Source: an uncultured Bacteroidia bacterium (lineage in GTDB: Bacteria; Bacteroidota; Bacteroidia; J057; CALLMJ01). Taken from it: a stretch of 64,000 bases of DNA. Positions 1 through 64,000 of this stretch are shown here, one piece after another; position 1 is the first letter of the stretch, and every line of letters starts with the position of its first letter. Position numbers and translations under genes: made by a program. The notes beneath the pieces were generated by a model, which did not search any database, had not been told where the DNA came from, and saw only the letters and a list, made by a program, of their open reading frames with translations. The stretch covers positions 1-64,000 of the forward strand of contig CALLNY010000031.1 in the NCBI GenBank assembly GCA_938005475.1, in the 5' to 3' direction.

Positions 1-2
1 AT

Positions 3-2522
3 GTGGTGGATGCGGATGGTTGTGCATTACCTCAAGCATCGGCTACGGTAACTGTAAAGCCTGAACCCACTATTGCTTCCATAACAGGAAATAACACAGT
101 TTGTAATGGGCAACAAGTAACTTTGACAGCGACCAGTGCCCCTCCAGGTGCTACTTTCCAATGGTCTGGACTCACGACCGGTACAGGCTCCTCTATTACC
201 TTTACCCCCGCAACAGATGGCTTCGTATTGGTTACTCCTACTTTAAATGGTTGTGTAGGGAATCCCGATAGTATCTATGTAACGATTACACCTCCTCCTG
301 TTGGAGCAATTACTCAAAAGCCTGCTGGTGCTATTTGTGAAGGGCAATCCGTATGGTTAGTTGCAAGTGGCGGTAAATCTTATGAATGGAGAACTACTCC
401 TGCAGGTCCCGTGATTTCTACGGATGATTCTATCTTTGTAACACCTTCAACGACTACTACTTATTACATAACACCTTTCTTTGATGGTTGCCCCGGCACC
501 CAAGTTTCTCATACTGTAACAGTGAATCCAATTCCAGCGGCACCTACGGCAAGTGGCACGACGATATGCAGTGGCAATACAGCAACCTTAACAGCAACCG
601 CACCCGCTAACGCACAATTTGATTGGTACAACCAAGCTACTGGTGGAACCTTATTACAAACTGGTTCAAGTTATACGACCCCTGTATTAACGAGTACGAC
701 AACATATTACGTAGAAGCTATCATATCAGGCTGTACAAGCAGTAGAACAGCGGTATTAGTAACGGTGAATCCAATTCCAGCGGCACCTACGGCAAGTGGC
801 ACGACGATATGCAGTGGTAATACAGCAACCTTAACAGCAACCGCACCCGCTAACGCACAATTTGATTGGTATGACGCAGCCACTGGCGGTACATTATTAC
901 AAGCGAACTCATCCAGTTATACAACACCAGTATTAACGAGTACGACAACGTATTACGTAGAAGCAATCATATCAGGTTGTACAAGCAGTAGAACAGCGGT
1001 AACAGTTACTGTAAATCCTACTCCAGCGGCACCTACTGCAAGTGGGACAACGATATGTAGTGGTAGTACTGCAACATTAACGGCAACGGCTCCTGGGGGT
1101 GCACAATTTGATTGGTATGACGCAGCCACTGGAGGTACTTTATTGCAAGCCAATAGTTCCAGTTATACAACACCAGTATTAACGAATACGACAACGTATT
1201 ACGTAGAAGCGATCATATCAGGTTGTACCAGTACTACAAGAACCGCTGTAACGGTAACGGTGAATCCTGTACCTGTTACTCCTATTGTGAGTGATACTGC
1301 AATATGCGGAGGTAATTCTATATTCTTAACGGCTAATGTGCCTGTTGGTGTAGGGGTTCAATGGTATACGGTAGCAACGGGTGGTACGCCTGTATCAACT
1401 AGTAATCCTTATGTAACGCCTATCATTACCTCCAGCACGACCTATTACGTGGAAAGTGTATTAAATGGTTGTACGAGTGCAAGAGTGCCTTTGAATATTA
1501 CGGTAATACCTTTACCTCCTAGCCCGGTTGCGAATGGTACTACTATATGTAGTGGTAACACTGTAACCTTAACAGCAACGGGAATGGGTACCATTTTGTG
1601 GTATGATAATGTAACAAGTACAACGCCGGTTCAAACAGGTACAAGTTATGATACTCCAATACTAAATCAGACGACTACCTATTATTTGGAAAATGTGGTA
1701 GGGCAGTGTACCTCTGAACGAGTTGCGGTTACGGTGATAGTAACGCCAACGCCAGATGCACCTGTAATAAGCCCTGTTGTTATTTGTAAGGGACAAGCGG
1801 CATTTATCAATTTAGGGTCTGTTCCTGGTTTAACTGTGGCTTGGTACGACGTTAATGGAAATTTCATTAGGAATGGTAATAGCCTTCTGACCACACCTTT
1901 AATGAATGATACCATTTTCTTCGTGGAATATTTCAGCGGTAACTGTACATCCAGTCGTGTAAGTGTAGGAGTAAGTGTATCGGATAATCCTGTTGCAAGT
2001 TTTTATACGAATCCTCCCAAAGATAGTGTAGTAAGTGGCTTAAGTCATGAATATGAATTTATCAATACCTCTCAGAATGGAACTCGTTATGTATGGTACT
2101 TTGGTGATGGAGATAGTTTAAGAACGAATAGTTTAACGGGTGTAACACATGTATACAAACCGGGAGTTTATTATCCCATGTTGTATGTGTATAATGATGC
2201 AGGTTGTTGGGATAGTGTAAGTTACGGACCAATAGAAGTTACGGATAAATGGACGTTATGGATACCCAGTGGCTTTACACCTAATAATGATGGAGTAAAT
2301 GACTACTTTGAAATCAAATACATCGGTATTCAAGCGTTAGAGACTGAAATTTATGATCGGTGGGGTAGAGCTGTTTATGTTAATGATAATAAGGGTGTAT
2401 TTTGGGATGGTAGTCATCAAAACTTACCTTGTCCTGAGGGAGTTTACACATACCATATCAAAGCAAGAACGCTCGATAACAAGTTGATTAAACGCACTGG
2501 AACGATAACGTTAATACGCTAA
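3..2522 (+). CDS. 5'-truncated large cell-surface adhesin with tandem ~80-aa Ig-like/HYR-type repeat domains, a PKD-like domain and a T9SS type-B (gliding-motility-associated) C-terminal sorting domain
   Basis: The ORF is open from the window edge. It carries recurring modules of the form NPxPxxPxxSGTTICSGNTATLTATAP...FDWY...TTYYVEA...GCTS. A PKD-like YxFxDGDS motif (YVWYFGDGDS) follows. The C-terminal ~90 aa carry the type-B CTD signature TPNNDGVNDYFEI...YDRWG. A rho-independent terminator follows at 2546-2578. Confidence 0.7.
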   Translation: MVDADGCALPQASATVTVKPEPTIASITGNNTVCNGQQVTLTATSAPPGATFQWSGLTTGTGSSITFTPATDGFVLVTPTLNGCVGNPDSIYVTITPPPVGAITQKPAGAICEGQSVWLVASGGKSYEWRTTPAGPVISTDDSIFVTPSTTTTYYITPFFDGCPGTQVSHTVTVNPIPAAPTASGTTICSGNTATLTATAPANAQFDWYNQATGGTLLQTGSSYTTPVLTSTTTYYVEAIISGCTSSRTAVLVTVNPIPAAPTASGTTICSGNTATLTATAPANAQFDWYDAATGGTLLQANSSSYTTPVLTSTTTYYVEAIISGCTSSRTAVTVTVNPTPAAPTASGTTICSGSTATLTATAPGGAQFDWYDAATGGTLLQANSSSYTTPVLTNTTTYYVEAIISGCTSTTRTAVTVTVNPVPVTPIVSDTAICGGNSIFLTANVPVGVGVQWYTVATGGTPVSTSNPYVTPIITSSTTYYVESVLNGCTSARVPLNITVIPLPPSPVANGTTICSGNTVTLTATGMGTILWYDNVTSTTPVQTGTSYDTPILNQTTTYYLENVVGQCTSERVAVTVIVTPTPDAPVISPVVICKGQAAFINLGSVPGLTVAWYDVNGNFIRNGNSLLTTPLMNDTIFFVEYFSGNCTSSRVSVGVSVSDNPVASFYTNPPKDSVVSGLSHEYEFINTSQNGTRYVWYFGDGDSLRTNSLTGVTHVYKPGVYYPMLYVYNDAGCWDSVSYGPIEVTDKWTLWIPSGFTPNNDGVNDYFEIKYIGIQALETEIYDRWGRAVYVNDNKGVFWDGSHQNLPCPEGVYTYHIKARTLDNKLIKRTGTITLIR

Positions 2523-2545
2523 TAATGAACACTTGAATTATTAAA

Positions 2546-2578
2546 AGCCGCCTAATATTTAGGTGGCTTTTTAGTTTT
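2546..2578 (+). terminator. Rho-independent terminator downstream of the adhesin gene
   Basis: A GC-containing hairpin (AAGCCGCCTAA-TATT-TAGGTGGCTT) is followed by a T-run. Confidence 0.55.
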
Positions 2579-2624
2579 GTAATTTTATTTACTATTTTTG
2601 TAAGAGCGTTTAAATGACAATTTT

Positions 2625-2996
2625 GTGTTACTACAAATTATTTACGTAGCAATCGGGGGAGCAATTGGGAGTATATTTAGATATCTTCTATCTAATCCGA
2701 TCAATATAACTTTTAAAGAAACGTTTCCATTAGGGACTTTTATTGTCAATTTATTGGGATGTTTTCTGATAGGTATTTTGGTAGGTTTATTTGAAAAACA
2801 GGTTTTGTCCAATCCTCTCTATAAACTTCTCTTCATTACTGGTTTTTGTGGTGGTTTTACTACTTTTTCTACTTACGCTTACGAAAGTATTCAACTTTTT
2901 AACCTTCAACAGTTCTTCACTTTGTTTTTTTATGTATTTTTAAGTAATGTAGCAGGATTTCTGCTTGCTATGTTAGGGCTCTATTTAACAAAATAA
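2625..2996 (+). CDS. crcB: Fluoride ion channel CrcB/FluC
   Basis: The 123-aa protein has 4 TM segments and the characteristic GGxxGxxxRY and GFCGGFTTFSTY motifs. The start as listed is GTG. Confidence 0.8.
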   Translation: MLLQIIYVAIGGAIGSIFRYLLSNPINITFKETFPLGTFIVNLLGCFLIGILVGLFEKQVLSNPLYKLLFITGFCGGFTTFSTYAYESIQLFNLQQFFTLFFYVFLSNVAGFLLAMLGLYLTK

Positions 2997-3188
2997 TTTT
3001 GGGCACAAAAAGTACTTTATGATGGAAAGTAAAAAACCTAATCATAAGAATTCGTAAAAACAAAATATTTTGATTTGAGGGATATTTTTTGTATATTTGC
3101 TTTTGAAGAAATGGTATTTTAATTTATCATACAGATTTAAGAACTATATTGTTAAAATTTCGTTCATTTAGAAATATAAAGATTTTTC

Positions 3189-6158
3189 ATGAAAAAAATT
3201 GTAATTTTGTTTTGGTGTTTTTATTATACGCTTAACATTTACGCTACTCATATCGTAGGAGCTGATTTGTATTACACTTGCCTTGGCAATCATTTATATG
3301 AAATTACTTTGAAGATGTACAGAGATTGTTTAAAAGGGGAAGCCCCTTACGATAGACCCATTTATCTATTTATTTTTCAGAATTCAAATCCACAAAACTA
3401 TACCATTTACGAGATGTATCCCGATACGGTGCCTGTGAGTTTATCGTGGCAGGGCTGTCTTCCTAATCCACCAAATTTATGTATCTCCGAAGGAACTTAT
3501 AAATTAAGAGTGTATTTACCACCTCGGATAAAAGGTTACGACATAGCCTGGGCTAGGTGTTGTAGGAATTATGCTATCACAAACTTAACAAAACCATTAG
3601 AACGGGGAGTTACTTTCTTGGCTACCATTCCTGGTGTAGAAGTTCTAAATCAAAACTCTTGCAATTCTATGCCAATTTTTAGAAATAGACCTTCTTCTTT
3701 TATTTGTGTAAATCAAGATTATTATTTTGATCACGGAGCCGTAGACCCTGATGGGGATTCGTTAGTTTATGAAATTTCTAATCCTTTTGATGGCACTAAT
3801 ACTCAGGGAAGAGGAGTATTTAATTCTACTGTATATCCTGGTACCTCTCCGGTTGTAAATGCAAATAATCCATTAGGTTACAAGCCTTACAATAATGTCC
3901 CGTTTGCCCCTGGCTTTTCTTATCTAAACCCTTTCGGTAACAATCAAATTTCTATTGACTCCCAAACAGGTTTACTTCGTATTCGCCCTGGTATGCCAGG
4001 TATTTTTGTGATGGCTTTATCCGTGAAAGAATACCGTAATGGCATTCTACTAAGTGAAAACAAGAGAGATATTCAAATACATGTGCTAAATTGTCTTGCC
4101 CCTGACCCTCCCCCTCTTATTTCGCATGACTTTGGTAATTTGCCTCATAATGGTGATACTTTGTTTGTAAATGCGAATCAGAATTTTTGTTATAATGTAA
4201 TTGTTACCGATACAGGTTCCAATCCTATTTTAGAGGCTTTTCCTGCGAATAACGCTTTTGGAGGAACAGGATTTATTCCCCCTTTTGCTTCGTTGACCGT
4301 GTCAGGAAATAATCCACTTATTGCCAAAGTTTGCTGGAAACCTACTTGTGATTACGCTAATCAAATTATTCCTATTGTGGTTGGAGCAAAAGATAAAAGC
4401 GAATGTTTAAACCATAACCCTATCTTTGATACTATCTTCGTAAAAATTACAGCTCCTTATCTTCCGCCCCCTACGGTCACTTTTGATCTCAACGGTACAA
4501 CCTATTCTAATGATACCATCTTCGCATGGTTAGATGGTAATCTTTGTTTTAAGTTCAGTATTATTAACCCTCCTAATGTGGGAGCTAACAACATTACTTA
4601 CGATTACGAATTTTCTAACTATGGTTCTTCACCTCCTACTGTTTCCGATATCCTCAGGATTGGAGATACTTTAAGTGGTAGAATGTGTTGGACACCCAAT
4701 TGCGATGTTCTCCAAGATACGGTTGTAGTAACGGTTATAGGTAGAAATCAAGATTTATGCCCACCGAACAATCAGTCTCAAAATCAAATTTTTATAGTAG
4801 TTCAACAACCTTTTAACCCGCCCCCAACTCTCATCCATGATTATACCGGTTTAATCTTAGTTGGTGATACTATTCAAACAGTATTAGATTCTACAATATG
4901 TTTTACTTTTGAGTTAAGGGATACTTTACCTGCTTCTCGTTTGGATGTACGAGTGAAAGCTGAGCTCATATCGGGAAATACTTTAAATACTCCTTCTTTG
5001 CAAATTCTTGACAAACAAGATACTTTGATTGTAGGAAGAATCTGCTGGAAACCAGGTTGTGAAGCAGTAGAACAAAAAGTTAGAATTGTTGTTGTGGGAT
5101 TGGATTCTTCATTATGTTTGTTAGATTATGAATTGATGGATACGAGTTACGTTTATGTGAAAGGTCCTGAAAACTTACCCCCTGTAATAAATTACAATTT
5201 GGGTAATCAAAATTTGAGTAATGATACTTTATTTTTGAATGTCAAACAGAATGGTTGTTTTGAGGTAACATTAATCGATGTTCAACCTGATGTTGTCGGA
5301 ACCCTACAAGTTCAAACAGAGAATTCATTAGGTATAAATCTTCAAGTGATAAGCAATGAAGGTGGTATATTGAAAGCCATTGGTTGTTTTAAGCCTGGTT
5401 GTGAAGTTTTGAATCAAACGGTGTTGATAAAACTGATAGGTAGTAAAAAGTTTGATTGCGCCCCAACGCTCTATGATGTAGATAGTTTTTATATTCAAAT
5501 TTTAGAGCCTGAAAATAACCCTCCTATGATACGGCATATTTTTCAGACTCCTGAAGTTGCTCCAAATACGATTAGCGTAGAACCTGGACAAAAAATTTGC
5601 TATACCATTGAACTTATAGACCCTGATTCTTTGGCTTTATTAAATGTGCAAGGTTTAACTGCAATGTTTGAACCGAACTATGGCTACGGTGGTAACGCTG
5701 TTTTTATAGATACTATCATCACACCGAATCGACTAACCGTTAACATTTGTATGACACCTAATTGTTATTCACGTAAAGTTACAGAGACCTTAGTTGTGTG
5801 CGGTTATGATACTACCACTTGCTCCGAGAAATATGTTGTTTGTGATACGATTACCTTACAAATCAGGGATTGCTTGTTGAGTTTTCCGAATGTGTTCACT
5901 CCTAATGGAGATGGGGTGAATGATTATTTTCAACCATTTGCATTGGAAGGTATTCTTAACTACAAAATGAAAATTTATGATCGTTGGGGCGAACTTCAGT
6001 ATGAAACTGACAACTCAGGAAAATGGAACGGTAATAGACCTAATGGCAAACCTTGCGTGGAAGGGGTTTACTTTTTTGTGTTAGATTTTACTTTGCATCA
6101 CGGAACCGGTGCTCCTATTACTGGTAGATTTTTTAACCATTTTACATTATTACGTTAA
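3189..6158 (+). CDS. Large secreted surface protein (989 aa) with N-terminal signal peptide, at least five internal cysteine-motif modules and a T9SS type-B C-terminal sorting domain
   Basis: The N-terminus MKKIVILFWCFYYTLNIYA is signal-like. A [IV]C[WFM][KT]P[TNG]C[DEY] motif recurs roughly every 110-120 aa. The C-terminus carries FPNVFTPNGDGVNDYFQP...KIYDRWG. Confidence 0.7.
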   Translation: MKKIVILFWCFYYTLNIYATHIVGADLYYTCLGNHLYEITLKMYRDCLKGEAPYDRPIYLFIFQNSNPQNYTIYEMYPDTVPVSLSWQGCLPNPPNLCISEGTYKLRVYLPPRIKGYDIAWARCCRNYAITNLTKPLERGVTFLATIPGVEVLNQNSCNSMPIFRNRPSSFICVNQDYYFDHGAVDPDGDSLVYEISNPFDGTNTQGRGVFNSTVYPGTSPVVNANNPLGYKPYNNVPFAPGFSYLNPFGNNQISIDSQTGLLRIRPGMPGIFVMALSVKEYRNGILLSENKRDIQIHVLNCLAPDPPPLISHDFGNLPHNGDTLFVNANQNFCYNVIVTDTGSNPILEAFPANNAFGGTGFIPPFASLTVSGNNPLIAKVCWKPTCDYANQIIPIVVGAKDKSECLNHNPIFDTIFVKITAPYLPPPTVTFDLNGTTYSNDTIFAWLDGNLCFKFSIINPPNVGANNITYDYEFSNYGSSPPTVSDILRIGDTLSGRMCWTPNCDVLQDTVVVTVIGRNQDLCPPNNQSQNQIFIVVQQPFNPPPTLIHDYTGLILVGDTIQTVLDSTICFTFELRDTLPASRLDVRVKAELISGNTLNTPSLQILDKQDTLIVGRICWKPGCEAVEQKVRIVVVGLDSSLCLLDYELMDTSYVYVKGPENLPPVINYNLGNQNLSNDTLFLNVKQNGCFEVTLIDVQPDVVGTLQVQTENSLGINLQVISNEGGILKAIGCFKPGCEVLNQTVLIKLIGSKKFDCAPTLYDVDSFYIQILEPENNPPMIRHIFQTPEVAPNTISVEPGQKICYTIELIDPDSLALLNVQGLTAMFEPNYGYGGNAVFIDTIITPNRLTVNICMTPNCYSRKVTETLVVCGYDTTTCSEKYVVCDTITLQIRDCLLSFPNVFTPNGDGVNDYFQPFALEGILNYKMKIYDRWGELQYETDNSGKWNGNRPNGKPCVEGVYFFVLDFTLHHGTGAPITGRFFNHFTLLR

Positions 6159-6334
6159 AATACCTTTTCCATCACAAAAAGAGTATTGTTATTATCGTAG
6201 AATTATAAATTTTCTAATTCATTGGATGACCTCATATCATGGATTTTGAGTTATTGTTAAATTTTATTTTCAAAATCACCAGAATTAAACGTTTTTTTTT
6301 AGAATTTTGTTGTTCAACACATCCTATAAAGTTT

Positions 6335-7426
6335 ATGAGCAAGCTGGGCAAGGTATTAGTAGCAATGAGTGGGGGCATAGATAGTTCCGTTGCGGCGGTC
6401 ATGTTGCATGAACAAGGCTATGAATTAGTGGGGATTACTATGAAAACATGGGACTATGCGACTTCAGGAGGCTCAAAAAAAGAAACGGGCTGTTGCAGTT
6501 TAGATTCTATTAACGATGCTCGTGACGTGGCTGTTCGCTTAGGTTTCCCCCATTATGTATTAGATATACGAGAAGAATTTGGAGAATCTGTCATTAACAA
6601 TTTCGTTGATGAGTATCTAGCTGGAAGAACTCCAAACCCGTGTGTGATTTGTAATACTTACATTAAATGGGAAGCACTCCTCAAAAGAGCAGAGCTTTTA
6701 GGTTGTGAATACCTTGCTACTGGTCATTATGCCAATAAACGTGAAGAAAATGGGCGATGGGTCGTCTCAAAAGGCATAGACCACCACAAGGACCAATCTT
6801 ACGTTTTATGGGGTTTAAGTCAAAGTGCATTGAAAAGAACCCTTTTTCCTATGGGTCTATATAAAAAAGAAACTATTCGTGAGATGGCTAAAGCAATGGG
6901 CTTCTATAACTTAGTAAATAAATCTGAATCTTATGAAATATGTTTTATACCAGATAACGATTATCGCAGTTTCTTGAAACGTAAAAGACCCGAATTAACT
7001 TCTTATTTAAAAAATGGCAATTTTGTTTTGTCCAATGGTGAGATTGTGGGAAAACATGAGGGATATCCTTTTTATACAGTTGGGCAAAGAAAGGGACTTA
7101 TTCCAATGGGCGAACCTTACTATGTAATTGACATCAAGCCTGAAACGAACACCGTAGTTATCGGAAAAAAAGAGGAGTTACTACAAAATTATACGAAGGT
7201 ACGAGGTCTTAATTTAATAAAGTATGATAACTTATATGAAGAACACTTGACTGTTACTAAAATTCGTTATAAACATGAAGGTGCAGCTGCCACAGTAAAA
7301 CAAATTGATGAAAATCATGCGGAAGTTATATTTCATGAACCTGTAGAAGCTATAACACCGGGACAATCGGCTGTTTTTTATGAAGGAGACGATGTACTCG
7401 GAGGGGGGTGGATAATGAAGAAATAA
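6335..7426 (+). CDS. mnmA: tRNA-specific 2-thiouridylase MnmA
   Basis: A PP-loop (SGGIDSS) is present. Conserved MnmA blocks include GITMKTWDY, CCSLDSINDARDVAVRLGFPHYVLD and DQSYVLW. The ORF-track start at 6239 adds a 32-aa non-conserved extension, so the internal ATG at 6335 (MSKLGKVLVAMSGG) is preferred. Confidence 0.85.
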   Translation: MSKLGKVLVAMSGGIDSSVAAVMLHEQGYELVGITMKTWDYATSGGSKKETGCCSLDSINDARDVAVRLGFPHYVLDIREEFGESVINNFVDEYLAGRTPNPCVICNTYIKWEALLKRAELLGCEYLATGHYANKREENGRWVVSKGIDHHKDQSYVLWGLSQSALKRTLFPMGLYKKETIREMAKAMGFYNLVNKSESYEICFIPDNDYRSFLKRKRPELTSYLKNGNFVLSNGEIVGKHEGYPFYTVGQRKGLIPMGEPYYVIDIKPETNTVVIGKKEELLQNYTKVRGLNLIKYDNLYEEHLTVTKIRYKHEGAAATVKQIDENHAEVIFHEPVEAITPGQSAVFYEGDDVLGGGWIMKK

Positions 7427-7504
7427 ATTTTTTAATAAGATTTTTGTTTAACTTGCCAACTAAGTAAAACTATTTTTAATTTTGCATTTTATTTCAAACC
7501 AAAA

Positions 7505-8455
7505 ATGCAAAATAACCAATTTAGTGTAAATCAAGAACTTGCAAAATTATGGAATCATAGAAAAACGATTTTGGTTTTTACATTCTCCGTCGGCATATTA
7601 GTAGCATTAATTACATTATTTTTTGATGACGAATACTCTTCTAATGCTATTTTTATACCCCCCAATTTCAGTGACGTCAAATCTATGACCTATACCAAAT
7701 CTAGACCTTTATCAGTAGGTGCAGGTGGAGACATGGACATAGAAAGGATGATTACTATTCTTAGTTCTGATAATGTAAACCATCATATAATTAAAAAATT
7801 TAATCTTTATCAACACTATGACATAGATACTTCTAATAAAAAATCCGCATACAAAAAAGTTATTTCAAAATTAGAAGATAATATCAAGATTTCTACTATG
7901 AAATATACTGCTGTTCAGGTGTTAGTTTATGATAAAGACCCTAAAATGGCTCGCGATATTGCCGCGGAATATATACTGATTGCTGACTCTCTCATAGAAT
8001 CGATGGCAAAAAGAAAAGAAAACCTTGAAAATTTGAACCGAAACATAGAAGAACTTGTTTTAGAAAAACAAAAAATTATAGATTCTTTAAAGTACTATCG
8101 AAAAAACTACAAAGTTTATCATTTTGATGATATGTCTGATGGAATAGCTAACCTCCTTGCCCCCAAAATCAATGACCCATGGTTTGCTGAACTTTATGAT
8201 AAAGTTTATGGATTAGAAATTCGTTTAAATCGTCTTGATGATTTGTATAACCTTATGTTAGAAGAGCAAGAATTACGCCGAAGACACCTAGAAGCAGTTC
8301 CCAGTTTGATAGATGTTGTCAGTGTGCCTTTAATTCCTATTGTGAAAGCAAGACCGCAAAGATTACTTATTATTGCGAGTAGTATGTTTTTAGCTTTTGT
8401 GGTAGTTTGTTTATATGTAATCTTCAAAGAACAAGAAAAAGTATATGTCATTTAA
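7505..8455 (+). CDS. Polysaccharide chain-length determinant (Wzz-like) family membrane protein
   Basis: An N-terminal TM follows a short cytoplasmic segment. A long coiled-coil periplasmic region and a C-terminal TM (RPQRLLIIASSMFLAFVVVCLYVIF) follow. This topology is typical of the Wzz/PCP family. Confidence 0.45.
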   Translation: MQNNQFSVNQELAKLWNHRKTILVFTFSVGILVALITLFFDDEYSSNAIFIPPNFSDVKSMTYTKSRPLSVGAGGDMDIERMITILSSDNVNHHIIKKFNLYQHYDIDTSNKKSAYKKVISKLEDNIKISTMKYTAVQVLVYDKDPKMARDIAAEYILIADSLIESMAKRKENLENLNRNIEELVLEKQKIIDSLKYYRKNYKVYHFDDMSDGIANLLAPKINDPWFAELYDKVYGLEIRLNRLDDLYNLMLEEQELRRRHLEAVPSLIDVVSVPLIPIVKARPQRLLIIASSMFLAFVVVCLYVIFKEQEKVYVI

Positions 8456-8464
8456 AATCTTTGT

Positions 8465-10099
8465 ATGAACAAAACTTCCAGTGATGAAGAGTTATATGAT
8501 TACGTAGTAATTGGAAGTGGTTTTGGTGGAGCGGTCTCTGCTATGCGTCTTGCTGAAAAAGGTTATAAAGTACTCGTTATAGAGAAGGGCAAACAATGGG
8601 ATAATCAAGATTTCCCTAAATCAAATTGGAATATAAAAAAATTTTTGTGGATTCCGTTCTTAAAATTTTTTGGTTTTCAACAACTTACCTTTTTTAAGGA
8701 GGTATTTATTTTAAGTGGAGTGGGGTTGGGAGGCGGTTCATTAGTTTATGCCAATACTCACATGGTTCCTGATAAAAAGGTTTTCCAAAACCCTGCATGG
8801 TCTTCCAAGATTAACTGGGAAAATGATTTATACCCTTTTTATGAGGTAGCCCAAAAAATGTTGGGAACCACTGTTTATCCTGAGGAAGCAATTGAAGATA
8901 GCTACTTAAAAGAAGTTGCTAAAGATTTTGGTAGAGAAAATACTTATCAACAAGTACCTGTTGGTGTATACTTTGGAGAAGTTGAAACTGCAAAAGATCC
9001 CTATTTCAATGGATTAGGTCCGTTAAGAAAAGGATGTATTCGTTGTGCTGGATGCATGGTAGGTTGTAGATTTAATGCAAAAAATACATTAGATAAAAAT
9101 TATCTTTTTTTCGCCCAGTATTATGGAGCCAAATTCCTCGTAGAACAAAAAGTAGAAAAAATACAATGGAGCGATACAACACAAGAATATACTATTTTCA
9201 CAAAAGGTACTGCCAAACCAAAACAAACCTATACTGTTCGAACAAAAGGTATTGTGGTAAGTGCGGGAGTGTTGGGAAGTATGGAATTGTTACTTGCACA
9301 AAAATATCACTACAAAACTTTGCCTAATTTATCAGACCGCCTTGGAGAACAAATTCGGACTAACTCTGAAATGATTGCAGGCGTCGTTTGTACAGAAAAA
9401 AAAGTTAACAATGGGGTTGCAATAACTTCAGTTTTTAATGCGGATGAAAATACGCATGTTGAGGTGGTGAAATATCCTGATGGTTCTGGTTTAATGGCTA
9501 GACTTGGTGTATTAGCTACGGGCAATGGATCTCCGATTGTAAGAACGATTAAACTACTCGGGAATATTATTACGCAACCTATTGCTTTCTTAAAAACTTT
9601 TTTCAATCTTAAGGGTGCTTCCAATACCGTCATATTGCTTATTATGCAATCGTTAGATAGCTCCCTTAAAATGAAATGGAAAAAAAGTTTATGGGGAAAT
9701 CTCTATTTTGAAAGTGAAAAAGGAAAAAAAATTCCTTCGTTCATTGAAATGGGTCAAAGAGTTTTATTTGCTTATGCACGAAAAGCTAAAGGTATTCCGA
9801 TGAATTCTGCTCCAGAAGTGTTATTGGGTATGAGTACGACTGCCCATATTTTAGGGGGTGCTTCTATGGGAGAAACTCACGAGCAAGGTGTTATTAATGA
9901 AAACTTTCAAGTACATGGTTATCCAAATATGTACATTTTAGATGGATCTGTGATTCAAACCAATCTAGGTGTAAATCCTAGTCTTACTATAACTGCTTTA
10001 GCCGAGTTTGCTATGTCTAAAATTCCTGATCATCCAGAGAACACTTACCCAAAATTAGAAGATTTGATGAGAATAAATGAAATTAAAAGAAGCAACTAA
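8465..10099 (+). CDS. GMC-family FAD-dependent oxidoreductase (cholesterol-oxidase-like)
   Basis: The N-terminal Rossmann FAD motif is DYVVIGSGFGGAVSAMRLAEKGYKVLVIEKG. The C-terminal GMC signature is HILGGASMG...DGSV. Confidence 0.7.
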   Translation: MNKTSSDEELYDYVVIGSGFGGAVSAMRLAEKGYKVLVIEKGKQWDNQDFPKSNWNIKKFLWIPFLKFFGFQQLTFFKEVFILSGVGLGGGSLVYANTHMVPDKKVFQNPAWSSKINWENDLYPFYEVAQKMLGTTVYPEEAIEDSYLKEVAKDFGRENTYQQVPVGVYFGEVETAKDPYFNGLGPLRKGCIRCAGCMVGCRFNAKNTLDKNYLFFAQYYGAKFLVEQKVEKIQWSDTTQEYTIFTKGTAKPKQTYTVRTKGIVVSAGVLGSMELLLAQKYHYKTLPNLSDRLGEQIRTNSEMIAGVVCTEKKVNNGVAITSVFNADENTHVEVVKYPDGSGLMARLGVLATGNGSPIVRTIKLLGNIITQPIAFLKTFFNLKGASNTVILLIMQSLDSSLKMKWKKSLWGNLYFESEKGKKIPSFIEMGQRVLFAYARKAKGIPMNSAPEVLLGMSTTAHILGGASMGETHEQGVINENFQVHGYPNMYILDGSVIQTNLGVNPSLTITALAEFAMSKIPDHPENTYPKLEDLMRINEIKRSN

Positions 10100-10134
10100 C
10101 ATATGGGCTAGCTGCTTTGGATTTTTAAGTTACC

Positions 10135-19168: not shown

Positions 19169-19599
19169 TTTTCATAGGTTTTGATTTTGATTAAACGGAC
19201 TTGCGTAGTAATACTATCTTTTGTTCGAGAAAATACTAAAATATCAGGTTTTAGAGTATCTATGTTCAATGGAATTTCAAAGTTTGTTTCGCTTTTATGG
19301 GTGTACAATTTTTGAGTTTCTGTATCTATTCTCCATTTGCCTTTTTCTAAACTACCATTCAATTGGATTTCGTAGGTGTTGTCTTTATTAAAAAGGAAAT
19401 AGGAATTAGGTCTTAATTTTTGTATTTCTTCTTGTAATCGGTCGGTATCAACAGACTTTGTCATTCCATGAATTCTATAATTATCAACAAGCCATTTTCC
19501 GTGTAGAAGTTTCTCTTGTGAGGAATGTTCATTACAGGCACATAAAAATAAAATAAAATAAACACAGAGTATACTTCGGGGCAACATATTTTTATGCAA
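19165..19599 (-). CDS. Hypothetical lipoprotein
   Basis: A signal peptide with a Cys lipobox-like LFLCAC is present. The protein is small and beta-rich. Confidence 0.35.
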   Translation of the reverse strand: MHKNMLPRSILCVYFILFLCACNEHSSQEKLLHGKWLVDNYRIHGMTKSVDTDRLQEEIQKLRPNSYFLFNKDNTYEIQLNGSLEKGKWRIDTETQKLYTHKSETNFEIPLNIDTLKPDILVFSRTKDSITTQVRLIKIKTYEK

Positions 19600-19616
19600 A
19601 AGTAAAGATTTTATTA

Positions 19617-20375
19617 TTACTTACTCCATTCCCAAGCCAAAATTCCACATGCTATGGCTACATTCAAAGACTCAGCTTTACCTGATTGAGGAATGCTTAT
19701 GCTTTGTGGTATTTTTGGGTTCCATTCGGAGATTAGACCACTCGCTTCATTTCCCAACACAATAAATTGGTATTGTTTTATAGGAATTTGCGTAATAGGA
19801 ATGCCTGAAAGTTCTGATTTTAACATTTTTGAACTATATTGCTTGATTATATTTGGAACAGAAACATAATAAAAAGGAACGCGAAATATAGCTCCCATGC
19901 TTGCCCTCACTACTTTCGGATTGTAAATCTCTACACATTCATGTAAAATGACCCCATCAATATTAAATGCGTCGCAAATTCTTAATATTGTCCCCAAATT
20001 ACCAGGGTCTTGGACATGGTCTAATACAAAAAATTTTTTGTTGTGAATATCTTGGGGGAAGGTATGTTCAATTTTCGCAGCAACTGCTAATACTCCTTCC
20101 GAATTTTCTAACTGGCTTAATCTCTTAAATTCATTCTCTTTACAAATATATCCTTCGATCATCGTACCTAAATCTTCAAGATTATGTAAATCTAATTTTT
20201 CTGATATTACGACTGCCCGCAAAGGAACTTTTTCTTTGATTGCTTCTGCCAACAATTTTTTCCCTTCTAACAAAAAAAGACCTTCCCGTTCTCTATCTTT
20301 TTTGTTTTGAAGCCTCGAAAAATATTTTAATTTATTTTGACTGATAGGAATAAACGGCATGTTTTGAATAAACAA
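19617..20375 (-). CDS. TrmH/SpoU-family RNA 2'-O-methyltransferase
   Basis: SPOUT motifs are VLDHVQDPGNLGTILRICDAFNIDGVILHE and GNEASGL. Confidence 0.7.
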   Translation of the reverse strand: MFIQNMPFIPISQNKLKYFSRLQNKKDREREGLFLLEGKKLLAEAIKEKVPLRAVVISEKLDLHNLEDLGTMIEGYICKENEFKRLSQLENSEGVLAVAAKIEHTFPQDIHNKKFFVLDHVQDPGNLGTILRICDAFNIDGVILHECVEIYNPKVVRASMGAIFRVPFYYVSVPNIIKQYSSKMLKSELSGIPITQIPIKQYQFIVLGNEASGLISEWNPKIPQSISIPQSGKAESLNVAIACGILAWEWSK

Positions 20376-20427
20376 TTTTACAAATTTAGAACCTTTAAGA
20401 CGAAAAATTTGTAATTTTGCAAAAAAA

Positions 20428-22254
20428 ATGGAAATGAGAAATTTACTTTTTATTGTTCTCGTTGGGATACAATTAGGGTACAGCCAACATAATAAAATAA
20501 AATTAGAGCCCGTCTCGTTATTAAATGTAATTCATATTCAAGAACTTAAAGATGAGCCGAGTATAACTTTAAAAAATATAGAAATTCACGAGCCAGGGAT
20601 TAAGGAAAGTAAACAAAAGCAACAAACACAAAAAAAGGCTTCAGAAGCGGATAGTACTTCTTATACTCGAATAAAAAAAACAATGGTAAATGAACCGATT
20701 TTGGAAGGTACTTATCCAGGTAACATTGCGGGTTCAGGCATACCATTAGACAACCACCTTGCAATATCCAAGGCAGGCAAAATTGTGGCGGTGCAGAACT
20801 CCAATTTTGGGGTCTACAACACCTCAGGGCAATCACTACAACAAAAAACATTAGATGCTTTGTCACAAAGTTTAGGTTTTAACAACGCAAAATATGACCC
20901 CCGAGTGATTTATGATCCCCTTCATGACCGCTTCATTATAGTGTACTTAAATGGTTCATCAGCAAATAATTCTCGAATTATAGTGGGGTTTTCAGCTACC
21001 AATGATCCAGCTGGTGCGTGGTTTATGTATGCTCTTTTAGGAAATCTAAAAGATAACCTGCTCATTACAGAAGATGTTTGGACAGACTACCCATCAATAG
21101 GTATTTCTACAGAAGAACTTTTTATAACAGGAAATTTATTCACAGATGCAGGCGTATTTAAAGGTGCAGGTATATGGCAAATCCCTTTAAGTGAAGGTTA
21201 TATGGGAACTACCCTCAACCCCGTTGTTTACATTACTTATTATTTTTCTTTGATGCCTGTCACAGGTGCTACCCAACCTTACGGTCCCGATATGTATTTT
21301 ATTCGTACAAACATAGGCAATGGTAACCAAATTCATATACATTATCTAACCAATTCCGAAGCGAATGGGGGCGTGTTAAACCCTCCCGTTACTATACCAA
21401 CTATGCTTAATTACAGCATGCCACCTGATGCCCCCCAAAAAGGTACCACCCTAAAATTAAGTACTAATGACAACCGCATCCAAACTGCTTATTTGGAAAA
21501 TAATATTATCGTGTATGCTTTCAATACCGGACTAAACGGGCGTTCCTCTATCTATTACGGAACTATCTACCTGAATAGCATGGGATTAAGTTTTGCGTTC
21601 GCTGACGCTATCTACATTACAGATTCCCAGTACTCTATTGCTTTTCCGTCGGTGGTGTATGCAGGTTGTGGAAGCCCCGCAGGTAATAATTCTTTACTTT
21701 TCGTGGATTTCTCCTCCCCAAATAACCGACCAGGAATTGGGGCTTTTGCTATTGATGCAAATGGGGATTATTCGGATATGTTAATTGCTTTTGAAGGGAC
21801 AGGGCAAATCGGATTCGGTACCAATAGCCCTTACCGTTGGGGAGACTACTCAGGCGGCGCATTACGTCAAGATGGTTCTAATCAAATTTGGTGCTATGGA
21901 GCAGTCGGTTCTGTAACTGGTTTTAATACAGGTAGACTAGCGCATTTCTCCACAGACCTATGCCAATCTACTAACATTCAACCTAATACAACTACTCATC
22001 AAGAATTATCAGTTTATCCTGTGCCATGTTACAATGAAGTAACGGTAACTTTTCCTGTTGAGAAAACAGGTGAACTATCGGTAAATTTATTAGATATCCA
22101 CGGCAGATTCATCCGTAATCTAGTGACCGATAAATTATACCAAGGTACTGCCCAATTTACTATGTCTGTCAATGAACTTCCCAAAGGAACTTATATTCTT
22201 CAAGTTCAAAAAGATAATAAAATTTTAGCAAAAAAGAAGATTGTAAAGGAATAA
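20428..22254 (+). CDS. Secreted protein with T9SS type-A (Por) C-terminal sorting domain
   Basis: A signal peptide is present. The C-terminal ~80 aa (LSVYPVPCYNEVTVTFPV...GTYILQVQKDNKILAKKKIVK) match the type-A CTD pattern. Confidence 0.55.
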   Translation: MEMRNLLFIVLVGIQLGYSQHNKIKLEPVSLLNVIHIQELKDEPSITLKNIEIHEPGIKESKQKQQTQKKASEADSTSYTRIKKTMVNEPILEGTYPGNIAGSGIPLDNHLAISKAGKIVAVQNSNFGVYNTSGQSLQQKTLDALSQSLGFNNAKYDPRVIYDPLHDRFIIVYLNGSSANNSRIIVGFSATNDPAGAWFMYALLGNLKDNLLITEDVWTDYPSIGISTEELFITGNLFTDAGVFKGAGIWQIPLSEGYMGTTLNPVVYITYYFSLMPVTGATQPYGPDMYFIRTNIGNGNQIHIHYLTNSEANGGVLNPPVTIPTMLNYSMPPDAPQKGTTLKLSTNDNRIQTAYLENNIIVYAFNTGLNGRSSIYYGTIYLNSMGLSFAFADAIYITDSQYSIAFPSVVYAGCGSPAGNNSLLFVDFSSPNNRPGIGAFAIDANGDYSDMLIAFEGTGQIGFGTNSPYRWGDYSGGALRQDGSNQIWCYGAVGSVTGFNTGRLAHFSTDLCQSTNIQPNTTTHQELSVYPVPCYNEVTVTFPVEKTGELSVNLLDIHGRFIRNLVTDKLYQGTAQFTMSVNELPKGTYILQVQKDNKILAKKKIVKE

Positions 22255-22300
22255 TGGCACAAAATTTGAACGCATAACTAACATATTAAAAATTATAATT

Positions 22301-23173
22301 ATGAAACTTTTAGTTCTTTGCATTTTAATGAGTTTTAATTTTACAATATTTGCGCAAAGTTTTTCATTTATTGCAGTAAATGGAGACGTACAATATGAGG
22401 AAAAAGGTACTTGGAAAAAGCCTTTATCAGGGACCAAACTACCTGACGGCGCTAAAATTAAGTTAGGAAAAAACGCTTATGCCGCTTTGTCACACCAAAA
22501 TAAACAAACAATCGAACTGAAAAATGAAGGAAGCTATGCTTTCAATGATTTACAAGCGCAAGCTAATAAGCAACTTTCCAGTATAACTTCTAAATACGTA
22601 AATTACATCGTTAATAATGCTACTGCAAGAGACCATATCAACACAATGTCTAACAAAGGTATGGTCTATCGAAAACTTGGTAACAACGCTAGTATTTTTT
22701 TATATCAACCTCCCGCACAATCTTTTATTCTAGAAGATATGGTCACTTTTGTCTGGTCACACAATAAAAATATTAAAGAATATATATTTGTGTTGTCTAA
22801 TGATGAAAAGGAAATTTTGCAAAAAGAAATAAAAGATACTATCCTAACCTTGAATATTCAACCTTATAACCTTAAACCTAATGAATGTTACTTCTGGAAA
22901 GTTATTCCAAAAGGGCATGAAGATTTAGAATCCAATGAAGCTTGTATCAAACGATACTCTCAAGAACAGAAAAATACTATCTACCAAGATGTTCAATCCA
23001 TACAGAATGATTTAGGAAATACAACCCTTGCTAAAGTTGTTTTAGCAAATTATTATGAAGATAAAAAATTGTATATTGAAGCGTTAAATTTGTATAAGCA
23101 AGCGGCAGATAGTGGTATCCAAGAATATGTTAAATTGTATTATGACTTTCTATCCAAAATTGCAAGGAAATAA
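22301..23173 (+). CDS. Hypothetical secreted protein
   Basis: A signal peptide is present (MKLLVLCILMSFNFTIFAQS). No family was recognised. Confidence 0.35.
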   Translation: MKLLVLCILMSFNFTIFAQSFSFIAVNGDVQYEEKGTWKKPLSGTKLPDGAKIKLGKNAYAALSHQNKQTIELKNEGSYAFNDLQAQANKQLSSITSKYVNYIVNNATARDHINTMSNKGMVYRKLGNNASIFLYQPPAQSFILEDMVTFVWSHNKNIKEYIFVLSNDEKEILQKEIKDTILTLNIQPYNLKPNECYFWKVIPKGHEDLESNEACIKRYSQEQKNTIYQDVQSIQNDLGNTTLAKVVLANYYEDKKLYIEALNLYKQAADSGIQEYVKLYYDFLSKIARK

Positions 23174-23181
23174 TTTTTAAT

Positions 23182-24105
23182 GTGTTGTATATTGAAAATG
23201 AGTATCTAAAAGCCGATTTTCGTTCTTTAGGGGGTGAGTTAATCGCATTGTGGGATAAAAAAACGCAAACACATCGCTTAAAGGTTGGTAATAAATATTG
23301 GTCTTACTATGCACCAACTCTATTCCCTATTGTTGGTAGAAGTTATAATGATACAATATGGGTAAATGGCGATGCTTTTCCTATGGAGAAACATGGATTT
23401 TTAAGAAAAACGAAATTGTCAACAACAAATTCTCTTAATCCCCACCAAATTACTTTTGAATTAACTTATAACGAACAAACTCTAAAAGTTTTTCCTTATT
23501 ATTTCAAAATTTTATTAGATTATAAACTTAACCAAAATACTTTAGAAGTAAGCTATCAAATACAAAATATCGTTCCTACTTATGAATTGAATGAAAGAAA
23601 CGCTATTTTTCCATGTCAGGTTGGGGGACATCCCGCATTTAATCTTAATGCTTTTGAAGATTTATCCATTCAAGATTATTACCTACAATTCGATAATGAG
23701 GAACAGAACACTCGCCATTTAATCAATAAAGAAGGATATTTCACAGGGCAAACTGAAAAAATACCTATCTATGATAAGAAACTTGTTCTCAATGATAGTT
23801 TTTTTGAAAAAGATGCAATCATTTTGAAAAACGTTCTTTCCCGTTTTGTAGAGTTAAGGAATACAAAAAATTCACATGGAATACGAGTTCAATATAAAGA
23901 TTGCCTCCAATATTCAACAAGTATTCAAAATTTTGTTCATTTAGGGCTATGGAAACCTGTACAAGCAGATTTTTTATGTATAGAGCCTTGGTATGGTTGT
24001 GCTGACCCAGTAGATTTTAATAAGCCCTTTGAACAGAAAGAAACCGTATTATTGATAGAAAAAGGTTCTACGGTAAAACTTACTTATTTTATTACGGTTT
24101 TTTAA
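23182..24105 (+). CDS. Aldose 1-epimerase (galactose-mutarotase-like) family protein
   Basis: Conserved blocks are FPIVGR...GD.FPMEKHGF and GGHPAFNL. Confidence 0.6.
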   Translation: MLYIENEYLKADFRSLGGELIALWDKKTQTHRLKVGNKYWSYYAPTLFPIVGRSYNDTIWVNGDAFPMEKHGFLRKTKLSTTNSLNPHQITFELTYNEQTLKVFPYYFKILLDYKLNQNTLEVSYQIQNIVPTYELNERNAIFPCQVGGHPAFNLNAFEDLSIQDYYLQFDNEEQNTRHLINKEGYFTGQTEKIPIYDKKLVLNDSFFEKDAIILKNVLSRFVELRNTKNSHGIRVQYKDCLQYSTSIQNFVHLGLWKPVQADFLCIEPWYGCADPVDFNKPFEQKETVLLIEKGSTVKLTYFITVF

Positions 24106-24149
24106 GTTTTATTAAGAAACTAAACATATTCTTTTTACGTAGAATTTTT

Positions 24150-24806
24150 ATGGAAAGTAAACAATCTCATACGCTTGCTTATATTTTAGGGTTTGCAATG
24201 TTGCTCTTTTTGATACAATTTATTCAATTTTTGACTCATTGGGATTTTTCTATTTTGGGGATTTATCCGAGAAGTTTTACGGGTCTTATTGGGATTTTTT
24301 GGGCTCCTTTGTTGCATGGGAGTTTTGGGCATTTCAGTTCTAATTTGTTAGTACTATCCATTGGGCTTTTTATTTTATTTGAATTTTACCGAAAATGGGC
24401 TTGGGAAATCTTATTATGGATTTGGATTGTGGGCGGTTTGATGGTATGGGCTTTTGGACGTGAAAGTTATCACCTTGGTAGCAGTGGCTTAATTTACGGT
24501 ATCAACTTCTTTATTTTAACTACGGGAATTATACTACGAAATTTTAAAACGGTTGCGCTAGCTTTAGTTATTATTCTGATGAATCAAGGGATGTTTTGGG
24601 GGCTCTTCCCCACTGATACGCAGGTTTCATGGGAAGCGCATCTTTTTAGTGCTATTATAGGTATAAACTTGTCATTGCTCTTGAAGAAAGAGATTAAGCA
24701 GGATTTAATCTCTAATCAACCTGAAACAGCAATAAATGAAGAACTATCAGAAGAGGTGTGGAACTATCCTAAGCATTATTATCACCATAAAGGATTAGAA
24801 GAATAG
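24150..24806 (+). CDS. Rhomboid-family intramembrane serine protease
   Basis: There are 6 TM segments. A catalytic GxSG (HLGSSGLIYG) and a downstream AH (WEAHLFSAIIG) are present. Confidence 0.6.
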   Translation: MESKQSHTLAYILGFAMLLFLIQFIQFLTHWDFSILGIYPRSFTGLIGIFWAPLLHGSFGHFSSNLLVLSIGLFILFEFYRKWAWEILLWIWIVGGLMVWAFGRESYHLGSSGLIYGINFFILTTGIILRNFKTVALALVIILMNQGMFWGLFPTDTQVSWEAHLFSAIIGINLSLLLKKEIKQDLISNQPETAINEELSEEVWNYPKHYYHHKGLEE

Positions 24807-24808
24807 AA

Positions 24809-25600
24809 TCATTGGTAATTGGGTTTTCTTTTCTCAGAGACAGCGGCAATCATTTCCATAAAATCGGGGTTTATTAAATTTTCACTGTTCCATTTAGCGA
24901 TATAAGCAAGACCTTCCTCGGGAGTTTTATTCCATTGATAATTAAGGAGTTGTTTAACTCCGGTAAGAATAAATTGCGAATTTTGTCCAATTTTTTGAGC
25001 AATTTTGATTGTTTCCTGGATAAGAACTTCCTGATTTTCATATATAGCAGAGATTAGTCCCCAGGAATAAACTTTTTCTGCGGAATAATCATCACCAGTA
25101 AAAGCCATGAGGCGAGTATGATTTTGCCCAATAATAGCAGGTAATCGATTTAAGGACCCTAAATCCGCTACAATAGCCATTTGGGTTTCCCGTAAAGAAA
25201 AGAAAGCGTCTTTGGAAGCAAAGCGCAAATCACAAGCTGATATAAAATCTAATCCACCTCCTACACAAGCTCCATGCACTGCCGCAATATGAACCTTTTT
25301 ACTGTTCGCAATTTGAATAAAAGGTTTTTGTAATTCCGTAATTAACCGGTTAATTGCTTCCGAATCTTTTGAAAACAATAGCGATTGATAGTTGATAAAA
25401 AAATCCATCAAATCCAAACCTGCGGAAAAACCTTTTCCCCTTCCAGCCCATACAATCACTTTAAATGCAGAATTTTCCAATTCGTCTAATAAAGTAGCAA
25501 TCTCGCTCCAAAAAACTTTATTCATAGCGTTGATTTTATGGGGACGGTTAAAATAAATCAGCGCTACGTTTTCATGGGGTTCAACTTCAAAAAATTCCAT
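24809..25600 (-). CDS. Enoyl-CoA hydratase/isomerase (crotonase) family protein
   Basis: The crotonase fold signature is AAVHGACVGGGLDFISACDLRFAS. Confidence 0.7.
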   Translation of the reverse strand: MEFFEVEPHENVALIYFNRPHKINAMNKVFWSEIATLLDELENSAFKVIVWAGRGKGFSAGLDLMDFFINYQSLLFSKDSEAINRLITELQKPFIQIANSKKVHIAAVHGACVGGGLDFISACDLRFASKDAFFSLRETQMAIVADLGSLNRLPAIIGQNHTRLMAFTGDDYSAEKVYSWGLISAIYENQEVLIQETIKIAQKIGQNSQFILTGVKQLLNYQWNKTPEEGLAYIAKWNSENLINPDFMEMIAAVSEKRKPNYQ

Positions 25601-25601
25601 T

Positions 25602-26117
25602 TTATTCTTTGATGGTTTCGCCGTTGGCTACTTTTTTAATTAGCTCATAAAGTTTTTCTTCATCACCATTCGTATAGGAATTATGGTCCCAGACAATATT
25701 TTTGTTGCCATCTATCAAAAAAGTATGAGGAACATTATTCACTCCTAATTCCCGTTTAAAGTCAGAATTTACGTCTAAATAAACTTCATATTTCCAGTCT
25801 TTTCCTTTCACTATACTGGGAACTTTTGCAGTATTTCTAGCATCATCAATAGAAATGGCAATCAATTTTACACCTGTTTCTTTTTGCCATTCTTCATAAA
25901 CTTCAGCTATATTCACTAATTCCTGAATACATGGTTTACACCAAGTTGCCCAAAAAGAGAGAATGATAGGCTTGCCATTATTATCAAAGTCTTTAGTATT
26001 AAATGATTTACCGTCTAGTGTTTTAATATTTACAGAAGGTATCGGTCTTTTACTCTGAGCAAGTAGTTGTAAGCCGATAAAAAATAACATTAGAATAATT
26101 AAAAAATTTTTTTTCAT
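25602..26117 (-). CDS. TlpA/redoxin-family thiol-disulfide oxidoreductase (thioredoxin fold), secreted
   Basis: A signal peptide and a WCxxC active site (FWATWCKPCIQE) are present. Confidence 0.7.
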   Translation of the reverse strand: MKKNFLIILMLFFIGLQLLAQSKRPIPSVNIKTLDGKSFNTKDFDNNGKPIILSFWATWCKPCIQELVNIAEVYEEWQKETGVKLIAISIDDARNTAKVPSIVKGKDWKYEVYLDVNSDFKRELGVNNVPHTFLIDGNKNIVWDHNSYTNGDEEKLYELIKKVANGETIKE

Positions 26118-26260
26118 ACTATTCTCGATTTTTTGAATTGATACGCAAAAATAAAGCCAAATATTAATAAAAAAAACAATTCTACGTATTTTAATCGTAA
26201 GTTTATCATGGAAAACAGTAACTTTTTCAATGTTAGTAAGTAAAACTTAAAATTGTATCT

Positions 26261-26719
26261 TTGCGTTTTTTGTTAAAAGTAATGGAACAATATCAACAAA
26301 TATTCATTCAGGTTATTGAGGAGATGATTCCTTTTAATAAATTTTTAGGATTTCAATTAGAGGAGATTAGAGCGGGATTTGCTAAGATACGAGTTTCATT
26401 TAGGGAGGAATTTATTGGGGACCCGCGTAATCGTAGGTTACATGGGGGATTATCAGCGACCTTAATTGATACGGTAGGAGGAGCCGCCGCCTTAACTACT
26501 CTTACTTCTTTTGATGACCAAATCGCTACCATTGATATGCGTGTAGACTACCTAAAACCAGCTAAAGCAGAAGACCTTATCGCAGAAGGACAAATATTAA
26601 GAAGCGGAAATCGTATTGTTGTATGTGAAATGAAAGTTTATCAACCTTCAAGTAAAGAGATTATTGCCGCAGGAAAAGCGGTTTACAATGTTATTAGGAA
26701 AAATCCCAAATCAGAATAA
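26261..26719 (+). CDS. PaaI/YbgC-type hotdog-fold thioesterase
   Basis: Hotdog motifs LHGG and LIDTVGG are present. Confidence 0.6.
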   Translation: MRFLLKVMEQYQQIFIQVIEEMIPFNKFLGFQLEEIRAGFAKIRVSFREEFIGDPRNRRLHGGLSATLIDTVGGAAALTTLTSFDDQIATIDMRVDYLKPAKAEDLIAEGQILRSGNRIVVCEMKVYQPSSKEIIAAGKAVYNVIRKNPKSE

Positions 26720-26794
26720 TTTCTAATTCTTTTAACTAAAAAGCTATTGAAAGATTAAAATATCTTTCAATAGCCTCTCAAGAACTTTGGATAC

Positions 26795-27097
26795 TTAATT
26801 GCGGATTTTTTCTTTGTATTTAATGATTTGTTTCTTTAAAGAATCCACACAAATATCCGTGGCTTCCTCAAAAGTTTTACATTGTTCTTCTGCAAACAGC
26901 GTTTTTGAGGGAACAAAAACTTTAATTTCCACGATTTTGTTACCATCTTCTTTAATTTTTGTGTTTTGAAGTTTTAGTAACACTTCAACGTTCACAATAC
27001 CATCAAAGAATTGCGTTAATTTTTGGCATTTTTCGTTAATGAACTGCAGTAATTTTTTGTCTGCGTCAAAGTGGATGGATTCAATGTTTACTTTCAT
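26795..27097 (-). CDS. hpf: Ribosome hibernation-promoting factor / RaiA
   Basis: The 100-aa protein begins MKVNIESIHFDADKKLLQFINEKCQKL, the typical S30AE/HPF N-terminus. Confidence 0.75.
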   Translation of the reverse strand: MKVNIESIHFDADKKLLQFINEKCQKLTQFFDGIVNVEVLLKLQNTKIKEDGNKIVEIKVFVPSKTLFAEEQCKTFEEATDICVDSLKKQIIKYKEKIRN

Positions 27098-27126
27098 ATC
27101 CGTAAAAATTTAAAAGTTAAATATTA

Positions 27127-28026
27127 CTACGATTTAGGATGTGCTTGTTTATAAATCGATTTCAGTTTGCTAAGGGTATTATGGGTATAAATTTGTGTTG
27201 CCGCTAAATTTGCGTGACCGAGCATCTCTTTTACGGCGTCAATTTCAGCGCCATGATCTAATAAATGCGTTGCAAAAGTATGCCTTAATATGTGTGGTGA
27301 ATTCTTGGCTAGTTTGGTATATGCAAGCAACGCATTCTTAACTATTCTATACAATAGTTTATCGTACATGGGCATCCCGTTCTTTCTTACTAACAAAACC
27401 TGATTTTTTATACCATGATTTTGACAATACGCTTCATATTTCTGTATGCAATTTTTCGTACTTTCATTAAAAGGGACTATACGAGTTTTATTACCTTTCC
27501 CCGTGACTCTCACTAATTGATTATTCAGGTTTATATCTTTCCATTGAACATTTAATAATTCTGACCTACGTAAACCTGAAGAGTATAAGAACTCTATAAT
27601 CAACTGATTACGAAGTTGTTCAAATTCAGTTTTCCACTGAATATTATTGAGTAAATTTTCCATATCTCGTTCAGGGACAAAGTGAGGTATCCTTTTAGGT
27701 TTCTTGGGAGACAACAATTTCCGCGTAGGATTATGCGTTAGGTTCCCAATTTTTTGTTGATACTTAAAAAAGTTTTTTATGCTTGCTATTTTTCGGCGTA
27801 TCGATGAAGCATGCAAACCCTCTTCGTATAACTTTCTTAACCATAGCTTTAAATGATTGTGGTGAAGATTTTGAATATTTGAAAGCTCAAAAAAATCTTG
27901 GGGGTTTCTATTTGCGGATAGAATACGTGCAAATTGCATTAAATCTGATTCATAAGCAGTTAGAGTATGCTCTGAACGTTTTTTTTCGTATTGTAAGTAT
28001 CGGAGAAATGGCTCAATTGTATTCAT
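27127..28026 (-). CDS. Tyrosine site-specific recombinase, XerC/XerD family
   Basis: The C-terminal catalytic box is LRHTFATHLLDHGAEIDAVKEMLGHANLAATQIYTH (R...HxxR...Y). Confidence 0.75.
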   Translation of the reverse strand: MNTIEPFLRYLQYEKKRSEHTLTAYESDLMQFARILSANRNPQDFFELSNIQNLHHNHLKLWLRKLYEEGLHASSIRRKIASIKNFFKYQQKIGNLTHNPTRKLLSPKKPKRIPHFVPERDMENLLNNIQWKTEFEQLRNQLIIEFLYSSGLRRSELLNVQWKDINLNNQLVRVTGKGNKTRIVPFNESTKNCIQKYEAYCQNHGIKNQVLLVRKNGMPMYDKLLYRIVKNALLAYTKLAKNSPHILRHTFATHLLDHGAEIDAVKEMLGHANLAATQIYTHNTLSKLKSIYKQAHPKS

Positions 28027-28139
28027 ACAGCGTTTCGTTTAGGAATGCAATGTAAATTTAATCAATATTTTTACAAAATGTCAAGTTATAATCTATCAAA
28101 AAATCAAAAAACATTGAAAATCAATAGAAAAAAATTAGT

Positions 28140-28190
28140 CGTTGGCTTGATTTGATAAAATATCTTTTTCCCAACGACCTTCTTTTGGCT
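28140..28190 (-). terminator. Putative terminator of the csm operon
   Basis: The inverted repeat GTCGTTGG(G)...CCAACGAC is followed by a T-rich tract on the minus strand just 3' of the csm6 stop. Confidence 0.3.
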
Positions 28191-28199
28191 ACTAATACT

Positions 28200-29726
28200 C
28201 TAGTATTTTGTTACAAATCTACTTTCTCTCGCTTTGGTAATCCCCGTATCAATATACTCTATAATCTTGTGATTGAGCTTCTCATATATATCTTCCTCAA
28301 TTTTTAATATTTTTCTAAACTCACGAAAAAGTAAATTAATCTCATCTATATTGTCTGGGTAAATTTTCTTTTTAGCTTTTTTTAGTTTTTTGATGATTGT
28401 TGTATGGAAAAAAGAATCCAATCCATGCGCAGCGATAGATTTATTCCGTAAAATTTTCAAATCTTTTACGTAATTTTTAAAATTCATTTTTTGTTTGAAC
28501 TCAGGGGAATTCTCTAATTCTTTATCATGTTCAATAAAATAATTCAGCAAATTTTCTGTAAGATAAGTAGTAGGATTATCCTCTAAATACCTTATTTCTT
28601 TTTTTTCTAAATAAAGTTTTAAATCTTCTTTATCAATTCTTTGATTTTCCTTGTCATTTAAATATTTTTCAAATTCTTGCTTCCATTTGTTTTGTTCAGG
28701 ATAATTTATTCCAGTAATGTTGATAACTTCTTGTAATTGTAACATTTCTATAAATCGGAAGATTCTCAAAAGGAAATCATCATAATCACCTTGTTGAAAC
28801 TTTATGAAACAACTGTAATACAATTGTCTCATCGTAAATTTTTCTTTGTCCAAATCTTTAACATCATTAATGAGTAGTTCAATAAAGCTATCCTCGGATT
28901 TTGGGAAATGTTTTTGGTTATTTTCTAATGTTTGAATGGCTTTTTCAGGTTGAAAAATCAATCGGTTGTGGGCGTATTCTGCGAGCGTTCGGATTTTAAT
29001 ATCAATCGAGTGGAGTTCCAGTATAGCGGCATAGTTATATTTTTCAACAAACCTACGAGCAAATTTATATTCTAAAACCGTATAAAAACGTGTTTTTATA
29101 TCTATTTTAAAACTTTGTTTTCTTTTTTCATCTACCATTACCTCCACCAAAGACTTATCTTGGGAATATAGATGTAGTACTACAAAACGAACGGCGTTAT
29201 TGATAGCGTCTATACCACCAACTAAATGTAAGTATAAATTTTCACTTTCAAAAATTTTTTCTTTAAAAGGAGAAGTGGATAGTTTTTCTAACATGAAATC
29301 ATACATATCATGCAGACTTATTACGTTTTCATGGACAGGTAAATGATAGACCTTAACATTTGGATACTTTTTTATGAGAAATTTTTCTAATACCATTCCA
29401 AAATAAACGGTATCTTGATTGTGTTTTTCGTATTGGTCTGTTGCTACCAAAACCACATTATCCAATGTAATTCCTTCCTGCTCAACCATTTTAAGAGTAG
29501 GTGTAACAATTGGGAAGTCAATGTAATCTAGAAAAAAACTAAAATAACGATAAAGAAATTCTCCCAATACTCTTGCAGGAATATTATAAATAGATTTATT
29601 ACTATTAGTTTCCTTTTTTAGTTGAGTATATTCCTCTAGGATTTGCGGAGGAATATTGGTATGAGTAAAATCTTCTGTTTTTAATTGTATGTCTCGGGTT
29701 CCAAGTGTTATAATTAATGTATTCAT
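28200..29726 (-). CDS. csm6: CARF-HEPN ancillary ribonuclease Csm6 (type III-A)
   Basis: The N-terminal CARF Rossmann start is MNTLIITLGTRD. The C-terminal HEPN R-x4-6-H motif is ILRNKSIAAHG. It is the last gene of the cas6-cas10-csm2-5 operon. Confidence 0.7.
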   Translation of the reverse strand: MNTLIITLGTRDIQLKTEDFTHTNIPPQILEEYTQLKKETNSNKSIYNIPARVLGEFLYRYFSFFLDYIDFPIVTPTLKMVEQEGITLDNVVLVATDQYEKHNQDTVYFGMVLEKFLIKKYPNVKVYHLPVHENVISLHDMYDFMLEKLSTSPFKEKIFESENLYLHLVGGIDAINNAVRFVVLHLYSQDKSLVEVMVDEKRKQSFKIDIKTRFYTVLEYKFARRFVEKYNYAAILELHSIDIKIRTLAEYAHNRLIFQPEKAIQTLENNQKHFPKSEDSFIELLINDVKDLDKEKFTMRQLYYSCFIKFQQGDYDDFLLRIFRFIEMLQLQEVINITGINYPEQNKWKQEFEKYLNDKENQRIDKEDLKLYLEKKEIRYLEDNPTTYLTENLLNYFIEHDKELENSPEFKQKMNFKNYVKDLKILRNKSIAAHGLDSFFHTTIIKKLKKAKKKIYPDNIDEINLLFREFRKILKIEEDIYEKLNHKIIEYIDTGITKARESRFVTKY

Positions 29727-29738
29727 GATAAAAATTAG

Positions 29739-30860
29739 TTAAAATAATGTAAATTTAACAAAACCAAGTGGTGTTCCATCTGATAAGTATCTACGAGTTT
29801 TGGGATAAATATCTTTGTAATGGGCTCTTGGGTCAATTTTTTTTATTTTATCGGATTTATTTTCAATGAAAGAAAAATCTAACCAACCACCGGTCATACC
29901 GATATAGCCTAAACCAAAACCTACACGAATATAAAATTCATTGGGTTTCTTATTATTCATTTTATGAATTAAATCATTAAGTTTATCTAAATATTTTTCA
30001 ATGGTACTATCACGGTTTTTATCTAATTGTTCATAATCTTTTTTACATATTTTGATGGTTTGGTCGTGCATGATTTGTAAAAAGGTTTCAGTATTTTCTA
30101 TTTTGGAGAATACATTAACATTATCTGGATAATTTCCTTTTAATAATAATTCGTTATTTTTTAGATATTTATAGGCTGTTATTTCATTGGGAGTTTGTAA
30201 ATCTACTAAATAGGATTGTTTAGGCGTGATACATTCAATAGGTTGCATAACGTTAGGTCTTCCTTTGATTTGGTATTTCCATTCACTACCATGTTTATTT
30301 GCAATTTGGACGGAATAAATTTGGGTATTTTCAAAATGGGCGTCGTAAATTCTTAAAAACTTCATGAGATTGTTTTGAGTTTTATTAAAGAGATAATCTA
30401 AAAGCGGAGCATCCTTAGGTTTATCGGATTCAAAGCATTCATCAAGTTTTTTTAGAACATGGGTATCTTTTCCAGCGATAGATTTACGAACAATAAGCGT
30501 TCTTAAAGCGCCTTTCAAGCTAGAGCCAGGGATATAAGGTTTTCCCATACCGTTACGAATATTAGATTTAATTTCTTTTTGATAGAGTTTACCGACAACA
30601 GGAATTTCACGTGATGCTATCTCTTTAGGGGATATACTTCCTGAGATACCTTTGATAAGATTTACGATATTAGTGGAGTCTTCTATGGCGTCTACCCATC
30701 GGTCTATGTTATTTTCTCCAATGTAATGATATACTTTTTGGGGGTCTATGATATAAATTTTTTGGGCTTTCTCGTCATAGAGATAGTCTAGATTTTCATA
30801 TAATTTTTGCCCTGAACCGATATGGACGGGCGTAATGGTTTCAATTTGAATTTTCGTCAT
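29739..30860 (-). CDS. csm5: Csm5 (Cas7-family RAMP, type III-A)
   Basis: The RAMP N-terminus is TITPVHIGSG. The G-rich loop is GKPYIPGSSLKGALRT. Operon position supports the call. Confidence 0.75.
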   Translation of the reverse strand: MTKIQIETITPVHIGSGQKLYENLDYLYDEKAQKIYIIDPQKVYHYIGENNIDRWVDAIEDSTNIVNLIKGISGSISPKEIASREIPVVGKLYQKEIKSNIRNGMGKPYIPGSSLKGALRTLIVRKSIAGKDTHVLKKLDECFESDKPKDAPLLDYLFNKTQNNLMKFLRIYDAHFENTQIYSVQIANKHGSEWKYQIKGRPNVMQPIECITPKQSYLVDLQTPNEITAYKYLKNNELLLKGNYPDNVNVFSKIENTETFLQIMHDQTIKICKKDYEQLDKNRDSTIEKYLDKLNDLIHKMNNKKPNEFYIRVGFGLGYIGMTGGWLDFSFIENKSDKIKKIDPRAHYKDIYPKTRRYLSDGTPLGFVKFTLF

Positions 30861-31896
30861 AATTTTTTAAATAAATTTTAAGGAATAACGATTTACCACA
30901 ACGAGGAATAGGATGTCCTACATTTTCATCAGGTCTTAAATCTACAATTTTTCCTGATAGTTCATTTGGTGAAAAAAACAAAGAACCTTCTTTGAACATA
31001 TAAACGCTTTTTTTTCTTTTACCTGCCCAATATTTATGAGTAGTGCTACTAATATAACCGCCGCATTTGATAAAATCGTAATTAGCATTTTGCAAAATTC
31101 CTTGTTGTACTTCTTCTATGGTTGGGCAGTACAAAGATAAATTGATTGCAAAGTTTGTATTTTCGGGATACTCAAAAGATACAGCGGAAGGGATATATTC
31201 AAAATCAAAAGTTCCCCAGCCGTAAGTTCTATCTCCCCCAAGACCATTATCCCCAAGCAACCTAAAAACGGATTCTATCTCTTTGTTGTAAACATTCGGA
31301 TTTAACAAACAATATAAACCTGCTTCTGGCATAAATTGTAGAGATTGCGTGTAGTAAGGAACGGACATTTGAACCATTTCATGGTTAACTTCACTTACTG
31401 AAATGCTTGCTCTTTGGTATTCAGCAAATTTAAATAGGGGTTTTATAGGTTCTGAATTCTGAGACGAAAGAGTTAGGAATAATTCGTCTTTACTAAATGC
31501 GTTCAGGGGAATTTTTATAGAAGTTTGGGGATTTAAAAGAACGTATTGCATAGCGTATTGGTCCAAAAATTGGAGGTTTTTAAATTTTTTGTGATAGGAT
31601 ATATCAGGAGTACTTTCTGCAATCTCGAAAGGCAAGCGGATAAAAGGTTTAGGGAAAAAGAATTGGTCTTTATAGAAGGGGAAAGCACTACTGATTTGGG
31701 CGAGTTTATTTTGCCATTCGATATTTTGTTCGGCTTGCCAAGGACCGAATAGTTCTAACGCTAAATAATAAAGGGCGGCTTTCAAAGTATCAGAGTGAAC
31801 TACATGAAAAAGTTGGCTTTGGTCTCCTTTAGCTATACTTAATTGTAGAGGCTGCCGAAAATGTAGTTTTACTACATCAAACGTTTGCTTTTTCAT
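30841..31896 (-). CDS. csm4: Csm4 (Cas5-family RAMP, type III-A)
   Basis: The N-terminus VKLHFRQPLQLS...HSDTLKAAL follows the Csm4 pattern (L.F.sP.H.G...SDTLFSA). It overlaps csm5 by 20 nt. Confidence 0.7.
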   Translation of the reverse strand: MKKQTFDVVKLHFRQPLQLSIAKGDQSQLFHVVHSDTLKAALYYLALELFGPWQAEQNIEWQNKLAQISSAFPFYKDQFFFPKPFIRLPFEIAESTPDISYHKKFKNLQFLDQYAMQYVLLNPQTSIKIPLNAFSKDELFLTLSSQNSEPIKPLFKFAEYQRASISVSEVNHEMVQMSVPYYTQSLQFMPEAGLYCLLNPNVYNKEIESVFRLLGDNGLGGDRTYGWGTFDFEYIPSAVSFEYPENTNFAINLSLYCPTIEEVQQGILQNANYDFIKCGGYISSTTHKYWAGKRKKSVYMFKEGSLFFSPNELSGKIVDLRPDENVGHPIPRCGKSLFLKIYLKNYDENSN

Positions 31897-32614
31897 AGTT
31901 AGTAAATAAATTGCGTAAGGTTTCGTTTTGGGGTATGGGATAGTCTTTTTCTTGTTCTTGGAATTTATAGAAACCTGCTGTTCTTTCTTTTATTTCTTGA
32001 ATGAAAAACTTTACTTTTCCGTAACCTCTTGAACCACAGCCACCTAAATAGTCATTTTCGATTAACAATAGCCCCGCAAACGTATCATTTACTAATTGTT
32101 TTTCGTCATCAATATCAAAGATATTGAGCACCATATTCAAGCGGAAACGAGCTTCTGCTGGAACACGCTCAAATGTTCTCGGAGTTGCGGCAGAAGTAAT
32201 TCTATCTATTACTACTTCTGTTTTACTTTCCGTGTAGGGCAAATCCGTATTTACGAAATCTTTATCGTCATTTAACAAATCCGCATCATACACTATAATA
32301 CGTGAAGATCTTTGTTTTTCATCTCCTGACGAGCATCCAAATAATTTAGAAGAGTTCGTATTCGGATTTTCGGATGGTCCGTTATTTACTTTTCCCATAG
32401 ATTTATTACCAATTGTTCCGTCACGAATCTCAATTAGACTACGCATTTTTCCTTTAATGGAACTTCCAGGAATATAAGGCTTGTTTGTCAAGGGGTTACG
32501 AATCACAGGACTATCTACTCCCCCAATGGATAACACCGAGGAACTTCCCCCCACTCTTATGCCACTCAATGCTTTAATTTCACCTTTGATAATAATTTTT
32601 TTTACTAACTTCAT
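31877..32614 (-). CDS. csm3: Csm3 (Cas7 backbone subunit, target-RNA nuclease, type III-A)
   Basis: The N-terminus MKLVKKIIIKGEIKALSGIRVGG is classic Csm3. The catalytic Asp lies in GGVDSPV. The G-loop is KPYIPGSSIKGKMRSL. It overlaps csm4 by 20 nt. Confidence 0.85.
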   Translation of the reverse strand: MKLVKKIIIKGEIKALSGIRVGGSSSVLSIGGVDSPVIRNPLTNKPYIPGSSIKGKMRSLIEIRDGTIGNKSMGKVNNGPSENPNTNSSKLFGCSSGDEKQRSSRIIVYDADLLNDDKDFVNTDLPYTESKTEVVIDRITSAATPRTFERVPAEARFRLNMVLNIFDIDDEKQLVNDTFAGLLLIENDYLGGCGSRGYGKVKFFIQEIKERTAGFYKFQEQEKDYPIPQNETLRNLFTNYEKANV

Positions 32615-32629
32615 ATCTTATGCTATTTT

Positions 32630-33052
32630 TTAATTTCCACCATGTGCTTTGTGATACGCTAATATTGCTTCTAATAAGTCTACGTAATTCTTAAACTTTT
32701 TTTCTAAGTTTTCTTCATTCGAAATTACGGCTTGATGCGCTTTACTCATTAAATCTTTGAAAAGGTCTAGCCCTGGCTTATTTGCACGTTTAGCTGTGTA
32801 AGCTAATTTGGGCTTTAGCATGTAGAAGGCATTTTTTTCGCTTTGAATACCTTTCATTTGAATGCGCTTAACCTCACCAAAGAAATTTCGTATTTGCGAG
32901 GTAGTTAAATCTCCATTTTTGATTTCTTTTGCGAAATTTTCACAATACTCAATAGTTTGGGAATCAAACCCATCGGTTATCCAACTGGATTTAAAATCCT
33001 CCAATATTTTTCTATTGTTGGTTTCTTTGTTTTTTGTTGGTTTTGAGTTCAT
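32630..33052 (-). CDS. csm2: Csm2 (Cas11 small subunit, type III-A)
   Basis: The 140-aa alpha-helical protein carries LTTSQIRNFFGEV and KPKLAYTAKR blocks typical of Csm2. Confidence 0.7.
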   Translation of the reverse strand: MNSKPTKNKETNNRKILEDFKSSWITDGFDSQTIEYCENFAKEIKNGDLTTSQIRNFFGEVKRIQMKGIQSEKNAFYMLKPKLAYTAKRANKPGLDLFKDLMSKAHQAVISNEENLEKKFKNYVDLLEAILAYHKAHGGN

Positions 33053-33067
33053 ATTATTATTGAATTT

Positions 33068-35338
33068 TTAATTTTCGGAACGAATTTCTAATTCTGCCCA
33101 GCGAGCGGCTACGCCTACCAAATCTATGTAATCATAGTCGCTGTATGATTTACTACTATTTAATAAGCAATCTTTTTGTAATTGCTCTAAAAATAATTTT
33201 AGGTCTTGGTTATGACGGTTTGAGTCAATCATTCTTTTGATGTGATAGGCTAGCAACCATTTCCATTGTGGATTTTGTTTTTTTTCTGTGAGTTCTTTTT
33301 TTAGTTCGTAGAAATTCATTAGTTTGGTTATCAAGGATTTATTTATATTTTGTACGGTAATAAAATTAACGAACTTATTTTTTAATTCTTTGACTTTAGG
33401 GAATTCTTTTTCCCAGTTCATAGGGAAATCTAAGAAGGTGATAGCGTTTTTTTCTTGATCTTTACAGCGGTGTTTTTTAGATTTTTTTTCTGCTTCATGG
33501 GATAAATTGGCGGCTTGAAGGATGGGATATTTATTATTGACGAGTACTATGCCGCCTGATAAAGTAAAATAGGGATTATGGGCAACCCATTGCTTAAATT
33601 CTGTATAGATTTGTTCTGCGAACAGGACTACTTGTTTCCAATCGCCAATTACAAAAAGGTCATCTCCTCCTGCATACAGGATATTGATATGATTTTTATA
33701 TTCATTTTGTTCACGTAGGAGATAAAGGTAACCTCGGAAAAAGTAATCGAGGCTTCTACTGATATTGGATAAGCGTACGATAGTTTTTTGGGATCCACTT
33801 AAACCGTTCATAAAAATTTGCCCTAGGTTGTCCACGTCCATACGTAGTATTCCTAAACGTTTCAAACTTGTACTTGCAAGTAGGTTTTCAAAACTAGTTA
33901 CTTTTTGGCTTTTGCTGTAATTCCATTTTAATCTGGATTGGAAATTTGTGGGCACTTTTTCGTGAAAATGAATATAGCGTAACGTATCCATGGATAGGGG
34001 TTGTCGGGGTATATTATCATATACTTTACAGCCCCAACCAGAAAAGGGGCTTTTTATCGTGACGTCTCGGGGTAACGTTTTATGCATCAAATGAATTTCT
34101 TTCATGTCCACTAAACATTCCCCTAACTTAATTAAGCGTTTGGTTTGCTCCGATAATATTAAATTTTCACTTTCTCCGTATTCTTCTACTTCTTCGCCTG
34201 TGATGCGGTCTATTTCGCTTTCTATATTTCCCCAAGGCTCAAAAAAGCTAACATAATTTTTTTCTATGATGAGATGGTATTTTCTACGTTTTTTTGCATT
34301 TAAAATTTCTGATAAATTACGCCATTTTTCGTGGATTTTGTATTGTTTTATATCTAATGGTGATAATGTAGTATATCCTAACGAAAGATATAACTGCATT
34401 TTGTGGATACTTAATAGATCTTGTTGTATTTTTTTTTCTATTTCATGAAACTCTGAACGTATCTTTTCCGTATTCGGTGCTAATAAATAAAAGCCTCCTC
34501 CCGATACATAAACAATGTGGGATTGCGTTAAATCTAACGTACGGATGAGTTCTTGTACTGCCCATTCCGTGATTAACTGTAAATAATAGGAACGTCCTTT
34601 TAGATTTTTTCCTGCTGATTTATTGATTACATCATATATAAATGCTTGTATGCCCGATAAATCTCCTCCAATCAACAAAAATACGGGCAGGTCTTCTTTT
34701 AAATTTTCTATTAGGTCTATATTTCCTAACTCACTGACCACGTAATCATAAATACTCAAACTTATACCATTGAAGAATTGTAAGTAATCATAATAAGAAA
34801 TATCGGTAGGTGCAGTAGTGTAAGGTATAAAAGAAGTATATTTTTGTAGTAAACTTAGCAGATTATCATTAAAATATAGCAGGTTCGGGCTTGATACATT
34901 TTTACATTCTTCCCTAAATTCTGACCATATTATCTGATAATCGGTTTGTATGGTATCTATTTTTCTTTCTTTTAGTTTTTTGGGGAATATTCGTTGTTGA
35001 AAACTAAATATTTCTGATGGGTAATAGTATTTTTCGGTAGTTTTTTTATCCCATTCCTTTACACTTTGAGCGACTGGTATCAAATAATTATCTTTTGTTT
35101 GCTCTGATATAGTTTCTGTTACTACCAATCTTTTTGACCATTCTTGTAACGTTTTGTACCATTTAGAATTATAGATATTTGATACTTGATATTGTATTTC
35201 GTTCCACTTTGGTTCGAGGCAACTTTCCATTAATGTTTTTACCTCTTCTGTGTTCTGGTTTGCCCTTTTACACAAGCCTTCAATATGGCTAATTTGATTA
35301 CGTAAATATAAATAATTTTTTTCGTTTTCTGGTATCAT
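33068..35338 (-). CDS. cas10: Cas10/Csm1 large subunit with intact cyclase Palm domains but no recognisable HD nuclease domain
   Basis: The first palm carries LLIGGDLSGIQAFIYD. The second palm carries RMDVDNLGQ and the GGDD motif (ILYAGGDDLFVIG). The N-terminal ~210 aa contain a single His and no HD dyad. Confidence 0.8.
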   Translation of the reverse strand: MIPENEKNYLYLRNQISHIEGLCKRANQNTEEVKTLMESCLEPKWNEIQYQVSNIYNSKWYKTLQEWSKRLVVTETISEQTKDNYLIPVAQSVKEWDKKTTEKYYYPSEIFSFQQRIFPKKLKERKIDTIQTDYQIIWSEFREECKNVSSPNLLYFNDNLLSLLQKYTSFIPYTTAPTDISYYDYLQFFNGISLSIYDYVVSELGNIDLIENLKEDLPVFLLIGGDLSGIQAFIYDVINKSAGKNLKGRSYYLQLITEWAVQELIRTLDLTQSHIVYVSGGGFYLLAPNTEKIRSEFHEIEKKIQQDLLSIHKMQLYLSLGYTTLSPLDIKQYKIHEKWRNLSEILNAKKRRKYHLIIEKNYVSFFEPWGNIESEIDRITGEEVEEYGESENLILSEQTKRLIKLGECLVDMKEIHLMHKTLPRDVTIKSPFSGWGCKVYDNIPRQPLSMDTLRYIHFHEKVPTNFQSRLKWNYSKSQKVTSFENLLASTSLKRLGILRMDVDNLGQIFMNGLSGSQKTIVRLSNISRSLDYFFRGYLYLLREQNEYKNHINILYAGGDDLFVIGDWKQVVLFAEQIYTEFKQWVAHNPYFTLSGGIVLVNNKYPILQAANLSHEAEKKSKKHRCKDQEKNAITFLDFPMNWEKEFPKVKELKNKFVNFITVQNINKSLITKLMNFYELKKELTEKKQNPQWKWLLAYHIKRMIDSNRHNQDLKLFLEQLQKDCLLNSSKSYSDYDYIDLVGVAARWAELEIRSEN

Positions 35339-35339
35339 T

Positions 35340-36035
35340 TTAATGAACTTTTGTAATCGGCTCTTTTATTACTGCTTTCTGAACGGTCCCGTATCCTATA
35401 CTTGCTAATTTACCAATATTCACATCTATTGGTAAGGTCATATTCACTGAAAAGTCAATATCTAAATTATACAATTTGATACCTTTATAGTTTATCCATC
35501 GTTCTTTTCTTATATCTTCTATTACTGCTTTTATAGGGGATTCTAAGGTATATCGAATACCTTCCGCAAAATTGATGATATGGGCTACTAGGATTCTTTC
35601 TAACATTTCTACCCGAGCTTTTAACGAATAGGTCTTAAAATACATTTCATAATTTTTGGAGTTTAGGGGCAACCAATTCTTTAAACGATATCTTACTTGC
35701 TCGTCCCATACTTGGATAACTATGGGTTTTAAATACATATTTTCTATATTTAACTCTCTTCTTTTGCCATGGAAGTCTATGTATAAAGGGGGATTTCCTA
35801 TATGAGATAGTAAACAATCACTAGCTTCTTCTAAACATACTAAATGGGCTTTTTCGTCTTTTGTATTAAACTGTGCCAAAGGATAACGAAACCGTTTACT
35901 TCCGTCTTCTAAATGATGATGAAAATACTCTGCTCCTTCTTGTATCTCTTTTGAAAATGCATAACGGAATGCTCGTATTTCTTCGGAGTTAATCCCTAAA
36001 TCAAAAGTTAGACCTATATATTTCAACTTTTTCAT
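35340..36035 (-). CDS. cas6: Cas6 crRNA-processing endoribonuclease
   Basis: It is the first gene of the operon. A His lies in the N-terminal region and a C-terminal glycine-rich loop GKLASIGYGTV is present. Confidence 0.65.
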   Translation of the reverse strand: MKKLKYIGLTFDLGINSEEIRAFRYAFSKEIQEGAEYFHHHLEDGSKRFRYPLAQFNTKDEKAHLVCLEEASDCLLSHIGNPPLYIDFHGKRRELNIENMYLKPIVIQVWDEQVRYRLKNWLPLNSKNYEMYFKTYSLKARVEMLERILVAHIINFAEGIRYTLESPIKAVIEDIRKERWINYKGIKLYNLDIDFSVNMTLPIDVNIGKLASIGYGTVQKAVIKEPITKVH

Positions 36036-36085
36036 CTTTTGTTTTATTTTTACGTTTTTATCTGCAAAAATAAAATAAAGTTTTT

Positions 36086-36131
36086 TATACGAAAATTTTT
36101 TTTACTTAATTGTAAAAAAAATTTTCGTATA
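36086..36131. promoter_or_regulatory. Perfect 18-bp inverted repeat with 10-bp spacer, 51 bp upstream of the cas6 start: candidate operator
   Basis: TATACGAAAATTTTTTTT-acttaattgt-AAAAAAAATTTTCGTATA. The two arms are exact reverse complements. Confidence 0.4.
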
Positions 36132-36575
36132 AATTTGTAAGCAATTAAAGTTCTTTGAAATCAAGGGATATTATCTAAAAATATAGGTGCTGTGAAGCAC
36201 TAATCTTAAATTTTAAATTCTAATTACTATTAAGTGTATATACTATCTATTAAGCGGTGTTTTCTGCAACTTATTATCTGTTTCATGAAAAGTGTATACA
36301 CTATTGAAATTATAAACAAGAAATTGTTTATGACTTCGTTACCACAATAAGCGTAGCAACCCCAAACCTTTTAATAAGTTAAGTTGCTACGCTTTATTCT
36401 TTTATAGGAGATTATTTCCAATTTGTTCTTTGATAGTTAAACTAATTTTTATACTTTTGCTAAATATTAGAATTCAAAAATTGAGCTTTTACATAAAAAA
36501 ACAATGTAAAAAAGTGTTAAAAATAAAAAAAAAAGGAGAAATAACCATTTGATATTGAGATAGTTATGAATTATC

Positions 36576-36677
36576 GGTGTATATACCATCTAATTAATAG
36601 GAGTTCACAACTTAAAAATATGGCATACGATGAGATCATTGGGTGTATCCACCATCTGATCAGTAGGTGTCCACAAC
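36576..36677. CRISPR. Vestigial 2-repeat/1-spacer CRISPR-like remnant (36-nt degenerate repeats, 30-nt spacer)
   Basis: R1 is GGTGTATATACCATCTAATTAATAGGAGTTCACAAC at 36576-36611. R2 is GGTGTATCCACCATCTGATCAGTAGGTGTCCACAAC at 36642-36677, about 80% identical. The spacer is TTAAAAATATGGCATACGATGAGATCATTG. Related GTGTATA(T/C)AC(C/T)AT motifs also occur at ~36233 and ~36291. Confidence 0.35.
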
Positions 36678-36708
36678 TATCCACATATCGTTATGCTTGT
36701 CTTTTTGG

Positions 36709-37158
36709 TTAAATATCTAATATAGCCATTGTTAGGCGACTAATACAGGTAAGTTTGCCTTTTTCATTAGTGATTTGGATATCCCAGACGTGTGTAGTTT
36801 TTCCTAGATGGATAGGGGAGCATTTGCCAAATACATATCCATGAGTTTCAGAGCGAATATGATTGGCGTTGATTTCTAAACCTACGCATTTTTTGGTAAG
36901 TCCAAGATGAGTAATATAAAGTCCTGAGGCAGTTGAGCCAATAGATTCCGCTAAAACTACGGATGCTCCCCCATGTAGTAAACCGAATGGTTGTTTCGTT
37001 TTAGCGGTCACAGGCATTCTTGCCACTAAATAGTTAGGTCCAATTTCTATAAATTCAATCTCTAAAAATTCTATCATGCAACCTTTTGAAAAATCGTTTA
37101 ATTGTTTCGGAGTAACTTCTGGAAAAATTTTTTCTGTCATATTTTTTGATTTAAACAA
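36709..37158 (-). CDS. PaaI-family hotdog thioesterase
   Basis: LHGGASVVLAESIGS plus a conserved hotdog core. Confidence 0.65.
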   Translation of the reverse strand: MFKSKNMTEKIFPEVTPKQLNDFSKGCMIEFLEIEFIEIGPNYLVARMPVTAKTKQPFGLLHGGASVVLAESIGSTASGLYITHLGLTKKCVGLEINANHIRSETHGYVFGKCSPIHLGKTTHVWDIQITNEKGKLTCISRLTMAILDI

Positions 37159-37219
37159 TAAAACTAGATGTAAAGTTTAAGATTCTTCGTAATTTATATA
37201 AAAAAAGTAATTTTGTGTA

Positions 37220-38614
37220 ATGTTTTCATTTTTTAATAAGATTGAATTTTGGATTGGTTTATTCTTTGTAATAAGGCTTTGGGGGATTACTGATCCACCG
37301 CTCGAGATGGGACATCACTGGCGCCAAGTTACAGGATTAATGGTAGCAAGAAATTTTCTTGAAGTAGATGCTAATATTTTTTTTCCCCGTGTAGATGAAA
37401 GTAATGGTGGTACTGGTATTATCGGCATGGAATTTCCACTTTTAAATTATCTTCATTTTTTAATAAGTTTACTTTTCGGTTATCAACATTGGTATGGTAG
37501 AGCTATTAACTTGATAATCAGCTCAATAGGTATTCTCTATTTTTATAAAATTATTAAGAAGGTTCTTGAAGAAGAAATAGCTTTTTATGCTACTTTGGCA
37601 CTTTTAGGTTCTACATGGTTTGTTTTTTCAAGGAAAATGATGCCTGATACGTTTTGTATGGCATTGATGTTTGTGGGCTTATACTTTGGTTGTCAATATA
37701 TTATTTATCCAAAAACAAAAGACTTACTTTTATTTTTTAGTTTTACGACTCTCGGTGCCCTGTCTAAAATTCCTGCTTTGATGGGATTTACTTTTATTAT
37801 ATGGTTTTGGTGGAAGTATAAACCAAGCAAAAAAATCATGCTTTTGCAAGCCGTTTTTATTTTTTTTTCGATTTTGATGGTATATTATTGGTATTTTGTA
37901 TGGAATCTTTATTTATCTGAAATATATGGAAATTGGTATAATATTGGTAAAAGTTTTGCAAAAGGATCTGAAGAATTATCTGAAAATTTACTTAAAATTG
38001 CTGAAAATTTTTATTTTCATTCCTTCAATAGTTTCATTCTTTTGGGTATAAGTATAGGGGGAATACTACATGCATTATATCGTAAAGAGAAATCTATTAT
38101 TATTATAACAGCTTTATTTTTAAGTATTTTTATAATTTACGCAATCAAGTCAGGATATTTCTTTTACCATCATAATTATTACATGATACCGTTTATTCCA
38201 ATAATGGCAATATGGGTGGGGTATGGTTTAAATTCAATAAGTTCTTCTTACCTCAAAACGCTTATATTATTTGCAGGTATAATAGAAAGTATTGCTAATC
38301 AACAACATGATTTTATTATTAAACCGCAAGAATATCAAAAAATGGAATTGGAGGCGATTCTGGATAGTTTTATGAGCAGAAACGATTTGATTGCAGTAAA
38401 TGGAAATGGGAATCCTCAACTGATTTATTTAAGCCACCGTAAAGGATGGATCGCTAATGATGAGGATTTTAAAGACCCTAATTTTATAAACTCTATAAAG
38501 AATAAAGGATGCAAGTGGATATTGATTGAGAAGAATGATAAAATACAAAATGTCAAAAATTTAGAAAAAAAATTTGAAAATCAACGGTTTATAATTTACA
38601 AAATAATAAAATAG
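37220..38614 (+). CDS. Polytopic membrane protein, probable ArnT/PMT-like (GT-C fold) glycosyltransferase
   Basis: There are about 11 TM segments. The N-terminal loop carries D/E residues (ITDPPLEMGHHWRQ), as in GT39/GT83 enzymes. Confidence 0.4.
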   Translation: MFSFFNKIEFWIGLFFVIRLWGITDPPLEMGHHWRQVTGLMVARNFLEVDANIFFPRVDESNGGTGIIGMEFPLLNYLHFLISLLFGYQHWYGRAINLIISSIGILYFYKIIKKVLEEEIAFYATLALLGSTWFVFSRKMMPDTFCMALMFVGLYFGCQYIIYPKTKDLLLFFSFTTLGALSKIPALMGFTFIIWFWWKYKPSKKIMLLQAVFIFFSILMVYYWYFVWNLYLSEIYGNWYNIGKSFAKGSEELSENLLKIAENFYFHSFNSFILLGISIGGILHALYRKEKSIIIITALFLSIFIIYAIKSGYFFYHHNYYMIPFIPIMAIWVGYGLNSISSSYLKTLILFAGIIESIANQQHDFIIKPQEYQKMELEAILDSFMSRNDLIAVNGNGNPQLIYLSHRKGWIANDEDFKDPNFINSIKNKGCKWILIEKNDKIQNVKNLEKKFENQRFIIYKIIK

Positions 38615-38619
38615 ATATT

Positions 38620-39111
38620 TTAGTCGTCATCAATTTTAGTTTTCTTATGTTTTTTAAAAATGGTAGTATTAGAGTTTCTTATTTCAGTATGTCTTATTTC
38701 ACCTCCTGTGGTTCCCGTTTCTTTGCCAAAGTAAAGGGTAATCAACCCCAATACCAAAATTGCGATACTGATCATATTAGAGTATTTTTTTTGTTTAACA
38801 CTCAACCATAATCCCAACAAAGCAAACAAACCAAGTAGATAAGTCAAAATAGAAAAAATTTTTGCGGATTTTTCATGTTTTTCGATGTATATTTCGTTGA
38901 TTTCAGGAATGTTTTCAACAAAATTTTCTGCATTTTCTCCACTTATCATTGCAAGAACAGAGGTTATAGCGGCTAAAATAAAAAGTAGAAAAGCGGTTCT
39001 TTTTACAATTTCTGATTGAAAAATAAATCCTGTGGTCAGCACGATTATTCCTGCGATAGGAAAAATGATTGGGAAATGATTTATAATTAAATGAAAATGA
39101 GCTTGGTTCAT
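38620..39111 (-). CDS. Hypothetical membrane protein (4 TM)
   Basis: Hydrophobicity pattern only. Confidence 0.35.
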   Translation of the reverse strand: MNQAHFHLIINHFPIIFPIAGIIVLTTGFIFQSEIVKRTAFLLFILAAITSVLAMISGENAENFVENIPEINEIYIEKHEKSAKIFSILTYLLGLFALLGLWLSVKQKKYSNMISIAILVLGLITLYFGKETGTTGGEIRHTEIRNSNTTIFKKHKKTKIDDD

Positions 39112-39126
39112 ATTATATAGTTTTTT

Positions 39127-40413
39127 TTATTTCAAATTAAAATTTTTTATGGCATGTAAAGTTTTTTCTATTTCATCGGCATGAATAGCTGCGGATACAA
39201 ACCATGCCTCAAATTGAGAGGGAGCACCATAGATACCATTTTCTAGTAAATGATGAAAAAACTTTGCATATAATTGAGTATCACTAGTTTTAGCATCGTT
39301 TAAATTACGAACTTGTTCTAATGTAGTGAAGAAAATGGTAAACATTGAGCCTATTCTTTGAATACAATGGGGTATTCCTTTGCGGAGAAGAATGTTACGA
39401 ATTTCGGTTTCTAGAACGAAGCTATGAGCTTCTAATTGGTGGTAGACTTCGGGGTGATTTTTTAGATATTGAAGAACGGTAAGACCGGCAGTCATGGCTA
39501 GGGGATTACCGGAGAGTGTACCAGCTTGATAAACAGGACCTTTGGGGGCAATGCAATCCATAATTTCTTTTTTCCCGCCATAAGCACCAACGGGTAAACC
39601 ACCTCCAATGATTTTACCAAAAGTGGTAAGGTCAGGTTTTATATTTAGAATTTCTTGGGCTCCTCCCAGCGCTAATCGGAATCCCGTCATTACTTCATCA
39701 AAGATTAAAATAATTTTATGTTCATCACAGAGTTTACGTAGCCCAAAAATGAATTCTTTTTGGGGAATGACTAATCCCATGTTTCCGACAAAAGGTTCAA
39801 GAATAATTGCTGCGATACTATTAGGATTTGCTTGTATAATTTTTATAACCGCTTGCAAATCGTTATAAGGTGCTGTTAATGTGTCCTGTGCAGTTGCTTG
39901 TGTAACTCCTTTAGAGTCTGGTGTTCCAAAGGTTAGCGCTCCAGAACCTGCGGCAATTAAAAAACTATCGCCATGCCCATGATAACAACCTTCAAATTTT
40001 ATAATTTTATTTCGTTCAGTGAATCCTCTTGCTGCACGAATGGCTGACATAGTCGCCTCGGTTCCTGAATTTACCATTCTAATTACTTCTATTGAAGGAA
40101 CTAGCTCGGTTATCAATTTGGCCATTTCATATTCTAATTCTGTTGGTGTTCCAAAGCCAATTCCTTTTTGAATTTGAACTTGTAAAGCTTCTATAATTAT
40201 ATCGGGTGTATGCCCTAAAATAGCAGGACCCCATGAATTGATATAATCAATATAGGCATTTCCATCAACATCATACAAATATGCACCTTTAGCTTTTTCC
40301 ATAAAGATAGGTGTGCCTCCAACACTTTTGAACGCTCTCACAGGTGAATTTACGCCTCCAGGTATGTATTCTTGAGATAATTGAAATAATTGTTTGCTTT
40401 TTTCTATCTGCAT
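39127..40413 (-). CDS. hemL: Glutamate-1-semialdehyde 2,1-aminomutase
   Basis: The N-terminus is EYIPGGVNSPVRAF. A class-III PLP aminotransferase fold is present, with the PLP-lysine region FGKIIGGGLPVGAYGG. Confidence 0.85.
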   Translation of the reverse strand: MQIEKSKQLFQLSQEYIPGGVNSPVRAFKSVGGTPIFMEKAKGAYLYDVDGNAYIDYINSWGPAILGHTPDIIIEALQVQIQKGIGFGTPTELEYEMAKLITELVPSIEVIRMVNSGTEATMSAIRAARGFTERNKIIKFEGCYHGHGDSFLIAAGSGALTFGTPDSKGVTQATAQDTLTAPYNDLQAVIKIIQANPNSIAAIILEPFVGNMGLVIPQKEFIFGLRKLCDEHKIILIFDEVMTGFRLALGGAQEILNIKPDLTTFGKIIGGGLPVGAYGGKKEIMDCIAPKGPVYQAGTLSGNPLAMTAGLTVLQYLKNHPEVYHQLEAHSFVLETEIRNILLRKGIPHCIQRIGSMFTIFFTTLEQVRNLNDAKTSDTQLYAKFFHHLLENGIYGAPSQFEAWFVSAAIHADEIEKTLHAIKNFNLK

Positions 40414-40822
40414 AAATAACTCAAAATAATATATTGTGTTACGGGATAGTCTTTATCATCAAATTCTATGTACTGAACTATAGTCATATCAAAAATACTT
40501 AATATTTTCTTTAAAGCGTTTGTTTTACTTTTTTCTTGATAGCAGGAATTTGAATGATGATAGCGAGATGATTTACAGCAATAAAAATGGTGATAATGGG
40601 GACAGGATTTTTTGTTTTTAGGTTATCACGGTTGACATATTGGTTACCGATGTAAGATCTGAACCTAAAACTTTGATTATGAAATTTAATTTTTTGTAAT
40701 TCAATGAGAATAACCCAAGGGGAGGTATCTTGTAGTTTAATTTTAGGTTTAAAATCCATTCTATGGATGGAGAAGTATTTTATTAGACTGCTGTGTTCTT
40801 GTCGTTTAGCGATGATCATAAA

Positions 40823-42451
40823 TCAATTTACTTCTATTTTAGTATAGAATTTATCTGTTTCTGCGGTCATTTGAAAGCCAATTTGTTCAAATAAACGAAT
40901 GTAGGGTTCATTTTTTTGAATACTTTGCCAGGTTAAAGTAGAAACATAATTGGGTAATAGGGGATATAAATTATTCATGTTCAGATAAGAATATATTGAG
41001 CTTTGCGCTTTAAAGCGGTCTGAAAAATTTTGGAAACTTTCATGGTTTTGTAAAATACGTTTTTCTAGGTAATCATCAATAGCAGACTGTAGGGCTAGTT
41101 CGTCTAAGGAAAAAATAACAAAATCTTCTATAAAGGTTACATAAGGCATATCAAATTTTTGGAAAAGTTTTCCAAATAAAAGTTTAAATAAACCTCTGAC
41201 CTGAAAATGATGAATTTCGAAGCCTTTATAATCATAAGCTGTATTTTTGATAACTTTTGTACGTTTTTTGATTTGTTTTAAAATAAAATTGATTTTTTCT
41301 TTGGCGTTGTCAATATTATTAGCATGAATATAAACGAGAAGTTCAGGTTGGGAGAAGGAGGTATCGGCGGGTTTTGTTGCTACCAAATTTACTTCCTCGC
41401 TAATCCAACTTACAAAGTCTTTTTTGATATTGATTTTAAGAAGTTTTTCTATTTTTTCTAGATTTTGTTGGTGTTCAGCGTAAGTCTGTGGATTTTTTTT
41501 CATTTGGCTTTCAAATTCTTCATAGAATTGTAAGAAATCTTCGAAGCCGAGACTAGTAAACCATGCGGTTCTATCCGGTATTATTTTTTGGGAGGGCCTT
41601 TTACCTGCACCAGAAGTAAGCATACCGGTTAAAATAGAAATGGAACTATCTTTTGGTAGTATATAGCCTTTAAAGTCAAGCATTTTAGCATCCAGTAGCA
41701 ATTGAAAACCTGCAAAATCTACCCATTTATGCATATCTTTAAGGCTTCCCAAGTCATTCATATAAATACTTAAAAAAGCATTAAATTGATTAAAATTAAA
41801 GTAGATAGTAAAATATTCATTTCCTTTTATTAGACTTTGGATTTTAATAAAACGACTATTGTCAGCGAGTTCAGGTTTTTGAGCGGCTTCAATTGCTTTG
41901 TAAACAAGTTTAGGAGTATAGGATACCAATAGAATATCTTCAAAGAAACAAAGATATAAAGCGGACTTTTCTTGGGGATGGGTTAGTTCATAAAGGATTT
42001 GATTTTTATAATTTCGTTCTGTAACTTTATAATCAGAGAGGGAGAGTAAAGTTTTTTTTAAAGAGCCTAACCTTGTTGCGATATCATGCATAGACCAAAT
42101 ACATAAGAAATCGTAATTTTTGGTTTCGGTCATATGGGCTGATATGATTAAGGGTTGATTTGCAAAGGTTTCTGTCATCAATTGGTTATTTTTCAATAAG
42201 GAGTCAACGAAGTTAGCTTTCTGATTGATATCAGCGAAGTAGGTATGATTTCTTAGTTGTGCCCAGAGTTCACTTTTTTGAATTTGCTTCCATCCGCTGA
42301 TAGGTTGAGTGATTTCTATAATATAGATAGCATCTTGAGGAACAAGATTCATAGAACGTATATGTAAAACAGGAAACCATTGCAAATAAGCGTAGAAACC
42401 TAAAATTCCTGCTCCAATTAAAATTAAAAGAATACCCAAAAAACGTTTCAT
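40823..42451 (-). CDS. DUF3352-like membrane-anchored protein
   Basis: An N-terminal signal anchor is followed by a large soluble domain. No catalytic motifs were recognised. Confidence 0.35.
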   Translation of the reverse strand: MKRFLGILLILIGAGILGFYAYLQWFPVLHIRSMNLVPQDAIYIIEITQPISGWKQIQKSELWAQLRNHTYFADINQKANFVDSLLKNNQLMTETFANQPLIISAHMTETKNYDFLCIWSMHDIATRLGSLKKTLLSLSDYKVTERNYKNQILYELTHPQEKSALYLCFFEDILLVSYTPKLVYKAIEAAQKPELADNSRFIKIQSLIKGNEYFTIYFNFNQFNAFLSIYMNDLGSLKDMHKWVDFAGFQLLLDAKMLDFKGYILPKDSSISILTGMLTSGAGKRPSQKIIPDRTAWFTSLGFEDFLQFYEEFESQMKKNPQTYAEHQQNLEKIEKLLKINIKKDFVSWISEEVNLVATKPADTSFSQPELLVYIHANNIDNAKEKINFILKQIKKRTKVIKNTAYDYKGFEIHHFQVRGLFKLLFGKLFQKFDMPYVTFIEDFVIFSLDELALQSAIDDYLEKRILQNHESFQNFSDRFKAQSSIYSYLNMNNLYPLLPNYVSTLTWQSIQKNEPYIRLFEQIGFQMTAETDKFYTKIEVN

Positions 42452-42690
42452 AGTTACTAGTTTTGAAAATGTTCTGTAAAATCTTGATTATAATGTTGAT
42501 GGTAGATTTTATTCATTTTTTGAGCGATGATTTTGGGAGATTTTTTTATTAGGGTGTTTTCTACTTCCCTACTTATACCATTAGGATATTCTTTTTTACT
42601 GCGATGCCCTTTAAGGTACATTAGTAATTTTACTTCTTTTTTCACAAATAATTTATTTTTGAGAAGCAGTAACTGTTTGGAATATGATAT

Positions 42691-43206
42691 TCATATGGTT
42701 GTTTTTAAGTTGAGGGATCGGTGATACAGATGGTAGGATCCAAAGAAAAAAATTGTATATAGGACATCCCCAACTAGGGCATTTTGGTAAAAAGGGATAG
42801 CCATTATATAACATTGAGTCAATCCATTCCATGAAATTTCATACATACCAGAACCTAACCAAACAGCAAAGTTAGTAATGAGGAAGAATGCGAAACTAGA
42901 GGATAATGAGGCAAAAATAGTTGGTATAAATTGAAATTTTTGTATATTTAAGAAAGTGCCAATAAAAACCGATATTAGTATAGCAAGATAAGTAATTTCA
43001 ATTCCCTGATAGAATCCTATAAAAGCATCCGATATAAGCATTGCCAGTAGGGGGGTAATAGATTTAAAAAGTTTGGAGGGGAAATAAGCACCACTGAATA
43101 AAGCAATTGCAATAATGGGCGTAAAGTTAGCGGGATGAGGCATTAACCTAAAAATAACTCCTAACAGAACTAAAACTAATCCTATAATGAAATCTTTTTT
43201 GTTCAT
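42691..43206 (-). CDS. Hypothetical polytopic membrane protein (5 TM)
   Basis: Hydrophobicity pattern only. Confidence 0.35.
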   Translation of the reverse strand: MNKKDFIIGLVLVLLGVIFRLMPHPANFTPIIAIALFSGAYFPSKLFKSITPLLAMLISDAFIGFYQGIEITYLAILISVFIGTFLNIQKFQFIPTIFASLSSSFAFFLITNFAVWLGSGMYEISWNGLTQCYIMAIPFYQNALVGDVLYTIFFFGSYHLYHRSLNLKTTI

Positions 43207-43287
43207 TTTTTTATTTATTTTAGAACTACAAAATTACAGAAAAGTTTTGTAATAAAACAAAAATAAAAATTAAGGCAGAAAATAATA

Positions 43288-43551
43288 TTAGATAAGTTTA
43301 CCTATAATTTTTAGGTTTTTAAAAACGTAGTCGGTATGGGGTGCATTTTGGAGTTCGTGGGTAAGGTCTTGCCCAGCCCAGTGTTCGTAGTGTTTTCCAT
43401 TTATCCAATACCTACTATGAGTGACATCGTAGATAAAACCTTTGTAGGCAATCCAGATTTCGGGTTTATCGTTTCCATTACGTAATGCTAACTGATAAAT
43501 ATTGTATTGAGGTAAATCGTTCATGAACAAGGTTAATTTAATAATTGCCAA
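43288..43551 (-). CDS. Small cytochrome-b5-like heme/steroid-binding domain protein (tentative)
   Basis: The pattern [13 protein letters not shown]...[19 protein letters not shown] resembles the b5 fold consensus (YDVT...HPGG...AG.DAT). It overlaps the obg start by 19 nt. Confidence 0.3.
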
Positions 43552-44510
43552 AGGCGGTCTTTTAGTTCTTCTATATTTTGTTGAGTTACTGCGGAGATAA
43601 ATACGGCATCGGGGAATAGTTTTTTTAGTTTTTTAATATCTTGGTTACCAATTAAATCACATTTAGAAATTGCGACGAGAGAGGCTTTAAAATCTAATGC
43701 TTGGTTATATTGGTGTAGTTCATTTTTTAGGATTTGCAGTTCTTTTAGGGGGTTATCCGAGTTAGCAGGAATTAGGAACAGAAGCACTGCATTTCTTTCA
43801 ATATGTCTGAGAAATTGGAATCCAAGTCCTTTGCCTTCATGGGCTCCTTCAATAATTCCAGGGATATCTGCGATAGCAAAAGATTGAAAATCTTTATATT
43901 TAACGATTCCGAGATTAGGGACGAGCGTAGTAAAAGGATAGTCAGCGATTTCGGGTTTAGCAGAAGTGAGGACGGAGAGTAAAGTAGATTTTCCTGCATT
44001 CGGGAAACCGACCAGTCCTACATCGGCTAGAACTTTGAGTTCTAATATAACTTTTTTTTCTTGGGCGGGTTGCCCTTTTTGAGCGAAGTCAGGGGTTTGA
44101 TTGGTAGAAGAACGAAAATGCCAGTTTCCTAAACCACCTTTGCCTCCTTCAACGATGATAATTTCTTGTTGGTCTTCTAAGATTTCTCCGATAGTTTCTT
44201 GCGTATCGGCATCATAAATTACGGTACCTAATGGGACTTCTAAAATTTCATTTTTACCGGATTTTCCTTTTCGTTTTCCGCTTTCACCATTTTTACCATC
44301 TTCGGCTTTGATAAATTTTCTGTATTTTAGGTCTAATAATGTCCACAATTGTGCATTTCCTTTTGCGATGATAGAGCCACCTTTTCCGCCATCTCCTCCA
44401 TCAGGTCCTCCTTTATCTACAAATTTTTCTCTTCGCCAGGATACCACTCCATCTCCTCCTTTTCCGGAGGTTAGATATAAAACGACATGGTCTACAAAAG
44501 GACTTTTCAT
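43533..44510 (-). CDS. obg: GTPase Obg/CgtA
   Basis: An N-terminal Obg fold (GGDGGKGGS) and G-domain motifs ([13 protein letters not shown]) are present. Confidence 0.85.
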
Positions 44511-44539
44511 GAATGCAAATATAGCTTAAAGAAAAATAA

Positions 44540-44576
44540 AAAAACCGCCTATGAATTATTAGGCGGCTTTTTATTG
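44540..44576. terminator. Bidirectional-looking rho-independent terminator between rpoC and obg
   Basis: The hairpin AAACCGCCTA-tgaatta-TTAGGCGGCTTTTT has an A-run on one side and a T-run on the other. Confidence 0.5.
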
Positions 44577-44581
44577 GGCTA

Positions 44582-47500
44582 TTAAATTTCAAGTTTGGAT
44601 TTCTTTTTGGATTTTGTGAGGGTTGGGGTGGGGGGTTCAGGGGCTGTTTCTTTTTGAAGGATTTCTATATTTTCGTATTGTCTTAATCCAGTGCCAGCAG
44701 GAATTAGATGCCCAACAATTACATTTTCTTTCAGGCCATTTAGGTTATCGGTTTTAGCAAGTACAGCGGCTTCGCTCAATACTTTAGTAGTTTCTTGGAA
44801 TGAAGCTGCAGACATAAAACTTTGTGTTCCTAAAGAAGCCCTGGTAATACCTTGAAGAGTAGGGATTCCGATAGCGGGTCTTGCATCGCGGTACTGTACT
44901 AAACGTAGCCCCTTTCTTTTGAGCATAGAATTTTCATCTCGCACTTTTCGTGAAGGAACTATCATACCTTTTACTAAAGATTCAGAATCGCCGGGGTCTT
45001 CAATAACTTTTTTATCAAAAATCCAGTCATTTTCTTCTTGGAATTCAACTTTATCTACAATTTCTTTTTCCAAGAAAGTTGTATCACCTGAATCTTTAAT
45101 AACGACTTTTTGCATCATTTGGCGTACAATGACTTCAATATGTTTGTCATTAATTTTAACTCCTTGTAAACGATAGACTTCCTGAATTTCATTTACAATA
45201 TACTCTTGTACTGCGGCTGAGCCTTTGATTCTGAGAATATCGGATGGAGTAATAGCACCATCCGATAACGGGTCACCAGCAAGTACGTAATCATTGTCCT
45301 GTACAAGGATGTGTTTTTGAAGAGAAACTAAATAAGGTTTTAAATTAAGGCTTGCAAGATTTAACTCGCCAGAATCAATTAGTTCTTTGTATTGTTTGGG
45401 AATGATATAAATTTCACGGTTTCCACGTTTGGTTTTTCCTAAATGGATATAACCATCAATTTCAGCAATTACAGCAGGATTAGAGGGATTTCTTGCTTCA
45501 AATAGCTCTTGAACTCTTGGTAAGCCTCCAGTGATATCGGAAGTTCTTCCTGCAACTCTGGGTATTTTTGCTAAAATCTTTCCAGGAAAGACTTCTGTTT
45601 GGTCGTTCACTTCTAAGTGCGCGTTGATTGGTAGGTTATAAATTTTAGTGACTTCCCCATTTTTATTAATGATGCGTATCATGGGATTCAAAGACCTGTC
45701 TTTACTTTCCGTGATAATAGTTTTAGAGTTACCAGTTTGGTCGTCTTTTTCTATTTTACAAGTAACATTCTCAATAATGTTTTCAAATTCAACTCTTCCT
45801 TCAACTTCTGACAAGATAATTGCGTTGTAGGCATCCCAAGAGCAGATAATAGTATCTTTTTCTATTTCTTGTCCATCATGGACCAATAAAGTAGAGGCGT
45901 ATGGGATATTATGGACTTTGAATACTTTATTGGGGTTGTTGGGGTCTACTAATTTTATTTCGCCGCCGCGGCCTATGACAATCATTTGGTTTTTCTTTCC
46001 ATCATCAGTTTGGGCTTTCACGAATTTTATATTCTCAAAGATTACTTTAGAGTGATATTTAGATTTAATGGAGGATTCCGCAGATAAACGGCTAGCGGCA
46101 CCACCTGTATGGAAAGTTCGTAGGGTCAATTGAGTACCTGGCTCTCCAATCGATTGAGCGGCAATAACTCCTACTGCTTCGCCTAATTGAACCATTCTTC
46201 CATTCGCTAAATTTCTACCGTAACATTTTGCACATACCCCTTCTTTTGCGTCGCAAGTTAAAACAGAACGTATTTCTACGGACTCAATCTCTGCGGCTTT
46301 AATTTTTTCTGCAATTTCCTCCGTAATTTCTTCACCTGCTTTTACAATTAGTTCATCAGTAATAGGGTGATAAATATCATTTAAGGGGGTTCTTCCTATA
46401 ATTCTTTCGGATAAATGTTCTACAATTTCATCATTTTGGATAATCGAGGTAATTGTTATTCCACGTAAAGTTCCGCAGTCTTCTTCTTTGATGATAACAT
46501 CTTGGGCTACATCTACCAATCTCCTTGTTAAATACCCTGCATCTGCTGTTTTCAGTGCAGTATCTGCCAAACCTTTTCTTGCACCGTGAGTAGAAATAAA
46601 ATATTCAAGCACCGTCAGTCCTTCACGAAAGTTCGATAAGATAGGATTTTCAATAATCTCACCAGAACCACCTTTTAAGGTTTTTTGGGGTTTCGCCATG
46701 AGCCCTCTCATCCCCCCTAATTGACGTATCTGCTCTTTTGAACCACGAGCTCCTGAATCCAACATCATAAATACAGAGTTGAAACCGTCTTGGTCTTTAC
46801 TAAGTACTTTTAATACCTCTGCCGCTAATTGAGTATTGGCAATACTCCATGTATCTATGACTTGGTTATATCGTTCATTTTCTGTAATAAAGCCTAATTG
46901 ATAGTTGAGTGTAATTTCATCTATTTTGGAGTAAGCATCCTCAATAATATCTTTTTTCTTTTCGGGAACAAGCACATTTTTTAAGTTAAAAGATAAGCCG
47001 CCTTTATATGCGTAATAGAACCCCATTTCTTTGAGGTTGTCTAAAAACACTACGGTTCTTTTTAGTCCACATCTTCTGAATATATCTTGAATGATTTTTC
47101 TTGCAGAGCTTTTGGTTAAAAGGGTATTAACAAAACCTATTTCTTTAGGGACAATTTGATTAAATAATACTCTACCGACAGTAGTATTGATGATTTCTGT
47201 TTGAATTTTACCTGTTCTTGTATCGATAATGGGATTTCCTTTTTCATCATATTGGGGGATACGGACTTTTATTTTGGCATGCAAAGCCACTCGTCCTTCA
47301 TTGTAAGCAACAATAACTTCATCAGGGTTGGAGAAGATAAGATTTTCACCTTTTTGGTTAGGTCGCTCTTTGGTCATATAATAAATACCCAACACCATAT
47401 CTTGGGAGGGTAGAGCGATGGGCGCTCCATTAGCAGGATGCAAAATATTATGGCTTGAAAGCATCAACACCATGGCTTCTAGGCAAGCTTCGTTACTTAA

Positions 47501-48952
47501 AGGGACATGCACTGCCATTTGGTCACCATCAAAATCTGCATTGAAGCCTGTACAGACCAATGGGTGTAACTGAATGGCTTTTCCTTCAATGAGTTTCGGT
47601 TGGAAGGCTTGAATCCCTAATCTGTGAAGTGTTGGAGCGCGATTTAAAAGAACGGGATGCCCCTTTAAAACGTTTTCCAATATTTCCCAAATAACCGCTT
47701 CTTTTTTATCTACAATTTTTTTGGCTGTTTTAACGGTTTTAGCAATTCCCCTTTCCAGTAATTTTCTGATAATGAAAGGCTTAAATAACTCTGCTGCCAT
47801 ATCTTTTGGCAGACCACATTCATGTAGTTTTAGTTCAGGACCTACCACAATAACAGAACGTCCCGAATAATCTACTCTTTTACCAAGTAGATTTTGGCGA
47901 AAACGACCTGTCTTCCCTTTAAGCATATCACTTAAAGACTTCAGGACTCTGTTAGATTCGGTTTTAGCGGCGCTCGCTTTTCGGGTATTATCAAATAACG
48001 AGTCTACAGCCTCTTGAAGCATTCTTTTTTCATTTCGTAGAATAACATCAGGAGCATTGGCTTCGATAAGTTTTTTTAGTCGGTTATTACGAATAATAAT
48101 TCTTCGGTATAAATCATTCAAATCGGATGCGGCAAACCTTCCACCTTCTAACGCAACTAAGGGTCTTAAATCGGGTGGTATAACAGGAACCATTCGTACT
48201 AACATCCATTCAGGCCTATTTTCTTTATTTCTATTTGCGGACCGAAACGCTTCTATAACTTTTAATCTTTTCAAAGCTTCGGTTTTTCTTTGTTGGGAGG
48301 TTTCTGTGCTAATTTGGGATCTTAATTCGTACGCTAAAGCATCTAAATCTAATGATTGAAGTAATAATTCTATTGCTTCAGCTCCCATTTTGGCAACAAA
48401 TTTCTCGGGGTCTGTATCTTCTCTCAAATAATTGTCTCGTGGTAAGGATTGGAGAATTTCTTCATACTCACTCTCGGTAAGAAAATCACCTTTTGAAAGA
48501 TGCTGAACTGTCCCTGGGTTGATAACCACATAACGTTCGTAATAGATTACTTGGTCTAATTTTTTGGCGTTCCAACCCAACAAATTTCCTATTTTATTAG
48601 GTTGAGAACGGAAATACCAAATGTGAGCAACAGGAATAACTAACTGTATGTGCCCCATACGGTCTCTTCTTACTTTTTTTTCGGTTACTTCTACACCGCA
48701 TCGGTCACAAATAATTCCTTTATAACGAACACGCTTGTATTTACCGCAATGGCATTCATAGTCTTTAATAGGACCAAAAATACGCTCACAAAATAAACCG
48801 CCCATTTCAGGTTTATAGGAACGATAGTTAATGGTCTCTGGTTTGGTAACTTCTCCTCTAGAACGATTTAATATAGATTCTGGGGAAGCTAAACTAATCG
48901 TAATTTTTTTGAAATCACTTCTAATTTTTGTATCTTTTGTGGTTGTAAACAT
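44582..48952 (-). CDS. rpoC: DNA-directed RNA polymerase subunit beta'
   Basis: [14 protein letters not shown] is the Mg-binding motif. The zinc-finger is CxxC...CxxC, and the protein is 1456 aa. Confidence 0.95.
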
Positions 48953-48986
48953 CCTAATTAAATTTAAGAAATTTGAATGAAAGCAA

Positions 48987-51900
48987 CTATTCTAACGTAA
49001 CTTCTAGTGCTAAACCTCTTAATTCGTGCAGTAACACGTTAAAAGATTCAGGGATTCCTGGTGTTGGGATTACATCTCCCCTTACAATTGCTTCGTAAGT
49101 TTTTTGTCTACCTATAACATCATCTGATTTAACGGTAATGAGCTCTCGGAGGATGTGCGCGGCACCAAATGCTTCCAAAGCCCATACTTCCATTTCTCCA
49201 AATCGTTGACCACCAAACTGGGATTTACCACCGAGTGGTTGTTGCGTAACCAAAGAGTAAGGACCAATGGAGCGAGCGTGCATTTTATCATCTACCATGT
49301 GTGCTAATTTAAGCATATAAATTACACCTACCGTAGCAGGCTGGTCAAATCTTTCTCCTGTCTGACCGTCATATAGATAGCATTGCCCAAATTCTGGTAA
49401 TCCAGCTTTTCTTAACCACTCATTTACGTTATCTATATTAGGACCATCAAAAATAGGAGTTGCAAATTTGACGCCTAACTTTTGTCCTGCCCAACCTAAA
49501 ATGGTTTCGTAAATTTGCCCAAGGTTCATTCTCGAAGGCACGCCTAATGGATTTAAGACGATATCCACAGGAGTTCCATCTTCCAAGAAAGGCATATCCT
49601 CTCTACGAACGATTTTTGAAATGATACCTTTATTACCGTGTCTACCCGCCATCTTATCCCCAACTTTTAATTTTCTTTTATTGGCAACATAAACTTTTGC
49701 CATTTTTAAAATACCAGATGGAAGCTCGTCTCCTATACTAATTTGATACTTATCTCTTTTATATTTACCATCAATTTTATAGAACTCAATTTTATAATTA
49801 TGAAAAAGTTTTTCTAGGATAGTATTAATTCTTTCATCGTTGGTCCAGTCTCTAGGTATCAACTCCTTATAATTCAGTCCGTATAAATATTTTTTAGAGA
49901 ACTTCTCATTTGCAGGGATAACGATATTTCCGAGTTCATCTTTTACGCCTGCGGATTTTCTATCTAATAAAAGCCGAGATAATCTATTATACATGAGCTC
50001 ATTCAGCTTCCCAATTTCAGTACGATACCATTTGTCTAGTTCGTCTAACTCTTTCTTTTCTTTGATTTTATTTTTAGCATCTTTTTTATCTTTCTTGAAG
50101 AGTTTTTTATCGATTACAACACCTTTGAAAGAGGGAGGGGCTTTTAGAGAGGCGTCTTTGACATCTCCTGCTTTATCTCCAAAAATAGCTTTTAATAGTT
50201 TTTCTTCGGGGGTAGGGTCAGTTTCTCCTTTTGGAGTGATTTTACCAATTAAAATATCCCCTTCATTTACTTCGGCTCCAATTCTTATTAAACCATTCTC
50301 ATCTAAATGTTTGGTTGCTTCTTCACTGACATTAGGAATTTCATTGGTTAGTTCTTCCTGTCCTAGCTTCGTATCTCTTACCTGTAACTCAAAAGCTTCT
50401 ATATGAATAGAAGTAAATAAATCTTCAGATACTACTCTTTCAGAAATTACAATAGCATCTTCAAAGTTATAACCCTGCCATGGCATAAAAGCAACCAAAA
50501 GATTCTGCCCGAGGCTTAGTTCTCCATTTTGGGTAGAATAACCTTCCGTTAAAATATCACCTTTTTCTACTTTATCTCCAATTTTTACAATTGGAGTAAT
50601 ATTGATACAGGTACTTTGATTGGTTCTCTGAAATTTCGGAAGATGATAAGTAACTACACCATCATCAAAATTTACAATTTCTTCATCAAAAGTTCTATTA
50701 TATTGGATTTTAATAACTTTGGAATCTACATAAACCACTTCACCATCTCCTTCTGCAACGATTAGCACCCTTGAATCCAAGGCGGCTTTTCTTTCTAGCC
50801 CTGTCCCTACAATCGGAGCACTAGGTCTTATCAGAGGAACTGCTTGGCGTTGCATATTAGAGCCCATTAAAGCACGATTGGCATCGTCATGTTCTAAAAA
50901 TGGAATTAAAGAAGCCGCTAAACTAACTATTTGGTTAGTAGCTACATCCATATACTGAACAGACTTTGACTCTATCATTGGGAAGTCCCCAGATTTTCTT
51001 GTTTGAACCTTCTCTTTAACAAAAGTATGATCATCGGATAAATCGTCTTTTTTTTGTGCTTGCGCTATATAAACATCATCTTCTTCTTCAGCTGTTAAGT
51101 AAACAATTTCCTTTAAAACTTTGCCATCTTTAACTTTCCAATAAGGAGTTTCAATAAAACCTAATGAATTTACTTTTGCATAAACGCATAATGATGAAAT
51201 CAGCCCAATGTTTGGACCTTCAGGAGTTTCAATAGGGCAGAGCCTTCCATAATGGGTATAGTGGACATCTCGCACCTCAAAACCCGCCCTTTCACGTGTT
51301 AAACCACCAGGACCTAAAGCAGATATTCTTCTTTTGTGGGTAATCTCTGAAAGAGGATTCGTCTGGTCCATAAATTGAGATAATTGAGAAGTACCAAAGA
51401 AAGAATTTATTACGGAACTTAAAATCTTAGAATTTATTAGGTCAGCAGGTGTAAATACCTCATTATCCCTAACATTCATTCGTTCTTTCATGGTACGAGT
51501 CATTCGTGAAAGCCCCACTGAAAATTGAGCCGCTAATTGCTCTCCAACGGTTCTTACTCTTCTATTACTCAAATGGTCTATATCATCTACATTCGCTTTA
51601 CTATTAACCAGTTCTATTAAATATTTTACGATGCTAATAATGTCATTTTTTGTTAATACTAGCGAGGTTTCTTCAAAATTTTTGTGAAGTCTTTTGTTAA
51701 TTCTATATCTTCCCACTTCACCTAAATCATATCTTTTTTCACTAAAAAATAACTTATCAATAATACCTCGTGCCGTTTCATCATCAGGAGCATCGGCATT
51801 TCTGAGTTGTCTATAAATATATTGGGCTGCTTCTAATTCATCATTAGAAACATCTTTCTGTAGAGTATTGATGATGATAGAATAATCCAAGAGACTGTTC

Positions 51901-52835
51901 GTTTCATTTAACTCATTGTTAGAGTTATTATTCATTTCATTTGGTTCTTTGAGAAGAATCAATGATTTTACTCCTGCTTCCAAAATGATTTCTAAATGGT
52001 CTTCAGTGAGTGTTTCTCCTCTTTCAATAAGAACCTCATGTCTTGTTATGGAAGTAACTTCTCCTGTATCTTCATCACCGAAATCTTCAACCCAGGATTT
52101 TAGAACCCTTGCCGCAGTTTTTCTTCCTATTAACTCTTTTATGGAGCCTTTTTTTATTTTTATTTCTTCTGCGATACCAAAAATATCTAAAATATCTTTA
52201 TCAGAAGAGTAGCCAATGGCTCTCAATAATGTGGTTATAGGGAATTTCTTTTTTCCATCAATGTAAGCATACATTACATTGTTGATGTCTGTTGTAAATT
52301 CAATCCAAGAGCCTCGGAAGGGAATTATTCTAGCGGAATAAATTTTAGTTCCGTTGGCATGTAGCGTTTGAGCAAAAAACACCCCTGGTGACCTGTGCAA
52401 TTGACTAACTACTACTCTTTCTGCACCGTTGATGATAAAAGTTCCAGACGGTGTCATATAAGGTATATTCCCTAAATATACATCATCAATAATAGGCTTA
52501 AAATCCTCATTTTCAGAATCTTTACAATATAAATGTAATTTAGCTTTTAAAGACACTGAATAAGTTAAACCTCTTTCCTTGCATTCGTTTATATCATATT
52601 TAGGGGGATCTAATGAATAATCTAAAAATTCTAATACAAAGTTTTCTCTTGAGTCTAAAACAGGAAAATTTTCCTGAAATACTTTATAAAGACCCTCTGA
52701 TTTTCTTTTATCAGCTGGTGTTTCCAACTGCATAAACTCTTGAAATGATTTAATTTGTATTTCAAGTAAATCAGGATATTCTGCTGTTTTACTAATTTTT
52801 GAAAATGATATTCTTTCGTTATTTTGTTTAGCCAT
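48987..52835 (-). CDS. rpoB: DNA-directed RNA polymerase subunit beta
   Basis: Conserved RpoB blocks are [11 protein letters not shown] and [20 protein letters not shown], and the protein is 1282 aa. Confidence 0.95.
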
Positions 52836-52953
52836 TAGGCAGATAAATTAAAATTATGACTTGTTATCAATACCACTAGACCTGAACTTTCAGGCCCTTT
52901 TACATTAGAAGAAGTCGGTGCAAAAATATTCTTTTTGCACCGTATTGATTAAA

Positions 52954-53331
52954 CTACTTAATTTCAACAGTAGCACCAGCATCTGTTAATTGTTTTTTGT
53001 AATTTTCTGCTTCTTCTTTTGATACTTTTTCTTTTATTTTACTGGGTGCATTGTCTACTAAATCTTTTGCTTCTTTTAATCCTAATCCTGTGATATTTCT
53101 GACCACTTTAACAACTTCAAGTTTTTTATCTCCTGCGGATTGAAGTACAACATCAAACTCAGTTTGCTCTGCTACTTTTTCTGCTACAGCAGGACCCGCC
53201 GCTACCATAACTGGTGCCGCCGCTGCCGCTGGTTTTATACCATACTCTTCTTCTAATATTTTTGCAAGTTCATTAACTTCTTTTACAGTCAAATTTACTA
53301 ACTGTTCTGCTATTGTTTTTACGTCTGCCAT
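52954..53331 (-). CDS. rplL: 50S ribosomal protein L7/L12
   Basis: An Ala/Val-rich hinge precedes the C-terminus [11 protein letters not shown]... Confidence 0.9.
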
Positions 53332-53358
53332 TGTATTAATTATTAAAACTTTTTCTAA

Positions 53359-53892
53359 CTAAATTGATTTCTGTTGTCTTTCTTCTATCGTTTTTAACAA
53401 TCCATGAATTGTGCTTCCACTGGATTGAAGTGCTCCTAGTACATTAGATATTGGAGATTGTAATAATCTTATGATATCTCCTAATACTTCCTGTTTAGAT
53501 TTTATAGATGCAATTACATCTAAATTGCCCTCTCCTGCGTATACGGTCTCCTCAATATAAGCCGCCTTAAACTTAGGAAACTCTTCTTCCTTTCTATAAT
53601 CTTTTAAAATTTTAGCAGGCTCCGCTAAATTTTCATTCGCAAAAACTACAGTCGTGTTCTGTTTTAATACAGAAAATAAATTTTCATATTTGCTATCTAC
53701 CAACTGTAATGCTTTTTTTAGCAAAGTATTTTTTACAACCTGTACTTTTAATTTAGACTGAAAACATGCTCTCCTAAATTGATTGACTTTCTGAACCGTC
53801 ATACCACCCGTATCCAAAACTATGAAATTAGGATGCTGTTTTATGGTTTCTGTTAATTCATTTACTAATTGATATTTTTCTTCTCTTGTCAT
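53359..53892 (-). CDS. rplJ: 50S ribosomal protein L10
   Basis: Position in the rplKAJL-rpoBC operon plus sequence pattern. Confidence 0.85.
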   Translation of the reverse strand: MTREEKYQLVNELTETIKQHPNFIVLDTGGMTVQKVNQFRRACFQSKLKVQVVKNTLLKKALQLVDSKYENLFSVLKQNTTVVFANENLAEPAKILKDYRKEEEFPKFKAAYIEETVYAGEGNLDVIASIKSKQEVLGDIIRLLQSPISNVLGALQSSGSTIHGLLKTIEERQQKSI

Positions 53893-53900
53893 AGGAGTAT

Positions 53901-54605
53901 CTATTGAATTCCAGATATCGAACTCTTGTCGATTTTTACACTTGGACTCATGGTAGCACTTAAATGAATTGATTTAAAGTAGGTATCTTTTAGAGTTGCG
54001 GGTTTTAATCTTTGTAATACAGAGATTAACTCCATGGCATTTTCTGTTATTTGCTCGGGTGTAAAGCTTACTTTACCGATAGCGGCATGAATGATACCTG
54101 TTTTATCTACTTTAAAATCAATTTTTCCAGCTTTCACTTCTCGTACTGCTTTGCCTACTTCATTAGTAACCGTTCCTGTTTTCGGATTAGGCATTAACCC
54201 CCTAGGACCTAATATCCTCCCTAATCTACTAACTTTCGGCATTACATCCTGAGAACATATAATTACATCTACATCCGTCCAACCACTTTCTATTTTCTGA
54301 ATATATTCATCTAAACCTACATAATCTGCACCCGCATCAAGTGCTTCTTTTTCTCGGTCTGATGTTGTAAGAACTAACACTCTCACATTTTTTCCTGTTC
54401 CATGCGGTAAACTAGCTACCCCCCTAACCATTTGATTAGCTTGTTTGGGGTCTACTCCTAATTTGATCGCAATGTCAACAGTTGCATTAAACTTAGTGAA
54501 TGATATATTTTTTACTATGGAAGCAGCCTCTTTTAAGGAGTATGATTTTTGAATATCATACTTTTCTAACGCTTTTTTATAATTTTTGGATAGTCTTTTT
54601 GCCAT
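53901..54605 (-). CDS. rplA: 50S ribosomal protein L1
   Basis: Conserved L1 blocks ([21 protein letters not shown]). Confidence 0.9.
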
Positions 54606-54616
54606 AATCTATTGAA

Positions 54617-55063
54617 TTATTTTTCTTCCCATGGGGGAGTACCTTCTACAACAATACCCATACTTCTTGCAGTTCCTGCAATCATTTTCATCGCAGATTC
54701 TACTGTAAAACAATTTAAATCAGGCATTTTAATTTCAGCAATTTCTTTTATCTTTGCCCACGTAACCTTACCAACTTTTTTTCTGTTAGGTTCTTCTGAA
54801 CCTTTGGTAATTCCTGCCGCATTCATCAGTAATACTGGAGCAGGTGGTGTTTTAATAACAAAATCAAACGATTTATCAGAATAAACCGTTAATATTACAG
54901 GTAATATCTGACCCTGCCTATCCTGTGTTTGAGCATTAAATCGCTTACAGAATTCCATGATGTTTACACCTTTAGAACCTAAAGCAGGACCAATCGGCGG
55001 TGCAGGATTTGCCGCTCCACCTTTTACCTGTAATTTTACATAAGTCTCAATTTGCTTTGCCAT
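54617..55063 (-). CDS. rplK: 50S ribosomal protein L11
   Basis: PPIGPALG and the N-terminus [12 protein letters not shown]. Confidence 0.9.
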
Positions 55064-55069
55064 CTTTCT

Positions 55070-55687
55070 TTACGATTGTCTTTCTACTTGTGAATATCCT
55101 AATTCTAATGGAGTATTTCTACCAAACATTTTTACCAATACAATTAGTTTTTTCTTATCTTCTAATATTTCTTTTATTTCTCCGTCAAAGCCAATAAATT
55201 GCCCCTCAATAACTTTAATGGTTTCTCCCACTACAAAAGGATTTTCGGGAACCTCTTCCATATTTTTTAACTCCTCTGCCTTAGCTAATATTTCTTCTAC
55301 TTCGTTTGGTTTAAGAGGAATCGGAACTTCTCTTATTACCTTCACTTTTTTTAATCCATTTTTATTTTTCTTCTTTCCAGAATCATCTTTGATTAACTCA
55401 ATCTCTTCTTTTTTATAATTCAAAAATCCTACTACTCCATTAATATCTTTGATAATTTGTACAAGTTCAGGTTCTAATGCCGCTTGGATAACTATGTAAC
55501 CAGGCAAATAATTTCTTTCTTTAATTATTTTTTTTCCATTTCTTACCTCAAATACTTTTTCTGTAGGAATTAAAATATGGGTAATCTTGTCTTGGAGCCC
55601 TAATCGTGTAATTTCAGACTCCAAATATTGTTTCACTTTTTTTTCTTGCCCACTTACCGCCCTAATGACATACCACTTTAATTCCAT
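55070..55687 (-). CDS. nusG: Transcription termination/antitermination factor NusG
   Basis: The N-terminus WYVIRAVSGQEKKV, the C-terminal KOW motif, and position next to secE. Confidence 0.85.
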   Translation of the reverse strand: MELKWYVIRAVSGQEKKVKQYLESEITRLGLQDKITHILIPTEKVFEVRNGKKIIKERNYLPGYIVIQAALEPELVQIIKDINGVVGFLNYKKEEIELIKDDSGKKKNKNGLKKVKVIREVPIPLKPNEVEEILAKAEELKNMEEVPENPFVVGETIKVIEGQFIGFDGEIKEILEDKKKLIVLVKMFGRNTPLELGYSQVERQS

Positions 55688-55694
55688 GATAAAA

Positions 55695-55886
55695 TTATAA
55701 ATTATCGTATATGAAACGCATGGTAAAGTTAAATAGTGAATCGGTTAGTCCTATTAAAATTGCAAACAAAATAGATGCTAAAATAACATAAACTGTTTGA
55801 ACTTGCAATTCTTCCAATTTAGGCCAATGAACTTTATTGATTAGTTCATCAGAATATTGAAAGAATATTTTTCGTATTTTATTCAT
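55695..55886 (-). CDS. secE: Preprotein translocase subunit SecE
   Basis: 63 aa, a single C-terminal TM, and position between tRNA-Trp and nusG. Confidence 0.75.
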   Translation of the reverse strand: MNKIRKIFFQYSDELINKVHWPKLEELQVQTVYVILASILFAILIGLTDSLFNFTMRFIYDNL

Positions 55887-55900
55887 TTATTTAACTTTTG

Positions 55901-55971
55901 CACGGGCACTAGGATTCGAACCCAGACCAAAGGTTTTGGAGACCTCTATTCTACCATTAAACTATGCCCGT
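55901..55971 (-). tRNA. tRNA-Trp(CCA)
   Basis: The reverse-complement cloverleaf has acceptor ACGGGCA/TGCCCGT, anticodon loop CTCCAAA, and T-arm CTGGG-TTCGAAT-CCTAG. The tuf-tRNATrp-secE-nusG arrangement is canonical. Confidence 0.8.
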
Positions 55972-55990
55972 TCTTAAATATCTACTGATA

Positions 55991-57178
55991 TTACTCTATA
56001 ATTTCAGTTACTTGACCAGCACCAATAGTTCTACCACCTTCACGAATAGCAAATCTTAAGCCTTTTTCCATCGCAACTGGATATATCAATGTGACAGTTA
56101 CGGTATGATTTTCGCCAGGCATAACCATTTCTACTCCTTCCGACAATGTAATATCTCCAGTTACATCGGTTGTTCGCATATAAAACTGAGGTCTATAACC
56201 ATTGAAGAAAGGTTTATGTCTTCCGCCTTCTTCTTTACTTAATACGTAAATCTCTGCCTTAAATTTCTTATATGGTTTAACGGTACCAGGTGCACAAACT
56301 ACCATGCCTCGTTCTACTTGGTCTTTATCAATACCTCTTAATAATAAACCAACATTATCTCCTGCTTCGCCTCTATCCAAAATTTTTCTAAACATTTCCA
56401 CTCCTGTTACAGTAGATTTTAAATTTTCTGCACCAAGACCAATAATCTCAACCGCATCTCCCGTGTTGATAATTCCTCTTTCTATTCTTCCTGTTACAAC
56501 GGTACCTCTACCCGTAATAGAGAACACATCTTCTACCGGCATCAAAAAGGGCTTATCAATATCTCTCACCGGAAGTGGAACATAAGTATCCACTGCATTC
56601 ATCAGCTCTAATATTTTTTCTTCCCACTGGGGCTCTCCATTTAATGCACCTAACGCAGAACCTCTTATAACAGGAATATCATCCCCTGGGAATTCATATT
56701 TATTTAGTAGTTCTCGCACTTCCATTTCTACTAAATCCAACATTTCAGGGTCATCTACTAAATCTACTTTGTTCATGAAAACAACTATGTAAGGAACCCC
56801 TACTTGGCGAGCTAAAAGTATATGCTCTCTAGTTTGTGGCATTGGACCATCTGTAGCCGCAACCACTAAAATAGCTCCATCCATTTGCGCTGCACCTGTA
56901 ACCATATTTTTTACATAGTCTGCGTGACCAGGGCAATCCACGTGTGCATAATGTCTATTGACTGTCTGATATTCTACGTGGGATGTATTGATAGTAATCC
57001 CGCGTTCTTTTTCTTCGGGAGCATTATCAATCGAACTAAAATCCCTCTTCTCAGCTAATCCTTGTTTAGATAATACCTGCGTAATCGCTGCGGTTAATGT
57101 AGTCTTACCGTGGTCTACGTGACCAATTGTACCAATGTTTACGTGTGGTTTTGAACGGTCAAAGGTTTCTTTTGCCAT
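55991..57178 (-). CDS. tuf: Elongation factor Tu
   Basis: [18 protein letters not shown] and NKVD are the G1, G3 and G4 motifs. Confidence 0.95.
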
Positions 57179-57220
57179 GATTATTTATATTTTATTTATT
57201 CGTGATTATTATATTTGTAG

Positions 57221-57292
<72 letters not shown>

Positions 57293-57306
57293 TTGTATAA
57301 AAAAAA

Positions 57307-57379
57307 GAGCGGGAGACGAGGCTCGAACCCGCGACCCTCAGCTTGGAAGGCTGATGCTCTACCAACTGAGCTACTCCCG
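57307..57379 (-). tRNA. tRNA-Gly(TCC)
   Basis: Acceptor GCGGGAG, anticodon loop CTTCCAA, T-arm GCGGG-TTCGAGC-CTCGT (with G·U pairs). Confidence 0.8.
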
Positions 57380-57384
57380 CTTAT

Positions 57385-57468
57385 GTGGGTGGTGATGGAT
57401 TCGAACCACCGAAGTCGTAAGACAGCAGATTTACAGTCTGCCCCATTTGGCCACTCTGGTAACCACCC
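57385..57468 (-). tRNA. tRNA-Tyr(GTA)
   Basis: Long variable arm, anticodon stem GCAGA/TCTGC, loop CTGTAAA. Confidence 0.8.
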
Positions 57469-57489
57469 TTCTTAATTCTGTAAGAACTG

Positions 57490-57562
57490 TGCCCCCTGAC
57501 AGGATCGAACTGCCGACCTACTGATTACAAATCAGTTGCTCTACCAGCTGAGCTAAGGAGGC
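57490..57562 (-). tRNA. tRNA-Thr(TGT)
   Basis: Acceptor GCCTCCT/AGGGGGC (one G·U), anticodon loop TTTGTAA. Confidence 0.8.
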
Positions 57563-57660
57563 TTTTTATTTTTGAGTTGCAAAAATAATCATCTTTAATC
57601 GAATAACAAAATTTTTTCTCAATTTTTTCTTTAAATTCCCAATAAACGCTTGATTATCAA

Positions 57661-58419
57661 TCACAAAAATTTATTACCTAATGTATGGCTCATCTTTTCC
57701 CATAACCAAATCTTACTGCTTTCAATAGCACACGCTAAATCCCGCCCCCAAAACAATTCACTTACAATAGCACTACTTAAACTACAACCTGTACCCCTGA
57801 CTTCTTTGTCTATCCTCTTCCCTGCAAATGGAATAATTCTCCCCTTCTGAATTAAATAATCTATGCTCTCCGCTCCAAACCAATGCCCCCCCTTTATAAG
57901 CAAATTGTTAACTCCAATGTGGTAATATATTGATTCAAGTTCCTCATTCCCTAAATTACGTATCTTGCGATTAGATAACTGCTCACACTCCATAATATTA
58001 GGAGTCAAAAGTTCTACTAGGGGAAGAAGTTCATTTTTAATCGTTGCTATAAAGAGTGGGTCCGTTAGATTGCCCCCAGAACTAGTTTTCATGACAGGAT
58101 CGTAAACAATGTAAACTTTTTTTTTAACTAAAAAATGGGACACAGCCTTCACAATTGAAGAAGTACCAAGCATTCCTATCTTAACGAAATGAATATCAAA
58201 TTCATCAAATACCGCTTGAAGTTGTTGTAATAATAGTTTTTTTGAAACGGATTTAAAACAAAAAAAACTTTGAGAATTTTGAGCAGTGACTGCAGTAATA
58301 ACAGAGGCTGCATAAATTTGTTTCTCATAGAAAACTTTTAAGTCTCTTTGAATTCCTGAGCCTGTTGAGCAATCAGAACCACCAATAGTTAATACTGCTT
58401 TCATAAAAACCCTATTCAA
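57661..58419 (-). CDS. thiD: Hydroxymethylpyrimidine/phosphomethylpyrimidine kinase ThiD
   Basis: VLTIGGSDCSTGSGIQRDLK is the ribokinase-like PfkB fold, with an anion-hole GTGC near the C-terminus. The true start is probably the second Met (MKAVLTIGG). Confidence 0.75.
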   Translation of the reverse strand: MNRVFMKAVLTIGGSDCSTGSGIQRDLKVFYEKQIYAASVITAVTAQNSQSFFCFKSVSKKLLLQQLQAVFDEFDIHFVKIGMLGTSSIVKAVSHFLVKKKVYIVYDPVMKTSSGGNLTDPLFIATIKNELLPLVELLTPNIMECEQLSNRKIRNLGNEELESIYYHIGVNNLLIKGGHWFGAESIDYLIQKGRIIPFAGKRIDKEVRGTGCSLSSAIVSELFWGRDLACAIESSKIWLWEKMSHTLGNKFL

Positions 58420-58435
58420 TTAGGGCATTTTGAGG

Positions 58436-58510
58436 TGGGAGCTAACGGATTCGAACCGCTGACCCTCTGCTTGTAAGGCAGATGCTCTAAACCAACTGAG
58501 CTAAGCTCCC
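58436..58510 (-). tRNA. tRNA-Val(TAC)
   Basis: Acceptor GGGAGCT, anticodon stem TCTGC/GCAGA, loop CTTACAA. Confidence 0.8.
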
Positions 58511-58527
58511 TTCTATTATTTTTGAGG

Positions 58528-58602
58528 TGGGAGCTAACGGATTCGAACCGCTGACCCTCTGCTTGTAAGGCAGATGCTCTAAACCAACTGAGCTAAGCTC
58601 CC
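58528..58602 (-). tRNA. tRNA-Val(TAC), copy 2 (identical)
   Basis: Exact duplicate of the preceding gene, 17 nt downstream. Confidence 0.8.
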
Positions 58603-58610
58603 TTAATCTG

Positions 58611-58695
58611 TACCCAAGACCGGAGTCGAACCGGTAAGGTATTGCTACCATCGGTTTTTGAGACCGACGCGTCTACCAATTCCGCCACTTGGGCT
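58611..58695 (-). tRNA. tRNA-Leu(CAA)
   Basis: Long variable arm, D-arm GCGGAATTGGTAGACGC, anticodon loop CTCAAAA. Confidence 0.8.
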
Positions 58696-58784
58696 CAAAA
58701 GTGGACTGCAAAACTAATACTTCTTTACGCTTTATCCAAATTTTTTTACAATTTTTTTATCCTTATCTTTCTAAAACCTTTAAT

Positions 58785-59507
58785 TTAGCTTTCCTTAAAC
58801 TCTATTTTTTGTGCTAACACAATATTATCAAGAAATAAATCCTTGTTTTTAGGTAATATTTGAGCAAGTAAACTTCCTATTAAAAGTGTTGGAAAAATCA
58901 AGCATAACATAGCTAAATATTTTGTTATTCTTGTTGAATAAGATTTTTTATAGATATACTCCGCAATTAACTGAACAATAACTCCAAAATTTTGAACGGT
59001 TTTTTCTTGTTTAATAATCTCAAAACTATGTCTTTTTAATAAGTAAGTTAATCCAAAGGAAGAGTAACGAGCATAATCATAAGGTTGTTCGTGTTCGTCC
59101 CATACAAATGGAACCGTTAATAACAATTTTCCGTTCGGTTTTAGTACTCTATAAATCTCGCATAAAAAATCATTGGGCTCGAATACATGCTCTAATACTT
59201 GAAAACAGACTACCGAATCAAAGGTATGGTCATCAAAGGGAATTTTTTTTCCATCATAAAAGACATCAATTTTTTTTATTGCACGGTTTATAGTATTATC
59301 AATTTCTAAACCAATATACTCTTGGGATAGGAAGCATTTTTCGTAAGGCTTTGAACCACAACCAATATCTAATGTTTTTCCTTGAATAAATTTACCTAAT
59401 TTAGCAATCTCATTCCATAAAGCTTTTCGTGCGATGTAGAACGGATTAAAAAGCATTCCCAAAATGGGCGTAGGCTCAAAGTACTGTTTTAATAAAAAGG
59501 GGCTCAT
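58785..59507 (-). CDS. Class I SAM-dependent methyltransferase
   Basis: Motif I is LDIGCGSKP. Motif post-I/II (acidic residue then hydrophobic stretch) is also present. Confidence 0.6.
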   Translation of the reverse strand: MSPFLLKQYFEPTPILGMLFNPFYIARKALWNEIAKLGKFIQGKTLDIGCGSKPYEKCFLSQEYIGLEIDNTINRAIKKIDVFYDGKKIPFDDHTFDSVVCFQVLEHVFEPNDFLCEIYRVLKPNGKLLLTVPFVWDEHEQPYDYARYSSFGLTYLLKRHSFEIIKQEKTVQNFGVIVQLIAEYIYKKSYSTRITKYLAMLCLIFPTLLIGSLLAQILPKNKDLFLDNIVLAQKIEFKES

Positions 59508-60553
59508 TGGTTTTCCTTTAATTTCTTAACTGCGGCATCATAAACTCTTTTCATCCCTTCCCGTAAGGAAATTTTAGGATACCAACCGAACCGATTCGTG
59601 ACATAAGTCATATCTGCGTAACGAGAATGAACACCAACTGGTTTATCAAGAAGAGGTTTTATCTCGGGTTTATAACCTGCAAATTCACAAAATAAATCAA
59701 TAACTTCTCGGAAGGTGGTTAGTTTACCGAAACCGATATTTATGGCAGAACCGTCATGAATATGATTGATGGCAAGTAAAATACAATCTATACAATCTTC
59801 AATATGAACAAAATCTCTACCTTGGTAACCTGTTCCCCAAACTTCAAAGGGGTTTTCTTTTTTGGCGGCTCTTGCGGCGATGGCAGGAATAGGATAACTC
59901 AAATCTTGGTCTTCACCATACCCAGAAAAAGGTCTTACACAAGCTACTTTCAGCCCGTAATATTTAGCGGCAATTTGAGCCAAATACTCTCCCGTTAATT
60001 TAGACCATCCATAAGTCATATCTGGTTGCCCTAATGCACCCCCAAATTGAATATCCGTTTCTTTTAAAGCTACAGCTCCTTCGTGCGTTTGTAAGGAAAT
60101 CGGATAAGCGGCGCTAGAACTAGGATATAAAATTCTATCAGGTCTATGTTGAACAGCCCAATAAAATAATTCTGCGTCAATGGCTAAATCTAACGCTACT
60201 GCCATAGGATCTCCGTCTATTTTAGACCTCCCTCCTACAATAGCCGCAAAATGGTATACATCATTAAACCTCTCAATACTAAAAGTTCTTTGAAGCCACT
60301 GAGGCTCATTTCTTATATACCATAAAAAATTCTTAAAATCCCCCTTCCAAAAAAGAATTCTTTTTTCTTGGTCTATATATTCAAAATCTGAAGTCTTCTC
60401 TATGACACAATTAGGGAACCATCTCTCAGGAGCCGTTCCTGTTGATAAATCATCTATGATGAGTAGCCTATCTTGAGTCGTTTGGTATAATCGTTTTACT
60501 AAATTCCTTCCTACAAACCCGCACCCTCCAGAAATTAAATGTACTTTTTGCAT
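59504..60553 (-). CDS. NAD-dependent epimerase/dehydratase family protein (SDR extended)
   Basis: The N-terminal GGCGFVG Rossmann motif and a YxxxK catalytic pair (YGWSK) are present. Confidence 0.7.
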   Translation of the reverse strand: MQKVHLISGGCGFVGRNLVKRLYQTTQDRLLIIDDLSTGTAPERWFPNCVIEKTSDFEYIDQEKRILFWKGDFKNFLWYIRNEPQWLQRTFSIERFNDVYHFAAIVGGRSKIDGDPMAVALDLAIDAELFYWAVQHRPDRILYPSSSAAYPISLQTHEGAVALKETDIQFGGALGQPDMTYGWSKLTGEYLAQIAAKYYGLKVACVRPFSGYGEDQDLSYPIPAIAARAAKKENPFEVWGTGYQGRDFVHIEDCIDCILLAINHIHDGSAINIGFGKLTTFREVIDLFCEFAGYKPEIKPLLDKPVGVHSRYADMTYVTNRFGWYPKISLREGMKRVYDAAVKKLKENQ

Positions 60554-60735
60554 GCAAAATCAGAAATAATCAGCAAAAATAGTAAGAAAATTAGTAAAAA
60601 GAATTTTATGTAGTTTATTAGACATGGTTAAGATTTTATCATACAAGTTTGAAAAAATCAATTCCTAATAACGGACGTAGGTCTAAAATTTGTATATTTG
60701 CCGCTAATTTTATAAGTGGTTTATTTAGAAATATT

Positions 60736-61953
60736 ATGATAAAAGAAATTAAAGTCCCCAGTCCAGGAGAATCCGTAACCGAAGTATCTATTGACTCATG
60801 GTTAGTGAAAGATGGAGATTATGTCAAAGTAGATCAAGCTATTGCTGAAATTGCGTCTGATAAAACGATGCTTACTTTATATAGCGAGTTTGCTGGCGTT
60901 ATTAAGATACTAGTTAATCCTGGTGAAGTAATTCCTGTCGGAACGGTAGTTTGTAGTATAGATACTTCCGTAAACGCTCCTACAACTTCTGCTAGCACAA
61001 TAGTTTCTGCAGAGCCTTCCCAGTTAAGTTCCAAGTCTGTAACGTCCTCTTCTGAACATTATGCTAAAAATCTTCCTTCCCCTTCTGCCCAAAAATTGAT
61101 GGAAGAAAAAGGTATACAGCAAGTAGAAGGAACAGGTAAAGATGGCAGAATTACCAAAGCCGATGTTGTAATTGCTATAAATAAATCTCAAACAGAAAAA
61201 TCTACTCCCATTACAGTAGAGCAACCTGTTGATACCCCTGTTTTATCGGGTATACGAAATGTGCGAAGAGAAAAAATGAGTATGCTTCGAAAAAAAGTAG
61301 CGGAAAGATTAGTTTCCGTAAAAAATGAAACTGCTATGCTAACTACTTTTAACGAAGTAGACCTATCTGCTATTGTCGCTTTAAGGGCTAAATACAAAGA
61401 TAAGTTTAAAGAAACACACGGTGTAGGTTTAGGTTTTATGTCCTTCTTTGCTAAAGCTTGTTGTGAGGCTATTAAGGCATTTCCTGTAATTAACGCTCAA
61501 ATTGATAACGATGATATCGTCTATTTTGATTATGTAGATATGGGAATTGCCGTTTCTACTGAAAGAGGATTAGTAGTGCCTGTTGTAAGAAATTGTCAAT
61601 CCCTAAGTTTAGCCCAAATTGAAAAAGAAATATTAGATTTAGCTACCAAAGCCCGTAATAATAAATTGAAAATAGAAGAGATGATGAACGGTACATTTAC
61701 TATCACGAATGGAGGTGTATTCGGTTCTTTAATGTCTACCCCTATTATCAATCCACCACAAAGCGCAATTTTAGGTATGCACGCCATTAAAGATAGACCT
61801 GTCGTTGTAGATGGGCAAGTACTTGTAAGACCTATGATGTATATCGCTTTATCTTATGACCATAGAATCATTGATGGTAAGGAATCGGTCTCTTTTTTAG
61901 TGAGAGTAAAAGAATTACTTGAAGACCCCGCACGATTATTGCTAGAAATATAA
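60736..61953 (+). CDS. sucB: Dihydrolipoyllysine-residue succinyltransferase (2-oxoglutarate dehydrogenase E2)
   Basis: The N-terminal lipoyl domain is IASDKTML. Ala/Pro/Ser-rich linkers follow. The C-terminal catalytic domain ends in DHRIIDG. The ORF-track start at 60649 adds a 29-aa basic extension, so MIKEIKVP at 60736 is preferred. Confidence 0.8.
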
Positions 61954-62045
61954 TCGAAATATTCTATAATAACGTTAAATGGGCTTCTTTAACTTATAAT
62001 TAGAGCTCATGTTTTCTTAATAAAAAATTTACAATCCTTGCAAAT

Positions 62046-62525
62046 ATGCGATTGATTTGGAGTGGTATTTTTCTTTGGTTATTTATTTACGTATCTAATA
62101 CATGGGGACAAACAGATAGTACTATGGTTGTTCCTTTTACTCTTTCCGATAAAATACGCCTCATTCGCATAGAAGAACAAATGAATACGAAGTTCCACGA
62201 AATTGACCGACGTTTTGAGCAGGTAGATAAACGCTTTGAGCAAATTGATAAACGTTTTGAACAGATAGACAAACGATTAGACCGACTTGAAGATTTAGTA
62301 TGGGCGGCAATATTTGCTTTACTTACTGCCATGATAATGCTTATAGGTTTTATTTTGTGGGATAGAAGGACTTTCCTTAAACCTATTAACCTCAAAATGA
62401 ATGATATAGAAAATGAACATCAAAAACAAAAAGAGAACTTTCAAAATATGTTACAAGTTTTAAAAGAAAAAGCCAAGGAAGACGACACCATCAAAGAATT
62501 ACTCAAAAAATTTAATTTGTGGTAG
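62046..62525 (+). CDS. Hypothetical membrane protein with tandem DKRFEQI octad repeats
   Basis: A signal/TM N-terminus is followed by 3.5 tandem 24-bp (8-aa) repeats (EIDRRFEQVDKRFEQIDKRFEQIDKRLDRLED), then a TM helix and a charged coiled-coil tail. Confidence 0.4.
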   Translation: MRLIWSGIFLWLFIYVSNTWGQTDSTMVVPFTLSDKIRLIRIEEQMNTKFHEIDRRFEQVDKRFEQIDKRFEQIDKRLDRLEDLVWAAIFALLTAMIMLIGFILWDRRTFLKPINLKMNDIENEHQKQKENFQNMLQVLKEKAKEDDTIKELLKKFNLW

Positions 62526-62635
62526 AAGTTTTTGTCAAAATTTACTATTTTGGGAGATATGCGTAAGTTATATTTTTTTAGGTATTAAAAAATTATTGCA
62601 AAAAGAAAGTAATTTTGTAATTTTGCGTTTGGTTA

Positions 62636-63442
62636 ATGTATAGATATTTTTTGCTGATAATCAGCATAGTAGTAGGTATAAGTTGTACAAACAAGTACGC
62701 AAAGATGGCTAAAAAAGGTAGTATTGCGGAAAAGGACTCTGCGGCAGTTTATTTTTTTAACAAAAAAAATTATGAAACAGCAATGCCTATATTAGAAGAG
62801 TTATTAGGGGTATATAGAGGAACTGCACGCTACCAAAAAATTTTATATTTTTATGCTTATTGTAAGTACGGAATGCATGATTACCTTACAGCCGCTTTTT
62901 ATTTTGAAGAATTTACCAAACAATTTCCCAGTTCTGAATATACTGAAGATTGTCAGTTTATGATAGCGAATTGCTATCGGGCTATGTCTGCTGATTATAT
63001 TTTAGACCAATCTGAGACCCAAAAAGCTATAGAAAACTTTGAGTTTTTTATAGAACAATATCCTATGTCGCCGAGAGTAGAAAAAGCGGAAACTTATATT
63101 AAAGAACTCCGCGAAAAACTTATGATTAAAGCTTTTGAGCAAGCTAATCTGTACTATAAAATTGGTTATTATAAGTCCGCAGTGGTTGCCTTTAAAAATT
63201 TTATTTCTGATTATCCAGGCTCTCTCTATCGAGAGGAAGCCGCTTATAAAATGATAAAATCTTCATTAGAATACGCTAAACAAAGTATTGAAACAAAACA
63301 AGCGGAACGATATCAAACAACTCTTGACTTATATCAAAAATTCGTAGAACGGTACCCTACCAGTAAATATCTTAAAGATGCAGAAAATTGCTACTCTGAA
63401 GCACAAAAAAATTTAGAAAGAATCAAAAAAAATTTACAGTAA
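62636..63442 (+). CDS. bamD: Outer-membrane protein assembly factor BamD (TPR lipoprotein)
   Basis: A lipoprotein signal is followed by TPR-like repeats. Position immediately upstream of rpoZ-coaBC supports the call. Confidence 0.7.
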   Translation: MYRYFLLIISIVVGISCTNKYAKMAKKGSIAEKDSAAVYFFNKKNYETAMPILEELLGVYRGTARYQKILYFYAYCKYGMHDYLTAAFYFEEFTKQFPSSEYTEDCQFMIANCYRAMSADYILDQSETQKAIENFEFFIEQYPMSPRVEKAETYIKELREKLMIKAFEQANLYYKIGYYKSAVVAFKNFISDYPGSLYREEAAYKMIKSSLEYAKQSIETKQAERYQTTLDLYQKFVERYPTSKYLKDAENCYSEAQKNLERIKKNLQ

Positions 63443-63443
63443 T

Positions 63444-63749
63444 ATGAATATACCTGAAAATTTGGAAACTAGTATCCAACCATTAGATTTATTTAAAATC
63501 ATTGATGAAACAGGGAACATCTATAAAGCTTTGATGGTTATGAGTAAGCGAGCTAATATGCTTTCTCAACAGATGAAACAAGAAATTTTAAATAGATTAA
63601 CAGACTTTTCTAGTTATTCGGATAGTGTTGAAGAAATCGTTGAAAATCGCGAACAAATTGAAATATCCAAAATGTATGAGCAAATGCCGAAACCTACTAT
63701 CATCGCTTTATATGAGTATCAAAATCGCCTTATAGAGTGGAAAGAATAG
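63444..63749 (+). CDS. rpoZ: DNA-directed RNA polymerase subunit omega
   Basis: About 100 aa with the block [15 protein letters not shown], resembling omega helix 2. Gene order supports the call. Confidence 0.55.
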
Positions 63750-64000
63750 ACTTTTCCGATTTAAATTCTGATCGACCCCTGAAAGGCAAAAAAATCCTTT
63801 TAGGGGTTTGTGGTAGCATTGCCGCTTATAAATCTGTTTTTCTTTTAAGACTACTACAAAAACAAGGTGCAGAGGTGCAAGTGATAATGACTAACAATGC
63901 AAAGCAATTTGTTACGCCATTAACTTTTTCTACTTTATCCCAAAACCCTGTTTTTTCTTATTTATGGCATGAATCCACAGGAAACCAAGACTGGTCCCAG
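63737..64000 (+). CDS. coaBC: Bifunctional phosphopantothenoylcysteine decarboxylase / phosphopantothenate-cysteine ligase, 5' fragment (runs off window)
   Basis: The flavoprotein N-terminus is [35 protein letters not shown]. The only in-frame start is GTG at 63737, overlapping the rpoZ stop. Confidence 0.6.

Follow-up and report, generated by a model that had tools for sequence, protein, structure and literature searches.

Type III-A (Csm) systems are known from S. thermophilus, Staphylococcus epidermidis, Lactococcus lactis and Thermococcus onnurineus, and the solved III-A complexes 6xn3, 6nud, 6ifk, 7uzw and 6mur served here for comparison. These systems are built from Cas10/Csm1, Csm2-Csm5, Cas6 and Csm6, and in S. 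thermophilus the genes follow the order cas6-cas10-csm2-5-csm6. Csm4 resembles Cas5 and, jointly with Cas10, binds the 5' tag of the crRNA. An active HD nuclease in Cas10 is typical of III-A, though not strictly defining, and an RNA-activated ssDNase arm is likewise typical. Some III-B and III-D systems possess a Cas10 without an active HD domain and rely on cOA signalling. The cas1-cas2 adaptation module is optional in type III, and its absence is common.

The Csm operon described here, from an uncultured Bacteroidia bacterium, has the same subunits in the same order as in S. thermophilus and conserves both the catalytic Asp of Csm3 and the GGDD motif of Cas10. It differs from the solved systems in a Cas10 predicted to lack a functional HD domain and hence the ssDNase arm, in a Cas6b-type Cas6 without adjacent cas1-cas2, and in a single-spacer, probably divergent array. 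ORF calling in the window (the whole 64-kb stretch of DNA that was analysed) placed seven co-oriented minus-strand ORFs at 28200-36035, exactly the limits given by an earlier note on this DNA. That note had read them as Cas6, Cas10 and Csm2-6 in III-A order, with gaps of 1-15 nt, two 20-nt overlaps and a Csm3 catalytic Asp (GGVDSPV), and all of this was borne out. Profile searches assigned all seven ORFs, and the ORF coordinates gave gaps of 1 nt (cas6/cas10), 15 nt (cas10/csm2 and csm2/csm3) and 12 nt (csm5/csm6) and overlaps of 20 nt (csm3/csm4 and csm4/csm5). The operon is an ordinary, intact type III-A (Csm) operon that leaves current understanding unchallenged and adds one more type III-A lineage from uncultured Bacteroidia. 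Together with its own contracted CRISPR array, it very probably forms a complete, selectively maintained module for interference, processing and signalling.

The first gene, cas6 (35340-36035, minus strand; 231 aa), encodes a predicted crRNA-processing endoribonuclease of the Cas6b type. It matched Pfam Cas6b_N (1.6e-14), Cas6b_C (4.3e-28) and PADLOC Cas6 (1e-33, profile positions 3-215 of 216), and a glycine-rich loop, IGKLASIGYG, was read at its C-terminus. On the same strand, csm2 (32630-33052; 140 aa), the III-A Cas11 small subunit, scored 86 bits (3e-24) against PF03750 and 67 bits (2.7e-18) against TIGR01870. The Cas7 backbone and putative target-RNA endonuclease, csm3 (31877-32614, minus; 245 aa), scored 206 bits against TIGR02582, above the cutoff and near full length, and matched Csm3 structures in the PDB with E-values as good as 1e-42; its catalytic Asp34 (IGGVDSPVI) aligned with D36 (IGGIDNPVI) of T. 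onnurineus Csm3. Also on the minus strand, the Cas5-like csm4 (30841-31896; 351 aa) scored 187 bits against TIGR01903 (above cutoff, profile 3-304 of 304) and 2.8e-19 against Pfam Csm4_C, while the Cas7-like capping subunit csm5 (29739-30860; 373 aa) scored 91 bits against TIGR01899 (above cutoff, profile 1-356 of 364) and 2e-26 against PADLOC Csm5. A probable intrinsic terminator of the operon (28126-28179, minus) was read by eye as a stem closing a long loop (GGTCGTTGG...CCAACGAC) and, after it, TAATTTTTTT; the consensus terminator scan missed it because of its loop limit of 3-8 nt.

Other Bacteroidota III-A loci (P0003-P0120; L004, L005, L006), with Cas10 homologues 33-39% identical to that of the window, share the core cas6b-cas10-csm2-csm3-csm4-csm5 followed by variable accessory genes. 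Unlike the window, L004 has its array downstream and co-oriented, and L005 and L006 carry other accessory genes and a cas1. When a genome collection was scanned with Cas10, a single relative was found (L003). Among the Cas10 homologues, this one near relative is 78% identical and the next 38%. By these identities, the Cas10 lineage of the window is rather isolated. On extension of the contig leftward, sibling contigs were seen to end within a repetitive surface-protein gene.

Cas10/Csm1 (33068-35338, minus; 756 aa) combines an intact cyclase palm with a degenerate and truncated N-terminal HD domain. It scored 482 bits against the III-A Csm1 equivalog TIGR02578 (cutoff 170) versus 38 bits against the III-B model TIGR02577, under the cutoff of 79. 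Its Palm2 domain matched PF22335 (6.5e-35). Residues 557-560 form the GGDD motif, which is invariant in alignment A2 and had been listed in the earlier note as the cyclase motif; the degeneration of the HD domain was absent from that note. PDB Cas10/Csm1 matches, down to 1e-52, cover residues ~132-707 only and leave the first ~130 residues unaligned, and a Pfam search of Cas10 gave no PF01966 match. Alignment A2 shows each conserved HD-domain motif substituted or deleted: LLHDIGK reads LRNQISH, ADH reads SNI, DRT reads YKT, YDH reads YDY, and the HKH/HH block is deleted. The domain is ~90 residues shorter than in relatives, whose Cas10 proteins measure 830-890 aa, and residues 1-200 contain one His. 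HDxxK is retained in 101 of the 120 Cas10 homologue clusters, and the HD motif is also lost in ~15 of them, e.g. P0119 and P0024. We judge from these motifs that the Cas10 HD nuclease is dead. L003 shares the HD loss and keeps a long array, so the domain must have been lost long ago and without precluding function. The N-terminal region of Cas10 has a dN/dS of 0.13.

The last gene (28200-29726, minus; 508 aa) is predicted to encode a CARF-HEPN effector RNase of the Csm6/Csx1 family. PADLOC matches were to Csx1 (4e-41) and CARF+HEPN (4e-31), the cutoff of the Pfam Csm6 HEPN model PF09670 was barely exceeded (28.5 bits against 27), and homologues carry PF09659. The family to which it belongs is large and distinct, with 1555 cluster representatives. 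Its alignment shows invariant TxGxRD, GGI..N and R427-N428-x5-H434, the invariance of R427, N428 and H434 being counted over 8 aligned homologues. Because phmmer found no match for this protein among PDB sequences, structure prediction and a fold search were used. The AF2 model (pLDDT 86) gave Foldseek matches with probability 1.0 and E-values down to 3e-8, at a sequence identity of only 10-16%. The top matches were S. thermophilus Csm6' (8pe3), E. italicus Csm6 (6tug) and T. thermophilus Csm6 (5fsh); S. islandicus Csx1 (6qzt) is also among the known Csm6/Csx1 structures compared. The matches span the whole length of cA6- or cA4-bound Csm6 structures and also include CARF-only ring nucleases. 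The model thus presents an N-terminal CARF fold and a C-terminal HEPN domain, in agreement with the CARF and HEPN R-x6-H motifs claimed before. Like Csm6/Csx1 RNases, the protein has its CARF domain N-terminal and its HEPN domain, with R-N-x5-H, C-terminal; unlike the best-matched chains of 379-462 residues, it is 508 aa long (a Csx1-Crn2 fusion is longer).

Beyond cas6 lies a mini CRISPR array of two repeats and one spacer (36576-36677, inferred plus strand), so that both parts of a crRNA supply, cas6b and an array, are found at the locus. Repeat 1 (36576-36611) is a perfect 36-nt repeat, GGTGTATATACCATCTAATTAATAGGAGTTCACAAC on the plus strand; the spacer (36612-36641) measures 30 nt; repeat 2 (36642-36677) is a degenerate terminal repeat with 7 of 36 positions mismatched, which is the usual state of terminal repeats in CRISPR arrays. 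The AT-rich leader (36406-36575, plus) holds a Bacteroidetes-type promoter motif, TTTG-N19-TACTTTTG, at 36429-36459 (plus). This motif matched 9 times in the window versus 3.9 expected, and 4 of the 8 other matches have a co-oriented gene or tRNA cluster immediately downstream. It was more informative on the leader than the sigma-70 promoter and terminator scan, which gave chance-level results in this region. The leader region is identical to that of L002, a contig with an identical Cas10, and differs from that of L001 only by a one-base change in T-run length. At the same site, L002 carries at least 7 perfect copies of a repeat unit identical to repeat 1, and L003 at least 10 copies of a variant repeat; the window array is therefore contracted and not a random relic. 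The window contig and L001, which come from different samples and were assembled independently, both show the two-repeat form. Hence the locus, which the earlier note called stand-alone, has its own leader and mini-array, and L002 and L003 have longer arrays there. The decayed two-repeat remnant of that note does exist and its distal repeat is degenerate, but the proximal repeat is perfect. For annotation, what looks like a two-repeat "remnant" can turn out to be a minimal but live array, a question that comparison with sibling assemblies settles.

Only the oldest spacer, the trailer-proximal one, seems to be left in the window strain, the others having most likely gone through repeat-repeat recombination; this illustrates the known trend of fast array contraction between near-identical strains. 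As only one spacer and no adaptation genes are visible, the strain may be effectively non-immune. No protospacer was found for 16 spacers (one from the window, 15 from L002 and L003) among GenBank phages, for four spacer cores in IMG/VR, or for any of the spacers in the window itself.

Between cas6 and the leader, an older-array relic (36234-36405, plus) consists of degenerate repeats and a hairpin. The two repeat copies, at 36234-36262 and 36292-36314 with ~21 nt between them, aligned locally to the repeat with scores of 18, exceeding all 300 shuffles (maximum 16), and 11, respectively; next to them, a 12-bp hairpin with a T-rich tail was read in the sequence at 36349-36394. The pair, which sits just upstream of the cas6 promoter, holds a 21-nt pseudo-spacer and has its own plus-strand terminator. 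Of the 21 pseudo-spacer positions, 17 match the antisense strand of cas10 at 34431-34451. One might thus imagine 36234-36314 as a degenerated CreR/CreA-like mini-CRISPR whose crRNA-like product directs the Csm complex against the transcript of its own operon, as a means of autoregulation or addiction. We regard this as very unlikely indeed: matches of equal quality occur by chance elsewhere in the window, and the relic repeats are absent from L003. We know of no such regulatory mini-CRISPR in type III, and a true case would be the first.

In the working model that we infer, down to the tag sequence, the cOA species and every activity, the leader promoter would probably transcribe the two-repeat, one-spacer array on the plus strand, divergent from the cas genes. 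Cas6 would cut the repeat to leave an 8-nt 5' tag, predicted as UUCACAAC, and the crRNA would be loaded into the Cas10-Csm2-Csm3-Csm4-Csm5 complex. On binding of a complementary transcript, Csm3 (Asp34) would cleave the RNA and the Cas10 palm (GGDD) would make cyclic oligoadenylate, which would activate the CARF-HEPN RNase of the last gene. The degenerate HD domain changes the mechanism to be expected: because its metal-binding motifs are missing, there would be no RNA-activated ssDNase arm, and the likely output is Csm3 RNA cleavage plus cOA-activated Csm6. The predicted path from target-RNA sensing through cOA to an ancillary effector, with no Cas10 DNase, resembles that of the HD-less III-B and III-D systems, whereas the backbone here is bona fide III-A Csm by the TIGR02578 equivalog. 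The locus thereby illustrates the known trend of recurrent Cas10 HD loss, with cOA signalling left as the main output. New spacers, if acquired, would have to come from Cas1-Cas2 encoded elsewhere in the genome.

The window is a metagenome contig, so the array length seen in it may hold for just a fraction of the population. Both the L002 and the L003 contig end within the array; hence assemblers struggle here and spacer content varies in the population. It could be argued that the two-repeat array arose in assembly and that the real genome has a longer, L002-like array. We consider this improbable, as the junction of leader, repeat 1, spacer, repeat 2 and thioesterase gene recurs in the window contig and L001 from different samples, and the degenerate repeat and spacer consist of unique sequence that runs on into the flanking gene. 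Slightly less probable still is a locus that is functionally dead or decaying in this strain, its array collapsed, its adaptation module missing and its HD domain lost. The single-spacer array with a degenerate distal repeat, the relic repeats nearby and the degenerate Cas10 HD domain would suit this explanation, and decay of this kind does occur in the clade, as L007 with its orphan Cas10 shows. However, each of the seven ORFs is intact and covers its profile in full, every one has a dN/dS of 0.07-0.24 relative to its L003 orthologue, and three assemblies differ by only 8-12 nt over the 7836 nt of the operon, with no disruptions. The catalytic Asp, GGDD and R-N-x5-H are all retained, and the HD loss is shared with L003, whose array is long. 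All seven genes are under purifying selection, and decay of the locus, the second of two options in the earlier note, was not supported.

The 72 other ORFs of at least 70 aa in the 64-kb window gave no PADLOC match to Cas1, Cas2, a reverse transcriptase or any other Cas model, confirming the absence of cas1, cas2 and reverse transcriptase noted before; the only three weak matches (mad2, mad8 and an accessory 2OG model; E 7e-5 to 5e-4) include no core Cas protein. No adaptation genes were present in the 10 kb past the right end of the window or within 10 kb in L001. Adaptation is therefore encoded elsewhere in the genome or absent, in line with the known trend that type III loci are often without their own cas1-cas2. 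Type III loci without adaptation genes often share repeats and acquisition with type I-B (PMC8482600). It is accordingly possible, if doubtful, that the effector mainly uses crRNAs from arrays elsewhere, e.g. a I-B locus with a Cas6b-compatible repeat and cas1-cas2, the local array being incidental; borrowing of crRNAs was the first option in the earlier note. The Cas6 is of the Cas6b type, typical of I-B, and the local array has one spacer only. Against this, a leader and an array belong to the locus itself, and 7-10 or more repeats occupy the exact site in sibling genomes, so that the system uses a cognate local array; moreover, no second array with the window repeat was found in the window, and the repeat pattern had no matches in JGI metagenome contigs. 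Borrowing of crRNAs is compatible with use of the local array and does not exclude it. As for direction, four modest indicators make the plus strand, divergent from the cas operon, the likely one for the local array: the degenerate repeat lies on the side away from the leader, a plus-strand promoter motif lies upstream, the repeat ends in ...CACAAC on that strand, and it resembles the L004 repeat, whose array direction is fixed by a truncated last repeat, in the plus orientation only. The last is a weak hint, since global alignment to the L004 repeat was not significant by shuffling. Folding of the repeat RNA gave no significant structure in either orientation and thus no direction. A minus-strand array, co-directional with the cas genes as in several model III-A loci, would have the repeat GTTGTGAAC...ACACC and the 5' tag UAUACACC; its repeat would start with GTTG, as many do, and the relic repeats near cas6 would be readable as degenerate trailer copies. 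This orientation is rather unlikely: the degenerate repeat would fall at the leader end, only 31 nt away from where the upstream thioesterase gene has its stop codon, with no leader left; the repeat on the side of cas6 is perfect not only in the window but also in L002 and L003; the promoter motif points the other way; and the likeness to the L004 repeat disappears.

Seven co-oriented genes were found on the minus strand between 28200 and 36035, with ORF limits exactly as the earlier note had claimed: cas6 of the Cas6b type (35340-36035, 231 aa; ORF listing and profile libraries), cas10/csm1 (33068-35338, 756 aa), csm2 (32630-33052, 140 aa), csm3 (31877-32614, 245 aa), csm4 (30841-31896, 351 aa), csm5 (29739-30860, 373 aa) and a CARF-HEPN gene of the csm6/csx1 family (28200-29726, 508 aa). 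The ORF coordinates gave gaps of 1, 15, 15 and 12 nt and overlaps of 20 nt for both csm3/csm4 and csm4/csm5, in agreement with the spacing claimed (1-15 nt gaps, two 20-nt overlaps). Searches with three profile libraries concordantly assigned all seven ORFs to the Cas6, Cas10, Csm2-5 and CARF-HEPN families. Cas10 matched TIGR02578 with 482 bits (cutoff 170) and scored below the cutoff of the III-B Cas10 model. Csm2 had a profile match as well, Csm3, Csm4 and Csm5 reached 206, 187 and 91 bits, and the 508-aa protein matched Csx1 in PADLOC at 4e-41 and, barely over its cutoff of 27, the Pfam Csm6 HEPN model (28.5 bits). As all seven matches showed essentially full profile coverage, no gene is truncated. 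Directly 3' of the last gene, at about 28126-28179 on the minus strand, a hairpin followed by a T-run looks like the operon terminator; it was found by eye, since its loop exceeds the limit of the scanner. Overall this is a type III-A Csm locus of the ordinary kind, with its genes intact; within the Bacteroidota cas6b-cas10-csm2-5 group it is a new and rather isolated member. Three of its features are notable, though each is already known: it has no local adaptation genes, its Cas10 HD domain is apparently dead, and its array is down to one spacer whereas sibling strains have longer arrays. What the earlier note observed is confirmed, and its interpretation is supported in part.

The catalytic motifs attributed to the operon were all recovered. 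In the PDB alignment, D34 of Csm3 (IGGVDSPVI) pairs with D36 of the T. onnurineus protein (IGGIDNPVI), and the Cas10 GGDD motif (residues 557-560) was invariant in 12 aligned homologues. The 508-aa protein had no relative among PDB sequences by phmmer; a profile built from 8 word-indexed homologues gave a family of 1555 cluster representatives. R427, N428 and H434 (R-N-x5-H, covering the claimed HEPN R-x6-H) were invariant in the family alignment, and so were the N-terminal TxGxRD and GGI..N, which are read as putative CARF signatures. The AlphaFold2 model had a mean pLDDT of 86. Its top Foldseek matches were the cA6-bound structures of S. thermophilus Csm6' and E. italicus Csm6, followed by T. 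thermophilus Csm6 (cA4), Csx1-Crn2 and S. islandicus Csx1, with E down to 3e-8 and probability 1.0. Given the invariant motifs, the model and these matches, the name Csm6/Csx1-family CARF-HEPN RNase is justified.

As expected from the earlier note, no Cas1, Cas2, reverse transcriptase or other core Cas protein was detected by PADLOC among the window's other 72 ORFs (70 aa or longer). Only three weak matches were returned (mad2, mad8 and an accessory 2OG model; E 7e-5 to 5e-4). Precomputed Pfam annotation showed no adaptation genes within 10 kb to either side of Cas10 in L001, a further assembly with this locus, or in the 10 kb past the right end of the window. Housekeeping genes surround the operon: hpf, thioesterases and a XerC/D-like recombinase gene, and, farther to the right, tuf, rplKAJL and rpoBC. 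This rules out a cas1-cas2 pair that adjoins the operon and is transcribed with it. Type III loci that lack adaptation genes often have repeats and acquisition in common with type I-B systems (PMC8482600), a scenario that the Cas6b-type Cas6 would fit here. Two 4HBT-family thioesterase genes, 26261-26719 (+) and 36709-37158 (-), flank the hpf, xerC/D-like and cas block.

Exact look-up of the Cas10 protein retrieved two further assemblies, L001 and L002; the Cas10 of L002 is identical to that of the window, and its operon differs by 8 nt over 7836 nt. The sole relative in the genome collection was L003, a MAG of an uncultured Bacteroidia bacterium, whose orthologues of the seven genes share 70-90% amino-acid identity. 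Its cas operon has another downstream neighbour, an fn3-domain protein; thus the cas locus lies in different contexts in the two lineages. The operon is not decaying, contrary to one of the two options that the earlier note had offered: dN/dS against L003 was 0.07-0.24 in all seven genes (codon alignments, Nei-Gojobori), and the three near-identical assemblies all have every gene undisrupted.

Nor does the locus stand alone. Within the 673 nt between cas6 and the thioesterase gene, the minus (cas) strand reads repeat GTTGTGGACACCTACTGATCAGATGGTGGATACACC (36677-36642), a 30-nt spacer (36641-36612) and repeat GTTGTGAACTCCTATTAATTAGATGGTATATACACC (36611-36576), the two copies mismatching at 7 of 36 positions. 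L001 carries the same two-repeat structure. L002 holds seven perfect copies of the GTTGTGAACTCCTATTAATTAGATGGTATATACACC repeat with spacers of 30-31 nt, a lower bound as the contig ends inside the array, and L003 has at this position ten full copies of a variant repeat and, where its contig stops, a truncated further copy. Because longer arrays occupy the same site in L002 and L003, the array is a cognate one belonging to this system, and the version in the window strain is contracted. The "decayed two-repeat remnant" of the earlier note indeed has two repeats, but one of them is perfect and only the other, distal one is degenerate. It is quite improbable that collapse during assembly produced the two-repeat form, because two assemblies of different samples gave identical junctions. 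The contraction most likely came about through recombination between repeats that deleted part of the array; the leader-proximal repeat, the oldest spacer and the degenerate terminal repeat would be what remained.

The sequence from array to cas6 is the same in the window and L002 and differs at two positions in L001. Two more degenerate repeat copies, 36234-36262 and 36292-36314 (+), about 21 nt apart, and after them a 12-bp hairpin whose tail is T-rich (36349-36405, +), are found in the stretch that separates the array leader from the cas6 promoter. This block (36234-36405), probably what is left of an older array, is shared unchanged by the window, L001 and L002 apart from one hairpin-loop base in L001; L003 lacks it. 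The 21-nt pseudo-spacer between the relic repeats matched the strand antisense to cas10 (34431-34451) at 17 of 21 positions; as an equally good match occurred elsewhere in the window, this was dismissed as chance level.

The array is probably transcribed on the plus strand, divergently from the cas genes, a call drawn from four modest sequence indicators. Of the two repeats, the degenerate one is next to the thioesterase gene, only 31 nt from its stop codon; the one facing cas6 is perfect in the window and likewise in L002 and L003. A Bacteroidetes-type promoter motif, TTTG-N19-TACTTTTG, is located at 36429-36459 (+), 117 nt before the first repeat; the window contains 9 copies against 3.9 expected, and of the eight others four immediately precede a gene or tRNA cluster of the same orientation. 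Read on the plus strand, the repeat ends in ...GTTCACAAC, which resembles the ...AAC or ...GAC termini of known type III repeats. In L004, the nearest outgroup locus, the repeat is CTCCGAGTACACCATCCATCACAATAAGGATTAAGAC, its direction fixed by a truncated last repeat; the ordered blocks ACCATC, AATA.GGA and TT.A.AC are common to both repeats in the plus orientation only, with an alignment score not significant against shuffles. Folding of the repeat RNA was uninformative on direction. The predicted crRNA would consist of a 5'-UUCACAAC tag followed by UUAAAAAUAUGGCAUACGAUGAGAUCAUUG.

Searches of GenBank phages with all 16 spacers, of IMG/VR with four spacer cores and of the window with every spacer gave no protospacer, and the array repeat was absent from JGI metagenome contigs. 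The lineage is rare in public data.

Missed by the earlier note, the HD domain of Cas10 appears dead from its motifs. PDB Cas10 sequences aligned only to about residues 132-707, none reaching the first ~130 residues. The window Cas10 and its close relative P0002 from L003 (78% identity) are 756-757 aa long and lack a PF01966 match, whereas among the next homologues (33-39% identity) most measure 830-890 aa and the majority match PF01966. All conserved HD motifs of these relatives are altered in the alignment: LLHDIGK reads LRNQISH, the blocks HKHVLWTAQF and HHxP are deleted, QxADHxxSGxDRT reads QVSNIYNSKWYKT and DVSLYDH reads DISYYDY; the first 200 residues hold a single histidine. Among the 120 best Cas10 homologue clusters, an N-terminal HDxxK is kept by 101 and missing from about 15 that are full-length, so HD loss is recurrent in the clade and not unique here. 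The degenerate N-terminal 150 codons showed a dN/dS of 0.13 against L003, and this purifying selection suggests that the region keeps a structural role. From established type III biology, the RNA-activated ssDNase is expected to be absent, and the output would be RNA cleavage by Csm3 plus cOA-activated Csm6.

Other HD-less Cas10 proteins were also noted. A solo homologue, P0024 (L007, 10001-12448), is HD-degenerate too, has no other csm genes nearby and adjoins a type I restriction-modification system, a Fic protein and an EVE-domain protein; it looks decayed or co-opted. Another III-A locus with an HD-less Cas10 (L005, 4155-16545, and L006) has cas1 downstream and different accessory genes, encoding MJ1674- and MJ1673-like proteins, an HTH protein and a PIF1-type helicase.

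Elsewhere in the window, large surface-protein genes lie at 3-2522 (3.1 tandem copies of a 246-nt unit at 516-1267) and 3189-6158 (CHU_C sorting domain), both on the plus strand, where sibling contigs break. Three tandem tRNA-Lys(UUU) genes with an 88-nt period precede a tRNA-Leu at 14737-15074, and two identical tandem tRNA-Val(UAC) genes adjoin a tRNA-Leu at 58434-58694. The 819-aa ORF at 10135-12594 (-) carries MVP_shoulder and a faint Vault_3 in the precomputed Pfam annotation of the sibling contig L009; these are major vault protein domains, unusual in a bacterium.
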